This document shows, in pieces, positions 1-64,000 of a stretch of DNA of 64,000 nucleotides. The position numbers were made by a program, and so were the translations under genes. Under the pieces are notes generated by a model, which was not told the origin of the DNA, did not search any database, and saw only the letters and a program-made list of their open reading frames with translations. Positions within the stretch are counted from its first letter, which is position 1. Each line of letters starts with the position of its first letter. Origin of the DNA: Thalia democratica (taxonomy: Eukaryota); NCBI GenBank assembly GCA_965202585.1, contig OZ241834.1, positions 23,498,001 through 23,562,000 on the forward strand, given 5' to 3'.

Positions 1-185
1 CTGCTTACATATAAACTGCCTGTCATGTTCTGATGTTTTGTTGCATCAGTATTTAGTTTGAAACATTTCGTCATATGATTCTCATTGGCTCGTACATTCA
101 ACCGTATTAACTCTAAATATTCTCTGAGCTCAACTTATACTTAACTTAACTAACAATAAATAATGCAAGTATTCCAAAGTTTTCA

Positions 186-580
186 ATTTTATAACATATG
201 TAAAGAGTTGCATTTCATGATATGTTTATTTCTTAGTTTAAATGTAAGCAAATGTAAATTAGTCACGTTTAGAAAATGAGCCAATCACGGTAGGTGTTTA
301 ATTTTAACTGACGAAAATAACTCTTATTAATTTACACAGGGTTTGTTTTTGAAAAATACTTTTCAGTATGCTCTTTTTTACTAACTAGATCCGGGTCCGG
401 CCGGATCTCTGTTAGGATCCGGCCGGACCCGGATCCGGACTTTTTTTTCAAATTAGAATCCGGCCGGAACCGGATCCGGACTTTTTTTTCAAATTAGAAT
501 CCGGCCGGATCCGGATATCAGACAAAAATGGCAATATCCGGCCGGACCCGGACCCGGATAGTGAGTCCGGTACATCACTA
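186..580 (-). mobile_element. Non-autonomous hAT-like element, left end plus internal segment; probably continues beyond the window start
   Basis: TIR TAGTGATGTACCGGA (reverse strand, ending at 580), followed by subterminal CCGGATCCGG/CCGGCCGG arrays. The internal 186-400 segment is an inverted copy of ~6830-7050. Confidence 0.8.
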
Positions 581-924
581 AACATAAGTTAACAAATTTA
601 AATTTTAATAAAAACAATTTCAAAAACCTTTTTTTCAAATGATCTGACATATGTTTCTCTGTGTTAAACAAGTTAACACAGATCCACGGAGTTTTGTAAA
701 AAAATAGTAAGTACTCAAAGAAAAAAGAATATAACGTACTATGTGTATTTACTAAAGATAAGCCATATTTACTAAAAATTAAAAGTTAATATTAAATACT
801 ATATATGTTAACAGGTTTATCAAAATTAAATTATGTATTTTAGGATTTTAAAATTAGTACACATTACTTTTTCTGCAAATTTTAATTAAAGTCTTTGTAA
901 ATCGCTATAACTTCACTTTCAGAA

Positions 925-2270
925 GAGCTTCATTTGGCGCACGAAAACTGATAAGTGACGTCACAAACTTATTCCCCAAATTCTTGTATTCAATTATTGT
1001 TCTATATTTCAGGCTGCTACGGCTAATGTTCAGGGATAGTTTTCCTGCAAATAGTAGAATTTAAACGAGTGCTCGCAACATTTGTATGCTAATAACACGA
1101 GTGCTGGTAAACTTGGATTCATGAAATTTAAGATAAAGATTAGAAACAATTTGTTAAAACGTCCTGGAAATCTGACTTTATTTGTTTTTGCTCACTAAGA
1201 ATTTAAAAAGTCATAATTATGCGTTTTTTAAATACTCTATTTTAATTAGTATTTATTTCTTAATTTTAAGGTCTATATTGATTTTTATTTTGGTATTTGT
1301 CGATGTTAGATTATGTTTAAGTGTTCAGTTATGTATGATTCAGAAGCTTCATTTGTAGAGTTCTTCAAGTCTAGAAACTACATAACTAGATTGATCTGGT
1401 GACTGGTTTTATTGGGTACTTTATTGAGCGCATGAAAATTAATAAGTGACGTCAATTAATTTATTCCCCCAAATTCTTGTATTAAGTTGATAGTATATAC
1501 AACAGGCTGCCACGGAACCAGTTTATTGATGAATTTTTAGAGCACAGTTTAAAATAATCGAGCAAAATCGTTGCAACATTTGTGTGCTAACAACACGAGT
1601 GTACTTAAACTAGGATTCATGAAGTTTAATGAAAAAAATTAGAAACACTTTTTTTAAACATCCTGAAAATCTGACTTTATTTGTTTACTAAGAAATGTCA
1701 TATTTATGCGATGTTTTAAATATTTTTTTTTATTTTAGTATATTTAATTTAATTTTAAAGTCTCTAATGATTTTCATTTTAGTTGTTGTCAGTGTTTGAT
1801 TATGTTATGTGTTCAATTATGTATGACACAAAAGCTTACTTTGTAGGGGTCTTCAAGTCTAGAAACTAATCTCTAGGTTGATCTGGTGGCTGGTACTATT
1901 GGGTTATGAATTTTTTTACGACCATTTCATTTTCTTAAAAACCATAAGCTCATCAAAAGATTTTTCGTGTTTTGTTGCATTTAATTTTTTGAATGCTCTA
2001 TAAACAATTAGTAAAGCGTTTACTGAGGAGTTTTTATACAAAATACAGTATAATGTACTACATAACTCTACAACTTTAAGTAATATATTTAATTTTTTTT
2101 TTAGTTTTACTCCACCGGTGAAAATTATTATCGGAATCACTAACAAATAAACTAAATTTCTCAAAAACGAGCTTCATTATGTGCACTAAAGCTAAGTTGT
2201 GACGTAACAAATATATTCCCACAAGTTATTGTATCAAACTTTTAGTATAAGAATGAGGCCGCCACGTTAC
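925..2270. repeat. Degenerate tandem repeat, ~490-bp unit (two full copies and one partial)
   Basis: Shared blocks AAGTGACGTCA...ATTCCCC AAATTCTTGTATT...CAGGCTGC(T/C)ACGG...AACACGAGTG...CTTCAAGTCTAGAAACTA. TGACGTCA lies at 956 and 1447 (period 491), and a TGACGTAA variant at 2200. Confidence 0.8.
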
Positions 2271-3560
2271 AATTTCCTAACTCCAATTATTATGAGAAGA
2301 AATATATGAAACGAGCATATACTTGCTCGCACCATTGTCAAAATTAATAAAAGATGCCCGTATAACTGTTAGTTTATGAGAACTCTTGAAGTTTATACGC
2401 ATTTTCCTTAAAAAACCATCAATTATTTTTGAAGCATCTGACAATGCTAATCGAATGATTTATTTAATAGACGAGAGTATTGTTGTTAAATAGCAGTTCC
2501 TGTGTTGCACATTTAAACGTTTTTTGTTATACTGCGTTAAAAATAGTACTGGTTAGTGTATTAACCCTCTATTTTTTTGTACCACCTGATAATAATGTTT
2601 TAATCTAGTTATACATTAAATTTATCTTTCAAATTTTCTTTAGTCATAGCTTATAATTGTCTTTAAAAAGTTTGTTGTTTTCGGTCAAGTAGTTTTTGGT
2701 TTCTAACTTATGATTTGTTTTTTTTTTTAGTTGAAAAAATTAATTATGGGTTGATAAACCAATATTTACTTTACTATTTTCGTTTAAGTCTATTTTGTCT
2801 TTAGTTTAACTGATCAACTTTTAGTCATTTTCAGCTTATTCGATTTTATTTTAGTACTTTTTGTTGTTTTGAAAGTTGGTATTAATCCTTAATTAAATCA
2901 TTGTCAATCTTAAATGTGGATTTTGTATACACAGACAACTTGAAAAGTGTTTGTCAAAAATATTTTCAGAAAATGCATTTAGTGAGTTCATCTATTTTAA
3001 TTAAACGAACTGTAACTTAATGGTGGCTAAATTCTAGCAAATAAGACTGTATACGTTGCATAAGTACGGATACTACAAAACAATTGAATGGCCAGGACCT
3101 ATTATGACTGATTAAAAAGGTTATTGCGGGTGGCTATAGAATAAAGCACAATTAAAACACTAATGAACATTATCTTTTAAGTAATTGTATACTATTAGAA
3201 ACACCTTTTTTATCTTGAATTTTTCTTGCTAAAAAGAGACAAGAAAGTTTCTTTTTTTTTTAAATCTGGAATGAAATTATCAATTATGGAATGTGTTCAG
3301 AAAAATCCTGCCTACAGCATAACAAAGTTTTTAACACTTTAAATCAACCTAGCGATCTTGATTTAATGTTGATTGGAATTATAAGAAAAAAATATATATA
3401 AAAATTGAACAAGTACTAATAAAAATTAACAGTTTCAAACTAGTATTCAATATATGAATATCAAAAACCAAAGGCGACGCCCAGCCTAAAACGAAACAAT
3501 GAAAGTTATCTAAAGATATAAATTTAAATATAATATGTTAAAACATTAAAATCAAAACAG

Positions 3561-4665
3561 GCGACGCCGAGTCTAAAGCGCAAGGAGTCGCTGTACAGCA
3601 AGACTGTGACGTCAGCTGATGACATCATCAGCACGGACACGTCATCCACGCTTGAGGGGACGGGCGAGCCGCAAGGTGGCAACATCTCCCCCCAGCAACA
3701 GAAGGCGCCCAACGACGGCAAGAACTTCAAGTTCTGCCTCAGATTGCGGTGGGTGTTTGTTGTTATGTTTTTATTAATTTATTTTTAATGTGTTTTTTGA
3801 TTTTTGAGATCAGTATGTCTTTTGAAAAAAAATTGGTTTAACATTTTGCATGACATTTTGAGCTTGTTGTGTTTTTATTACTTTTTATATATAACACAGT
3901 GCTGCGGTAGTTGAGTTATAATTAGTGTTAACTTGGCTTTAACAAATAACTAATAAATAAATGGCTCAAATAAATAAAACAATATACCAGAATTTATTGT
4001 CTGATCAAATAAAAGTGACTAGTTCTGTTCAAAGTTAAATTAATCAAAACATAAAGTAGTGATCACCCAACAGCACTGAAGCCAACGATCAGCTGAAAGA
4101 CATCAAGTTCGACTACAAGGTCGGCGTGGACTTCCCGGATGTGGTCAGCCAGGAACTGGTCAACGCCAACCTCATACAGGGAATGGACCGGGTCATTGGT
4201 CAGTTTCAGTATGTATAAAATTAGAAATTAGAAACCCTGTGCCGATGGACGCGCTTATTCTACAAGATTTTAAAAATCTGGTAAAACAAGTTTGCCAATT
4301 GGCAGAAGGCTTGTACTTCAGTCGGAAAAAACTGATAATGTTGTTGCATTTTTATAAAGTATCCGTATAAAACACCTAAAAGAAAACATTAACTTTTTCT
4401 ATCACAAGTTTTATATATAAAGAAAGAAACTAAAGTTAATCGAAACATCATAAAAAGTATTCAAAAACATTTTAAAAATTAAAAAAAAAATAAATTAAAT
4501 AATTTTTACACAGTCGCCGCGAACGTGCTGAAGCTGGTGGAGAAGCCGGAGAACCAGGGCGTGAAGATAAAACTGAACAACCTGAAGCCGAACGAGCTGC
4601 CGGACGACAAGACCCTCGTCGGTTTCGCCCAGCTCACCATCTCCGAGGATTCCCCCGAAACGTGA
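3561..4665 (+). CDS. OXSR1: STE20-family kinase OXSR1/STK39 (SPAK/OSR1/fray), last three coding exons encoding the CCT (RFxV-binding) domain
   Basis: Exons 3561-3748, 4074-4198 and 4514-4665 have GT-AG boundaries and compatible phases. They give ...FKFCLRLRTEANDQLKDIKFDYKVGVDFPDVVSQELVNANLIQGMDRVIVAANVLKLVEKPENQGVKIKLNNLKPNELPDDKTLVGFAQLTISEDSPET*, which matches the OSR1 C-terminus (LVLRLR..ELNDIRFEF..VSQEL..IVAANL..PDDGKLIGFAQLSI). Kinase-domain exons are not seen and presumably lie upstream of the window. Confidence 0.9.
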
Positions 4666-4789
4666 CAAGCAGGGAGGGAGGGAGGAGTTTTCACCGCAAA
4701 AATTCCACCGCCGGAAGTCGCACAAGAGCTTGTTGAGCGTTTCTTTTATTATTTTCGCTTGGAAACTTTATAAAATTGTTTTTAATTGT

Positions 4790-5512
4790 TTTACGATATT
4801 TCGAATGTTTAAATTTAAACCCTATTAGTGTTTTTTACCTTAAACATCAGTATTTTACCTTGATTGTTGTCACAAAGTAGTTTTACAGCACTTTATGACT
4901 TAAATAACCTTTAAGTTTTTGTTGTACTTCCTTTCTAAGAAAAACGTTGTTTTTGTTATCAGGGTTGCCACAAAACCTGGAATTTGACATTTTAGGCTAA
5001 AAAAAACCTGTAATTTGAGAAAATTTGAAATAATAAACTGGACTTTTAAAAATTTTGATTTGCAACTAAAAATCTATCATATAGATAAAATATTTGTTAT
5101 TATTAAAAATATTTTTTACTTAAAAAAACACATCTAAAGTAGCTTTACAGTATCTTTCCAATGTTGTTATACTAATAAACACAGTTATTAACTTTTAATT
5201 TAACTTTAAACTATAATAGACCGAAAAACGTTTACTTTCAAAAACCTCGAAGAAATTCAGAAAACCTGGAAGAAATTTCTCAAAGTGGCAACCCTGTATC
5301 ATGCTTTGACTTGGACACTCTGTAATATTGTTTCTAATAGTTTAACGATATTTTTATTATTTAAAATTTAACCCTACATGTATTTTACCTTTAATATCAG
5401 TACTTTACCTTAATTATTTCACAAAATAGTTTTACAGCACTTTATGACGCATTTACTTAAATAACCTTCAAGTTTTTGTTGTACTTCCTTTCTAAGAAAA
5501 ACGTTGTTTTTA
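4790..5512. repeat. ~170-bp direct duplication (4790-4955 / 5341-5512) in the kinase 3' region, flanking a MITE
   Basis: Both copies contain TTTTACAGCACTTTATGAC...TTAAATAACCTT(T/C)AAGTTTTTGTTGTACTTCCTTTCTAAGAAAAACGTTGTTTTT. Confidence 0.85.
4960..5296. mobile_element. MITE, CAGGGTTGCCA-TIR family (hAT-like)
   Basis: CAGGGTTGCCAC ... GTGGCAACCCTG with internal AAAACCTGGAA repeats; same family as 10025, 18278 and 19053. Confidence 0.85.
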
Positions 5513-6742
5513 TTCTGCTACCTGCTAATGTTCTATAACATGGCTTGTTGTTTTGTTGTGCTAGTTTCCAATACCGAACGCGATATTTCTGTTGATTTTA
5601 GGTTTAAGTTGTTTCTTTTATTTAAATTGTTCCCGCTCACGGCAACAATGTATTTTTCTGGTTGTTACTGAAAAACCGTTGCCTTTGTTTAAATAGCTAG
5701 TTTTTTGTAACGTTTAGTAGTATTGCAATTATTTATACTTTCTTAGTTTGTTTTGTTATAACTTTATCAAATTACTTTTAAATGAGTATCTTATTTCTTT
5801 GAATGCTTCATGCTACTTTTTTTTTCATTTTAATGTGACATGTTTTACAATTTTTTATAGACATATAAATTAGGTGTCAACTAAAAAAAACAAGTAGATA
5901 GAACCTTTTAAAAAAATTCTTTAAGTTTATTTTTATGCTACTATAGTTTTCAAACTTAATAATATTTACCATTTTCTGAACTTTCTTTTTAAATCGTTTC
6001 AATGTAACACGTTAACACTTAATTGTAAAACTTGACAATTTTTCTTTTCTATGTTAAAATTTACACTTTCTTGCGTCTCAAAGAATGGTAATATAATATT
6101 TATCGTAACAAATAAAAACTTTAAATTATTACCAAACAATTTTTTATAGTGATCTAATAACTTACAATATGGCATAATAGAAATATTTATAATATCAAAA
6201 AAAATACTCACAACTTTTTAAGGAACGGTTTTGTTAATTTAGTACAGCTAGAAGAAATTAATAAAATATGAAACGTCGACAAGTTTGTAGTAGTTATACC
6301 TCGCATATTATTACACACCTAAAGCTTTATGTTTTTAACTAGCATACATTAAAAAAAAATTTTTAAATGGCAAAACTATCTTGAAAGGCTCTAGATTATA
6401 ATGACTAATGATTTTTTTTTTAACTGAATTTATTATGATTAGATAGTATAAGCGAGGAATAAACTAAATTTATTTTAAAAGAAAAGTAGGCAAGATATTT
6501 TTAAGACGGTAAAATTGGAATACTATAATTTTTGAACTATTTAAGCTAAAATAATTTAAAAATTAAGTTTTAAAATCTTTTTTTTCTGATACACATTGTC
6601 TGATAAGAATTTATTTCTGTAACTATTTTTTTATCTCTGAAGAAAATTGTATGTTTTTGCCTACTACGTATATATTTTAATTAGATTATTTATAATTTTC
6701 TCAGAATGGTAAGCTGTTATTTTTTATATTTTTAGTTTACTA

Positions 6743-7824
6743 TAGTGATGCACCGATCCGGCCGGATCTTGTCATGAAAAAAAGATCTGGTTCCGGCCGG
6801 ATCTCGATTTGAAAAAACTATCCGGATCCTAACAGAGATCCGGCCCATTCGGATCTAGTTAGTAAAATAAAGCATAAAGAAAAGTATTTTTTTTTTAAAC
6901 AAACCCTGTGTAAATTAAAAAGAGCCATTTTCGTCAGTTAAAATTAAACACCTACCGTGATTGGCTCATTTTGTACACGTGACTAATTTACATTTAAACT
7001 ATGAAATAAACATTTCAGAAATGCAACTCTTTACCTATGTTGTAAAATTAATACTTTACTACCAAATTTTCAACCTTATGGGTAGCTGTTCTACTGATTA
7101 TTAGATTCAAGTAATTTTTCAGTTTTTAAAAACCTCATTCTGACTCAGGCTAGTATATACTCACTCTAGCTAGTTTTTTTTTGACTTAAACAGTGGCAAC
7201 CCTGCTAGTTTTAAGATTTTTTGTAAAACTCAGGCTAGTTTTCTTTTAGATTCTGATTTTTGAATTAGTTTGAGCTGGTCCAGTTTTCAATATTTTGTGA
7301 TTTTCTACTTAATTTTGTTCAAGAAGATTTGAGATGTAAACTAAAAAAATTTAGGAACTAACTTATTAATTGATAATATCAACTTTAATTATCATAAGTG
7401 TGCCTTAAGTGGAATTTTTGAAATTTTTTTTGGTAAAAGAATTCATAAGGTCAACAGTATCATAAAGTTAATTTTATTGAAAATTTGGGATTACATACTA
7501 TGAACTTATCATAATATTAGCTGTGATAAAAGAATATGGTTATGATTAGATAGGGTGATCAAGTTTTTTCAACTTGTAATAGTTTTCGCAGAACTTTTTT
7601 GTAGAACAACAGAGCAAAAATTAGTGATGTACCGGACTCACTATCCGCGTCCGGATCCGGCCGGATATTGCCATTTTTGTCTGAAATCCGGATCCGGCCG
7701 GATCTCGATTGGAAAAAAAGATCCGGTTCCGGCAGGATCTCGATTTGGAAAAAAAATCCGGATTCGGTCCGGCCGGATCCTAATTTGAAAAAAAAAGTTC
7801 GGATCCGGATCCGGTACATCACTA
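6743..7824 (+). mobile_element. Composite non-autonomous hAT-like element with 8-bp TSD GTTTACTA
   Basis: TAGTGATGCACCG at 6743 and CCGGTACATCACTA ending at 7824. GTTTACTA lies immediately outside both ends (6735-6742 and 7825-7832). The internal region is homologous to 186-400. Confidence 0.85.
7622..7824. mobile_element. 203-bp MITE with perfect 15-bp TIRs, forming the right arm of the composite element
   Basis: TAGTGATGTACCGGA (7622-7636) ... TCCGGTACATCACTA (7810-7824), filled with CCGGATCCGG repeats. Confidence 0.85.
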
Positions 7825-10024
7825 GTTTACTATAAGTTTAATTCACTATATTTTTTTATACATCTATGTTGACAAACTAAATTTAGATATATCAGTACAA
7901 TTTAAAACATCATATCACTCTTTTAGATAGATTAGAAACTTAGTTAATATTTTACATAAACTCACTTTAAAATCGATTAATATTTTCTAACTAATGAAGT
8001 AACACAGTTTGAAAACGGAAACTTTTACTTAAAATTTATTTTTTTTAAATAAAAACTAATTTTTAATGATCTTACAACTCGAAAAAGATAAGACTAGTTG
8101 TTAGAAAAAAAAATTTATATGCTATTTAATTTTTAGCTTACGTGCACGAAAACGTCTTTCTTTAACTATTTACAGCAGGCCAGAGTTGTATAACTAGGCC
8201 TAATTTAAGTTTTCTAAATTAGAAGGGTTAGATTGTAGTTGATTCAATTTTTATTTTTGGACTTTATTACATTTAGTCCTACCAAAATTAAAACGCTTAA
8301 TTTCATAACGGACTTACTTTTAAAACTTTGAAATTGTAATGAACAATGATCCAATGGCATGATTGCATCTGTCCTGCAACCAATTTTTAAACTAAAAGTT
8401 TTTTACTACGATATTTTTTTTACTCGAATATTTATTTACTATAGAATATAAAAGCGTAGTTGTCACTGTGGAAATAAGTGTATAGCTAAAGATTACTCGA
8501 GCATGACACTTTAAGTTTAAATGAACAAACATTTAGATGTTTAGATATTTTTTTGGCTATCAGGCATCCCCGTAAAAAAAGTTCTCAAACAGTAACACTT
8601 TTAAAAGTTGAGGCTTCTACCACAAATTGTTTTATCTTACATGTTGCCACTGAACACAACTAGAATAAAAAAGAAATATTTTATACGATCTGATGATAAA
8701 TAAAATATTTGGTGTTCAAAAACTTAAATATATGGTTTGATAAAATAAATTTAACACCGAAATCAATTTAACTTGATGATTCATATATCAAACAGAAAAT
8801 CTGTTACAAAATTTACAATAACTCAGCTTCAACGCTTAATGAAGTTTTAAACTGTTATTTTATATAAATAGAATTATATTAATAAGTATAACAGTTTGAA
8901 ATCCGTACAGCGGTGGAACTGAGTGATTGTAAGTTTTGTTAAATATATATATTTTAAATTTTTATATTAGGTAGCTGTAGAAATATATAAAGACGAAAGT
9001 AAAATAAACTTAGAGATTTTGATAAAAGTATTATATAAATATAAAAAGAAATGTACTGTTGACTCAACAGTACATTTGTAGTGTTGAGAACTTTTTTAAA
9101 TAACATTTACAAATATTCTTTGTTTTTTAAAACTTTTACATATTATTAGTAGTTGGTGTCAGATTCACAAAAACCATTAAGATTTGCGAGTATAGCTGTA
9201 TGGACACAAATCAGAATATCAGTAATTAGTTCGTTTTTAGAGACAACACTTAATTGAAAAAGCTTATCTATATAAGGTTTTTTTTATTAAACTTTTCAGC
9301 TGTTTAAAATAAAAGTTTACCTGTTTTTAAGTTTTTTACACACCAAATTAAAAAAAGATTAATACATCTACTTAGAGTTTATAAACGTTTCCTTATTCTA
9401 TATTTAGTTACATTTGATAAAATAATGTTTCAAAGAAAACTAAATTTTTGTCTCAAAGATTTGGTGTACGACAAAACCTTTGGGTTATTGAGTCATACAC
9501 AAGGATACAGCTAAATTTATTTTCCAGCACTTACTCCGTTATTGAATTTTTTTTATGAAAAGTCACCCTATTAATGAACAGAAAAAGTATGCTACCCCAC
9601 TTAAAAAGCCTAGACAAGCCTCTGGAAAGTACTGTTTAGCCTAAAATAATTGTTTTCTAAAGGATGCACAGTAAAATTTAACTTTTTTAAATAATCTTTC
9701 CTTGTGCATAGTAGATTAGAAAAATATTACTTTTTATATGATTTTTGTTACTACAACACAAATTGATTTTTTTGTTAATAACTTCGTTGCTTACAAAGCT
9801 TTGTTTAAGAATGTTGAACATTAAGTAGAAATTATTTAAAATAAAGCTACATTGCGTCTCAATGTAATTGTAAACTATCCTTATGTTAATTTAAAAAATT
9901 ACAAAGAACTATTTGATAAGTAATATACAACAGAGTTGCCATAAAGCCTGAAACTTAAATTTCAATAAACATTAATTTCAACAAAATGATGAGTTGATTT
10001 CCACAAAAACAACTTTGATTTAGG

Positions 10025-10374
10025 CAGGGTTGCCAAAAACCTTTAAACCTGGAATTTGGAAATTTAGGTAAAAAACCTGGAATTTGAGAAAATTTGAAAA
10101 AAAAACCTGGGATTTTAACATATTAAGTAGTAAAATTTTGATTAAATTCAAAAAATTTATCATAATGATGGTATCATCAAAATTTTTTGTTTATTAAAAA
10201 GTACACTTTAAGTAGCTTTACAGTATCTTTTCAATGTTTTTTACAACTTTACACAGTTTTTTACCCTAAACTTAACTTTAAATTAAAAATAGACCCATAA
10301 ATGTGTACATTTCAAAACCAGAAGGAAATTTTGAAAACCTGGAAAAAATTTGCCAAAAACATTTGGCAACCCTG
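10025..10374. mobile_element. MITE, CAGGGTTGCCA-TIR family
   Basis: CAGGGTTGCCAAA ... TTTGGCAACCCTG; interior similar to the 4960 and 18278 copies. Confidence 0.85.
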
Positions 10375-12003
10375 TAGTAGAGCTTTATCATATTTTTTTT
10401 AATGATAGATAACATCTGTCTTACTCCTTCCTCTACAAAGATAAACATTTTTCAAAGGTTAAGCAAACAATTTGACATCACCTGTAAATTTACCTGCCCC
10501 TATAAGATTAACATTAAACTTAACAAAAAAAACTAAAAAGTAAACTATCTATTTAAACTGAAAAAATCCCTTGGTGACACGTCATTTGGCAAACACTCAC
10601 AAGGTTAAAATCTTACCTTTAAAGTCACAAAGTGTGGGAAAATAATGAAGCTCAAATGTTCAAGCAAGTATCTGCCAAAGCCGCAACAACATACACTCCA
10701 CTCAACTATTCAATTGCATTATTAAGAAGCAAGTGAAGTGAGTTAGTGAGGTATAAGTTATTGTATTTTAATAAATGGATCATTTTTGTATATAAACTGA
10801 ATACAAAACTCAAAGAAATTTGTAAAAATAAATAAATAGTTTGTTGTCAAAAACTTTAAACCTAATAATAAGATAAAGCAAATTCTTTATAATCATAATG
10901 CAGAAAAGACAATTTCATAAAGGTTTTTTATTTTGATGAGTTTCCAAACTAAGAACTGTATTAGAAAATATCCATCAAAATTTGAAGAATTTGTGATGAA
11001 AGGATGAGTATCTTAAAAAAATGGAACTCTCTGAAATACTTTCATGTATAGTTTTTTACATTGTGAGCTGCAACACAGAGCATATCTAAGGTACTTGTGT
11101 TACATTATAAAAGTGTCTTGTTAAGCAAGTTGTAGGAATTATGTAATAAAAATGCTACCAAATTATGTTTTCTGTTATCCATGAATAAAAGATCCATATA
11201 TGAAAGCTTTTAAAAGGATTGTAATGTAATCTGGAAACAGTTTAGTGGAGACTTTCAGTATAGTTGTTACTTCTGGAACTCCTCAAAAATTTAAAAATGT
11301 ATTTTTTCTGCGAAATGAATATAAAGGGCATTCTTTGATTTATAAACATTTTTAAAGCTTCTGACAACAGACTATGTGTCATCAAATAAGACTTATCTGT
11401 TAACCTTTAAAAAATGTACTTGAAAACTAAAGGAGAATTTACAACTAAAATACAAGAATATTTTTAGTTTTTTTTTTTTAGTTTGATTCTTCCACTAAAA
11501 TCTATTAAGCTTTTCATCCTTAATTGTTTATACCTTAAAAACAATCTGATTTTAAAATAATTTTAAAAAACAACTTGGAGCCTACATAAAAGTCTACAAA
11601 ATAAAAGTTTATGGTAAATTAATTACCCCCCCCCCCCCCTTTTGTATTATATTAAGTTTAACAAAATATCATAATTTAAAGTTTTGTTGGCTTAAATTAT
11701 TTAACATCTAGAAATTCTTTGTGATGTGTTTTATATGATTTCCCACACTTTAAAAATTTAACCGAGCCTAACTTCAATGTCAAGGCACTAAGTGTACTCT
11801 ATAATGATTATTTTAAAAGTTATACCATTATTTACATCATATTAATAAGTATTTGTATATATTAGGATGCTTATAGAATTGGAAACCTTGAATTTTCAGC
11901 TAAAAAAGTTTTTAATTGTAGCAAGTACCACAAAAACACTCTATGGAAAACATTAGATGATTTGAAGGAGAGTAGATAGACTTAATAAATTTTTATGAAA
12001 ACA

Positions 12004-12223
12004 ATCCTTATGTAAATTGTATGGGACCTTGAAAATTAAACCAACTAATTTATTAATTTGAAATCTTCCTACATGTAGGAATTATAACAAAAACACATTC
12101 TTACACTCTTTAATTTCTTAAAAAAAACTTAAAATTAATGTGAAAACTGCTACATGTAGAAAAATTTCCAACCAAAAACTTGTAGGTCTAATTTTTAAGG
12201 TTCCTTGCAATGTACATAGGGAT
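12004..12223. mobile_element. MITE-like element with ~38-bp imperfect inverted ends
   Basis: ATCCTTATGTAAATTGTATGGGACCTTGAAAATTAAACC versus the reverse complement of GGTCTAATTTTTAAGGTTCCTTGCAATGTACATAGGGAT. No TSD resolved. Confidence 0.6.
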
Positions 12224-12618
12224 ATGTTAAATTTTTATTTTTTTAATACATCTACGCCTCTAAAGATCATCTTAATTTTTCAGAGGTGTTTTGTGTAATA
12301 TTTACTATATGTAAAAACCTTTAAATTCAAATATTGACATTAATAAGTACCCTAATATAAATATATATTTACTGTTGTATTTTTTTAGATTGACTATTAT
12401 CACAGTGCTTCTATGCAACTTTTGTTGTAACTCTAAATATTTCATCTTAAAAGACAACTTTTTTATTATTGCTGGCAATTGTTATATAAGTGCTCAATAA
12501 ACTTAACTTTACTTATTTGTTCTAATTGCCCTTATTTTTTATTTTGCATGAAGATAAAAGTATAATATTGTTATTACTTTTGTATTTTACCAAAGTTACT
12601 ACAAATAAATCATCAGTG

Positions 12619-13919
12619 CAGGGTTGCCACAAGGTCGGGAAAAGTCAGGAAATCAGGAAAAGTCAGGAAAACTAAAAAAAAGAGGAAAATCAGAAAAATG
12701 GGGCTTTTTGAAAAAAATTCAGAAAAAGTCAGGAAATTTGACAAAATTAAAAAAAAAATCAGATTTTGTCAGTTTAAATATACAAAATTCCTTATTTTCA
12801 AAGCCTCCAAATGGTGAAAAAATAATTAAAAATCCTTTAAAGTCAGAAAAAAAAATTGCAAAATTTTCCAAGAAATTTACAAAATTATTTAGATTCCAAT
12901 GCCTTTATCTGGTATAAATTAATAAAATATCCTTTATAAAACTGCAAAATTTTTCTATTAACATATTGAACAAGTACCCAACTTGAACTAGCAGTTTTTG
13001 TAAGCTTTTAAGTACTGATGATCTGCAGCAAAGACACTTCCATAGTGAAACTGTGATATGTACACAAAAGTTTATCTAGCATAATTTTAGAATCAAAGTG
13101 TTTTTGTTTAAGTAAACAATCAAGTTCTTTATATCTAAGCAGTTAGTTTAATATTTTATGTAACAAGGTGATGTGAATACTTTACCTCTTTACAATTTTT
13201 TTTGAAAGTTGTTTAAATTTGTAAAATAAGTAATAAGAGAGGTATAAGCCATGGTTGAGTTTACTTATTTGTATTTTTGGTAGAATAACTTAAGTTTCAA
13301 AATAGATAAGACTATATTTATTTGTTATAAATTTTATACTTAATGATGATAAAAAATATTTTATACAACAGATATATAGTTTACTATTTCGTTTATGTAT
13401 TTTTATTTTTATTTATTTATTGTTTTTATTTTAATTGTAAAAGTTCGTTATTGTTTTAAAGTTTTAGTTGTGAAAGTATGTTATTAATTTAAGGTTTTAA
13501 TTGTAAAAGTTCCTTATATGTAGTTATGTTTATTTAGATACATTTGTGTTAGGAAATTCTAAAAAAATGTGTCTTGTTTCAGACAAGCTGTGTTTATAAG
13601 GTAACAATACAAATATTTTGCTGATAGAGCTGTTTATTGCAAATACATCAACCATACACATATGGTTCGATAGATGTAATGGAAGTTTGATGATTAAATT
13701 TTGCAAAAAAAAACTGTTATATTAACCTGTATCAAAATTAGATTGAAAGCTCTATACTATTATAAGCTCTATACTATATTCTATACAGTTTCAAGTGTTA
13801 GATTATGTATTTTAGAATAAGTTTAATTTAAGAGTTTAATTTAGAAAAATCAGGAAAATTTAAGTAAAAAGTCAGGAAAAGACAAGAAATTTTTCTCCGC
13901 TTGATCTGTGGCAACCCTG
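12619..13919. mobile_element. 1.3-kb non-autonomous TIR element (CAGGGTTGCCAC ends)
   Basis: CAGGGTTGCCACA ... TGTGGCAACCCTG, with subterminal AAGTCAGGAAA repeats at both ends. Flanks are TCAGTG/TTAGTG. Confidence 0.85.
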
Positions 13920-14200
13920 TTAGTGTAATTTTACCTGCCCCTTTAAATGCAGATATATAAGACCATTTATATCAAAGCTAAATAAAGTTAAAGTTTAAAT
14001 TGTTGAATAAAATAATTATGCTTTCAAATTATTCTGAAAAACATTAAAGCCTCAAATGTTAGAAAGTACTAAAAGAGAATTATAAGATTAGATCTCCAAG
14101 CATGTATTTGTCTAGATATTTTCCTAAATCTAAGGCTTGGTTTTTAACTTAAATAATTAAGGCTTAAAATAATTAAAGTTGCTTTTAAAACTAAATAACA

Positions 14201-14592
14201 CAAGGTTGCCACACAACTTGGCCTCACAGTCTAGTTCACTTCTTCAGAATAACTCAGCCCTACTGAGAAATTTTTTTCAGGTTATTTTAAACTCCTTTTT
14301 TTTTGTAGTTTTATGGAAAACTGAATCTGTTTCTTTTTTAAATCTCAGGTTAGTTTTTACCATTTTAAATCTAGCTGTTTATTTAAAAAATAAGTTTTTC
14401 TTAAAATTATTAAATACAATTGAGTTTTTAGGCATTCAAGCTTGATTAGCAGCAAACTTTTTCAGATTTTGGTAATTTACTTTTGTTTCAGGTTTCCCTC
14501 AAACTCTGGTATCTTTAAAATTAATTTGACGTAATACAAGTTAATTTTAGTCACTTAAGCTGGTATTTCTGCTTAAAAAAGTGACAACCTTG
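14201..14592. mobile_element. MITE, CAAGGTTGCCAC variant
   Basis: CAAGGTTGCCAC ... GTGACAACCTTG; related fragments also occur at ~7130-7290. Confidence 0.7.
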
Positions 14593-17500
14593 CTAAAACT
14601 AACAATGTTTTTCTTTGTTAACTTAATAACTTTGTACTGTGGAGTCTAAAAAAAATACTTACAAGATCTGGGAGGTATGTAGAGAATTTGAATATATGTA
14701 TCTTTTTTATTTATATTTCCTTTGACTAGGAAGAGGAGGTGACTGAATTTAAGTTCCTAGATTTTTGTTATTTAATTAGAACCTAAGTATTTTGTTTTGG
14801 ATTTATATTGTTAAAGTTTCAAACTTTCTTTGTATAGATGAATATGATTTTATTGTTTGGATTGAAAATATTTATACATATGTGTTTCAAGGTGGCTAAA
14901 AACATTGATTTTTTTTGAATTTCGAATTTTTTTTATTCAAGTCATTGAAAATCCTAAAACATTTCAATTTTGTAAAAAAATAGTTTTTTTACAATAGTAT
15001 TCTTTTTTTTTTTTCAGTAGGTTATTGTGATTTGTACAACTAAGAGCTTCAATAATTGTATGCATATACACCTACATGTAATGAAAAATAAATATTTATT
15101 AAACTGATAATATTTGTAAGTTAAAAAAAATCTTTTTTCCTTCAACTAGACAGTTTGAATAAAATTAAAACTTGATAAAATTGTTTCTTAAAATTACATT
15201 ATTATGATACACCATACCTTGCAATGGAAATAGTAAAAGTGTTTATTATAAAAATGAAATTTTGTAGGAGATCTTCAGTAGTTTAAAATTTTATTGAAAT
15301 AGAATAGATTCTATTTGAATAAGATTTTAAAAACTGAAGATCTCATTTGACTAGTTTCAAACGAATGAAACATTGTATTATTAATAAAATTTAAAATTTG
15401 TTATTGATCATTCTCCTTTTATTTAAGTTGAGAACTTTAATTGCCATCTTTGAAGTATAAAGTACACGATGTAATTTTCTCAATGATTAGAAGATTTTAC
15501 AAAAGTTTTAACCTTTTTAATTATTAATAATTTAGTCTTAAGTGTTGAGGTATAGAACACAACATTTTATATTTAGTTTGGCAAGCATATAAAAAGTATA
15601 TGTATGAAAATAAAAGAGAATCATTTATACTAAATAAAATATTTTTTAGAGCTTTGTAAATAAGTAAGGTATTTAAAATTTATAGCAAAAATTCATGTAG
15701 GAAAAGTGTATTAGTGACTAAATCTATCAGATTTGGCTGAAAAATCTACAATACCAGTTATACTTACAGGTAGAAAAGACTGATTTTACTCAAGATTTTA
15801 CTGTAAATTGTACAAAAAGTGAGTTTATCCAACATGGCAATTTGTACTGTTGAAAGTTACAAGATGTTTTAAGCCACTAATCACAAGTGGCTATGAAAAA
15901 TATCGCAATTGCTTTGTTCTTGGAGAAGCTTTTAATAGATTAGTATTACCTCTAGTTTGTCTAGCAGTTCCTTACTATAAATTATTCTGATGTTTTATTG
16001 TATGACTTCTGAGATGATTAAATGCAATTATTCATCTCAAAGTTACTACATTAAAAATAATCTTTTTAAAAGAATCTTTTCAGTGTGAGTAAAGTTAAGT
16101 AAATAACAAGTTTTAATAAACTTAGTTTGTCACCATTCTTTATTTTAAGAAAAACTAATAGATTAAATCTCTCATATTTTTGGGTGCACAACAATTAAAA
16201 TTTTGACAGTTCAAATTTTGATAGTTTTAAGCTATTGTTAATTATCTCTTTTAATAACTATTAATAAAATAGAATATTTTACCATCGCAATCTTATTAAT
16301 TAGATCTACAAAAGAATTTTTAAAAATTGGAAGTTTAAACTATTTTTTAAGATATGGCTAAAATAAGTTTTTAAAGTTTCAAATATATATTAGTTTTTAA
16401 TGATGAAACATTTCTCTTTTATTTTAAAATCTATACAGATTTGTTTACTCTTATACTCTTATTATTTATACCAAATGAGCTTTATTTTTTTTATTTTATG
16501 ATATGGCCCTTTTTACATTTTTTATGAATTTTAACTGTCATGTAATTTAATTTTCATTGAAAAATGTCTTAATGACCATTTAGATAAGTTTAAATAGATT
16601 TTATTATAAAATATTCCTATCCAGATACCCTAAAGAACTGGAGCTATTTTATTCTATGCTTTAAAGTTATGTTGTAGCAATGCTAAGACATTAAAGCAGT
16701 TTTGAGATGAGGCATTAATAAGAACTTGATATAAAGTTATAATATGTAATAAAACACATTTTAAGTAGCAATACTGTAACTTTTCATTTATTGTGATCAA
16801 TTAAAAACAACTTTTACATCTAAACTTATAAATTATATTGAGAAGGGACCTAAAATCTTGTAACAAAAAAATCATGAAATGTATTTAAAAAACCCAAAAG
16901 GAACTAAGAAGCCTCTAAACAAGTTTACAAAAATCATGTATATATACCACCTTGTATATATATTTTTGTTTGAAAAAAAAGTAATCAATTTGAAAATTTT
17001 CATTAAGATATTTTTTTATTTGTTTGTGCAAAAATTGTATCTTGAAAATTTGAAGTCTTCTTCTTAAGATATATAATAAAAGATAATTTATTTGTGAGTA
17101 TCAAAATTCAGATCAAAAAAGAAATCTATTTGTTAGTGTCAAAATTTTTTTTTACAATTAAGTTAAATCTCAAAAATACGTCCATTTTTTGAATTAAATG
17201 AAAAATATTATATAGATTGTGCTCAAAATTTTTCAAAAACAGTCGATGTTACTTAAAAATTACTTTGACCACTTGTGGCCTTTAAAAACTTCAACTATGT
17301 TCTACTATGTTACTTGTAATAAAATCATTAATACTTAATTATATATACAGTGAGTTCATTACATTTCTTATGTTAAATTTTATTGTACAGATATGTAAAA
17401 CTTGGCTTAACAACGTATTTGTTTTTGTAATGAGTTAGTTTCAGTTTTTTAAAATATTAAAAAAAAATTTGATACCAACTTTAATAGTTAAAATATTTTA

Positions 17501-18277
17501 ATTTAGTTTTTTTTACAATTTTATTGAAAAAAATATGTATTATCTTTATAAAGTGTTTATTTATAGTGTGTCTTTGCATTAATTTAGTGACTTAAAAACT
17601 GTGTATAAGGTTAATATCTACAAAAAAATAATTTATTTTCGTGTGTAAAATAAACAGACAAAATTTAAAAAGTATTAATAATTAAATAGTTTAATAGCTA
17701 TTGTTAATAACAGCTAAATAGTTATAATCTGAAATTAATAAAACGTAAAACTTTACCACAATGTCTTTATTAGAATTTATAAATATGTAAAATACATGTT
17801 TTTAATTACAAAACTTACACTTCTTTGATCAAAGGTGAGAAATTTATCATGAAACATTATTAAATTTTATTTTAGTTCTATAAAGTAAATAAAAACCTTT
17901 CAATTGAATCTAGACCACCTACACAATAGACAAGTATATTTTCGAAAGTTTTCTTTTGAATGCATGAACAAAATTAACTTTTAATCTAAACTGGTATGGT
18001 TTTTTGTTTATACGGATGTTTTTTCACCATATTTTATGTATTTAGGGTTTACTTAAATAATTACAGTAATCAGTTCATTTTAGCAACAAGTTGAAGTTAT
18101 TATAAATGTGTCTTTAATTTGGTTGCACTACAATCAAAGTTCAGAGTTATTGCAAAATATTTTTTGGTAATTATCTTTGTTACTGTCATAATAATTATTT
18201 ACATTTATATTTTGGTAAATGTTTGCTTTCTTTTTCGATTTATGGCTGAATACTGTTTCAAATTTTACTAGAATATG

Positions 18278-18656
18278 CAGGGTTGCCAAAAAACCTGGAG
18301 TCCTGGAAAAACCTGGAATTTGACAATTTAAGCTAAAAAACCTGGAATTTGAGATATTTGAAAAAAAAACTTAAAAAACCTAGAACATATTTAGTAGGAA
18401 AATTTCGATTTGACATACAAAATCTATCATATAGATAATTTTTTTTGTCATCATCAAACATTTTTTTATTTAAAAAACACATTTATTGTAGCTTAACAGC
18501 ATCTTTTTAATGTTTTTATGGTATTTAACACAGTTTTTTACCTTAAACTTAACTTTAAACTGATAGTTTAAATAGACCAAAAATGTGTAGTTTTAAAAAC
18601 CAACAGGAAATTTTGAAAACCTGGAGAAAGTTTGCAAAAAACTTTAAGCAACCCTA
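18278..18656. mobile_element. MITE, CAGGGTTGCCA-TIR family, with perfect 6-bp flanking duplication AATATG
   Basis: CAGGGTTGCC ... GCAACCCTA; AATATG at 18272-18277 and 18657-18662. Confidence 0.85.
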
Positions 18657-19052
18657 AATATGGTATTTGTAGCATTTATTAATTATCTTATTTGAGTAAT
18701 TTTAAACTTTTATAATTTTGATTGTTTGGAATTTTTAATACATTTTAGTTTTTTAAAATCTAGTTATTTTTTAGATATCTTCCTTGAAAATAATTTAATC
18801 TATTTAAACCGTCAATATAATGTTTATAGATTTTTATTAGTCTTTTGTTACTTATAAAAGAACTTCAAATACTTTTCATAAATATTCAAAACCAATACTT
18901 ACAACTGATTTTATTAGCTTTATATTGCTTATAAATACTTATAGGACCCTTCTTACAAATACTTATAACTGACACCCTAGTACTTATTTTTTTAGTCACT
19001 TCTAACTTGATCAGTTGTCGGTCCAGTTAATGATTGATGATTCATTAGACTA

Positions 19053-19381
19053 CATGGTTGCCAAAAATCCCGGAAAAAACTTGAAATTAGACAATTTATG
19101 GTAAAAAACTTGAAAAAACCTTTTATTTGAGAAAAAATCAAAAAAGACTGGAATTTTGAAAACGTTTTATATGAAGAATAATAAATTTTCGGTTTAACGC
19201 AAAAAAATTTATCATATAAATAAACATTTTTGTTATCATTATTTTTCAATTTAAAAAAAGCAGTTTAAGTACCTATACATTATCTTTTCAATGTTGTTTA
19301 CTATTTAATAAAGTTTTTTTTTACTTTTAACTTAATTTTGTACGAAAATAAACCCGAAAACTTGTACTTTTGGTAACCCTG
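19053..19381. mobile_element. Degenerate MITE, CAGGGTTGCCA-TIR family
   Basis: CATGGTTGCCAAAA ... TTTGGTAACCCTG; flanks AGACTA/AGAATA. Confidence 0.75.
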
Positions 19382-20201
19382 AGAATAGGAGTTGATGAAT
19401 TCTACTTAACTTTTACATAGCGTTAAAATTTAAATTGTAAATGAATTTCTGTTACATGAATGCATATAACCGAAAGTGTTCATGATTGTAATTGTTCAGT
19501 ATGCACTACTTTTTGAGTCTTAAATTAAAAATAAGCATGTAGACCTTGATTTTATTATTATGGTACGTTTGTAATTGTAAAAGTTTAAAAAGTATTGATA
19601 AAAAAAACTTATTTGTCCTTGAATGAATTTTAAATGTGTGTCTACCCTGATAATGTTTACTGGATTAATTTTTCATTAATTGTAAGAAAGTTAACTGATT
19701 TTTAATTAAAGTTAATAAGAAAATTAAAGAACTTAAACTGTACACACATAATTTGTTTAAAAACAAATAACTGTAAGTGTAAACTTTTTTTACTTATCTG
19801 ATTTGATAAAAGTTCATTTATCAAAACTTAAATTCTCTTTAAAATTATTACATTGATAATGCTGGAATAATTCAGAGTTTTTATATATCCTACAGTTGTA
19901 ATTTTAACCCTTAATTAAAAATGTAAGTTTTAGAACGATTTAAAAAAGCTTTATTTATAAATACCCTGCTTTATAAACAAATTAACTAATTGACTACAAA
20001 TTTATGACTACTAAGGCTGACGTATGAATATGAAATATAAAGAAAATAACTTTATTTTTTATAAGATATCTTTTCAGTATAAGTTTTAAAGAAAATAATA
20101 TACTTGAAAAATAACTATGAAACTTACAGTAAAAATGATTAGAATAGGTTTATTTTTCAGAAACCCAAAGTATTGAACTTAATTGCTTTGCAGATACAAA
20201 A

Positions 20202-21044
20202 ATGAGTAATATTAAAGAACTGTTTTCTAAGTTGCCAAGAATAAAGCTGTCCAACTTGCGTCCGAAAGTCCCTGAACCAATCAAGAGGCGAGAGAAGCCG
20301 ATCAGGGGAAGGGAGAGGCCGCGCCCCAACATAAAACCAAGGATCGGCTTCGCTTTCGACAGGATCCCCTTTCAAAAGAAGATCCCCAAGTACGGCTACT
20401 ACAGGGACCAGCACTTGAAGCGCCAGTACTTCCCCTTCACCCTGTGGCAGCTGCAGAACATGATCGACCTGGGCAGGATAGACCCCGACCAGCCCATTGA
20501 CCTCAACGCCATCGCCAACAGCAGAGTCTTGAAGATGCTGCCGAGCGAAAACAACTACGCTGGCGTCTACCTGCTCTCTCAGGGCTCCAACTGCTTCCAG
20601 GCCAAAGTTAACATCGAGGTACAGATCGCGGACGACCTGGCCATTGCGGCCGTTGAAAAGGCGGGAGGGGTCATTTCCACTACTTTCTACGACAGGGTGA
20701 GCTTCGAAGAGCTGGTCGATCCGGTCAGCACCTTCATGAAGGGCCAGCCGATAAGAAAGCGCCTGCTGCCGCCCGAAGAGCTCATCTCTTACTACACGGA
20801 TCCGAAGAAGAGGGGGTACTTGAGCGATCCGGCGCTCGTTGACGAGGAGCGTTTGAGAACGTCGGCGCAGTACGGGTACGAGCTGCCTGACATTAGCAAG
20901 GATGAGAGTTACGAGATGCTGATCGAGAAGAAGGACCCGCGCCAGATCTACTACGGACTGATGCCAGGATCATTGGTAAACTTGTACGATCGAACCGTCA
21001 TAAAACCCAATGAGGACTACGTGCAGGAACACTTGAAGGCTTAA
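20202..21044 (+). CDS. MRPL15: Mitochondrial large-subunit ribosomal protein uL15m, intronless CDS, 280 aa
   Basis: LPRIKLSNLRP, IPKYG, LQNMIDLGRIDPDQPIDL, KVNIEVQ.A..LAIAAVEK.GGV, GQPI.KRLLPPEELI.YYTDPK.RGYL.DP and KDPRQI.YGL.PG match MRPL15 over the full length. Confidence 0.95.
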   Translation: MSNIKELFSKLPRIKLSNLRPKVPEPIKRREKPIRGRERPRPNIKPRIGFAFDRIPFQKKIPKYGYYRDQHLKRQYFPFTLWQLQNMIDLGRIDPDQPIDLNAIANSRVLKMLPSENNYAGVYLLSQGSNCFQAKVNIEVQIADDLAIAAVEKAGGVISTTFYDRVSFEELVDPVSTFMKGQPIRKRLLPPEELISYYTDPKKRGYLSDPALVDEERLRTSAQYGYELPDISKDESYEMLIEKKDPRQIYYGLMPGSLVNLYDRTVIKPNEDYVQEHLKA

Positions 21045-21284
21045 ACTTTGATGTCTTGTTGTATGCTTTTTTTCTTAGTAAATTTTCTTTATTGAACTAA
21101 AAATTAATTAAGACAAAATTTTTAGACACTTCTAGTTATGTTTTGAGATAGTAAATTTTGTGCTATGAATTGTGAATCACTCTATCAAATGTAAATTTTC
21201 AATTGATACTTTTTTTAACACTACATATGTTAGTAAATTTGTTTAATATTTTAAACAATTTTAGTTTCAGATTTTACATTTAAA

Positions 21285-22583
21285 ATGGCGATCAAAGAAA
21301 AAATTGAAAACAAAGAAAAGAAGGAAAAACTTGCAAAAGGCAAGAAACTCAAGAAGAAAAAATCTATGGATTCTGATAAAGCCGTTGCTGAAGATGTAGT
21401 GACACCACAGAAGAAAGTTAAAAAAAGTAAAAAGGAAAAGAAAGTAAAATCTACACCTTCAGAAAAATCTAAGGATCAAAGTGTCACTGAAGTAGAAGTA
21501 ATGCCTAAAGAGGAAAAAATTAAAAAAAGTAAAAAGAAAAGTAAATCTGAACCTTCAGAAAGTTCTGAGGATAAAAGTGCAACTCAAGTAGAAGAGCTGC
21601 CTACAGAGAAGAAGGTTAAAAAGAGTAAAAAGAAAAGTAAGTCTACAACTTCAGAAGATGCTGAACTTCCTTCAGAAACTGCGAATGAAGACGCATCACA
21701 AACTGAGGTCAAGAAAAAGAAGAAAAGCAAAAAGAGGGTTTCTGATGCACTAGAACCGGTCGTTGAAAGCTCAGATAACAAGGACTCTAACGCGTCCGTG
21801 TCAAAAGTGAATCATGTCACACCAAAAAAAGAAACAAGCTCAAAAGCTTCCTCTCCCAAACCAAAAGCTGCTTCTGAAAACAAAGAGGCGAAAACTGCTG
21901 TTGCCAAGAAAGAAGAAGCCAAGGGCATGGACGTCGAAGAAGTGAAGGAGCTGCTTTCGAAGGGCAGGCACGATAAGAACCAGATGAAGAAGAAGCGCAA
22001 GAGGAAGCGGAAACTCCACCTTCCGGAGCCACAGCCGGGCGCGTTTGACGCGCTTCTGCACGAAAAAGAAGAGGAACCCGAAGTGGACGAGTCCAAAGTT
22101 GAAGAGGTGGAGATACAAGAAGAAGAGCCGCCGGTGAAAAAGGCAAAGAAGAGCCTGAAGAGGAACGCCACTAAGGAAATCAAGCCGGTCGACCTGAAGG
22201 CCGTGTTCGCTTTGGACGCGAAAAAAATAGACAAGGAAGGAGGGATCCACGAGGACGCGTTCGCGGACGGGGAAGCCGAAGAAGAAGTCGGACCTTCAGA
22301 CCACCCGGCCATCCAGTACCTGAAGGAGTGGAAGAAGGACCGCGCCAACTTCAAGTTCAGGAAGGTGAGGCAGCAGTGGCTGATGCGGAACATGTACGAC
22401 GACGAGAAGGTTAATAACAAGGAGTTCGATCTGCTGGTGGAGTACCTGCAGATGGCGAAGGGGAGGGTGATCAGCAGGGCGGTGGAGGAGGCGGAGAAGT
22501 TCATCGCGGAGGAGGAGGACGTGAAGAAGTGGAAGGTGAAGATCAACCGGATGAGGAAAATCGTGCAGAACATTGTGGAGTAA
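21285..22583 (+). CDS. C7orf50: C7orf50-like nucleolar protein (WKF/DUF2373 domain) with a long K/E/S-rich N-terminus, 432 aa
   Basis: The C-terminal AIQYLKEWKKDRANFKFRKVRQQWLMRNMYDDEKVNNKEFDLLVEYLQMAKGR matches the WKF-domain pattern (YL..W......WKF.K.RQ.WL....yd...v....F..ll.YL). Confidence 0.8.
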   Translation: MAIKEKIENKEKKEKLAKGKKLKKKKSMDSDKAVAEDVVTPQKKVKKSKKEKKVKSTPSEKSKDQSVTEVEVMPKEEKIKKSKKKSKSEPSESSEDKSATQVEELPTEKKVKKSKKKSKSTTSEDAELPSETANEDASQTEVKKKKKSKKRVSDALEPVVESSDNKDSNASVSKVNHVTPKKETSSKASSPKPKAASENKEAKTAVAKKEEAKGMDVEEVKELLSKGRHDKNQMKKKRKRKRKLHLPEPQPGAFDALLHEKEEEPEVDESKVEEVEIQEEEPPVKKAKKSLKRNATKEIKPVDLKAVFALDAKKIDKEGGIHEDAFADGEAEEEVGPSDHPAIQYLKEWKKDRANFKFRKVRQQWLMRNMYDDEKVNNKEFDLLVEYLQMAKGRVISRAVEEAEKFIAEEEDVKKWKVKINRMRKIVQNIVE

Positions 22584-23704
22584 GGAAAAAATGATTTTTA
22601 GGCTTTTTGAATATATTAGACAATGTATCTAGATTATTGTTGCTCGGTATGTGAGTGGCTCTTAACTTTTTTGGTTTAGAATATTTATTTGCTTAATATT
22701 AATTTTAATTTTAAAAGCTTTTATCGATTTTAGTGAAATAAAAAAAAAAATTAGAATCTAAAGTTACATTATGTATTGTTATTACTTATGACACAAAAAA
22801 AACTTTTGCATTCTATTTTATTGTTTTTGAATTTTTTTGGATCATGTGTAGTTTGAAACTTTTCATTTTAAAAGTTTTTTTTATTATACTAAACATGTTT
22901 TAGGTTTATAAATTATAGAATATAAAAATAAATAGGTTTTCAATTTTTACTAAAATTAAACAGAAATATTCCTAAATTTATATTATTTTCAAAATAATAT
23001 TATATTTTTGTTAGTTTTATATTACCAACAAAATTTCAAACTGTTTCAAATTTCTGAACATATTGATAAGTGTTTAACACAAATTTCTGAACACTAATAA
23101 TTAAAAATATTACTAGCTAACAGACACAAAGCTAAAATGATTTAGCAGCTCTAAAATTTTCTCATTTAATAATAAGATAATAGAATTTATCGGAGACTCT
23201 TAGTTATACGCTTGCAATCTGGTCAAAAATTAAAATTTTCAATATTAACATTTTTGGAAATTTAATTAGGTTTTTACATGACAGTTAAATATAGTACTAG
23301 TTAACCAATGTGTTTATAATGTTAGTTAGAAAAGCCTTAATGTTGTTTTGTATAGAGGGTATGAGTTCCTATGTCAACCTATAAACATGTTGAAATATTT
23401 GGCATACTGATTACTTCATCAAATTTGTTTAATAATTCAGATGTTATTTAAAACGGGTTTTATAAAGTTGATTAACAGCAATAGTCTGCTGATAGAATTA
23501 TAAGTCAAAAGATGTGTGCTAAAAATGCAGTTTTGGTAAGCGTAAAATAAATAGAATTGGTGTAAAATAATAAACTCATCGGGTATAGTTACTAAATTGA
23601 TTAAATAACCCATGATTGAATATGTCTTTCTATGATTTAGTACGAATGCGTTTGAAAAAATAATTAAAATTTGATTTATAATAGTGCTGAAAAAGCACTC
23701 GGTT

Positions 23705-23930
23705 GTTTAGTTACAGATAACTTCCTTCGACATTGAAAAAATTTCCTACAGTTCAAAAAGATTTTTTAAACGCACCTTTTTCTTGAATTTAGACATTGCA
23801 AGCTAGGTTTCGTCTAGCATAAACAGTTTTATGAGTAACATATTGTAACTTATTTAAATTTCATACCAACTTAGCAATGCCTTACAATAAGGTTGTTAAT
23901 AGTCAGCTTGATATTGAAAAGGCATCAAAA
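23705..23930 (+). mobile_element. Highly decayed non-LTR retrotransposon RT fragment
   Basis: Motif remnants in the expected order, with stops and frameshifts: SYR..LP (~23709), QA(R/G)FR (23799-23813) and LDIEKA (23907-23924). These correspond to the LINE RT motifs YRPISLL / QAGFR / FLDIEKAFD. Confidence 0.4.
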
Positions 23931-24547
23931 CCTGAGCCGCTAAAAAAGATGAGACACAAGTAAAACATTAGAGACAGATAATTTTTTTAATTTAGTAATA
24001 TAGAGAAAATAAAATTGAACTAACAAAATACAATAACTCAAAAAATTAATAAATAATTTGGTGCATTAAAAAAACATAACACTTTAAGTTTAAACAAAAT
24101 ATATGATAATATTTATAAAAAGTTCTACAGCAATAATTCCCTAGTTCTATTTTCATTTGGTGATCGCTAGTCAAACTTGAAAGAAAAAAATGATGATAGT
24201 AAAACAAAAATGGTTCTTCAATATACTTAAGCTAAGATTTTAATCAGAAAAAGTTGTACATTTATGTTTGTTCATCTCGTATTAGTTTTTTTTTTGGATG
24301 CTGATTTAAAATTGAGGCAATTTGATTGAAAAATATTTTTGATTAAGTTATTTTTCAAACTACTTGAAATTTTTAAAGTCGTAGTATACAATTTTTATAA
24401 AATCATTTACAAAAAATAATTCTTACTTACTTGTTTCTTTACATTTAACTTTTTATGCCGATTTAAAGGAAACATAAATACAAACATTTTAAGAAAAAAG
24501 CTAGTATAAATCATAACAGCAACCTTAACATTAACCTTACTCTAGTT

Positions 24548-24743
24548 CAGTGCTTCTGAACCTTTTTCTACTGGCGGAACCCTTTTCCAAAATTCAAATT
24601 TTCCCCGGAACCCCTAATTTTACTTTTACATAAAATGTTTAATTAAATAAATGATCTTTTTTAAGTTTCAAAAGGCTTCGCGGAACCCCTGAGAGGCGTC
24701 GCGGAACCCTAGGGTTCCGCGGAACCCCATTTCAGAAGCACTG
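24548..24743. mobile_element. hAT-Charlie-type MITE with perfect 8-bp TSD CTCTAGTT
   Basis: CAGTGCTTCTGAA ... TTCAGAAGCACTG with internal GCGGAACCCC repeats. CTCTAGTT at 24540-24547 and 24744-24751 fits the NTCTAGAN target preference of Charlie elements. Confidence 0.92.
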
Positions 24744-25999
24744 CTCTAGTTTTTAAAATTACGAATAAACTTTTATCGATTATTAGAACAAAACCAAGAT
24801 TTATTTTAGATTTATTTTTTAACTGTAAGCAAAGTATAGATATGAATTTTTCTAAAATAGTTTTATTTTTAAACTAGTTTAAAAAAAAAACTTATTGTTG
24901 CTATGAAAAATGTATTTCTTTATTATACAGTGATAAATGAGTAGGTACTCAATAAAAATCTAAATATTGTAATACAAGACTAACATAGCTAATAAAGAAT
25001 TTTTGTATGCTAACTAACCTAAGTACTGTTCAAAATATTTGTTACAGTTTATTAAACGGAATAAACTACAAGTGAACACTTAACTTCATATAATGAAATA
25101 CTTTAAACAATAGACAATGTAATGACACTCAATTTGTATAGAAGGGCTACATTTGTTTAACATTTAAATTTAACAAGAAAAACTCTTTTGAGCGTTGAAA
25201 ACTTAATATATTTCTAAAATGTCTATTGGAAAACTCTTAAATGTGTCAAAATACCATTTTATTGTAATTGAAACCACTTCTTACTTAACATTTTTTACTG
25301 ATTAACTCTTTAAAATTATTTTTACCAAAAACTAACAAATTAAATACAATAAAAAAGTAAACTTAAAAAACATTTAATAAATTACAAATAGCAATGCAAA
25401 AACTCACAAAAATAGAATCTATATATAAAAACATTAAGTGTAGCTCTTGAGCTTAATTCAAGACCAAGCTGGCGTTAAATTTTTCTTTTTCTAAATATAA
25501 AAATACAAAAGGAAGCAAAAGTTCTACCAGCTCACATTAAATTTACATAAATATTGTTTCACTTAGTAGTTTATAGTTTTCTTAACGACTGTTTTGCTGC
25601 ATTAAGGTTTATTTTTATGTTTTTTTACTAAAACAATTTCAAACATTTTCACTTATTTTAATTTTAAGACTGTCTTGAGTTTTAATCATTTTTAAACTTT
25701 GATGCTATAAGTCTAAATTATTTTTTAGTCTTATTTTTTTTCCAGAAAAAGAGAGCAATGTAATGTATGTTTTTAAGTACTTTAATGAATTGTTTTATAT
25801 TATAAATGAACACAAAGTACTTTTTACACATAATTATTTTATTTTTTACTCAGAAGATGTGCACTGACTTTGTACATCATTGTAAAAGTGTGCTCATATA
25901 CAAAATATTCTAAAATGGATATGTTAAAAAATACAGTTTTTCTAAATATTAAGAGTTTTTTTATCAGTAGCACAGTATAGTTTTCTGCGGCATTCTAGA

Positions 26000-28900
26000 C
26001 TAAGTGCGTTTAATCGTATGCGCATCTACAACTAGCTTGCCTAAGGACGTTCCAACAGCTGAACACATCTGAAAATTATAAAAATGTTTAGAACAATCTT
26101 TAGAAATTAAAAAAAACTTGTTAGTTTTTATAGATGTAATAGAACATAAAAAATAATAAAACTACTGTTTCTAATTAAAATAGCTGAGCACTAATACGTA
26201 AGCTTAATATATAATAATACAGTTGCTTGTTTAACAATATAGATAACAGGCGTTGTTATGTAAAATTTCAAACACTGAAATTAACAGTTCAGTAATACTT
26301 TCGATAATGGTTTAACAAATTGTACTTGAAATCTGTAAAAAGTTAAGCTTGTGAATCTATATAGAGTTAGCGTGAATTTAATATAAAAAAAATCATTCTT
26401 CAATATTATTTTGAAAAAAAAAAAAAACTTAGTTAGCTTAGAAAGAGATAATTTTAAAACAACTAACTCTGCTCTGGATGAAGTCTTGTACATTTTTACT
26501 AAAAATCCATGCTGCAGACTCTGTAATATCATCGTCAATACCAGCCATAAACCTAGTAGAAAAAAGTCCTTTTGGTTGGAAATATAGACTGCGCTTATAT
26601 ATTCTTGTAGAACAAGTTCCCGTCTGTATCTGATTTTTAAGTTGAATTAGAGTTTTGGAAATAAATATTTTTTCTACTATAAGTGTCTCTTTTATTGAAT
26701 ATATTTTGAAAGCTTTGAAGAGCTTTATACGTTTATAAATTTTTCTGCTTTATTTATATGTACACTTACTTTTCAGTCAATAATTGCAATTAATTTACAA
26801 ACCTTAGAAAGTAAATATATAAACAAACTTAGTTTGTTAAAGTAAAACATTATACATAGTTGAATATATTGTAACAGGTAAACTCTTTTAAATATTTTCA
26901 ATTAATATACAAAATTTGAGATTTAATTGTATATCATCATTTACAGTTCAAGCTTAATTTTACTGCAAGTAAAAAAATATATAATTTCTTAAAAAAACAA
27001 CTTGAAATGTATTAAAGGCGGGACACGTTCAAAATCCACCCGTGATCGAAATCCACCCGATCAAAATCCACCCAGTCAAATTCGAGAACCGCTTACCGAA
27101 CGATGGTAAGGGTTAGGGGTAACAGTGATAATGAGAAATAAATGAAAAATAAATAAATTAAATTCAAAAAAAAAAAAAAATTAGTAAATAAAGAAATTGT
27201 AAAAAAAAAATTGGGTGATTTTTGAACGCGGGTGGATTTTGATAGTTTACTATTAAAGGCTTCAATTATCAAAGTAGTGTGTTTTATTTTTCAAGTTTTG
27301 AAATCTCTTTGTTTCATTAATAGTAATTGTTTTAATATTTTTGCTAGTAACATAAACTTTCAAAAGTATGATAAAAAAGTTTTTGCTTGAAAACACTTAA
27401 GTAAATATAAAAAAACATGTTTTACCTCTTTGAATCTTCTAAACCTCCCTTCAAATATGAGATTGAGACTTTGAGATACAAAAACTCGTTTGAGAGAAAT
27501 AAAGGCTGTTGCTGACGCAGAGTAAGTTTTTGACCTGTTATAAGTTGTATTGAAGTACTGTAAATATATATATATATACATATGTTTAGTATAAAAATTT
27601 TAGTTAAAAAAAATCAAACAATTTAATATCAAATAAGTTGACATATTTGCAATGATTACAAAAATCATTGTTATTTGAAATTTAATCCTGTATACAGTAA
27701 TGTGTATAGAAGTTTTTTTTTTAAAGCTTCAATGTTTACCACAACTTTACTATGTTAGTGTCAAAGTTTAGATGATAATTGTATATGCAGTTTTTTTGAA
27801 ATATTTTTTCTACAAACAAGTATAATACAGACTTACGAAAAAATGAAAATTGCATAAAGTTTAACCAAAAAAAACAAAGAAAATAGCTTACTTTCGATAA
27901 AGTAGTTTATTTATTTTGTAACAAATAAACTCAAGTATTTTAATATTTTTTTGATTTAGTTTCTAATTTACCAACTAAAGGTTTTAACATTATTTAGGTT
28001 TTTTCTTAAAGCAAACTAATTATTTTTCTTACTAAGTAACTTTAACAAATGTTAATTCTTAAGACAAAGTTTAGAAATTAAATTTCAATGTTTTATTTTT
28101 TTACTTATTTAAAAAAAAATCTCTAAATTTTTTACCAGTATTGATACCACATATTCTAAACTTATTTATATTTATTATTAAAATTTGCTTTCACTAAAAC
28201 TTCTAAGGATTTAAATTTTACCCTTATTTACGTTTGATCAAACGATTTGTTTTATCTACCGATTTTATCTATTCGTTAACATACCCAATTTCTTTTGTTA
28301 CTTCTACACTCCCAGAAAGGTTTACTTCACCATTTAATAAGTAAGCTACATATTTAGATGCTGTGTTCTTTTTGATAAACATTTTGTCGGCCTTAAACGC
28401 GTTCACCTTTATGCTATTAAAATAAAGTGTTATAAAAATTTCTGTACAGATAAAAAATTATTATTATACATTTATGAAGTTTATTAAAAATGATAAGCTT
28501 TTATATTTTGAAACTTGCAATAAAAACGATATACAAGCAGAAGAAAAAAATTTAAGGCTTATTTTATAAACAAACATTAATTATAAATGGCTTTACACCA
28601 ATGTAGTTTAAATTAACACTTGCACAAGTTTGTCTTCAGAAATATATAAAAACTGCTTACAGTTTTTTGTTTTATAGTTTGTTGTTTTATTTTGATTATT
28701 TTTTGAACAATACTCAGTATATATTGATTATTGATTGAGGTGTAAAAAAATATTTACTTTGTTATTGAAAAGCCTATTCCATTTTGTTGATATCCTAAAG
28801 TTTTAGAGCCAACATTTATGCCTTTTACTTCTTTGATTATTTCACCTGTTCTTTCTGGGTATTCTTCTACAAAAAAGATACTCAATTATACTACAAAAAT

Positions 28901-29276
28901 CCTTGAGCTCAAACAACTTTTATTTTTAATAAACAAAAAATTCTTTTTTTAATATTCTTCAACAAAATGATATATTTTTAGTTTGTAGTTTTAGTTGTAA
29001 AACATAAATTAATAGCACTTTAGTTTTAAAAATTTTAAATCATCAAAACAATAATAGCATAATAAAAGTTATTCGGTTACATTTAGCACTTTTTAAAGTT
29101 ATGCTGAATACTTTGATGACATGTTTTTATATATTTACTAAAAAATGTTTTGTTTTTACTTAAACTTAAAAAGTTAAAACTTATTTACTTAAAATAACAA
29201 GCTTGTCATCGCCTTTTCTTTGTCCATAAGAAATACCAATTAAAAAAGTAACAAGCAAAAGTACTTTAGTCGTCAT
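26000..29276 (-). CDS. Secreted single-domain BPI/LBP-like (TULIP N-terminal domain) protein, six exons, 221 aa
   Basis: Exons 29276-29189, 28866-28758, 28413-28285, 27534-27426, 26629-26468 and 26068-26000 all have GT-AG boundaries with matching phases (666 nt, no internal stop). Protein: MTTKVLLLVTFLIGISYG|QRKGDD...FSITNIKVNAFKAD...LLNGEVNLSGSVEV...YSASATAFISLKRVFVSQSLNL...QTGTCSTRI...DFIQSRMCSAV...RT*. It has a signal peptide, a beta-strand pattern, and a Cys pair placed like the conserved BPI N-domain disulfide. The family call is by motif recall. Confidence 0.75.
27020..27250. mobile_element. Short non-autonomous element with subterminal inverted repeats and a GGGTTAGGG core (Helentron-associated/HINE-like), in a BPI-like intron
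   Basis: TCAAAATCCACCCG occurs in several direct copies at the left end and inverted (CGGGTGGATTTTGA) at the right end. The core is AAGGGTTAGGGGTAACAGTGATA, and TATTAAAGGC flanks both sides. Confidence 0.6.
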
Positions 29277-30980
29277 AATGCTAGATGGGATAATTCTTAT
29301 AATAACATTCATAAAAAGTTTTTCATATATAGTATATTCCGAAGAAAGTTGTTTCATAAGCTTTATTTAAGTTTCGTGTTTTTTAAAAGGAATTTAGTAG
29401 CCGAAACTAAAACACAAAATTTCTTTTTACACACAGTTTACTTGTTCCTAATGACTTAAGGGCACTAGTTTATAAAAAAATGATTAAGAGTTTTTAATAC
29501 TAAAATAAATTTATAATCTTTAGTAATATAATTCTACAATTCGTGTCAGTATTTCTTGTTTAGCAAACAAATTTTTGTTTTTCACAAACATTGTGGTATT
29601 TAAGTTTCGGCTACATTCACTTTCCTTACATAAATATTTTAAAAACGAAAGTAATAAGTATCTGTTTTAATGAAAGTAATTTCAAAGCTAAAACGACATT
29701 TAAAACAAGCAAATAGTAAACTACTAGTACTGATCAACTACGATACTAGCAGGTCCACGACAAAGCTAAAGTTATTGTTTTATGGAGAGTAAATCTAAAA
29801 CTGTAAATACATGTACTTACAAAATATACTTTAATAAACAATGTAAGTTTGATAAACTAATAAATGTTATGTAAAAAATATCAAACAAGTACTTTTTTTT
29901 GTTTCCTTAGCTGAAAAAGTTATACTTTTTAGTTACGTGAGTTAATAAAATGTTCAACTAAACATTGGATTATTTTGTTTATGTTTTAATTTAATTTAAT
30001 TCATTTTAAATTAAACAATTAAGATTAAACTTCAGCCTAAACTTTAACAAAGTTTGTAAATGGCAAACATATATAAGTTGCCAATATTTTAAAATTTATT
30101 CTTTTATTTAATTTAAACACATTGAAAGCGTGCAATAGTGCTACAAGCTTGAATAAAAGCTTTTGAAATCAAAAATTAAAGTTTTCACAAAAAGTGTTTT
30201 TCTACTAATTTTTATTTTGGTAATAAACAACATAAAAACTTTAATGGTTTCAAAGTTTGCTTTAAAGTTAGACATTTTTGGCAGGCTGCAGCTTTTAAAA
30301 TTTAAACCCAACAAATAAAAAAAACATACAAACAATTTGATTACGAAATATTTTAAACACTTTAGGTCTACCAATATAAACTAGATGTATAAATATGATA
30401 AATATGAGTTTTTTATTGCGATCATTGATTCATGCACGAGACATATTGTAAACTAATTAAAGTAAAATTATCAAATTGTTTTATTACTAATTATGATAAA
30501 ATGAGCAAAACCTTATAAATCCGCAGCAACCACTAAAACGGCGTGTATATACATAAAAATTTGAATATAAAACAAGAGTCGCCATGTGGAATCGGTTTAG
30601 ATACGACTTCATGTAACAACTATATAATGCTGTATTTTCTCTTGAGCCTGTATGAATAAATATTCAACTACAGCCAACAACACAAATGGGACTTGAACAT
30701 TTTGGCTGATGAAAAAGTATTTTAAAGCCTATTTCCACTTATTATTTTATCTTTATGCTATGTTTGTTTGATGTTTTGAATTTTTACCCAGACTCAAAAA
30801 ATAAATCGTTTCCCAGAAGCTAAAGATAACTTATTTCAAATATTAGTTCATTTCGCCAAACAATCATTAAATTTACGCTTTATTAATATACATATAGCAT
30901 TATAAAACTAAACATAATTATATAACTAAGTATTTTCATTTTGTCTTATTTTTATTGAGTGTTATATACACATCATTCTA

Positions 30981-33900
30981 CTAGTAGCACAACATGTTGT
31001 GGGTGCCCTTGTTGCTTCTCGGGTTCATCACCTTGCCCTCGTTCTTCGTGAACATGTCTAACAGAGCGTAACAGTTGTTGCGCATGTCTACCGCTAGGAT
31101 GCGCAGTTGCACAAACTCCTTCTCGTCCAGTTCCTCCAATGCGCGCGAGTAGTCCAGAACTCCCGGGTACTTGGACAGTCTGGACATCATTTCGGCCCTG
31201 GAAGATTAATAAAATGCTTGACTAAAAAGTTTTTGATTAGAATATCGAAAAAACCTCTCGTAAAACTATTTTTTAGAATATTTTTTTTCAAATTGTTTAA
31301 TGCAGTTCTTGTTTACTTTACTACAAAGCATTTAATAAAAGTTTATAGAAAATGTTTGTTTATACTATCAAATCACAGATATGTATCTCCGATTTTCTAA
31401 ACATAACTGTACAGAACGTCGACGAAGTTTTAAAACAACAATTAAGTTTAGAAACATTTGCTTAACATCGAAAATCAAAAAACCAATAGTTCGCATCACA
31501 TTACATCACAAATACAAAAAAAAAACAGATATTCATTTTATAAAAACCAAATAGTTTCCAATTTTGCTTACAGTTGTTTAAACGCTTAAAGGCAACATCT
31601 AAGCAAATAAAGTTTCATTAGCAACATTTTATAAGAGTTTATAAAAGCACATATTATAACGTATCAAATAGATAGAATAGTATAGTCATTACAATAAAAA
31701 CACATAGAAATACAGTGTATTCACTCACCAGGTCAGGTAGTATGAAAGAAATTAAAAAAAACAAAAGTTTTTATTGCAGTACAAACACATGCAAAATAGA
31801 ATATCAACTGTCACCTGGTCAAGTGGTATATGGAGAGGGCCTGCATGCTGGCACTGGACTCCGTTTCCAGCCTCTTCACCATCTCTATTATCTCGTTCTG
31901 CACCTGGACCCCGAAATTGTTCCCATCCTGCATCTCGGGTATCAGGAGTTTCAACCAAGTCCTCACGGTAAGGCAGCTCTCCAGGATTTCAACCAATAAA
32001 GGTTTCAGGTTCTCCTCCATTCGGCCTATTATCGGGTTGACCTTAAAAAAATTTTTTTTGACAAGATATACACCGATTAAGTTGCTAATATATTTCATCT
32101 GTATGTTTGTACAACATTGTATCGAGTCGACTTCCAAGAAATGAAAAATTGTAGTAATTTGAAAGGATACACGTTTTTTATACTTTTGATATTTAATATG
32201 AAAATTCAAAATAATTCATTTTTGTAGTTTTAAAATAGTGCACTTATTTATCTTCAAACTTTTGACATGATGTAAATAAAAGTGTCAAAAATAGAAAAAA
32301 ATCAAACGCAGACCTGGAGCTGGTTGATGGCGTTGCTTATCTCGATTTGCGCCTTCTTCACCTCTTGGTCGCCACCATGTGGCACCTGCTCGTCATCCGA
32401 ATCGTCATCGCTGTCGCAAGCAGGCGCTGCGCGTCCGGAGGAAGACGTCGAAGACACTTGACCCTGGTGGTTTGATTATTGCGATTAGGAAAAAAAGAAG
32501 CAAATGTTGGGCGTTTTCCTAACCGGATGGGTGTCACAAATGCACGGAAAGTCACTTTTTCACGAACCGATGTTTTTGTAATTAAAAAATTCCAAATTTA
32601 AAATGAACTAGTAATTTTTTCTTATTGGAAAACCACGTTTTAAAGAAAAATTCTTAAATGACAAAAAAAACTTAATTAGAACATTCGAACCTCGTGCATT
32701 TGCGACCCGTGCTCGTCCTCATCATAAGTAACTATGAGATGTTTAGATATTTGTTAATTAGTTTCTCATTTTATTCTTAAGTTGTTTGTAAACTTATCTC
32801 AGTATCTATTGCATTTAAATCATGTTTAAAGCTAGTAAAGGAATTATATAAACTATTTTTATATAAAAAATTGTATAATATAAAACAGCTTATAGTATGA
32901 GAGATTGAAAATTAATTGTATATTATAAAATTAAAAATTTTATAGTATAATTTATTTCAGTACTTAAACTTTACTTAAACAACGAATACTCAACCGTAGC
33001 AAACAAAGTTCATTACTTAAGCAACTCTGTGAATAAAAAATAATGTCCAGGCTTTGATGCTAAATACCTTGCTAGAGTCTATTGTTTTTATTATTGATAA
33101 GTAAATAAAAAAGTTTATTTTGTACTACAAACTCCTTCAATTTTTCTTTTTTTAGTTCCACGTGTTGTCACCGACCCGACACTCATTGCGTCTTCTTGTT
33201 TTATTTTTCTGTTTTTTCTTTTTATTTGCTCGTTCCTGGCAGCGACCAAAATCAGCTTTTTATCCATCAAACTAAAAATAAATAAAAAACTGAAACTTTT
33301 GTTGTTAAATAGTTTTGTTAGTTATCATAAAGCTGTTACTACAGAAAACGTTGTTGTTTTAAGTAAAAATACCAAAATCAAATAGACTTTATGCTTTGGT
33401 TTAGTTAGTAAGTGCTACCTAAAAAAACTAATTAGTTCTTTTCAAAAGTTGGTTTAATTAAAAGATTTGGTTGAATGGAAAGTTTTTGATTTTATCTATT
33501 TTGTTCATTTTTAGAATTAAAACAAGGCAGTATTGTATTTTACAATAGCTTGAAGCTAAAACAAATCGACTTAGGTAAAAATATTGGTCATAAACGATAC
33601 TAACTGTTACAAAAACAATAGACTCATTACTTTATGCAGTTGATTTTAAAAATATCAAATTAAAATAACATGAATAAAGTTGCTTTAAAAAAAAATAATG
33701 ACCGTTGAGGAGTTGAGCTTTTTTAAGTATTAAATTGAAAATAATAAAAATAATTAAAAAATTTGATGTTTTTCTCTTTAACAAACGTTAAAATAAATGA
33801 AAAAGTGTAAGCAGATTTCAAAATAATAAACATAGCACAAACGTTTTGAATCCGTCTTTAACGGCTTGAGTGGCGGCCTTCTTGGAGTTCCTGTTGAACT

Positions 33901-34006
33901 CTTCCAACATGAGCATCTTGTCGAAGCCGTGGCACACCGACGGAATGACGACTTTCAAAACGTCGGGAGCTTCCTTGTGGAGTCTGTCTTGGTATTTTGA
34001 TGCCAT
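30981..34006 (-). CDS. PSME3: Proteasome activator PA28/REG (PSME3-like), six exons, ~313 aa
   Basis: Exons 34006-33843, 33271-33129 (or to 33133), 32731-32691, 32463-32314, 32041-31815 and 31197-30981. PA28-beta domain: LKPLLVEILESCLTVRTWLKLLIPEMQDGNNFGVQVQ...YHLTRAEMMSRLSKYPGVLDY...LDEKEF..LR..D.RN. An NLS-like KKRKIE lies in the linker. The paralogue assignment is tentative. Confidence 0.88.
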
Positions 34007-36373
34007 CGCGGTAGGTTGTAGGTGAAATCAGACTTTTGAAAATTAAATCGTTGCGTTAACTTTTTAAAAGTAGTGTTTTATGACGTAGATTTGTAAAAAA
34101 AAAGTTGCAAAAAATGTTTTTGTAATTTTTGCTAATTTAGAAATTTTACTAATTTACAATAACATAAGGTAAATTTATTATCAACATTTTTAAGTACATC
34201 TTAATAATTTATTGATCACAAAATTAAGAAAAGTATAAAAATAAAACGATAAGGCTTGTTTAGAGGTGCTTAAGTCCTAGACAATACGTTAAAGTGTATC
34301 CAAGTGGTGTACGACTAGATAACCGAAAGGTTTTTTTGTACATCCAGGTCCTAGGACCAATTATTTCTTGTCGTTCAATAAACCGAATATCTAACCATTG
34401 ATAGTGAAAAACTTTTTAAGCGGTATGGCATACTAAAATAAATTAACACAAAGAACTAAAAATTAGACAAAATTTTTTTTGGTAAATGTAGACATTATAA
34501 TTAGAATCTAAAAGTATACGGTATGAGATTATATAAATAAAACTTCTATATCTACTAGGTGTAAATGAAAGACTAAATTAAGTAAACTATATGTTTTTAG
34601 AAGTTAAGTAGTAAAGCTAGAAAACTTTAGAATGTGTTTATTTATTTATTTTATTCTTAACTGGTCTAATAATATGATAGTTAAGTATAATGTCCTTTTT
34701 GCAAAGTTTTTTACTTAGCTACAAATTTTTACAAACAAAACTATCCAAATGTGTTTGCATAAAAATAAATTTTTAGTCAATTATGTTTGTAAAAAAGTGA
34801 ATGATGTTTAAAAGAAACTGTTTTTAAAAACAATATAACAGTTTTTTATTCGAATTTATTTTTTCCGGTTCAAAACTTTTGAAAGAAATTAAGTTTAAAA
34901 AGTTGAATAAACAGCAACAAAGCAAAAACTTTAACTTTAAAATAAACTATACACGAGTACATATAAAAAGTATCGGGAAAGGTTGGCTATTAAATTATTA
35001 AATGTTTTTATAAATACATCAGTATTTGTTAAAACTGAAAAAAAAATTAATAAGTTTAATAACTAATAGTTTGGTTTATAGCTTTCGAAATAACCTTTTC
35101 GCTAAAGTTTTTAGGTTTTTTTATTATAAAATTGACAAAAGAAAATCTCTAATAAACTTTTAATTACCTAATGTTTTAATAAACAAAGTCTATAACCATT
35201 TTAGTTGCTTTATTCAGTTGTTCTTAAAATTCAGACTATTTTGGTCAAAAATAACTACTGTGTGTGCAAAGAGCATTTAGAAAAAAATTTAAACAATTAC
35301 TGAGTTTTTTACATTTTTAATATTATATAATAAGTTTAGTGCGAGTATTTAAGTAACTTTATAATAAAAATGAGTTAAAATACAAATACTTTATTTTAAA
35401 AAAAAATTATTGAAAAAATATTATATTCAAACTCCTTTTCGTTAAGTTTTTAAGTGTTCAAGTTTTTTTTTCTTAAAGGTTAATAAAACCTGGCTTAAGA
35501 TATATGACAAGTTCATGAGTTTTTAAGTCTATAGGTAAGTTATAGATAACACTTTAAAGCATATAGAAATATGATTTTGTTTGAATAGTTACATAACTAT
35601 TATCATAAGGTTTTATCAAAACAACAATTGCAGTGTGTTCAATTTTATTTCATTGTTGCGTTCCTCTGTGCAGTGACAACGATAATATATTAAATCTTTT
35701 GAACCTTATATAATTTTTATAATCAAATGAAGTTTGAAGTATCTAAACAGCCGTATATTAACTCACGACTAGCCATATTTTGGGTTTTTAAGATTCTACA
35801 GCCTAAATTGTTATACATGATCTAATTTTGTTATAAAAAACTTTTACTATTTGTCAAATAAAAGCTTGGGCCTAAAAATAGTACAGAAAATGTTGAGCTT
35901 TAGTACTTTTATAGTGTTTTGATTGAATAATAAACTTATAAAAAAGTATCAATAAATACCGTTTACTTAGGTTACGGTATTGAGTTGTTAAAAAATTTTA
36001 AGGCAAAAGATTATAAGTTGATAATCAAGATTTAAGTTTCTAATTAAGTAAAAAAAAAAAGTATGCATTGTACCTTAATACTCAAATAAAGCTAAAATAC
36101 TACAAGCTACAAAAAAAAATTAGATGGGTTTATGTTTAGTCTTAAAACTATAAACTTATCCAAACTTAAGTAATCTCAAAAACTATCGAAAAATTCTGAA
36201 ACCATATTTTTAAAATTAAGTTAGTATTTAGCAATAAATTCATTTTTTGTTTCAAACATTGAAAAATCTGTTTACAGTTTTTTAGCGCTGCAAGCGGCGC
36301 TTTTCAAAAATCAATCACACTCGCGAGGGTTAATTCTCTTTCAACAAAGCATGTGTTAAGAAACGAGAGAGCG

Positions 36374-36387
36374 ACTGCCATAGTAAC
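36374..36387. promoter_or_regulatory. Candidate RFX X-box in a locally GC-richer island (~36285-36530)
   Basis: ACTGCCATAGTAAC versus the X-box GTTGCCATAGTAAC, with an intact RGYAAC half-site. It lies 3.3 kb upstream of the ERICH3-like ATG. Confidence 0.3.
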
Positions 36388-39300
36388 TAGAACACGCTAT
36401 ATTGCTAGCAAGCGCGTTTCTGCACACTGAAAAATACTTAAGCTGGTGTATTGGGCTGAAGTTTGATTAGTCAAGTTGACGGCAGCGCTTTGTAGTCCTA
36501 ATCACTTATTAGGCGCACTTGTTTAGTTATAAGAGGTTTTATGTAACGTAATGAAATAATAATTTTAAGTCAAAAACCGAAAACGTGTTTGAAATCTGCA
36601 TGTTAAAAGTATTTCAGTTTTTGTTATGTAATGTCTGCTGATTTGTGTGTAATAAAAATGTAGTTTGTTTTGGTAGTCACATTTCAGACAGGTTCGGAAG
36701 TAAAAATCAATAAAGTGTAGTTGCGATCATCATTTAAAAGATTGTTTTGTGATTCTTAAAAAAGGGCAAGCTTAAATTAATGAGTTCTAGCAAAACATAA
36801 TTTTTATTTTTTAGAAAAGTTTAATAATAGTATTTTCTTGTATGTAGTAGGAGATTAGTAATATTTACTTTTTAAAAGATTTAGACGAGCAGAAAGAAAC
36901 AACGTATTAAACTTTTTTTAGATTGTAGTTAACGTTTAGATAAAGTACAATTAAAATAATTTTTGCTAAATCATTTTGAATAAAATAAAATTTTAATAAT
37001 TTTAATAAAAACCACTTATTGCTATTAGTTAAACATTACGATCTACAGAGTTTATTTAAAAATTAAAAAAATAAATTGTTGTTAGTAATGAAGTATTATT
37101 AGTGAACTAATTCAAACAAAATCTTATTTACTTATAAAATTTAACTACCAATGGTAATTATTTTGTAAAGTTTTACAGTAAACATATTTTGTATCAGAAA
37201 TATACTTTAGTTAGTGATAAAATTCTTGTTGAAAGTACAAGAGTTTTTATGGTTATAATTTTAGCTGTTTTTAAAATTATTTATCATGATAAACATCGTA
37301 TGGTTTTTATGAAAAGCACTTCTTTCTTTTTACAAAAGACGTATCTATTTAAGTTACATTTCTTAGTCTTTGTAAAACATTTTAAACTAAAATTTCACCA
37401 ATGAACAAACTTTTTTAATAAATAGATTAATACTTAGATAAAATTTATCTTTGGGTAATTTACCGCTTGTTTTTTATTTAAGTTTTGTGTAAACAAGAAT
37501 CTCTTTTGTACATAGTAATGATGTATAACTTTTAAAAGTTTTATCAATATAAAGTGTTGCTACAACTAGTTTCTTAGAAAGTTAAACAACTTTTTCGACA
37601 TAACTTGTAAATTAGTGTTTATTTACAAGTACTTGTAACTTGTTTAGTGTTTATAATATTTTATTTTTTAATGTTTTTAGTCTAGCTGATGTAAACTACA
37701 AAATAACTTAAAAACTACTTTATTTAACAAACATAAGTGTGTTAAAAGCTTCAAATAATTTTTTTAATGTTCATTTGTCATACTCATATGTCATAATATA
37801 CATTTCTAGCTAAGTTACTATAAAAAGCTGAATTTATCTTTTAAAAAAAAAGTTATATAAGTTTATAGCTTCCATAAGTATAAAAAACTAAAACATATAA
37901 GTTTTAAAGAGTTCAATATATGAAGTACTAAACAAATCTTTTTAGTTTTATTAATCAAATAAAATATATATATCTATATAACTTTTTTGTAAAGGGAATT
38001 TTCAAAGCAGTTTTGTTTAGAACGATTAACTTGAAATAGTCTTTTGATAAACTAAACGTAAAATGTTAAGTTTTAATCTAGGCAATAACTTTTAACAAAA
38101 GAAAATTAAAACAGTTATCAATACAATTTTATTATTTATCTATATTTAATGTTTAGTAATTTTAATTTGTTATTAATCCAGCATAATTGTTTTTGAATCC
38201 ATAGTTTAACAATTCTTAAACAGAAAGAAAATAGTAAACTAGCAGAAGTCCTACACAATCAGTACTTAAATGTTAGAACAAGTTTAAATGGTTACGCAGT
38301 CTTTGTTTTAAGTTTTTAAAAAGGTTTACTAATTGCAATTGAACACAAACACTTAAGTTTTAAATTAAGATATAACTTAATGTATAGTAACAATAATATA
38401 TTTTTTTGCATTAGTTATAGGTTATATAAAGCCGTCAAGTATATAACAGAGTAATAAAAACAAATGTCTAAAAACATATATGGTTTTATTTGATTAACTG
38501 CTTGTACTGAGATGATAATTTTCTTTTATAGTTTATTCAATTTAAAAAAAAAACTTATATCATAACAATAGTAAAAAAGTGTTCATTCTTATTTGAAGTT
38601 TTTAGCGATTAAAAATATTTAGTTACAGTTATCATTTATTAATGGTAATAAAACATGCAGGTTATGATCATATTAATTTCTGCTTTTACCTTCAAAAATG
38701 TTATAGTTAACTTGATAAGTAATTTTAACCACAAACACTGTATTTATAAAATATTAAACAGTTAGTTTTAATTGGTGTATAAACTTGTATTTGATTTCTC
38801 ATACAATGTTGTTTGTATTTAAAGTAATTTAATATTTTATGCTAAAACTTCTGTGCGTTTATTTATATAATGCTTATTAAACCACAAATATTCAATATAA
38901 CAAAAAAAAAAAGCGTCTTTGTTTCCAAAAACAGAAGCCGCCAAAACAAACTCGGTTTATACCGGAGCTTAGTATGATGAAGATTAATTTCAAACAAGTA
39001 ATCAAAAAAGACAAAATATTTTCTGGCTGAGAGCTTGGATTTCAGCTCACACAAAACTCTCTGTGAACGCAAAGTTCACTTGAACAAAGAAATTCGTCTT
39101 GGTTGTTGATATAAGAGCGCATTGTCTGTTTAGCCATCACCGCCCGACTGTTCTATCGCTCGTGTATGTATACAAGAAATAATCTTCTTCTTTATTGAAT
39201 GCCATATTGTTAGCCATCTAAACTTTCAATTGAATACACTGTTATCTTGTTGATGTAAAGGTTGCATAATGTTATTACAGATGAGAGTTGTGTAACAATT

Positions 39301-39671
39301 TTGAATATCATAAATATATTGTTCATGTACCAAGAACTATCAAGAAGTTTTAAAGACTAGACTGACGGGTCAAATAGTATTTTGTAATGTTCTGCCTATA
39401 CTCAAGTTTAACAATTTTATTGTCTGTACAATGTTTCACTCGCTTGAAATAGTTTAAACGAGATCCTCAATTGAATAACAAAGTCTTATTCAAATAGAAT
39501 ACATTGTTTTGACAATAAAATTAAAAAAATTGAGTTAGCATTATCCTTGTTATTAAGTTGAGAACTTTTATTATTATCTCTAAAGTAAAAGTACATAATG
39601 TTCTGCACTAAACTGAAACAATAGACATTGTATTTTTACAGATGGTAGTTGTGTAACATAGTTTCTACAAA

Positions 39672-42600
39672 ATGTCAGATCAGAACAACTACAGCTACTT
39701 GGGATCCTACAACAGCCTGAAGGATCCCCATCTCAAGGGCTTCTTCAGCAGCCCTCCCATAAGAAGACACCTGAGGAGAAAGGGGTTGATCACAAGGAAG
39801 GGAGCAATCGTCTCCGAAAAAGTCAGTTTTTTTCTTGGTATCAGTTCATTAAATTAAAAATAAAATTAACAATCAACGCAATGTGATGTAAACTTATATA
39901 GTTTTTTTTTTTTTGAATCTAATGAGTCTAAAACTAGAGTCAATCTCAGCAGGAAAGTTTGAAAATAGTTGTTTAAAACTTAGTCACTTAACTTAAGAAG
40001 TATTAAACTGTAAAATATCACTTTACTTTTTATAACATGTTTGAAACTGTTTTATAACATGTAAATTAAAACGTATTTTAAAGATGATTTACAAACCTTT
40101 TTAACATGAACTTTACTCATAAATTAGTTTTCGCAGGACTTCTACCTTCGAAACGCGCAGAAGGACCACCGCAAGCATGTGCAGGACGCGTTGGCGCAGG
40201 CCATCGTGGACAAGACGCTGGACATGGAGCGGCAGGCGCACTTCAAGAGGCAGCAGGAGCGCGAGAGGAGGTACAAGCAGCAACTGGTGGCCGCCATCAA
40301 GAACAGCAGAAACCAGCCCAGGGACGAGAACGGTGAATAAACAAAAAAAAATAAGATAAATTAAATATCTGACTGTTGACGAAATAAAAATTATTGATAA
40401 ACTTTTGCTTTAAAGTGTTTTACAAAAATAAACAAAATTTTATTAGTTCTACCCCTGCTCATGCCCAAACCGCCAAGCGGAAAGAGGGGCGGCAAGTCGA
40501 GAGGAGGGCAGAAGAAGCAGCCGATGAACGAGAGGGTATTGAAGAGCCCCATGGCGGTTTCGGTGCGGAACTCGATGAAGCTGCACAGGAGGGAACCCCC
40601 CATGATAAAACCGGCGCTGAACAAGTCGCTGGGCAGCATCACTTTCAGGTAGGAAAATGATATGAATAATAAATTGATTAATGTTATTATGAATTAAATG
40701 CATTAAAAATTTTAGTTTTCTATTTAGAATTTAAGGCAGTCACATGTATTTACATTAATCAAAAAGTAAGCCAGCATTGTTAAAGAATCGCTTTATATTA
40801 CCTAAACTCATTTTTTTCGAAATTAAACCTATACAAACAACACTCTCAGTCTTTCCACTAGTTATGAATTTGTTTTGATAGGTTGCGCTTATATTAGTTT
40901 TTTTTTCTTAAACTAAAAATTTTTCCCAGGTACCTCGGCCCGCTAATCAAGCTCGACTACGAGAAGGAGGACCCGCGCGACGACATCACCATCATGCAGC
41001 AGCACAACGGCGGGGAAAACCTGTGCGTCTACCACGGCAAGCACCAGCCGGGCGAGGAGTTCACCGTGACGTCACAACGGCACTCGGGATTCCCCTTTTC
41101 AATAACTCTGTACGTGAACAACATGAAGGCAGACAGGTTGAGCGCCTGCTGCGAGTACAAGCACAAGCCGAAGCGGAAGCTGGGCCAGTTCAAGTTCGTC
41201 AGGGTGACGGGGGCGCACCCGTGCTACAAGTGCATGATGGTGCAGAGGCGCAAGCAGCTGAAGAAAAACAAGAAGGAGGCGCAGCAGCAGCAGAAGGCGC
41301 ACACGCCCGTGCCGCCCCGGAAGCTGTCGCCCATAAAGTTCGAGAACTCGTCGGTGGGAGGTGAGAGCAGCTCGGAGGGGGAGAGCGTCTCCTCGTTCTC
41401 GGCGGTTTCGAAGGGGGGCGAGAACAAAGCTTCGAGGCCGACGTCGAAGGCGTCTTCCAAGAGGAGGTCGAGAAGGTCGTCGAGGAAGGCGTCGGCGGCT
41501 TCGTCTAAGAAGTCTGCGGGATCGGCAAAGGAAGAAAAGGAGGTTGCAGAGAAAGTTTCGTCGGAAAAGGAAGCGAAGGAATCTTCGTCAAGCTCGAGCG
41601 ATTCGGAAGCTGAAAACGATTCTGTTAAAGTTGCTGAAAGCGTGGAAGTAAAAGGAGAGACTGTAGAAGTAAAAACAGAAGAAGTTGTTGCTGTAGAAAC
41701 AAAATCAAGAAAATCTTCATCATCCAGTTCAAGTGATTCAGAGACTGAAAAGGAATCTATCAAAGATATTGTAAAAGCTGAAGAACTTAAAGAGCAATCT
41801 TCAGAAATTAAAGATGAAACAGGAGAAGTCGCAGCAATCGAAACAAAATCAAGAAAGTCTTCCTCCTCATCAAGCTCAAGTGACTCAGTAAGTGAGAAAG
41901 TCGTCACAGAAGCCGAAGAAATTAAAGAAGAAGCAGCAGAAGTAGAAGTAGAAGCAAAAGAAGTTGTTGCTGATGAAACAAAATCAAGAAAGTCTTCATC
42001 TTCAAGTTCAAGCGATTCAGAAACTGAAAAATACTCTACAAAAGTCGTATCGGAAACAGAAGAGATAAAAGAAGCAATAGAAGATGTTGCAGCAGCTGAA
42101 ACAAAGTCTTCAAAATCGTCGTCTTCAAGCGATTCGGAATCTGAAAAAGAATTTGTTACAGTGGTTACAAAATCTGCATCAGTCAAAGAAGAGACTGCAG
42201 AAATTAAAGAAGAAGTTAAGGAAGTTGTAGCTGTTGAAACAAAATCAAGAAAGTCTTCATCATCATCTTCAAGCTCACGTAACTCAGAAACTGAAAAAGA
42301 ATCTGTTACAGTGTTTACAGAATCTGCATCAGTTAAAGAAAAGGCTGAAGAAATTAAAGAAGAAGTTAAAGAAGTTGTAGCTGTTGAAACAAAATCAAGA
42401 AAGTCTTCTTCTTCAAGCTCAAGCAACTCAGAAACTGAAAAAGAGTCTGTTACAATTGTCACAACATCTGCATCAAATAAAGAAGAGACTGAAGAAATAA
42501 AAGAAGTTGTAGGTGTTGAAACAAAATCAAGAAAGTCTTCTTCTTCAAGCTCAAGCGATTCAGAAACTGAAAAAGAATCTGTCAAAGTTGCTGCAGAAAC

Positions 42601-45600
42601 TGTAGCAGTTAAAGAAGAAACTGTAGAAGTAAAAGTAGATGAAGTTGTTGCTATTGAAACAAAATCAAGAAAGTCTTCTTCTTCAAGCTCAAGCGACTCA
42701 GAAACTGAAAAAGAATCTGTCAAAGTTGTAGCAGAAACTGTAGCCGTTAAAGAAGAAACTGTAGAAGTAAAAGCAGAAGAAATTGTTACTGTTGAAACAA
42801 AATCAAGAAAGTCTTCTTCTTCAAGCTCAAGCGATTCAGAAACTGAAAAAGAATCTGTCAAAGTTGTAGCAGAAGCTGTAGAAGTTAAAACAGAGACTGT
42901 AGAAGTAAAAGCAGAAGAAATTGTTGCTGTTGAAACAAAATCAAGAAAGTCTTCTTCTTCAAGCTCTAGCTCAAGCGATTCAGAAACTGAAAAAGAATCT
43001 GTCAAAGCTGTAGCAGAAACTGTAGCAGTTAAAACAGAGACTGTAGAAGTAAAAGCAGAAGAAATTGTTACTGTTGAAACAAAATCAAGAAAGTCTTCTT
43101 CTTCAAGCTCAAGCGACTCAGAAACTGAAAAAGAATCTGTCAAAGTTGTAGAACAAGGTGTAGTCGTTAAAGAAGAGACTACAGAAGTAAAAACAGAAGA
43201 AGTTGTTGCTGTTGAAACAAAATCAAGAAAATCTTCATCATCTAGCTCAAGCGACTCAGAAACTGAAAAGGAATCTGTCAAAGTTGCTGCAGAAACTGTA
43301 GCAATTAAAGAAGAAACTGTAGAAGTAAAAGTAGATGAAGTTGTTGCTATTGAAACAAAATCAAGAAAGTCTTCTTCTTCAAGCTCTAGCTCAAGAGACT
43401 CAGAAACTGAAAAGGAATCTGTCAAAGTTGCTGCAGAAACTGTAGCAGTTAAAGAAGAAACTGTAGAAGTAAAAGTAGATGAAGTTGTTGCTATTGAAAC
43501 AAAATCAAGAAAGTCTTCTTCTTCAAGCTCTAGCTCAAGCGACTCAGAAACTGAAAAAGAATCTGTCAAAGTTGTTGCAGAAACTGTAGAAAATAAAGAA
43601 GAGACTGCAGAAGTAAAAACAGAAGAAGTTGTTGCTGTTGAAACAAAATCAAGAAAGTCTTCATCTTCAAGCTCAAGTAACTCAGAATCTGAAAAAGAAT
43701 CTGTCAAAGTTGTAGCAGAAACTGTAGAAGTTAAAACAGAGACTGTAGAAGTAAAAGCAGAAGAAATTGTTACTGTTGAAACAAAATCAAGAAAGTCTTC
43801 ATCTTCAAGCTCAAGCGACTCAGAAACTAAAAAAGAATCTGTCAAAGTTGTAGCAGAAGCTGTAGCCATTAAAGAAGAAACTGTAGAAGTAAAAGCAGAA
43901 GAAGTTGTTGCTGTTGAAACAAAATCAAGAAAGTCTTCTTCTTCAAGCTCTAGCTCAAGCGACTCAGAAACTGAAAAAGAATCTGTTAAAGTTGTTGCTG
44001 TAGCTGCAGCAGTTAAAGAAGAGACTGCAGAAATAAAAACAGAAGAAGTTTTAACTGTTGAAACAAAATCAAGAAAGTCTTCATCATCTAGCTCAAGCGA
44101 TTTAGAAACAGAAAAAGAATCTGTCAAAGTTGTAGCAGAACCTGTAGAAGTTAAAACAGAGACTGTAGAAGTAAAAGCAGAAGAAATTGTTGCTGTAAAA
44201 ACAAAATCAAGAAAGTCTTCTTCTTCAAGCTCAAGCGACTCAGAAACTGAAAAAGAATCTGTCAAAGTTGTAGCAGAAGCTGTAGAAGTTAAAACAGAAA
44301 CTGTAGAAGTAAAAGCAGAAGAAATTGTTGCTGTTGAAACAAAATCAAGAAAGTCTTCATCTTCAAGCTCAAGCGATTCAGAAACAGAAAAGGATTCTGT
44401 CAAAGTTGTAACAGAAACTGTAGAAGTTAAAACAGAGACTGTAGAAGTAAAAGCAAAAGAAATTGTTGCTGTTGAAACAAAATCAAGAAAGTCTTCATCT
44501 TCAAGCTCAAGCGATTCAGAAACAGAAAAGGATTCTGTCAAAGTTGTAGCAGAAACTGTAGAAGTTAAAACAGAGACTGTAGAAGTAAAAGCAGAAGAAG
44601 TTTTTGCTGTTGAAACAAAATCAAGAAAGTCTTCATCTTCAAGCTCAAGCGACTCAGAAACTGAAAAAGAATCTGTCAAAGTTGTAGCAGAAGCTGTAGA
44701 AGTTAAAACAGAAACTGTAGAAGTAAAAGCAGAAGAAATTGTTGCTGTTGAAACAAAATCAAGAAAGTCTTCTTCTTCAAGCTCAAGCGATTCAGAAACA
44801 GAAAAGGAATCTGTCAAAGTTGTAGCAGAAACTGTAGAAGTTAAAACAGAGACTGTAGAAGTAAAAGCAGAAGAAATTGTTGCTATTGAAACAAAATCAA
44901 GAAAGTCTTCTTCTTCAAGCTCAAGCGATTCAGAAACAGAAAAGGAATCTGTCAAAGTTGTAGCAGAAACTGTAGAAGTTAAAACAGAGACTGTAGAAGT
45001 AAAAGCAGAAGAAATTGTTGCTATTGAAACAAAATCAAGAAAGTCTTCATCTTCAAGCTCAAGCGACTCAGAAACTGAAAAAGAATCTGTCAAAGTTGTA
45101 GCAGAAGCTGTAGAAGTTAAAGTAAAAACTGCAGAAGTAAAAGCAGAAGAAATTGTTGGTGTTGAAACAAAATCAAGAAAGTCTTCATCTTCTAGCTCAA
45201 GCGATTCAGAAACAGAAAAGGAATCTGTCAAAGTTGTTGCAAAAACTGTAGATGTTAAAACAGAGACTGTAGAAGTAAAAGCAGAAGAAATTGTTGCTGT
45301 AGAAACAAAATCAAGAAAGTCTTCTTCTTCAAGCTCAAGCGACTCAGAAACTGAAAAAGAATCTGTTAAAGTTGTAGCAGAAACTGTAGAAAATAAAGAA
45401 GAGACTGTAGAAGTAAAAGCAGAAGAAGTTGTTGCTGTTGAAACAAAATCAAGAAAGTCTTCATCTTCTAGCTCAAGCGATTCAGAAACTGAAAAAGAAT
45501 CTGTTAAAGTTGTTGATGTAGCTGCAGCAGTTAAAGAAGAGACTACAGAAATAAAAACAGAAGAAGTTGTTGCTGTTGAAACAAAATCAAGAAAGTCTTC

Positions 45601-47938
45601 TTCTTCAAGCTCAAGCGATACAGAAACAGAAAAAGAATCTGTCAAAGTTGTAGCAGAAGCTGTAGAAGTTAAAGTAGAAACTGCAGAAGTAAAAACAGAA
45701 GAAATTGTTGCGGTCGAAACAAAATCAAGAAAGTCTTCTTCTTCAAGCTCAAGCTCAAGCGACTCAGAAACTGAAAAAGAATCTGTTAAAGTTGTTGCTG
45801 TAGCTGCAGCAGTTAAAGAAGAAACTGTAGAAGTAAAAGCAGAAGAAATTGTTGCTATTGAAACAAAATCAAGAAAGTCTTCTTCTTCAAGCTCAAGCGA
45901 TTCAGAAACTGAAAAAGAATCTGTCAAAGTTGTAGCAGAAGCTGTAGAAGTTAAAACAGAGACTGTAGAAGTAAAAGCAGAAGAAGTTGTTGCTGTTGAA
46001 ACAAAATCAAGAAAGTCTTCTTCTTCAAGCTCTAGCTCAAGCGATTCAGAAACTGAAAAAGAATCTGTCAAAGCTGTAGCAGAAACTGTAGAAGTTAAAG
46101 AAGAAACTGTAGAAGTAAAAGCAGAAGAAATTGTTGCTGTTGAAACAAAATCAAGAAAGTCTTCTTCTTCAAGCTCAAGCGATACAGAAACAGAAAAAGA
46201 ATCTGTCAAAGTTGTAGCAGAAGCTGTAGAAGTTAAAGTAGAAACTGCAGAAGTAAAAACAGAAGAAATTGTTGCGGTTGAAACAAAATCAAGAAAGTCT
46301 TCTTCATCAAGCTCAAGCTCAAGCGACTCAGAAACTGAAAAAGAATCTGTTAAAGTTGTTGCTGTAGCTGCAGCAGTTAAAGAAGAAACTGTAGAAGTAA
46401 AAGCAGAAGAAATTGTTGCTATTGAAACAAAATCAAGAAAGTCTTCTTCTTCAAGCTCAAGCGATTCAGAAACTGAAAAAGAATCTGTCAAAGTTGTAGT
46501 AGAAGCTGTAGCAGTTAAAACAGAGACTGTAGAAGTAAAAGCAGAAGAAATTGTTGCTGTTGAAACAAAATCAAGAAAGTCTTCTTCTTCAAGCTCTAGC
46601 TCAAGCGATTCAGAAACTGAAAAAGAATCTGTCAAAGCTGTAGCAGAAACTGTAGAAGTTAAAGAAGAAACTGTAGAAGTAAAAGCAGAAGAAATTGTTG
46701 CTGTTGAAACAAAATCAAGAAAGTCTTCATCTTCAAGCTCAAGCGATTCAGAAACAGAAAAGGATTCTGTCAAAGTTGTAGCAGAACCTGTAGAAGTTAA
46801 AACAGAGACTGTAGAAGTAAAAGCAGAAGAAATTGTTACTGTTGAAACAAAATCAAGAAAGTCTTCATCTTCAAGCTCAAGCGATTCAGAAACAGAAAAA
46901 GAATCTGTCAAAGTTGTAGCAGAAACTGTAGAAGTTAAAGGAGAGACTGTAGAAGTAAAAGCAGAAGAAATTGTTGCTGTAGAAACAAAATCAAGAAAGT
47001 CTTCTTCTTCAAGCTCCAGCTCAAGTGATTCAGAAACTGAAAAAGAAACTGCTAAAGCTGACGAAACAAAAGAAGAGGCGACGGAAAACACAATTAACAC
47101 TTCTAACGACAATTCCATACTAGACGAAATAAAAGACAGAAGTGTTATAGACCTACAGTACTACAACTTAGAACAGTACCATATCGACGAACTAAACACC
47201 TATTTAGTATCGAGCAACGACTCAATTGAAAGCTTGCTTCTAAGAGGCTGCTCGCTGGGCCACGACGCCGTCAAAAGCATCCTGAAGTCGCTGATCACCA
47301 GCAAGAGAAAGCTTGAAACGCTCAACGTCGCCACCAACGACCTCGGCGAGAGCTCCGTCAACTACGTCCTGCAGGCTGTCAGGAGCTGCGAGATAAAACA
47401 CCTGGTCATGGACGGCAACCCCCTGGCGGACAGGGGAACCAAGCTGCTCATGCGCGGCCTCGCCAAGCAGTGCATCAGCGAGAAGGCCAAAAACTCCGAC
47501 CTCAGCTCCATCTCGTCCAGCAGCGACGAGAGCAAGAAGGACGATGACGTCACCGAAGAAAGCAGCCAATTGGAAAGCTTGTCCCTGGACGCCACCGAGA
47601 TTGACGTCAAAGGGCTCAAGAACATCATCGCCTTTTTGAGCCTCAACCCGCCGCTGAAGTCGCTCAGCCTGAACGAGAACGAGAACCTCAGCGACAAGTT
47701 GCGCCTCCTGTGGAAGGTCTTCGCCAAAAAGAGGAACGTCAGCCTCAAGTTCATCTCCCTCAGCGGCAACAAGATGCTCAACGAGGACCTGGACTCTTTC
47801 TTCGAGCTGATGGACTTCAAGTCGAGCATATCCTCGATCTGCCTGACAAACAACGAGTTTGAGGAGAGCGTTTTGCAGAAACTGTCGGAGTTCGCGGCTA
47901 AGAATGGCATCAGTCTGAACGCTAACACGAACGAGTAA
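39672..47938 (+). CDS. ERICH3: ERICH3-like protein (N-terminal ERICH3 region and DUF4590) with a 46-aa repeat array and C-terminal RNI-like LRR domain, four coding exons, ~2518 aa
   Basis: Exons 39672-39821, 40137-40332, 40447-40648 and 40930-47938 are in phase. YNSLKDPHLKGFFSSPPIRRHLRRKGLITRKGAIVSEK, AQAIVDKTLDMER and QQHNGGENLCVYHG...SQRHSGFPFSITLYVN...RLSACCEYKH...FVRVTGAHPCYKC match ERICH3. LRR motifs include LLLRGCSLG, LNVATNDLG, LVMDGNPLAD, LSLNENENL and ISLSGNKM. Confidence 0.9.
41640..47045 (+). repeat. Coding minisatellite, 138/144-bp unit, ~39 copies
   Basis: The unit encodes VAVETKSRKSSSSSSS(SS)DSETEKESVKVVAETVEVKTETVEVKAEEI. The period is 138 nt (e.g. 44761 to 44899), or 144 nt when an extra SS is present. 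Confidence 0.97.
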
Positions 47939-48990
47939 ATTTTATAAAATAACTAGAAATTAGTTTTTACTTGATAGTTTTCTCAAAAACGATTTTTCTG
48001 CGTTTAAAAAAGACATCAAATGTTTTTTTCATATTGCACTGTGACTTTAAACTGCAAATAGTTTTAATATTGCAAAAAGTTATGTAACCAGGTTTCAATA
48101 CGTTTTTACAATCAAATAATGATAATCTCTAATTTCCAGCTTTTTGATGTTATGAACACTTTTAAAATTTCCAAACGACTATCAGTGTTAGCAATTTTTC
48201 CAAAATACTTTTTCATACTAATTTTTTTTTTTTTTAATGAGCGTACAACATTAGCTAATACTTTTTCATATATTTTATTTTTCACCATTTCCTTTCGTGC
48301 AGTATTTTTAGTGCATTCCAGTGCTAACGAGAGCACAACAGCGTACAATAGAAGCATTTTAGCGGGCAAATTGAGTACCACTCGTCTGTGGAGTGTTTTT
48401 CTTTCGATCGGGCTGACCATTGTTACGTAATGACACTCGGTTGCGTCTTAACAATCTTTTTTTTTTGTTGATATCTGGCGGCGCGATAATCTCGGCTGAG
48501 TACCAGCCCACTTATTCATTTCCTACCTAATTTTGTTTTTCTTTGCTTGTTTTTTGTTTTTTCGGTTTACCACTGTTTTATATTTCCTTCCACTGTTGTT
48601 CTGTCGCTATACTCTCGTATAATAAATAGTTTATGCCTTTTGGTTTTGTCAGTAGTTTATTATTTTTATTTTAACACCTTTTTATTGCTTAAGATAATAT
48701 ATATAAAAAAAAATAAGAAATAGGTCAAATTTATATTTAAACCAAAACTAACGAGAAATAATAACAAAGTTACGGCAAACAATCATTTTGCGTAACTATA
48801 TGCAACTCATATTGCATCATAAAAGCTTTGTTTAGCTTGAATTAAAAATGGATTAAAATCCAATTGTTCACTGATGAAAAAATCATTGTAAAAGCACTTT
48901 GAACAAATTTACCAAAAATTTGTACGTGGTTGACACCTAATCTTAACCCAGCCTTATTAAATCAACACAAGTGAGCACAAAGCGACACAA

Positions 48991-49004
48991 GTTACTATGA
49001 CACC
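48991..49004. promoter_or_regulatory. Candidate RFX X-box
   Basis: GTTACTATGACACC, one mismatch from GTTACTATGACAAC, 39 nt upstream of an ATG at 49043. Confidence 0.3.
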
Positions 49005-49042
49005 ACTTCAAGCCAAAACACTCGAGTGTGTGAAGTTATACA

Positions 49043-49085
49043 ATGTTCAAGTTTGTTTTATTCGTGCTTTTTCTTTTATTCGGCG
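49043..49085 (+). CDS. Possible signal-peptide first exon of an unresolved gene
   Basis: ATG...MFKFVLFVLFLLFG+G followed by a GTATGA donor (phase 1, typical of signal-peptide exons). Downstream exons are not securely identified. Confidence 0.3.
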
Positions 49086-51643
49086 GTATGATTTTCACCT
49101 TGCAAGACGCACGCGCATTTTGTTTGTCTTTTATTATGACGACACATAATGGAAGGTTTGAGCGAAGTTTGCTCGAATTTCCCTTTTTAATATTGATATT
49201 CAGTATTTGTTTAGTGTTTGTGTTTGGCAATTACATAAATTAATAGCGCGTTACACTAACAACCAAACATTAGTATGTGATGTTACATGGTTTTTTAATT
49301 TACTGATGATGTTTATTTTATTTTATTTTAGCTTTTTAACTTTAGTTTAATGAATATTTTCTTTTTTATAAATAGTTCTAAAATATAGCAATGCTTTAAA
49401 TTTATATACAGTTATGAAAAAAAATTGTTTAATTATGTACGAAGATACACTGTAGTTAATTTAGTATTAAACTTTGAAAATTAATTAAACAAAAACTTAA
49501 TTTTTAGTAAAAATTTAAACTTTAAAGTTTACAAATGTAATTAAAACCTTTTTATCTAATATATATTTTATTCAATCTGCGTTATAATAAAAACTGAAAA
49601 TTTGATAAACTTTTGTTTATAAAATAGTTATCTATAGTTTTGCACTTTAGCATGTTTAAAACTATCATCTTTATGAAACGTTATAGTCACTAGAAGTAAA
49701 CTATTTCGAGTTATTCCAGCTTAGCAAAATCTTTGTCTATTTCGGAGACCATTATATATAGTTTTAATTGTTACTCTCTTTAAATTCAAACCAAAAAGTA
49801 ATTTATTGAAAACAATATTTAAGTCCAAAACATTTTTAATCGGCTTACACTACTCAATAAATTATAATACATTGTTAATATATTATTCAAGGTGGGTAGT
49901 TAAATAAAATTTTAACATCTTTTCTGCAACTTTTGTTTTCTCTGACATAAAGATAGCCTCGTAAATGTTTAAATAAACAAAGTTCAGTAATAAACAATAA
50001 ACAATATACAATGGCTAGATTAATATTTGCTTTACACTATCTATAGATTGACTGAAGTAATATTGAACTAAAACATTTTTTATGTAAATTATGACTTTAA
50101 CTAAAACTTGTTGCTTAAAATTATTAAATAAACTTGTTTTTAATTGTAGTCAATTAAGTAGAAATTACTATAATAATAAGGAACTCTAAAAATTCTGTAA
50201 CATAAAAAAAAAATAATTATAATATTTCTACTACTTACCTGTATAAGTTTAATTTAAATAAAGCTTGTATATATAAACACGAGTATAAAGTTTAGTAGAA
50301 CTATTGAATATATTAAACATATTGAAGTAGGCTAAGATAACTTGACTAAAAGTAGATGCTTATACTTAAATAAATATTTAGATGTCTAAAGTAGTACCAA
50401 AAAATGGAAGTCTGTTAAGGATAATATTTTTCATAAACATCAAATGTAGAATGCATGAACTTTGATACTTGTTTTTATGTATTTTTGTAAGTTACAACAT
50501 TAGAAAAAACTTCAAGTTTCATATGGGTATCATGAAAAAAAGAAACATATTTTAACTTTATTCGTATAATTCAGTAATTTAAATTGTACATTTGATTATA
50601 GAGCACTTAAGTGTTTTAGAAGCTGTATTAATAAAGGGGCTGCTTATGGGCAATAGGGTAGACAGGGTAAAAAAACATATAGAGAAATATACAAAACGAA
50701 TGAAAACTGATCTTTTATTTACATGAACTAAAAAGCACAAAGATACATGATAATTAAATCACACTATAAGAAACTACAGTTGAACACAAATTTTATTAAG
50801 TATCTTAGAGCTTAAACCAAATAAGCATCCTAAATCTAACGTGTTTGTAATACAACATACTAAAGCACATCGCCTTCACCAGTTACTCGAGAGATTGCAA
50901 ATAAAATGTTCGTTTAAATGCATTTCAAAATATTTAACTGCTTAAAATGAAACCATTTTATTTATTTTTATAATATTTTATTATACTTCAGAAAGACCAT
51001 TTAATGATATTTATTTTTACAAAAAATCCCATATTTATTCACACGCTTTAAAATTATAAAATGAAATGTTGATTTCATTACAAAGCTATGCAAACCAAGT
51101 ATTAATTTTTAATTTAATTATCAAAGGACTTGTTTAATATACATATTTGTCACGAAAATATAAAAAATGTGTTGTAAACTGCAACTTACACAAAAGGATT
51201 GGAAAATCTTCTCGAATACTAATAAAGACAAATGCAAAAAATTGTATACTTTAAAACCACTAAAAAGAATAATTACGAAAAAATATTTATTACAAGTTTT
51301 TTGGTTCAAAAGTTATTCTTACAAAAAGTCTTTTTAAAGTTACCTTACGTGCAAAATATATACCAAAATCTTTTTTTTTACTAGTTAACTTTGTCAACAC
51401 ATTGAAATTTGTTAGAGTAATTGTATAAGTAATTCAGTCTTATAATCTACAAAAGTTAATTTTCGCTTTTAGACTAATACTAAACAAGTATAGTTAAAAA
51501 CATCTAAAACAGTTTTAATCACAAAAATCTTTAATCAATTGTAAATTGATTTATTTAAAATAGTATTATATGTTTTGGTTTTATAAAAACAAATAAAGAG
51601 ATCTCAACTACTGGATAAAAGATACTTACATATCTTTTTAGAC

Positions 51644-51693
51644 TTATTTAAGCACTGACGAGATCTTTGACCGAAACTTAGTTTGTAAAATAA
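51644..51693 (+). ncRNA. Isolated, slightly degenerate minimal type I hammerhead ribozyme
   Basis: GCA-CTGACGA-GATC TTT GACC-GAAA-CTTAGT-T-TGT. Core boxes are intact, stem II has one mismatch, stem III is near-palindromic, and stem I extends via TTATTT/AAATAA. Confidence 0.55.
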
Positions 51694-51752
51694 ATTCTTG
51701 AAAGAATAATATCATTATTTAAAATAGTCTTAACAAATATACTAATGGTCTA

Positions 51753-51902
51753 CAGGATATCCAAAAGTGGGCGATTTTGGCTATAAGTGGGTGGGAAAAG
51801 ACTATTCAGAGCCAAAAATTTAAATGAGTAGTTATAAAAGGGAGCTAGTTTATTAAATTTCTGCCTAGTAGGCAATTATGAAAATCAGTTTTGGAAACCC
51901 TG
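51753..51902. mobile_element. 150-bp degenerate MITE
   Basis: CAGGATATCCAAAA ... TTTTGGAAACCCTG inverted ends. Confidence 0.5.
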
Positions 51903-54332
51903 GCTTACATGACCATCATAAAGTACTTCAATTGTTTTTATAAATGATTTTGACTTATCAGCTATTTCTGTACGTTTTACTAAGTTAAGCACAATCAGTT
52001 ATAAACAAAATTAGTTCTGAATTTATAAATAAATATTTTTTTGTGTTTGCGAAGAAAGAGATGCCAAACATTTTAATTAAATACACCGCTACACCAGTTT
52101 TTAATAAAACTTTGTAAATAAAACACAAAGATCACAAACAATTCATTTATTTTATTACAAAATATGAAGTTATATATAAAAAATAATAGTTTTATAAAAC
52201 CAATACTATTCCACTCAGACTTTTGACTTTGTGTTCCTTATATGATGCTTAAAAAAATTGCACCAAATTTTCTTTACTTTTTTAACATTTTTTTTTCAAG
52301 TCTTTCGGTCAATCTTTTTTGTTTACAATTTAATGTATTCCACAAATATCAAGAGTACTTACTTACAATTATGCATAACAACTTTATAAGTAAAGTTAAT
52401 TTTATTATTTGTGATAAAATGAACTAACTTGGTATAAAAAGGTAATATGTTCTCTGTACAAAAGTTTGTAAATGTAATTTAGTTACTACTTGGTTTGAAA
52501 CTCGACTGTTATAAAAGTATAACAAAATCATATATAAATTAGTTGAAGACAATCTAAATTTATTAATTTAAACAAATAATTAATAGTTGATCTAAAAACT
52601 ATAGTTAAGTTCAACAAAACAACCATCATGAATTTGTTGAGCAACGGTAAGTTAGATAACCAAGAAATAAAAGTAAAAATTTGCTTACACAACGTTGGAA
52701 ATTTATAAAAAATGTAAAAATAAAACATAAAGTCTACAGAACTTTGATGAACAAAGTACAGCAGTATAGAACTTATTTTTTGAAAAAAAAAATAAAGCTT
52801 GAAATAACAGTTTCAATTAATAAATTTAATTTAGGATTTAGCTTTAAGTAGAACACCTTTAAAAAATTCTATATAATTTAAAAAGATAAGATAAAATAAA
52901 TCGTTAAAAATAAAAGTCAGGGCACACTTAATTAAGGTGTTATAACAGTTAAAGAAAGCAACACGGTTAAATAAATCATTATCATACATCTTTTACTTTC
53001 ACATTATCCTAAAAAAATAGATTGTCAGCTGAAAAATTATACAACTTACAGGGTTAAAATGTGGATATCCAAACAGGCTGAAGAAAAGACAACTTTATTG
53101 AAATCAAAAAATTACTTAATTTTTTTTAAACAACTTTCATTGTATTAAATATAGACTATATACTCATTTTTTGAAACGCACAACTGTTTTTTTTAGATTT
53201 TTACAATTAAATCGTTGTCACAATAAATTTCTAAATATTCGATTTTTTATCTTCAGGAATAATCTTTGTTGTTCGAAATTTGAGTCGTTCACATACTGCA
53301 TTTGTACTAACTATATTGTAATTCAACTTTAATATAACATGTTAAAAATATCTTATTTTTCTGTATTTCAAAGCAAATGAGTATCAAGCCTATAATTCAT
53401 GTTTGACAAACAAGACTTGTTATACATTTATCCTACACTGAAAATCTAACTTATGCTTAAAATGTAAACGAAACAATATCCGTACATTTTCTACAACAAA
53501 ATATAATATTTTTTTTTAGAGGAAGTAAAATAGTAAAAATTCGAAGTTAGCTGGCGATTGCTTTTGATTAAAAGTGAAAAATATCTTATCTTTTGCAAAC
53601 TTAAATCTATTTACTACAAAGTATAAAATATTTTTATATTTCTCTTAACTTATCTACATCTTTTTTAGTATTTGATTCAAGTATTGTACTAGAGTTCTAC
53701 AACTGTACTGTTAAAGATAAATACTTAATTGAATTTTGATTGTAAAAGGAAAGAAGAAACATATTTTATTGTTTTAATCTAATTATAGTTAAACAATTTA
53801 CAGTTGCAAAATAAACTGATTTATTTTAAAAAACACTTTTGTTTTATACTCAAGGAAAAAAAAACACAAAATTTTCATAACATATAATAATTAAAATTAA
53901 ACATTTAATCAATCAAAAATATAACCACCTTAAACTAGCATTGTATTAGGATTTTAGGTAAATATTAATAATATTAAACACACAGCAAAGTTCAATGCTG
54001 TAGGCATGTATTTAAGAAAAAAAGATACTCAAGCTTTGCTTCAATGAAAGTTCAAGATATAAAATAATGCTTAAGATGCTTTTTGTTTGAGCTTATTCCG
54101 AAACCTTTATGTATTAGAAAGTATTTTAAAGCAAGAAGTTTACCAAAAGAATTGAACTTAATATAGTATACAGAAGATGGTTTATTGTTAAATCAGAATA
54201 AAAAAATGATACTAGAACTTAATTTTTATGTTTCGCTAATATTTTTCAACAAAAAAAGGCTAACATCACAGAGGGGCTTAATTTTTTTTTTTATAAATTT
54301 TATTTTTAAACATAAAACAAGTCTTTTTCAAC

Positions 54333-54369
54333 AACACATATATATTTCAACAATTTTCTTCAGTGTGAT
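54333..54369 (-). ncRNA. Minimal type I hammerhead ribozyme in the left pLTR
   Basis: The reverse strand reads CACA-CTGAAGA-AAATTGTT-GAA-ATATAT-A-TGTG. Confidence 0.7.
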
Positions 54370-54537
54370 TACAATTGTAACAAGGTAAAACAAATTTTAA
54401 ACTTATATAGCCTTTTTAATTATATGAGAAATTATCAATTAATTAGCAAAAAAACCCTAAACTATAACAAAAAAAAAATTAAAAACAACAAGGAAAACGT
54501 AATTAACTGTAACAATTTAAAACAAAACAAAATTAGT

Positions 54538-55557
54538 CTAATTAAACAAGGATAATGAGTAATCAAATTCTCTTTGTTTGCATAATTCTGGCTTGTTTAA
54601 GTGAATATAAATAGCTTCTATTTTAATTAAATCAAAAATGTTCGTGCAACTTCTTAAAACTTTGAACTTTGTCTCACTGTAATTATTACCACATTTAGGA
54701 TTTTTTACTAAGTGCTCTGAAATTGATGATCTTTTTGTTGCGTTTAAGGTTGCATTACTCATTTTCTTCGGTTGATTTTTGATATGGTCTTTCACGCACT
54801 TAGGTACGTGCTCTTTTATTCTTGTTTCTAAATGCCTAGAAGTTTGTCCTATATAGCTGTTTGCGCAACAGCATTTATACGTGTATACCACGCAACTTTT
54901 GTGTTTGTAGGATATTAGATCTTTACCTCTAGGATTTAGGATAGCAGTAGAAGTAAAAATTACTCTTGGTTTAGAAGCATGGTAAACTTTTTCTGTCATA
55001 TTCTTGATATCTCTTTCAACTTGTTTTGATTTTTCACCCACATAGGGCAAAATTAATAGAACAGGACATTTCTCTGGTCCATAAGGTTTTGTGTACTTTA
55101 GTCTTTTCAATTCAGTTTTGAATACCTTATCAATCAACGGATTAGGATATCCGTTCTTTATTAGTAATTCTTTTATAACCTTAAGTTCATTCTGAAATAC
55201 TTCTGGCGAACATATTTTATTTGCTCTATGAAATAGGGTTTTAATCAAACCAATTTTTCTTCTTTTACTGCAATATGATTGAAAGTTAAGGTATTGGCCA
55301 GTAAATGGTTTTCTGAAAATAGACGTTATGAATTTATTATCCTTTCTTTTGATTAAAACATCTAAAAATGATATTTGATCATTTTCTTCATTTTCTTTTG
55401 TAAATTTAATAGCACTATGCAAAGAGTTTAACCTCTCAAACAATAAATTACTAACTTTTACACTATCACTGATAACAAAACAATCATCCACGTATCTCAT
55501 GTACTTACAATTTGAATCGAATTCTGGTAGAACTTTGTATTCAAGATAGCCCATAAA
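54538..55557 (-). CDS. Penelope-like RT C-terminal half plus GIY-YIG endonuclease (5'-truncated, no native start)
   Basis: FMGYLE, YMRYVDDCF, IKFT.E.E....ISFLDVLI, RKP.FTGQYLNF, GYP, VVY.YKC....SYIGQTSRHL.TRIKEH, SSISEHL and IEAIYI..KPEL are PLE RT/thumb and Uri-type endonuclease motifs. Confidence 0.92.
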   Translation of the reverse strand, partial: FMGYLEYKVLPEFDSNCKYMRYVDDCFVISDSVKVSNLLFERLNSLHSAIKFTKENEENDQISFLDVLIKRKDNKFITSIFRKPFTGQYLNFQSYCSKRRKIGLIKTLFHRANKICSPEVFQNELKVIKELLIKNGYPNPLIDKVFKTELKRLKYTKPYGPEKCPVLLILPYVGEKSKQVERDIKNMTEKVYHASKPRVIFTSTAILNPRGKDLISYKHKSCVVYTYKCCCANSYIGQTSRHLETRIKEHVPKCVKDHIKNQPKKMSNATLNATKRSSISEHLVKNPKCGNNYSETKFKVLRSCTNIFDLIKIEAIYIHLNKPELCKQREFDYSLSLFN

Positions 55558-55996
55558 TAACCAATAATAAATAAAAGACCATATCAAAAATCAACCGAAG
55601 AAAATGAGTAATGCAACCTTAAACGCAACAAAAAGATCATCAATTTCAGAGCACTTAGTAAAAAATCCTAAATGTGGTAATAATTACAGTGAGACAAAGT
55701 TCAAAGTTTTAAGAAGTTGCACGAACATTTTTGATTTAATTAAAATAGAAGCTATTTATATTCACTTAAACAAGCCAGAATTATGCAAACAAAGAGAATT
55801 TGATTACTCATTATCCTTGTTTAATTAGACTAATTTTGTTTTGTTTTAAATTGTTACAGTTAATTACGTTTTCCTTGTTGTTTTTAATTTTTTTTTTGTT
55901 ATAGTTTAGGGTTTTTTTGCTAATTGATTGATAATTTCTCATATAATTAAAAAGGCTATATAAGTTTAAAATTTGTTTTACCTTGTTACAATTGTA

Positions 55997-56033
55997 ATCA
56001 CACTGAAGAAAATTGTTGAAATATATATGTGTT
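55997..56033 (+). ncRNA. Minimal type I hammerhead ribozyme in the right (inverted) pLTR
   Basis: CACA(55999-56002)-CTGAAGA-AA ATTG TT-GAA-ATATAT-A-TGTG(56028-56031). It has the CUGANGA/GAAA core, a 2-bp stem II, a palindromic stem III and an AUA cleavage triplet. Confidence 0.7.
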
Positions 56034-56577
56034 GTTGAAAAAGACTTGTTTTATGTATAAAAATTAAAATTAGCAGACATATGTTTAAAATTTTATTTTT
56101 AAAGTTAGAGAAAAGGTTAGGTTATAATAGGTGAGTGTTTCTGAATAAATATTTTCTTTTGTAGATACAAAAATCAAATTGATTTCAAAAAAGCATTATT
56201 AAAAAGCTAAAATTATTGCACTAGAATAAATGTATAAAGTTAAGGTGTTAGTATATTATCAAAAGGATTTCAATCACATAGGTCGAATTGAACTGACTAA
56301 AATTAACTAAATCACAACATCATCAGGTGTTGCATGAATTATTAGATGCATTTTCCCATTAACAATAAGTTTTCATCATCAGTTAATACAACTGGTTATA
56401 AATGCCTCATAGAATTAAATTTTTTTATAAGAAGTGCCCAAAGTTACAAAGCAGTATGCTTATTAATATATGTATTTTATTCTACAAATCTCTAAAAAAT
56501 TAAATGACGTCACTACCAAGCTCAAATGTATAAATTTTTACTTTAATTTTATTTTAACGTTGAGTATAACTCTAGAA

Positions 56578-56792
56578 CGCTCAGTTCCAACCCGCGATCA
56601 TTTCCCACCCGCACAATTACCACTTGTTCAAACCCGAGAAAAGGTTTCCGACCAAGGATAAGGGTTAGGAGTAACAGTGATAGTAAAAAAATAAATAAGA
56701 AATTAATAAAAAATAACTTATGAAGTTAATAATAAACAAACAAAGAAAACCAATAAGATTAGGTGGGAAATGTATGTAAAGCGTTGAACTGA
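56578..56792. mobile_element. HINE-like GGGTTAGG-core element inside repeat unit 1
   Basis: Inverted subterminal CATTTCCCACC/GGTGGGAAATG; core GATAAGGGTTAGGAGTAACAGTGATA, shared with 27020-27250. Confidence 0.6.
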
Positions 56793-57189
56793 ATAGTGTC
56801 GGCAGCATTGTGTATTTTGCCGGTCAATTTTTCTAGAAGAAAGTGCTCGAAGGCCGCACTGTAATTTAATTTGATAGAATGTACAGTACATAGTTTATTG
56901 ATAAGTTGAGTAACAAAAAAGTATAGTTTAAAACTGAAAATTCATTTTAATGTTTCGCTAAGACTTTTCAAGAACAAAAAAAAGGTAAACATCACAGAGG
57001 GAACTAAAAAAGCTTTTTTTTTTTTGAATTTTATTTACCAAGTAAAAGTAATAGGTTATAATAGGTGAGTGCTTCTGAATAAATATATTTTTTTTGTTGA
57101 TACAAAAATCAAATCGATTTCAAAAAAGTATTAATAAGCAGCTAAAATTATTTCAAGAGAATAAATGTATAATGAATAATGTTAAGGTA

Positions 57190-57908
57190 TAGTGCTTGTT
57201 CACTTATCCGGACACATTGGGCAAGATTTTTCTATAAACATGTCCGGATAACTAAAAATCCGGATAACTACAAAAAATATTTTTTTTCATATTATGATAA
57301 AACTGCTGCATTTAATGCAATGCATAATAAAAATGTTATGGTAAAAACAAATACATAGTAATCGTGAGTAAATAATAAAAGCTAAACTGTAGGTTAATTT
57401 ATTTTTTTTTCTATGGTAGAAAATCATCAGACTTACTAACCCTCTGCAACTTTATACGTTTTTTGAGGGTCAAGCAAGTAAAATTCATTCTACCTGCCCT
57501 AACTATTAGTTTAAAAAGATATTAATTTTTTTTAAAGAGAAGTTATAAAATAAAATAATAAATTAAATTTATCTTTAAAAACAAAAAATAATGTAAAGCT
57601 ATCTCTTTAAATCAAATAAAAGACTTTTTTTGAATTAAAAAACAGACTGAAAGAAAACGAGAAACTTTGACTAAGTTTTAAGTCAATTTAACGGAAACAA
57701 ATCACTCCTAACAAACTAGTTTCTATTGGAAGTTTTACTAAAATAAAAAATAATAGACGTTTTTTTATAGTTTTTGTACGTTTTTCAGCAGAAAACTCAT
57801 GGAATTCAAAAAATTGTGAAATTTTTTGAATGAATTTTTGTGTTTACTATTGAATATTTTTAGAATCTTTTTCTGACCGAAACTGTCCGGATAAGTGAAT
57901 AAGCACTG
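57190..57908. mobile_element. Tc1/mariner-pogo (Tigger-like) non-autonomous element with TA TSD
   Basis: TA-(T/C)AGTGCTT(G/A)TTCACTTATCCGGACA ... TGTCCGGATAAGTGAATAAGCACTG-TA. It is absent from the homologous position in repeat unit 1. Confidence 0.9.
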
Positions 57909-58336
57909 TACTTATATAATAGAAATTTATCAAAATGGTTTTAAACACATAGATCGACTTGAACTGATTTGAATAAACTAAATCACACTTTCATAAGATG
58001 TGGCATAAATGTCATATGTGTTACCATTTAAAAATACCTTTCACTACCAGTTAGTATAACTGGTCATAAATTACCCTCTTTCAGCATTATCTTCAGCTCT
58101 AATAGTCCCGGCAAGCATGGTTACTTATATAAGTTTTTGTTCTACAAATCTATGAAAATCTAAATGACGTCAATAACAAGCTAAGATGAAAATTTTTTTT
58201 TGGATTTTTTAGAACTTTTACGTTGAGTTTACGTTGAGTATAAGAAGGTGCTCGCATGTCGCACTGCAACTTGTAATATTTCAAATGTGTAAATGTTTAC
58301 TTTAATTTTTTTAAATGTTGAGTTTAATTCTGGAAT

Positions 58337-58541
58337 CGCTCAGTTCTAATCCGCGATAATTTCCCATTCGCACAATTACCACCCGATCAAATCCGAGAAA
58401 CGGTTACCGACCAAGGATAAGGGTTAGGGGTAACAGTGATAGTAAAAAATAAACAAAAAATTAATAAAAAAACTTAAAAAGATAAACAAACAAAGAAAAG
58501 CAATAAAATAGGTGGGAAAAGTAAGTATACGTTTAACTCAG
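58337..58541. mobile_element. HINE-like GGGTTAGGG-core element inside repeat unit 2
   Basis: Copy of 56578-56792 with GATAAGGGTTAGGGGTAACAGTGATA. Confidence 0.6.
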
Positions 58542-59164
58542 TAGTCGGCAGCATTTTATATTTTTCAGTTCAATTTTCCTAGAAGAAGGTGCTCGCAGCC
58601 CGAACTATAATTTAATTTCGTAGAATGTACAGTACATAGTTTATCAATAAATTGGGTAATAAAAAGAAGTACAGTCTAAAACTGAAAACGTATTTTAATG
58701 TAAGAGGAACAAAAAAAGTAAAAAGTTGTTTTTTAAGTTTTATTTAATAAGCAAAATATATATACATGAAAGGTAAGTGCTTCTGTATAAACAAATGTTT
58801 TTGTTGATAAATATAAAATAAATTTCAAAAAAGTACTATTAATAAGCTAAAGTTATTGCACTAGAGTAAAATTATTTAAGTAAAATAAAAATAATATAAA
58901 ACTCAGTATTTTTTACTAAAAAAGTACTAAACAAAGCAAACTTAAAATGTTTAAAGTTTGTTGATAAATAATAAATTTTTAAAACGAAGCGTTTCAAGTA
59001 TTTTTGAATAAGCATACCTATAACTAAAAAAAAAGACGTGTAATGAAAACGTACCTTATAAAGCGTACTATGTATTTCTATAAAGATTTAAGTTAGTTTG
59101 TAGCAAGTAGTTTTAAAATTGTACCATAAAATTCAAATAACTTAAATAATATTAAAATTTTTAG

Positions 59165-61934
59165 TCAATGATTGTTGTTTAGTTGAGCTTTTGTGTGGTG
59201 AATTTTCAATCGAAGTCGGTTCTCTAAATCGTAGTCTGTGTATGCCTTTATTACAAATAATCATGTTTAAATGTTATTAAATTTGAAAACATTATTAATT
59301 AAAATTTTGATGATTTTTATGAAACTTCAAGATACAGATTAAAAAGCAAAGATTCTAAAATTTGAGTTTTTTTAACATAATATATAAAATCCAATAGTAA
59401 TAAAATTATACTTACTTACACTGTTAATTAAAACTATTTAAAAAACTCATAAGCTTTTCGGCTGTAAACAGTGAAACTTAAAATTATTTCTATTATTTAA
59501 ACGTACGTTGAATTGTTTAAAACTATTCCAACTGATATAAAACTTACTGCTGCGTCATTAAGTAGATGATTTGCTTTGGAAGGGTCAATATCAATGTAGA
59601 TTGCTGCCAGTTCAAATGTTGAGTATGGAGTCAAATGGGAGTCATTTGTATCATCTTCTTCGGTTAGCTATAAAAAAGAAGTGTTTTGTAAAACTTTTGT
59701 TTTTAAAGATAACAATTAAATAACATCTCAATTTATTGCTAAAGAGATCGATATAATATACTTTTCGAAAAAGATTATACTGATAACTGATGACATACAT
59801 TTTTGAGTGAAACATTGTTTTTAAAATAAAGTCTTAAAATATCGAAAGTAAAAAGAACTATTTTTGTAGAGTGTAAGATACTATTACTTGATAAAAAGAA
59901 AAATTTTTAAAAGAAAATCTCAAAACGTAAAAGTATCATCATTTATAAAAAAAAATTAACAATAACTTACTACAATAGCTTGTTGAAAATGTTGCAAAGA
60001 TTTTTCTGCGTCTGTTACAGTTTTGTACAGTGCTCCCAACACAAAGTGCTTTTGACCTGTTCTTTCTTTCACGTCTATTTTCAGGCATTCTTAAAAAATT
60101 AATAGTGTTTTTTGGAAAACAAATCTGTTTTACAAAACATAAAATAAACATTTTTATTAGTAAAAAACTTTTGAAATTACACAATGTATTTTTTTTATTT
60201 TTGAATGAGCTAACTTCAAAACTTTACCATGCGTTAAGAAAAAGAACAATAAATAATTTTGTTAAAAATAAATTACAAAGTTTGGTAGCAGTATATTTGA
60301 AATGAATGACTTTTTTGTAACTCTAGCCGTTGTAATTTTATGGCACTTTGTTTTTAGATAGTCACGTGTTTAGTCTTTACTAACGTATCCAACCTAAACT
60401 ACTTAGTCAGCATCAGATATAACAGTGTTTCAAAACTCTATAGGCTTAAAGTTACTTAAAGACTTAAGGCGTAAAGAAGAGTCTCAAGTTTTTTACAAAT
60501 AACAGGCTGAGTTTACTAGAAAATATTTTTGGGCTACCGTAATTTATAAGAAAAAAATTAAATGAAAAGCTTAACAAATGATATTTAAATAATCACTTCA
60601 GTTTACTAATAACCCTGAAGAGCATACCTGTAAACATTTATTTTTTATTTATAAGATACTTTCTCTTACAAGTATTAATAAAGTTTTTTAAAACAAGTTG
60701 TTTTTAGGCTAAAAATACGTGGCGGATGAGATATACCTGTTTGGAAAGCCAGCGTACCCTGGTGCAAAGTAACAGCAGGTGTAGGAACGAGTGCAAGTAG
60801 ATTTGTCAAAAAAATAACTTTTAAAAATTGTTGAAAAAACCATAAGTTAAATAACCCTAAGTAGATCTGCTTTTCAAACTTTGATTAAAAATTACTAGCT
60901 TTTAAGTACAAGTATTTAAAAATAATCAAATTAAAGCTCACTAAAAGTGTATGTGTATACACATTCAATATATTTCTTTTTACATAGGTGAGCAAAAAAT
61001 ATTTATTATACAATCAGTTTAAGAGAAATTTGTGTGCAATACAACATAATTTACTAGATAATTGTATAAGGATTTTTTTGATAAAAAAACCTTTCAATAT
61101 TTTGATATACAGTGTTTACTTATGTTTAGATCAGATTGTAAACGTCTCGTTTAAAGTATGAAAAAAGATAAGGTCTTATTTATTTTAAAATCAGTTTGTA
61201 TCTACTTACGGTTGATTCAATAAAACTGCATTGAAATCCTTACCTTCAATTAACTTTACAGCCGTTTCATTATCAAAGTCGCTCAGAATATTAGAAAGAT
61301 ACAAAAACTCAACAAAGTTCAAAAGAACGATGTCACGGGTTATTTCATTGGTAATCAAGCTTTGAGTCTGTAAAAAGTATTGTTGCAATAACATATTGAC
61401 ATAAAATATTTATGAAAAACATTAACAGTTTCTATCTTTAATAATACAATAAATGTAAATACCTACCTTACGCTCAATGTAGTAGAACTCCATAGCTTTT
61501 AACTGAATGTTTTTTGTTCTTAATTGGTTAATTTCTTCAATAAGTTTTGAGTAATTACCATTCATTCCGTATACAACTGCAAATGATTAAGAAATATAAT
61601 AAAGAATAGTTAACACAAATTTAATCTATAGATGTACTAACGTATTTTCAGATAGTTATACCACTGATAGTACAAAGTATCTTCAAATTTTAGTCTGTGT
61701 GAAAAAATATTTTATTTGGTGTTTTGAAATCATAAGTAAAAATAAACTAAACGAACTAAATTGCAAACAACAAAAGTAATAAATTCCTGAGTTAAAATAT
61801 GACAACAATGTTTAAAAGATAATAAAAACAGTTACACAATTTTTATTAGCTTTTTGGTTAAGTAAATGTGATTTACGTACCTAAAATATACAAAACTTTT
61901 ACTTTTTAGAATTTTTTTTTTCCAAACAACCAAC
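59165..61934 (-). CDS. TTC39C: TTC39C-like (IML2/TTC39 TPR family) gene, 3' exons; 5' part not resolved
   Basis: Exons 61934-61881, 61694-61642, 61576-61467, 61367-61244, 60089-59971, 59667-59548 and 59245-59165 chain in phase. They give ...RLKFEDTLYYQWYNYLKILVYGMNG...VEFLYLSN...GQKHFVLGALYK...LQHFQQAI...HLTPYSTFELA...YTDYDLENRLRLKIH...*, which matches TTC39C (RLKNES..YYAYL, IEVLYLW, LLLGAIHK, PYACYELG, FSGYDFENRLHVRIH). Confidence 0.8.
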
Positions 61935-64000
61935 CTACGAATGGAAATAAGAATAAACAATTTATAACGATTAGAGTTTTTTATAATACAAAGTTTCTTA
62001 TAGTTTAAATTAATTAAAATTTCTTTGAAAGCTCTTGAAATTGTTTTATGATATCCCGAAAATGTTCATGGAGTTTAAAAAAATACTAAAATGAGGTATA
62101 CTATTAAAAATAATTTAAAACAAAGTACAATTTAATTTATTCTCAATTATTAATCTCCTTCGCTCAACTTGAAAAAGTTAATTGTTTGATTTATAAATAC
62201 AATCATAATCTTACTATAATTATTATAATGAATGTCAGGAATACTAAACTAACTACTCAAATTACAATTCAATTTTTTTTGAATTTGTAATTAAGTTTAA
62301 TTTCCAATATTTAGCTTTGCAAATTAGAGTTTTGTTGAAAGATAAAGTTAATTAATTCTAAATGAAATATCTTATAGAGTTTCTTTAACTCAAAGAAAAC
62401 GTTTAGCTAGCATAACATGCAAGTCAATCTGTTATTAAAATCTCACTAATATTCAATTTTCACCACCAGTTTGTAAAACTGGCTCTAAAAGATCTTATCC
62501 AAAAATTTCAAATTGATTATACTATTGAGAATTATGGGTATATATAAAAAGTGTTTATGCTAAATCTATGAAAATTTAAATGACGTCACTAGCAAGCTCA
62601 AAAGTATAAATTTTTACTTGATTTTTAGAACATTTAGGTTCAATTTAACTCAATTTATTAGTGAGGCGAATCAACTTTTCTAGAAAAAGTTGTTCACTGT
62701 AAAGAAAACAACTGTTTAAAATAATTGTGGCTATCAATAAAAATACTTTTTAAACAAAAAATAGTGATAAATTATGAAAAAAACAAAGCGCTAGTATTAA
62801 TTAAACAAAAGCCTAATTATGTAAATTTTTACCACAAAAACTGTTTTTGTTGCTTTTAAAAAGTATGTTTCTAGCTGAAATATAAATCGCGGGCCGTAGA
62901 AATTTACTTTTTTGACCTCTGTGCTGATAGATTTGTTTCAATTTTTAGATTTTTTATTTGAACCTTTAAAAGATTCAACGCCTAACCTTGGTAAGAATAT
63001 GCTTCTTTCTATTATTTAAAAGTTTAATTATCTTAATAGACATCTATTCAAATAGAAGCATCTTATTTTAAAGGCATTTAACTACTTATCATTGATATTT
63101 AAACGGAAATAATTTTTATATATTTCAAACTAAAAAACCCCTGTATTTTTATTTACTTTATAACTGAAGAACTATTTAAAAACCTTTTTGTCCATCTAAC
63201 TTTTTGCTTTGTTTCCTTGTATATTCACCTTCTTTATAAATTATTAACGTATTTCTTTACAATTTTTAACTAAATTTTACAATTATATTCGTAAGAAAAT
63301 AATTGTAGTTCGTAGCTTTAATAAGTAGCTAATAGACATAATGTTTTATGACATTTCATACCACACCTAATGGATTAAACAAATAGTTAAACTAGTTTGC
63401 AATTATTTCTTAATACCAGTACTCTGCTACACAATAGCAAAAAGTGCAGTCGGATGTGCAGCAGTGCAAAATCAACAGCTTCAACCTATGCTGTGTTCAT
63501 CGCGTCATAAGAACTATAACAAAATATTATTAATGAAAAAGTGTTGAAACGTACTGGTCTGACTACCTTGTACCTTACTCCAGCAAGCGCAGGTATCGCT
63601 CGCTTGGTCAGGTTTTGAATGGGGCAAATAGCGAAAATAAAATATCTGCTTTATAGCAAGTTGATCGTTGGCAGACGCAACTACATTACTTTTAAAAGAC
63701 GTCTGCAAGCTTGCTAAGGACCGCTAAAAATGGCAATCTGCTATCTACAAAAGGCTTAAAGAAAGATAAAAGCAACGTTTAAGAAACCCATGTAGACGAA
63801 GAAATCCGATTAAGGTGAATTTTGTTTATTAAAATTACTCTTTTAATAGTTTTGTTTCATCTGCGTGTTTATCTATTTTTAGTGCTGTTTATTATACGAA
63901 AGTACATAACTATTTTTTAAGTACAACACGCAAAGCAATCTATAACAATAACAGTTTTAATCAAAAGTTTTTTAAATACATAGTTCGAATTGAACTCATT

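Follow-up and report, generated by a model that had tools for sequence, protein, structure and literature searches.

A six-exon gene and its transcript

The window (the whole 64,000-nucleotide stretch of Thalia democratica DNA analysed here) contains a minus-strand gene, rebuilt from the window sequence, that runs from 29276 to 26000 in six exons with 666 nt of coding sequence and a 221-aa open reading frame. All five introns have GT-AG ends, with phases 1, 2, 2, 0 and 0, and the ATG-to-stop model of six phase-consistent exons given in a preliminary description of this region is thereby reproduced. As that description noted, only one exon is visible among the open reading frames of at least 60 aa, and we identify it as exon 4, which lies inside the frame at 27360-27581. 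The features are as follows.

29189-29276, minus strand: exon 1, with the ATG at 29276, encoding the 18-aa signal peptide MTTKVLLLVTFLIGISYG and 11 mature residues
28758-28866, minus strand: exon 2, 109 nt, phase 1 to 2
28285-28413, minus strand: exon 3, 129 nt, phase 2 to 2, encoding IKVNAF...NGEVNLSGSVEVTKEI
27426-27534, minus strand: exon 4, 109 nt, phase 2 to 0, with the acceptor ..ataacag/G (the downstream one)
27026-27243: MITE-like element with inverted ends, in intron 4 and outside the coding gene
26468-26629, minus strand: exon 5, 162 nt, phase 0 to 0
26000-26068, minus strand: coding part of exon 6, with the stop codon TAG at 26002-26000
25956-25999, minus strand: 3' UTR, to the extent covered by a spliced RNA contig, without the look of coding sequence

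Exon 1 ends in phase 1 at the donor GTAAAT, and exon 2 codes for a short helix-like segment and then a strand with GFSIT at its end; it also holds two bases of a split Asn codon (AA/C). Within the family described below, conservation is highest in exon 3. The first cysteine (Cys1, in GTCST) lies five residues into exon 5, and after it come a beta segment and the greater part of a long amphipathic helix; Cys2 is the second residue of exon 6 (MCSAVG...), with 20 residues more before the stop. The 203-aa mature protein has a pI of 9.82 and a net charge of +14 (32 Lys and Arg residues, 18 Asp and Glu), and contains exactly two cysteines, at positions 151 and 201 in the motifs GTCST and SRMCS. The signal peptide, the K/R-rich mature region and the pair of cysteines with a stop soon after the second, all of which had been proposed from the letters, are thus present in the rebuilt model. 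A crude profile of hydrophobic periodicity is beta-strand-like to approximately residue 165 and helical at approximately residues 174-210, a pattern that would be compatible with a TULIP half-barrel.

The MITE-like element in intron 4 has arms of 33 nt that are 82% complementary. It is present in very high copy number, with a summed DNA-run contig depth of ~390,000 compared with ~100-600 in the adjacent non-repeat bins.

The window gene is real, intact and expressed. The RNA evidence consists of assembled contigs from a marine metatranscriptome run (X1), among which a 568-nt contig aligns to 28413-28283, 27532-27426, 26629-26468 and 26068-25956 with no differences over exon 5. Its first 55 letters are placed on exon 2 because the depth at 28788 equals three contigs summed, and that at 28813 equals two. 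X1 contigs 3, 4 and 5 cover exon 2, and another two contigs stop at 28866, where their 13 loose letters are identical to the final 13 bases of exon 1. All five junctions drawn in the preliminary description are therefore backed by RNA, the exon 1/2 junction through those 13 letters only.

An alternative exon 3/4 junction, with a donor after GGGTAT and an acceptor at 27557, is ruled out by the RNA contig, which joins 28285 to 27534. A spliced cDNA contig of the gene was also sought in two metagenome scans and none was found in either. The 3' UTR may reach ~870 nt or more if additional X1 contigs, at 25403-25746 and 25133-25372, belong to it, and there is an AATAAA near 25050.

We consider it highly improbable that the true product is a longer one, with the main transcript skipping the stop and continuing into the exons of a two-domain BPI. 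Although exon 6 is covered by one assembled contig of one metatranscriptome only, this contig continues 44 nt beyond the stop codon, unspliced, into the 3' UTR, and because it does so no second domain is spliced on. The in-frame stop is found at the same place in five paralogues and in the genes BPIL1 and BPIL2 (see below), the 1 kb downstream of the window gene has no coding look, a weak scan of the genome gives no PF02886 signal, and BPIL1 and BPIL2 are not followed by conserved exons. In each of the six family members the stop comes 20-25 residues after Cys2, and the single-domain product originally suggested is borne out.

A family of six cationic paralogues

The genome contains five intact paralogues of the window gene, four on contig C8 and one on C10, 2 Mb from the window gene. 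They share with it the six exons, the intron phases, the cysteine pair and the position of the stop. The C8 cluster, which includes a partial copy, is located as follows.

C8:35.91-35.94 Mb: paralogues A, B, C and E and the partial copy D, with the same exons, phases, cysteine pair and stop position

A profile of the family's exon 5 searched against the whole genome finds the six family members, with no BPIL exon among its weak matches. Each of the six mature proteins has exactly two cysteines, with net charges of +11 to +21 and pI values of 9.6-9.9. Pairwise dN/dS ratios in the family are 0.15-0.73, and 0.47-0.58 for the window gene against its paralogues; the family is under selection below neutrality.

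The window gene is the most divergent of the six, with 48-53% identity to the five others. It differs from the C8 cluster in its location, alone, on C10, in having a shorter loop at the exon 3/exon 4 boundary, and in an acidic four-residue insert, DDDI, in the long helix. An aromatic-cationic loop with the sequence FWKWKK in paralogues A-C is shorter in E and F and is absent from the window copy; this loop would lie at the site of the LPS-binding hairpin tip of BPI. The missing loop and the acidic insert both count against the BPI-like effector reading given below.

In one DNA haplotype (run X3) codon 56 is changed from CAA to TGA, a premature stop at 28788-28789, and the window gene may therefore be dispensable. 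This haplotype, together with the divergence of the window copy and its lack of the paralogues' cationic-aromatic loop, could suggest a decaying gene that is becoming a pseudogene. However, the reference allele is intact in all six exons with canonical splice sites, spliced RNA is present and lacks the codon-56 stop, and the dN/dS ratios against the paralogues are those given above, such that we give decay almost no credence.

An indirect link to BPI and LBP

Direct searches with the window family give no sequence match to BPI/LBP. Neither the window gene's six exon pieces nor the exon 5 of any of its five paralogues has a Pfam match, even at E<=10, and a six-frame scan of the genome with PF01273 (the Pfam family of the BPI/LBP N-terminal barrel) does not pick the window. 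Profiles of the family's exons 3 and 5 yield chance matches only against PDB sequences, and a mixed exon-5 profile of the window family and BPIL loses the LBP and BPI matches there. ESM Atlas with exon 5 alone returns a score of 0.76, which is uninformative. A phmmer search with exon 5 against 1.84 billion representative proteins gives repeat-protein artefacts only; because there is no self-match, the window family is absent from that library, and the blank search is consistent with a lineage-specific family. A six-frame genome scan with PF02886 is blank everywhere; it is insensitive, and having found nothing anywhere it says nothing about absence. With that insensitive scan, the genome shows no trace of a canonical two-domain LBP/BPI.

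Two further genes in the same genome, modelled here, connect the window family to known proteins.

C1:77.30-77.32 Mb: BPIL1 and BPIL2, encoding proteins of ~205-210 aa

Both have six exons, intron phases 1, 2, 2, 0 and 0, a signal peptide, and two cysteines in the same alignment columns as those of the window family, with the stop ~27 residues after Cys2. They are acidic (pI 5.5 for BPIL1 and 4.9 for BPIL2), in contrast to the pI of 9.6-9.9 in the window family, and it is their exon 5, not the window family's, that is recognised by PF01273 and by LBP and BPI. Exon 5 of BPIL1 and of BPIL2 matches positions 117-156 of PF01273 with E values of 9.1e-5 and 0.0046 respectively, these being single-exon matches of 22.6 and 17.1 bits, below the gathering score of 28.8. 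BPIL exon 5 also matches mouse LBP (4m4d; E 1.5e-5 among 177,635 sequences), with the motif LENK-[IV]-C inside the match, and human BPI (1bp1; E 0.04), and the first BPIL cysteine is aligned with a cysteine of LBP and BPI.

Comparison of the window family with BPIL1 and BPIL2 by hhalign extends over 181 columns with a probability of 85%, P of 5.8e-6 and a score of 43.1; 200 column shuffles score 13.0 +/- 2.1 (maximum 20.9), placing the real alignment at z≈14. A partial version scores 33.3, compared with 12.9 +/- 2.5 for shuffles and 11.7 for a reversed control. With exon 5 alone the probability is 8.5% and just the Cys1 motif is aligned. When the window-family HMM is run against the open frames of the BPIL region the Cys1 exon of BPIL1 is the top match, but at 6 bits.

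The gene structures show a similar relationship. All five intron phases are common to the window family and BPIL1/2, and three intron positions are identical: the first splits an Asn codon (AA/C) before I-x-V-[NH]-[SA]-F, and the other two lie five residues before Cys1 and one residue before Cys2. In exon 3, IKVNAF of the window gene is aligned with INVHSF or IDVHSF of the BPIL genes, and window exon 5 is aligned with the BPIL1/2 exon that matches PF01273. Chicken BPI-family/PLUNC genes have exon sizes of 112-115, 129, 156+64=220 and 61 (Table 3, PMC3253384), and those of BPIL2 are 94, 135 and 91+129=220, and of the window gene 109, 129 and 109+162. The exon sizes of the window gene and BPIL2 thus parallel those of vertebrate BPI/LBP/PLUNC genes.

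The window family and BPIL1/2 might instead form a lineage-specific secreted beta-rich family unrelated to BPI/LBP, in which the likeness of exon 5 reflects convergence on a motif of cysteine, strand and amphipathic helix. Both Pfam matches are indeed sub-threshold and confined to one exon, and the window family itself never matches BPI or LBP. However, the E value of the LBP match with its LENK-[IV]-C motif, the aligned pair of cysteines, and exon sizes, and probably phases, that parallel those of vertebrate BPI-family genes, including the sum of 220 nt from 91+129 and from 156+64, argue against convergence, which we regard as very unlikely. Homology of the window family to BPI/LBP through the intermediate BPIL1/2 is supported indirectly but well, and the BPI/LBP-like identity first suggested for this gene is upheld by the full-length hhalign match to genes whose exon 5 matches PF01273, LBP and BPI, and by the intron phases and positions.

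A putative half-size effector compared with known systems

The window gene, intact and transcribed, probably encodes a half-size, cationic, BPI-like secreted effector, and the six-gene family to which it belongs would descend from an LBP/BPI-type gene and retain only the equivalent of its first (N-terminal, lipid A-binding) barrel. The 221-aa precursor is predicted to be exported, giving the 203-aa mature protein, which is predicted to begin with a strand and a short helix; a beta sheet follows, and then the long amphipathic helix with Cys1 near its start and Cys2 near its end. The two cysteines may be bonded as in BPI, holding the long helix against the sheet, and the strongly cationic surface could guide a groove that binds lipids towards anionic ones, for instance microbial LPS or lipid A. 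Binding of LPS or other lipids, or antimicrobial activity, is what we infer for the window protein. It could serve as a BPI-like effector of half size that is antimicrobial, opsonises or carries lipids, and in this it would be comparable to BPI's active N-terminal fragment.

The same one-barrel BPI homology would also accommodate a non-immune role as a secreted lipid carrier, surfactant-like protein or mucus component, and such roles have been discussed for the mammalian short PLUNC/BPIFA proteins and other TULIP proteins. Function is read here from homology and charge only, a family with cationic and acidic branches would fit diversified lipid carriers equally well, and expression was seen in an unchallenged natural sample. 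Nonetheless, the strongly positive net charge of all six proteins is typical of membrane-targeting antimicrobial proteins, and the family diverges fast, is tandemly duplicated and includes a null allele, as immune effector families typically do. We consider a non-immune role unlikely.

If the effector reading is correct, the family would represent a natural cationic N-terminal half-barrel outside the vertebrates, implying that the half that binds LPS can work by itself as an effector, and it would provide a compact scaffold for LPS-binding studies. The cationic family and its acidic BPIL sisters would constitute a natural experiment in how charge tunes BPI-like as opposed to LBP-like behaviour. 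More generally, exon structure combined with an intermediate sequence can place families that are missed by standard domain searches.

The window family resembles the N-terminal barrel of BPI and LBP (1bp1, 4m4d, PF01273) in being cationic and predicted to be secreted, and in the order of strand, short helix, sheet, cysteine, long helix and cysteine. In BPI the pair is Cys135-Cys175, with a spacing of 40, near the start and the end of the long helix; the cysteine spacing is 45-50 in the window family compared with ~39 in the LBP alignment. Unlike two-domain BPI/LBP, the window family is without a C-terminal barrel, proline-rich linker and central sheet, and the window protein, with just ~20 residues beyond Cys2, seems to lack even the final strands of the N-terminal barrel. 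It also differs from BPI/LBP in having ~10 extra residues between the I-x-V-x-x-F motif and Cys1, and in the lack of a direct HMM match. The N-terminal domains of invertebrate BPIs are alone capable of LPS binding and bacterial killing, and the marine invertebrate BPIs reviewed are two-domain proteins (PMC10672452).

The mammalian short PLUNC/BPIFA proteins (e.g. BPIFA1/SPLUNC1) likewise have one domain, of BPI fold, and one conserved cysteine pair near the C-terminus; they are secreted and form fast-evolving, tandemly duplicated families. The searches described here give no sign of orthology between them and the window family. BPIFA proteins have a longer tail than the window protein, with ~30 residues beyond Cys2, and most are not strongly cationic. 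One-domain BPI-fold proteins are usually regarded as a mammalian innovation. The one-domain architecture described here probably arose independently of the short PLUNC/BPIFA proteins, because its nearest detected relatives are the BPIL genes of the same genome and no single-domain BPI-fold forms were found in birds (PMC3253384). As a tentative and somewhat doubtful scenario, a one-barrel BPI could have arisen in this independent manner by ending at approximately the equivalent of vertebrate exon 7 and then split into the acidic, LBP-like BPIL1/2 and the cationic, BPI-like six-gene family, perhaps replacing two-domain LBP/BPI and giving a counterpart in nature to the N-terminal fragments of BPI that have been engineered.

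Gene model and transcript of the window gene

Joining minus-strand exons between 29276 and 26000 reproduces exactly the six-exon ATG-to-stop model of the preliminary description, in AT-rich eukaryotic DNA (GC 21-45%). The coding sequence is 666 nt (221 aa), and all introns are GT..AG with phases 1, 2, 2, 0 and 0. The gene had been called hidden from the ORF track, an apt label because exon 4 is the only exon that falls within an ORF of at least 60 aa (27360-27581).

Exons of the window gene, joined from sequence
29276-29189, minus, exon 1
28866-28758, minus, exon 2
28413-28285, minus, exon 3
27534-27426, minus, exon 4
26629-26468, minus, exon 5
26068-26000, minus, exon 6

The N-terminus of the predicted protein (MTTKVLLLVTFLIGISYG|Q) resembles a signal peptide: it has a basic residue followed by a hydrophobic core, and the residues at -3 and -1 are small. 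The mature part of 203 residues is K/R-rich as had been described (K+R 32, D+E 18, net charge +14, pI 9.82) and contains exactly two cysteines, in GTCST (Cys151, here Cys1) and SRMCS (Cys201, Cys2), with the stop codon 20 residues past the second.

Metagenome scans for a spliced cDNA contig of the gene found none, and a single RNA run, a 2016 marine metatranscriptome, contains part of the window stretch. Logan contigs of this run were compared with window positions 23600-29500. One contig of 568 nt starts with 55 letters on exon 2, where the depth of the run is 19.5 at 28788-28789 (three contigs summed) and falls to 12.4 at 28813, and continues through 28413-28283, 27532-27426, 26629-26468 and 26068-25956. 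Where exons 3 and 4 meet, its pieces are offset by 2 bases, a common ambiguity (GG|GT), and the joined sequence is identical to 28285|27534. An alternative exon 4 acceptor at 27557 is ruled out by this joint. Two 97-nt contigs stop at 28866, each with 13 extra letters that match, as reverse complement, the final 13 bases of exon 1. RNA thus backs all five junctions, the exon 1/2 junction by these 13 letters only. Among the joints listed, the intron-skipping form was found in RNA-run pieces only, and none of those in two DNA runs, X2 and X3, is an intron joint of this gene. Splicing on to exons for a second domain, the case against a one-domain protein, was not seen: the 568-nt contig reads 44 nt past the TAG, so that transcript is not spliced to further coding exons, and the 1 kb downstream of the gene does not look coding. 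Two unspliced contigs of the RNA run lie at 25133-25372 and 25403-25746 on AT-rich, non-coding-looking sequence; they may belong to the 3' UTR of the window gene, which would then be roughly 870 nt long or longer, or to a separate non-coding transcript.

Intron 4 contains a MITE-like element (27026-27243) with 33-nt inverted ends made of AAAATCCACCCG-type repeats, and its depth summed over contigs of the DNA runs (~390,000) places it among the very high-copy repeats of the genome. A second very high-copy repeat, at 24388-24781, has a summed DNA-run contig depth of 115,000-320,000 with many variant letters and joints.

The two DNA runs derive from one sample. An X3 contig over 28184-29240 has 16 differences from the window, including plus-strand 28788 T>C and 28789 G>A, which change codon 56 from CAA to TGA, a premature stop. 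This codon is CAA in X2 and in the RNA contigs. The sample may thus carry a null allele in the heterozygous state, which, if true, would fit either an effector gene that is dispensable and evolves fast or the onset of decay of the window copy.

Paralogues on contigs C8 and C10

Searches with exons 5 and 3 in the same assembly identified four full copies (A, B, C and E) and one partial copy (D) clustered in 35 kb of contig C8. A further full copy (F) lies on C10, the contig of the window gene, 2 Mb from the window. Modelled by homology and splice-site phase, all five full paralogues have six exons with the phases of the window gene, encode 219-227 aa with an 18-aa signal peptide, stop 23-24 residues past Cys2, and have two mature cysteines in GTC[ST]T and [LMI]CSAIG; all are strongly basic (pI 9.6-9.9, net charge +11 to +21). 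Within the family the window gene stands apart, with 48-53% identity to the other members. The aromatic-cationic loop that the paralogues have where exons 3 and 4 meet (FWKWKK in A-C, shorter in E and F) is missing from it, its predicted long helix carries a 4-residue acidic insert, and it is a divergent family member not linked to the C8 cluster. Values of dN/dS range from 0.15 to 0.73 over all family pairs and from 0.47 to 0.58 in pairs that include the window gene, which indicates moderate purifying selection.

Copies A and B (C8:35909473-35919585) share 98% protein identity with a dS of 0.048, from which they are judged a very recent tandem duplication within the cluster. E and F are 94% identical despite lying on different contigs. 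The partial copy D (C8:35932700-35933715, plus strand) has only exons 1-3 recognisable, exons 4-6 were not found up to the next gene, and it is probably a truncated pseudogene.

Relationship to the LBP/BPI family

The preliminary description had proposed a BPI/LBP-like identity, and direct searches do not recover it. Pfam gives no match for any of the window gene's six exon pieces, nor for exon 5 from each of the five paralogues, and a six-frame genome scan with PF01273 (the LBP/BPI/CETP N-terminal domain) does not pick the window. Family profiles of exons 3 and 5 give chance matches only to PDB sequences, a phmmer search of 1.84 billion representatives with exon 5 yields nothing but repeat-protein artefacts (the self-hit also being absent), and the ESM Atlas is uninformative on exon 5. 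By direct sequence search the family ranks as an orphan.

The genome scan with PF01273 did find two weak exon matches, both on contig C1, and no other PF01273-like exons. Models of the corresponding genes, which we call BPIL1 and BPIL2, were built in 40 kb of C1 (77292001-77332000) by reciprocal tblastx of the two genes and splice-site reading.

The BPIL genes, from tblastx and splice sites
About C1:77301090-77308143, plus, BPIL1
About C1:77318843-77321372, minus, BPIL2

The two genes are convergent, and both models are complete, with six exons in phases 1, 2, 2, 0 and 0, about 205-210 aa, a signal peptide, two cysteines and an in-frame stop about 27 residues past Cys2; no conserved exons were found downstream. 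Both products are acidic (pI 5.5 and 4.9, respectively). Their exon 5 matches PF01273 at positions 117-156 of 168 (E 9.1e-5 and 0.0046), mouse LBP 4m4d (E 1.5e-5, with the LENK-[IV]-C motif in the match) and human BPI 1bp1 (E 0.04). They too look like short one-barrel secreted LBP/BPI homologues.

The six-member window family (the window gene and the five full copies) was compared with BPIL1 and BPIL2 by local hhalign with column-shuffle controls, which are lenient because shuffling destroys helix and strand periodicity.

hhalign comparisons of the window family with BPIL1 and BPIL2
Full-length models: window 10-208 on BPIL1 8-190, 181 columns; probability 85%, P 5.8e-6, score 43.1; 200 shuffles 13.0 ± 2.1, maximum 20.9
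Earlier partial model: window 146-208 on partial BPIL1 75-127; probability 53%, P 1.4e-4, score 33.3; 300 shuffles 12.9 ± 2.5, maximum 24.6; reversed 11.7

Shared gene structure supports the link independently of the alignment. Common to the window family and both BPIL genes are an intron splitting an Asn codon (AA|C) directly before I-x-V-[NH]-[SA]-F, a phase-0 intron 5 residues before Cys1 and a phase-0 intron 1 residue before Cys2; the remaining two introns share phase and lie no more than 2-3 residues apart in poorly aligned loops. Other checks count against the link: hhalign limited to exon 5 gives a probability of 8.5%, BPIL exons are absent from the weak genome-wide matches ranked by the family exon-5 profile, a mixed exon-5 profile of the family and BPIL loses the LBP/BPI matches, and a family HMM against open frames of the BPIL region places the BPIL1 Cys1 exon first with 6 bits only. 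The case therefore lies in the full-length profile comparison and the shared gene structure, and in no single exon.

Vertebrate BPI/LBP/PLUNC exons measure 112-115, 129, 156, 64 and 61 (Table 3, PMC3253384). Those of BPIL2 are 94, 135 and 91+129 (220, equal to vertebrate 156+64), and those of the window gene 109, 129 and 109+162; the parallel, which covers exon sizes, is only suggestive. The proposed identity is supported by way of BPIL1 and BPIL2 and not by direct search, and what is new here is the anchoring of the window family to LBP/BPI through two acidic predicted sister genes that Pfam recognises.

Putative fold and comparison with known BPI proteins

The family alignment, profiled crudely for hydrophobic periodicity, has strand-like segments at about 20-31, 62-83, 92-108, 116-145 and 151-165 and helix-like segments at about 36-43 and 174-210, which is compatible with, and no proof of, the element order of the BPI N-terminal barrel. 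The window product is most likely secreted, Cys1 and Cys2 probably form the family's disulfide, tying a long amphipathic helix to the sheet, and the high positive charge would favour attraction to anionic lipids such as LPS. A serious rival is that the family are non-immune lipid carriers. Activity is known for recombinant BPI fragments about 193-199 residues long, close to where the window family ends. BPI-fold proteins and one-domain forms, such as mammalian BPIFA, are already known. LPS binding and bactericidal activity reside in the N-terminal domain of human and oyster BPI, and the recombinant oyster domain is active by itself (PMC10672452). In birds no single-domain forms were found (PMC3253384), and a review of marine invertebrates covers BPIs that are two-domain (PMC10672452). 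One-barrel forms from tunicates or other invertebrates did not turn up in the literature searched, which was of incomplete coverage. The pairing of acidic BPIL proteins with a cationic window family is reminiscent of the contrast between LBP and BPI.

Follow-up and report, generated by a model that had tools for sequence, protein, structure and literature searches.

Organization of the Locus

The window analyzed here is a 64,000-nucleotide stretch of the Thalia democratica genome (GenBank assembly GCA_965202585.1, contig OZ241834.1, positions 23,498,001 to 23,562,000 of the forward strand). Between its positions 39672 and 47938, on the forward strand, lies an ERICH3-like gene whose splice sites define 4 exons and a coding sequence of 7,557 nt, specifying a protein of 2,518 aa. 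The features of the gene, numbered from the first letter of the window, are as follows.

39672-39821, + strand: exon 1, running from the ATG through the conserved ERICH3 N-terminal motif to ...VSEK and a GT donor (sequence, splice sites)
40137-40332, + strand: exon 2, conserved N-terminal region, with an AG acceptor and a GT donor, ending in phase 1
40447-40648, + strand: exon 3, a basic segment ahead of DUF4590 (splice sites)
40930-47938, + strand: exon 4, 7,009 bp in open frame, with DUF4590, the repeat array, the LRR domain, and the stop codon
40958-41272 (about), + strand: DUF4590 (PF15257), Pfam E 4.5e-37 at 126.9 bits (cut-off 27)
41273-41581, + strand: pre-array stretch, non-repetitive, basic, and Ser-rich, like the short linker of relatives (translation, linker composition)
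41582-47051, + strand: tandem array of 138-bp (46-aa) units (Tandem Repeats Finder, unit list, per-column diversity)
47141-47929, + strand: predicted RNI-type LRR domain of 8-9 strand-helix units (AF2 with alignment, Foldseek, phmmer)
47507-47563, + strand: predicted disordered Ser/Asp-rich loop between LRR 4 and LRR 5
47939-48646, + strand: 3′ UTR, 708 nt, with AATAAA at 48621-48626 and a poly(A) site at about 48646

The gene start at 39672 given by the first-pass annotation is the ATG of exon 1, and the single uninterrupted 7-kb exon that it described as joining DUF4590, the repeats, and the LRRs corresponds to exon 4. Its reading frame has no stop between 40898 and the termination codon at 47936-47938. 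Comparison of the spliced protein with homologous sequences bears on the smaller upstream exons. Residues 10-120 align without a break with residues 16-126 of protein P0020 (49.6% identity), crossing both junctions of exon 2, and the same region is 48% identical to its counterpart in Haliotis and 59% to that in Littorina; the junction between exons 3 and 4 is crossed by the alignment of residues 152-285 with residues 271-408 of P0020.

The RNA evidence consists of assembled metatranscriptome contigs, which cover the array at its 3′ end only, and the 5′ splice sites are assigned from homology only. The transcript was found in metatranscriptomes of several samples from two studies, with contigs at 46996-47135, 47018-47154, 47155-47772, 47655-48023, 47994-48153, and 48228-48646. 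No joints were seen in these contigs over positions 46760-48646, a span that takes in the last repeat, the LRR domain, the stop codon, and the 3′ UTR, and the first of them runs across the array/LRR junction with zero mismatches. Behind position 48646, 20 nt past the AATAAA, a loose end of 18 A is untemplated, the genome having no A run there. The end of the array, the LRR domain, and the 3′ UTR belong to one continuous polyadenylated transcript.

An antisense ORF of 1,964 aa at 41224-47118 is not counted as a gene, being a by-product of the stop-free repeat frame.

Membership in the ERICH3 Family

The identification of the gene with the ERICH3 family, made when the DNA was first read, is confirmed by a DUF4590 score above the Pfam gathering score, by a collinear N-terminus, and by placement in a phylogenetic tree. 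The tree places the protein, whose DUF4590 sits on a long branch (0.92), in a clade supported at 98/95 to which Styela clava also belongs. A search of the species' own genome finds DUF4590 at a single locus (127.9 bits), and the LRR domain is likewise present in a single copy. Within the overall explanation preferred below, which is considered probable as a whole, the gene is the single-copy member of the ERICH3/DUF4590 family in a fast-evolving animal, orthologous to the ancestral metazoan “ERICH3-like” protein.

The C-terminal LRR Domain

The C-terminal region of the protein, 292 aa in length, holds the RNI-type LRRs. Modeling with AF2 on a 27-row alignment (pLDDT 85.2, pTM 0.83), which superseded a run on the lone LRR sequence (pLDDT 39.6), yields 9 strands alternating with 8 helices at a strand-helix period of ~28-29 residues. 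The top matches of this model in the PDB, as found by Foldseek, are ribonuclease inhibitors (E 2.1e-10, TM 0.70 for 4peq_B), with NLRPs and RanGAP among the other best matches, and the domain is accordingly predicted to have a ribonuclease-inhibitor-type LRR fold. The initial estimate of at least seven RNI-like LRRs within ~290 aa is in keeping with this modeled horseshoe of 8-9 repeats, which is closest to ribonuclease inhibitor. A phmmer search with the domain returned 622 matches, mostly in several stretches, and the domain can be aligned with the LRRs of 23 family members. With Pfam alone the LRR would go unseen because the LRR models score under their cut-offs (LRR_6, 11 bits against 23.4; LRR_1, 13.1 against 20.6).

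Between LRR 4 and LRR 5, the Ser/Asp-rich loop (model residues 151-167) is assigned a pLDDT below 50. Its position coincides with that of an insertion in relatives, including those of the Styela clade (alignment columns 170-245).

Distribution of the Architecture among Animals

The combination of DUF4590 with an LRR domain had been put forward in the first-pass annotation as a new fusion. A family search shows instead that the architecture is already widespread in invertebrates, with DUF4590 accompanied by LRR_6 or LRR_TMOD-LMOD in Styela, nemerteans, echinoderms, bivalves, gastropods, and cnidarians, and that it is also carried by sharks and frogs; among the best 150 matches to the LRR domain, 8 have DUF4590. 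The LRR-bearing family members are annotated “glutamate-rich protein 3-like.” DUF4590 followed by a Ser/acidic linker and a C-terminal RNI-type LRR is the ordinary ancestral layout, present in many phyla, and most animal phyla, together with sharks and frogs, retain the C-terminal LRR on the ERICH3-like protein. The main claim to novelty is therefore lost: what was taken for a new fusion is the usual, ancestral state of an old animal gene.

The companion statement that vertebrate ERICH3 has no LRR is supported for mammals, other amniotes, and teleosts. The LRR is absent from the one primate ERICH3 tested, which is also the only mammalian one (hhalign probability 0.05%), and a turtle and a teleost ERICH3 have DUF4590 alone by Pfam, the other amniote and teleost entries likewise listing DUF4590 only; the LRR-bearing proteins of sharks and frogs may be orthologues or a paralogue of ERICH3. 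In a single isoform of the ctenophore protein, no LRR was found by hhalign. A search for long orthologues with residues 1-200 of the exon 4 protein, among candidates of 1,285-4,088 aa in a collection that lacks the window's own protein, returned only a 1,373-aa protein from Bolinopsis.

Structure and Growth of the Repeat Array

What sets the Thalia protein apart is its linker, which is 1,937 aa long; ~95% of it is the 46-aa tandem array, and 79% of its 6-mers are repeated. Tandem Repeats Finder reports a period of 138 bp with 35.2 copies and 89% matches at 42125-47051, preceded by degenerate copies from 41582 onward. The array opens with a proto-unit and 6 diverged units at its 5′ end, continues as 32 homogeneous core units (42521-46984), and closes with one truncated unit. 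Counted by TKS[RS]KS anchors (n = 39), the copy number as read in the genome assembly is 38 full units and the truncated one, with the single anchorless proto-unit upstream. Full units are 46 aa long in 26 of the 38 cases and 48 aa in 8, over a range of 41-50 aa. The ~39 repeats of 46 aa first counted at this locus are thus recovered, 46 aa being the commonest length. The composition first given for the unit (a basic patch, a run of 7-9 Ser, acidic DSETEKE, and a V/E/K/T/A-rich segment) agrees exactly with the layout determined here, in which TKSRK is followed by 7-9 Ser, by DSETEKES, and then by a V/E/K/T/A-rich segment built of 7-aa (21-bp) sub-repeats.

At the DNA level, the mean identity between units is 89%. 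An offset scan revealed a near-identical block of 422 bp at an offset of 564 bp, and self-BLAST of the array gave the identity match only. The high DNA identity among units reflects recent amplification or homogenization and can mimic conservation.

The two halves of the unit vary to quite different extents. Amino acid diversity reaches 0.22 in the V/E/K half but only 0.02 in the basic/Ser/acidic one, where several codons are synonymously variable; the TKSRK-S7-9-DSETEKES half is near-invariant in protein despite synonymous variation. Length changes between units involve whole codons (extra Ser-Ser), and the frame is held over 5.4 kb.

The 138-bp unit occurs at its own locus only and was not found elsewhere in the 802-Mb genome. 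Four array units used as a protein query gave no match at E up to 0.001, and an ESM Atlas feature search with the array gave none, each a weak negative given the low-complexity query; no Pfam family was found in an array segment at E up to 1. The linkers of relatives are short, Ser-rich (20-28% Ser), and non-repetitive, with lengths of 163-431 aa in the Styela clade. Tandem amplification of the 138-bp unit has lengthened the linker from the 163-431 aa of these nearest relatives to 1,937 aa. This expansion is lineage-specific, gene-specific, and expressed.

Possible Roles of the Expanded Linker

The explanation that best accounts for the locus, and that is held to be probable, is an ancestral ERICH3-like protein with a lineage-specific, repeat-expanded linker, for which a role as a tether subject to phosphorylation may be proposed. 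The array would form a long, mostly flexible, and highly charged tether between two binding heads, DUF4590 and the LRR domain, which by analogy with mammalian ERICH3 might act in cilia. Putative sites of multiple CK2-type phosphorylation lie in the acidic serine clusters; their phosphorylation would give a polyampholyte of net charge −148 the character of a strong polyanion, making the tether stiffer or more extended. Hundreds of potential phosphosites had been anticipated, and the counts bear this out, with 155 direct S/T-x-x-D/E sites of CK2 type in the array, rising to 400 with n+3 priming, and 40 R-K-S consensus sites. The spacer would on this basis be tuned by phosphorylation, a role that is suggested by sequence motifs.

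The array may instead be a tolerated, essentially neutral minisatellite in a disordered linker where any long charged spacer suffices, with no specific function attached to the motif or to its copy number. This is possible, if on balance unlikely. The nearest relatives manage with repeat-free linkers, no similar repeat emerges from protein searches, and the sharing of the same codons at most positions, together with the mean identity and the offset block described above, has the marks of recent unequal crossing-over. A neutral array is harder to reconcile with a frame intact over its whole length and changed only by whole codons, with a basic/Ser/acidic half that varies synonymously but barely in amino acids while the other half does vary, and with a transcript recovered in several samples and two studies.

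Rather improbable is a structured array, in which heptad-like V/E/K/T segments (ETVEVKx) would serve as β-rich or helical modules between the serine clusters and assemble into a rod or self-associating fiber. The sub-repeats of 7 aa would suit such an arrangement, as would the composition of the array, in which Pro and Gly are almost nil (2 and 6, respectively, in 1,830 aa) and the β-branched residues V, T, and I are plentiful in the second half of the unit. In a charge-hydropathy plot this V/E/K half scores as “folded” (0.523 versus a boundary of 0.471), so disorder need not extend through the whole array. The array as a whole, however, lies on the disordered side (0.421 versus a boundary of 0.442), its fraction of charged residues is 0.39, and nothing in Pfam or the Atlas matches it.

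Very improbable is an artefact of assembly in array length or LRR continuity, or a separate gene for the LRR part: assemblies are prone to collapse or expand tandem arrays, but the units are individually different and the 5′ end of the array is diverged, the array/LRR junction is bridged by an RNA contig without mismatch, loose ends of the contigs match diverged 5′ units, 5.4 kb fits within modern long-read length, and homologues in many phyla share the domain order.

Returning to the preferred reading of an ancestral protein with an expanded linker, a bolder version of it is decidedly doubtful. The array would then be a functional spacer, variable in copy number and switched by phosphorylation, that determines how far DUF4590 and the LRR domain of a ciliary protein can reach from each other, and the ancestral partner-binding module of the family would be the LRR head, which amniote ERICH3 has lost. 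If this were so, nature would have supplied in Thalia a length mutant with which to study the function of the ERICH3 linker.

An expanded linker with a protein-conserved half can serve as a ready-made test of whether the length of the linker and its phosphorylation at multiple sites matter in the ERICH3 family, and the C-terminal LRR in ERICH3-like proteins could offer those studying ERICH3 in cilia a lead to its partners.

Comparison with Known Systems

The closest comparisons are with invertebrate and anamniote “glutamate-rich protein 3-like” proteins, such as those of Styela clava, Haliotis rufescens (XP_048251071), Littorina saxatilis (XP_070209545), Xenopus laevis (XP_041430887), and Mustelus asterias (XP_078083677), which align collinearly with the window's protein and share its order of parts: a conserved N-terminus, DUF4590, a Ser/acidic linker, and an RNI-type LRR at the extreme C-terminus. 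The Ser-rich loop within the LRR is a further feature in common with the relatives of the Styela clade. The difference lies in the linkers, which in these proteins are 163-870 aa long and mostly non-repetitive, whereas that of the window's protein is far longer and repetitive.

Mammalian ERICH3 (C1orf173) has a homologous DUF4590 and N-terminal region and, as here, a long acidic low-complexity part past the domain; unlike the window's protein, it ends in a Glu-rich tail, without the LRR and without the 46-aa array. It is a protein of primary cilia that controls their length, and it was also found to be abundant in the motile-cilia proteome (PMC6848114). In that paper, the only one found on ERICH3 that names DUF4590, the word “leucine” is absent and the protein is drawn with DUF4590 alone; nothing further was found in the literature on LRR-bearing forms of ERICH3.

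The C-terminal domain resembles in its predicted fold the LRRs of ribonuclease inhibitor and the NLRs, from which it differs in having only 8-9 repeats, 15-20% identity, and an internal disordered loop.

Two further systems offer parallels to the array. The PEVK region of titin is made of entropic-spring repeats, short tandem units rich in E, V, and K that lie between folded domains, and the window's array likewise places tandem E/V/K-rich units between folded domains. It shows no detectable homology to PEVK, however, and it has serine clusters and is not Pro-rich, with 2 Pro in 1,830 aa. In Nopp140 (NOLC1) and treacle (TCOF1), acidic serine clusters alternate with basic stretches and are heavily phosphorylated by CK2. 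These proteins provide a different protein context and have no sequence homology to the array, which has no Pfam match and drew empty protein and Atlas searches; its unit adds a V/E/K/T half, and its phosphorylation is predicted only. The likeness is one of pattern, the window's array alternating a basic patch, a serine run, and an acidic patch in an arrangement that fits S-x-x-D/E sites with n+3 priming.

Gene model and C-terminal domain

The region contains a single gene on the + strand, whose four exons are bounded by canonical GT/AG sites in the sequence read around the start proposed in the first-pass annotation.

Exons of the ERICH3-like gene
39672-39821 (+), exon 1, GT/AG splice sites
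40137-40332 (+), exon 2, GT/AG splice sites
40447-40648 (+), exon 3, GT/AG splice sites
40930-47938 (+), exon 4 (last, 7,009 bp), open frame

Joined, the exons give a CDS of 7,557 nt (2,518 codons) with one stop, which is terminal, and in exon 4 the reading frame stays open between 40898 and the stop at 47936-47938. The predicted splice model rests on homology; the protein and its closest full-length relative, P0020 (893 aa), are collinear across all three junctions, with 49.6% identity over residues 10-120 and 58% over residues 152-285. The coding sequence of P0020 (L001 3001-5682, on a 2-Mb contig of an ENA assembly) is one continuous ORF; that of the window's gene is split by three introns toward its 5' end. 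Exon 4 opens with DUF4590, which scores 126.9 bits against a Pfam cut-off of 27, and a six-frame search finds it to be the only such locus in the animal's own 802-Mb assembly.

Other genes in the window
20202-21044 (+), relative of mitochondrial-type ribosomal protein L15 (Ribosomal_L27A, E 1.6e-10)
21285-22583 (+), Lys/Ser/Glu-rich protein with a WKF domain (E 7e-18)
31811-32209 (-), PA28 proteasome activator C-terminal exon (PA28_C, E 4.5e-19)

The first two are intronless ORFs on the same strand about 240 bp apart, a spacing compatible with operon-like pairing in an animal that uses spliced-leader trans-splicing; the PA28 exon is part of a multi-exon minus-strand gene at about 30900-34000.

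On the C-terminal domain, Pfam LRR models score below threshold, and AF2 run on the single sequence, with no alignment, returns a useless model (pLDDT 39.6). The LRR fold is established by four other results. Searched exhaustively with phmmer, 1.84 billion representatives yield 622 matches, the majority to long LRR proteins and in several stretches; its alignment with the C termini of family members follows an RNI-type consensus (LxxLxLxxNxxGDxGxxxLAxxL); AF2 given the family alignment predicts an alternation of nine strands and eight helices, plus a single disordered loop, rich in Ser and Asp, at residues 151-167 (pLDDT 85.2, pTM 0.83); and Foldseek ranks ribonuclease inhibitors first (4peq_B, E 2.1e-10, TM 0.70), followed by NLRP LRRs and RanGAP. 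The count of at least seven RNI-like LRRs made from the sequence alone was correct, and the exon, DUF4590, repeats, and LRR described with it are confirmed in every detail.

Distribution of the architecture

Of the 150 top matches to the LRR domain, eight contain the N-terminal/DUF4590 region as well. Pfam recovers DUF4590 in all eight and LRR_6 above cut-off in seven, the Callorhinchus protein falling just under it (22.4 versus 23.4 bits). The eight come from Haliotis rufescens, Littorina saxatilis, the sharks/chimaera Mustelus asterias and Callorhinchus milii, and the frogs Spea, Hyperolius, and Xenopus laevis, and most are annotated as "glutamate-rich protein 3(-like)." A family search seeded with P0020, counting DUF4590 together with LRR_6 or LRR_TMOD-LMOD, extends the set.

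Taxa with DUF4590 and LRR_6 or LRR_TMOD-LMOD in the P0020-seeded search
Tunicate: Styela clava
Nemerteans: Lineus, Tubulanus
Echinoderms: Asterias, Apostichopus, Diadema, Acanthaster, Anneissia, Antedon
Molluscs: bivalves, gastropods
Cnidarians: Xenia, Actinia, Acropora

Profile comparison confirms the C-terminal LRR of Asterias (99.4%, E 9e-22) and detects none in one primate ERICH3 (0.05%); in turtle and teleost ERICH3, Pfam finds DUF4590 only, with no LRR. The statement that vertebrate ERICH3 lacks an LRR therefore holds for the primate protein, with Pfam in agreement for turtle and teleost. The reading as a novel fusion is not supported, DUF4590-linker-LRR being already present in a tunicate, nemerteans, echinoderms, molluscs, cnidarians, sharks, and frogs, and widespread in invertebrates. 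It is the ancestral, widespread form.

Structure and possible role of the repeat array

Tandem Repeats Finder reports a period of 138 bp in 35.2 copies with 89% matches at 42125-47051, with degenerate copies back to 41582. In the protein, 39 TKS[RS]KS anchors mark 38 full units and one truncated last unit, preceded by one proto-unit with no anchor; 26 of the 38 are 46 aa long, eight are 48 aa, and the rest 41-50 aa. The unit runs from TKSRK through S7-9 and DSETEKES to VKVVAETVEVKTETVEVKAEEIVAVE, the last part being built of 7-aa (21-bp) sub-repeats. Units 1-6 are diverged and the other 32 homogeneous; 25 directly compared 46-aa units average 89% DNA identity, with the same codon at most positions. 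One near-identical 422-bp block, offset by 564 bp, points to recent multi-unit duplication. As all 18 DNA matches to the unit in the genome lie inside 41582-47060 of the window, the array is gene-specific and not a dispersed satellite. An antisense ORF of 1,964 aa through the array (41224-47118, -) owes its existence solely to the lack of stop codons in that frame of the repeat; it is not regarded as a gene.

Within the 32 core units, the basic/serine/acidic half averages an amino-acid diversity of about 0.02, yet several synonymous codons are clearly polymorphic (Ser TCT/TCA, Asp GAT/GAC, Thr ACT/ACA, Lys AAA/AAG); the V/E/K half is reversed, with amino-acid diversity of 0.22 and low synonymous variation. 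Length variants in the array are whole codons (extra Ser-Ser). This pattern is consistent with purifying selection acting on the phospho-cluster motif, with compositional constraint alone on the rest, an argument weakened by gene conversion among units.

The 1,830 aa of the array comprise 23% S, 21% E, 17.5% V, 13% K, and 9% T, with 2 Pro and 4 aromatic residues, a net charge of -148, and a charged-residue fraction of 0.39. Predicted CK2 sites number 155 by the minimal S/T-x-x-D/E pattern and 400 if every phosphoserine is taken to prime the position three residues upstream; R-K-S sites number 40. Our best reading is that the array would serve as a long flexible tether joining two binding heads, in which multi-site phosphorylation would raise the charge and, through it, the extension. 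Rival readings are a functionally neutral expansion and a structured array, beta-rich or helical. By charge-hydropathy, the V/E/K half lies on the ordered side of the line, the serine half plots as clearly disordered, and the whole falls just on the disordered side.

Transcript evidence

Positions 46900-47938 are present in marine metatranscriptome runs from two studies and in runs labelled with two organisms. Four RNA runs supplied contigs, which are assemblies and not single molecules, for placement on 46760-48760.

RNA contigs
46996-47135, array end into linker, no mismatch
47018-47154, array end into linker
47155-47772, LRR
47237-47583, LRR
47655-48023, LRR end, over the stop codon
47994-48153, 3'UTR
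48228-48646, 3'UTR to its end

The contigs tile the whole stretch and show no joints over 46760-48760. The last contig runs on as 18 A's with no genome match; in the genome, AATAAA lies at 48621-48626 and no run of A follows 48646. This tiling, the untemplated A's, and the AATAAA together place the LRR and at least the array end on one polyadenylated mRNA; to that extent, from array end through LRR to poly(A), the proposed single transcript stands. Loose contig ends in the repeat part carry diverged 5' unit sequences, such as a unit encoding ...TIVTTSAS..., which suggests that the entire array is transcribed. It is unlikely that the LRR belongs to a separate gene, the contigs running into it joint-free, or that the array or its continuity is an assembly artefact. 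P0002, a 133-aa metatranscriptome fragment, opens with MINNPEYKGEWK, a stretch that aligns neither to the window's protein nor to the rest of the family, and then passes into the window's LRR; a chimera formed in contig assembly is the probable explanation.

Relation to known family members

In mammals, ERICH3 belongs to primary as well as motile cilia and influences the length of the cilium and retrograde transport (PMC6848114); a ciliary role for the window's protein would be an extrapolation from it. The ancestral LRR head of ERICH3 is absent from that paper, the only one found naming DUF4590. In a tree of the DUF4590 region that is only midpoint-rooted, the shark and frog LRR-bearing proteins (P0051, P0052, P0103, P0068) group in a long-branched clade of their own (100/99), separate from ERICH3 proper; they probably represent a paralogue, and one that may be unstudied and lost in amniotes and teleosts.

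The window's gene lies on a long branch (0.92) within a clade (98/95) that includes Styela clava and nine rows from ENA and Logan assemblies; with the occurrence of the sequence in marine metatranscriptomes, this would fit a pelagic tunicate. Clade members with a detectable LRR have Ser-rich linkers (20-28%) bearing acidic serine clusters, and the P0020 linker contains SSESESSSDSSS...EEEKSV, similar to the serine/acidic core of the unit; from this likeness, we infer that the array may be an amplified piece of the ancestral linker. The family is known but has been little studied, and what stands out here is an expressed expansion of the linker that is specific to this lineage and to this gene: the linker is 1,937 aa long with 79% of its 6-mers repeated, whereas those of the 98/95-clade relatives with a detectable LRR span 163-431 aa and are essentially non-repetitive.
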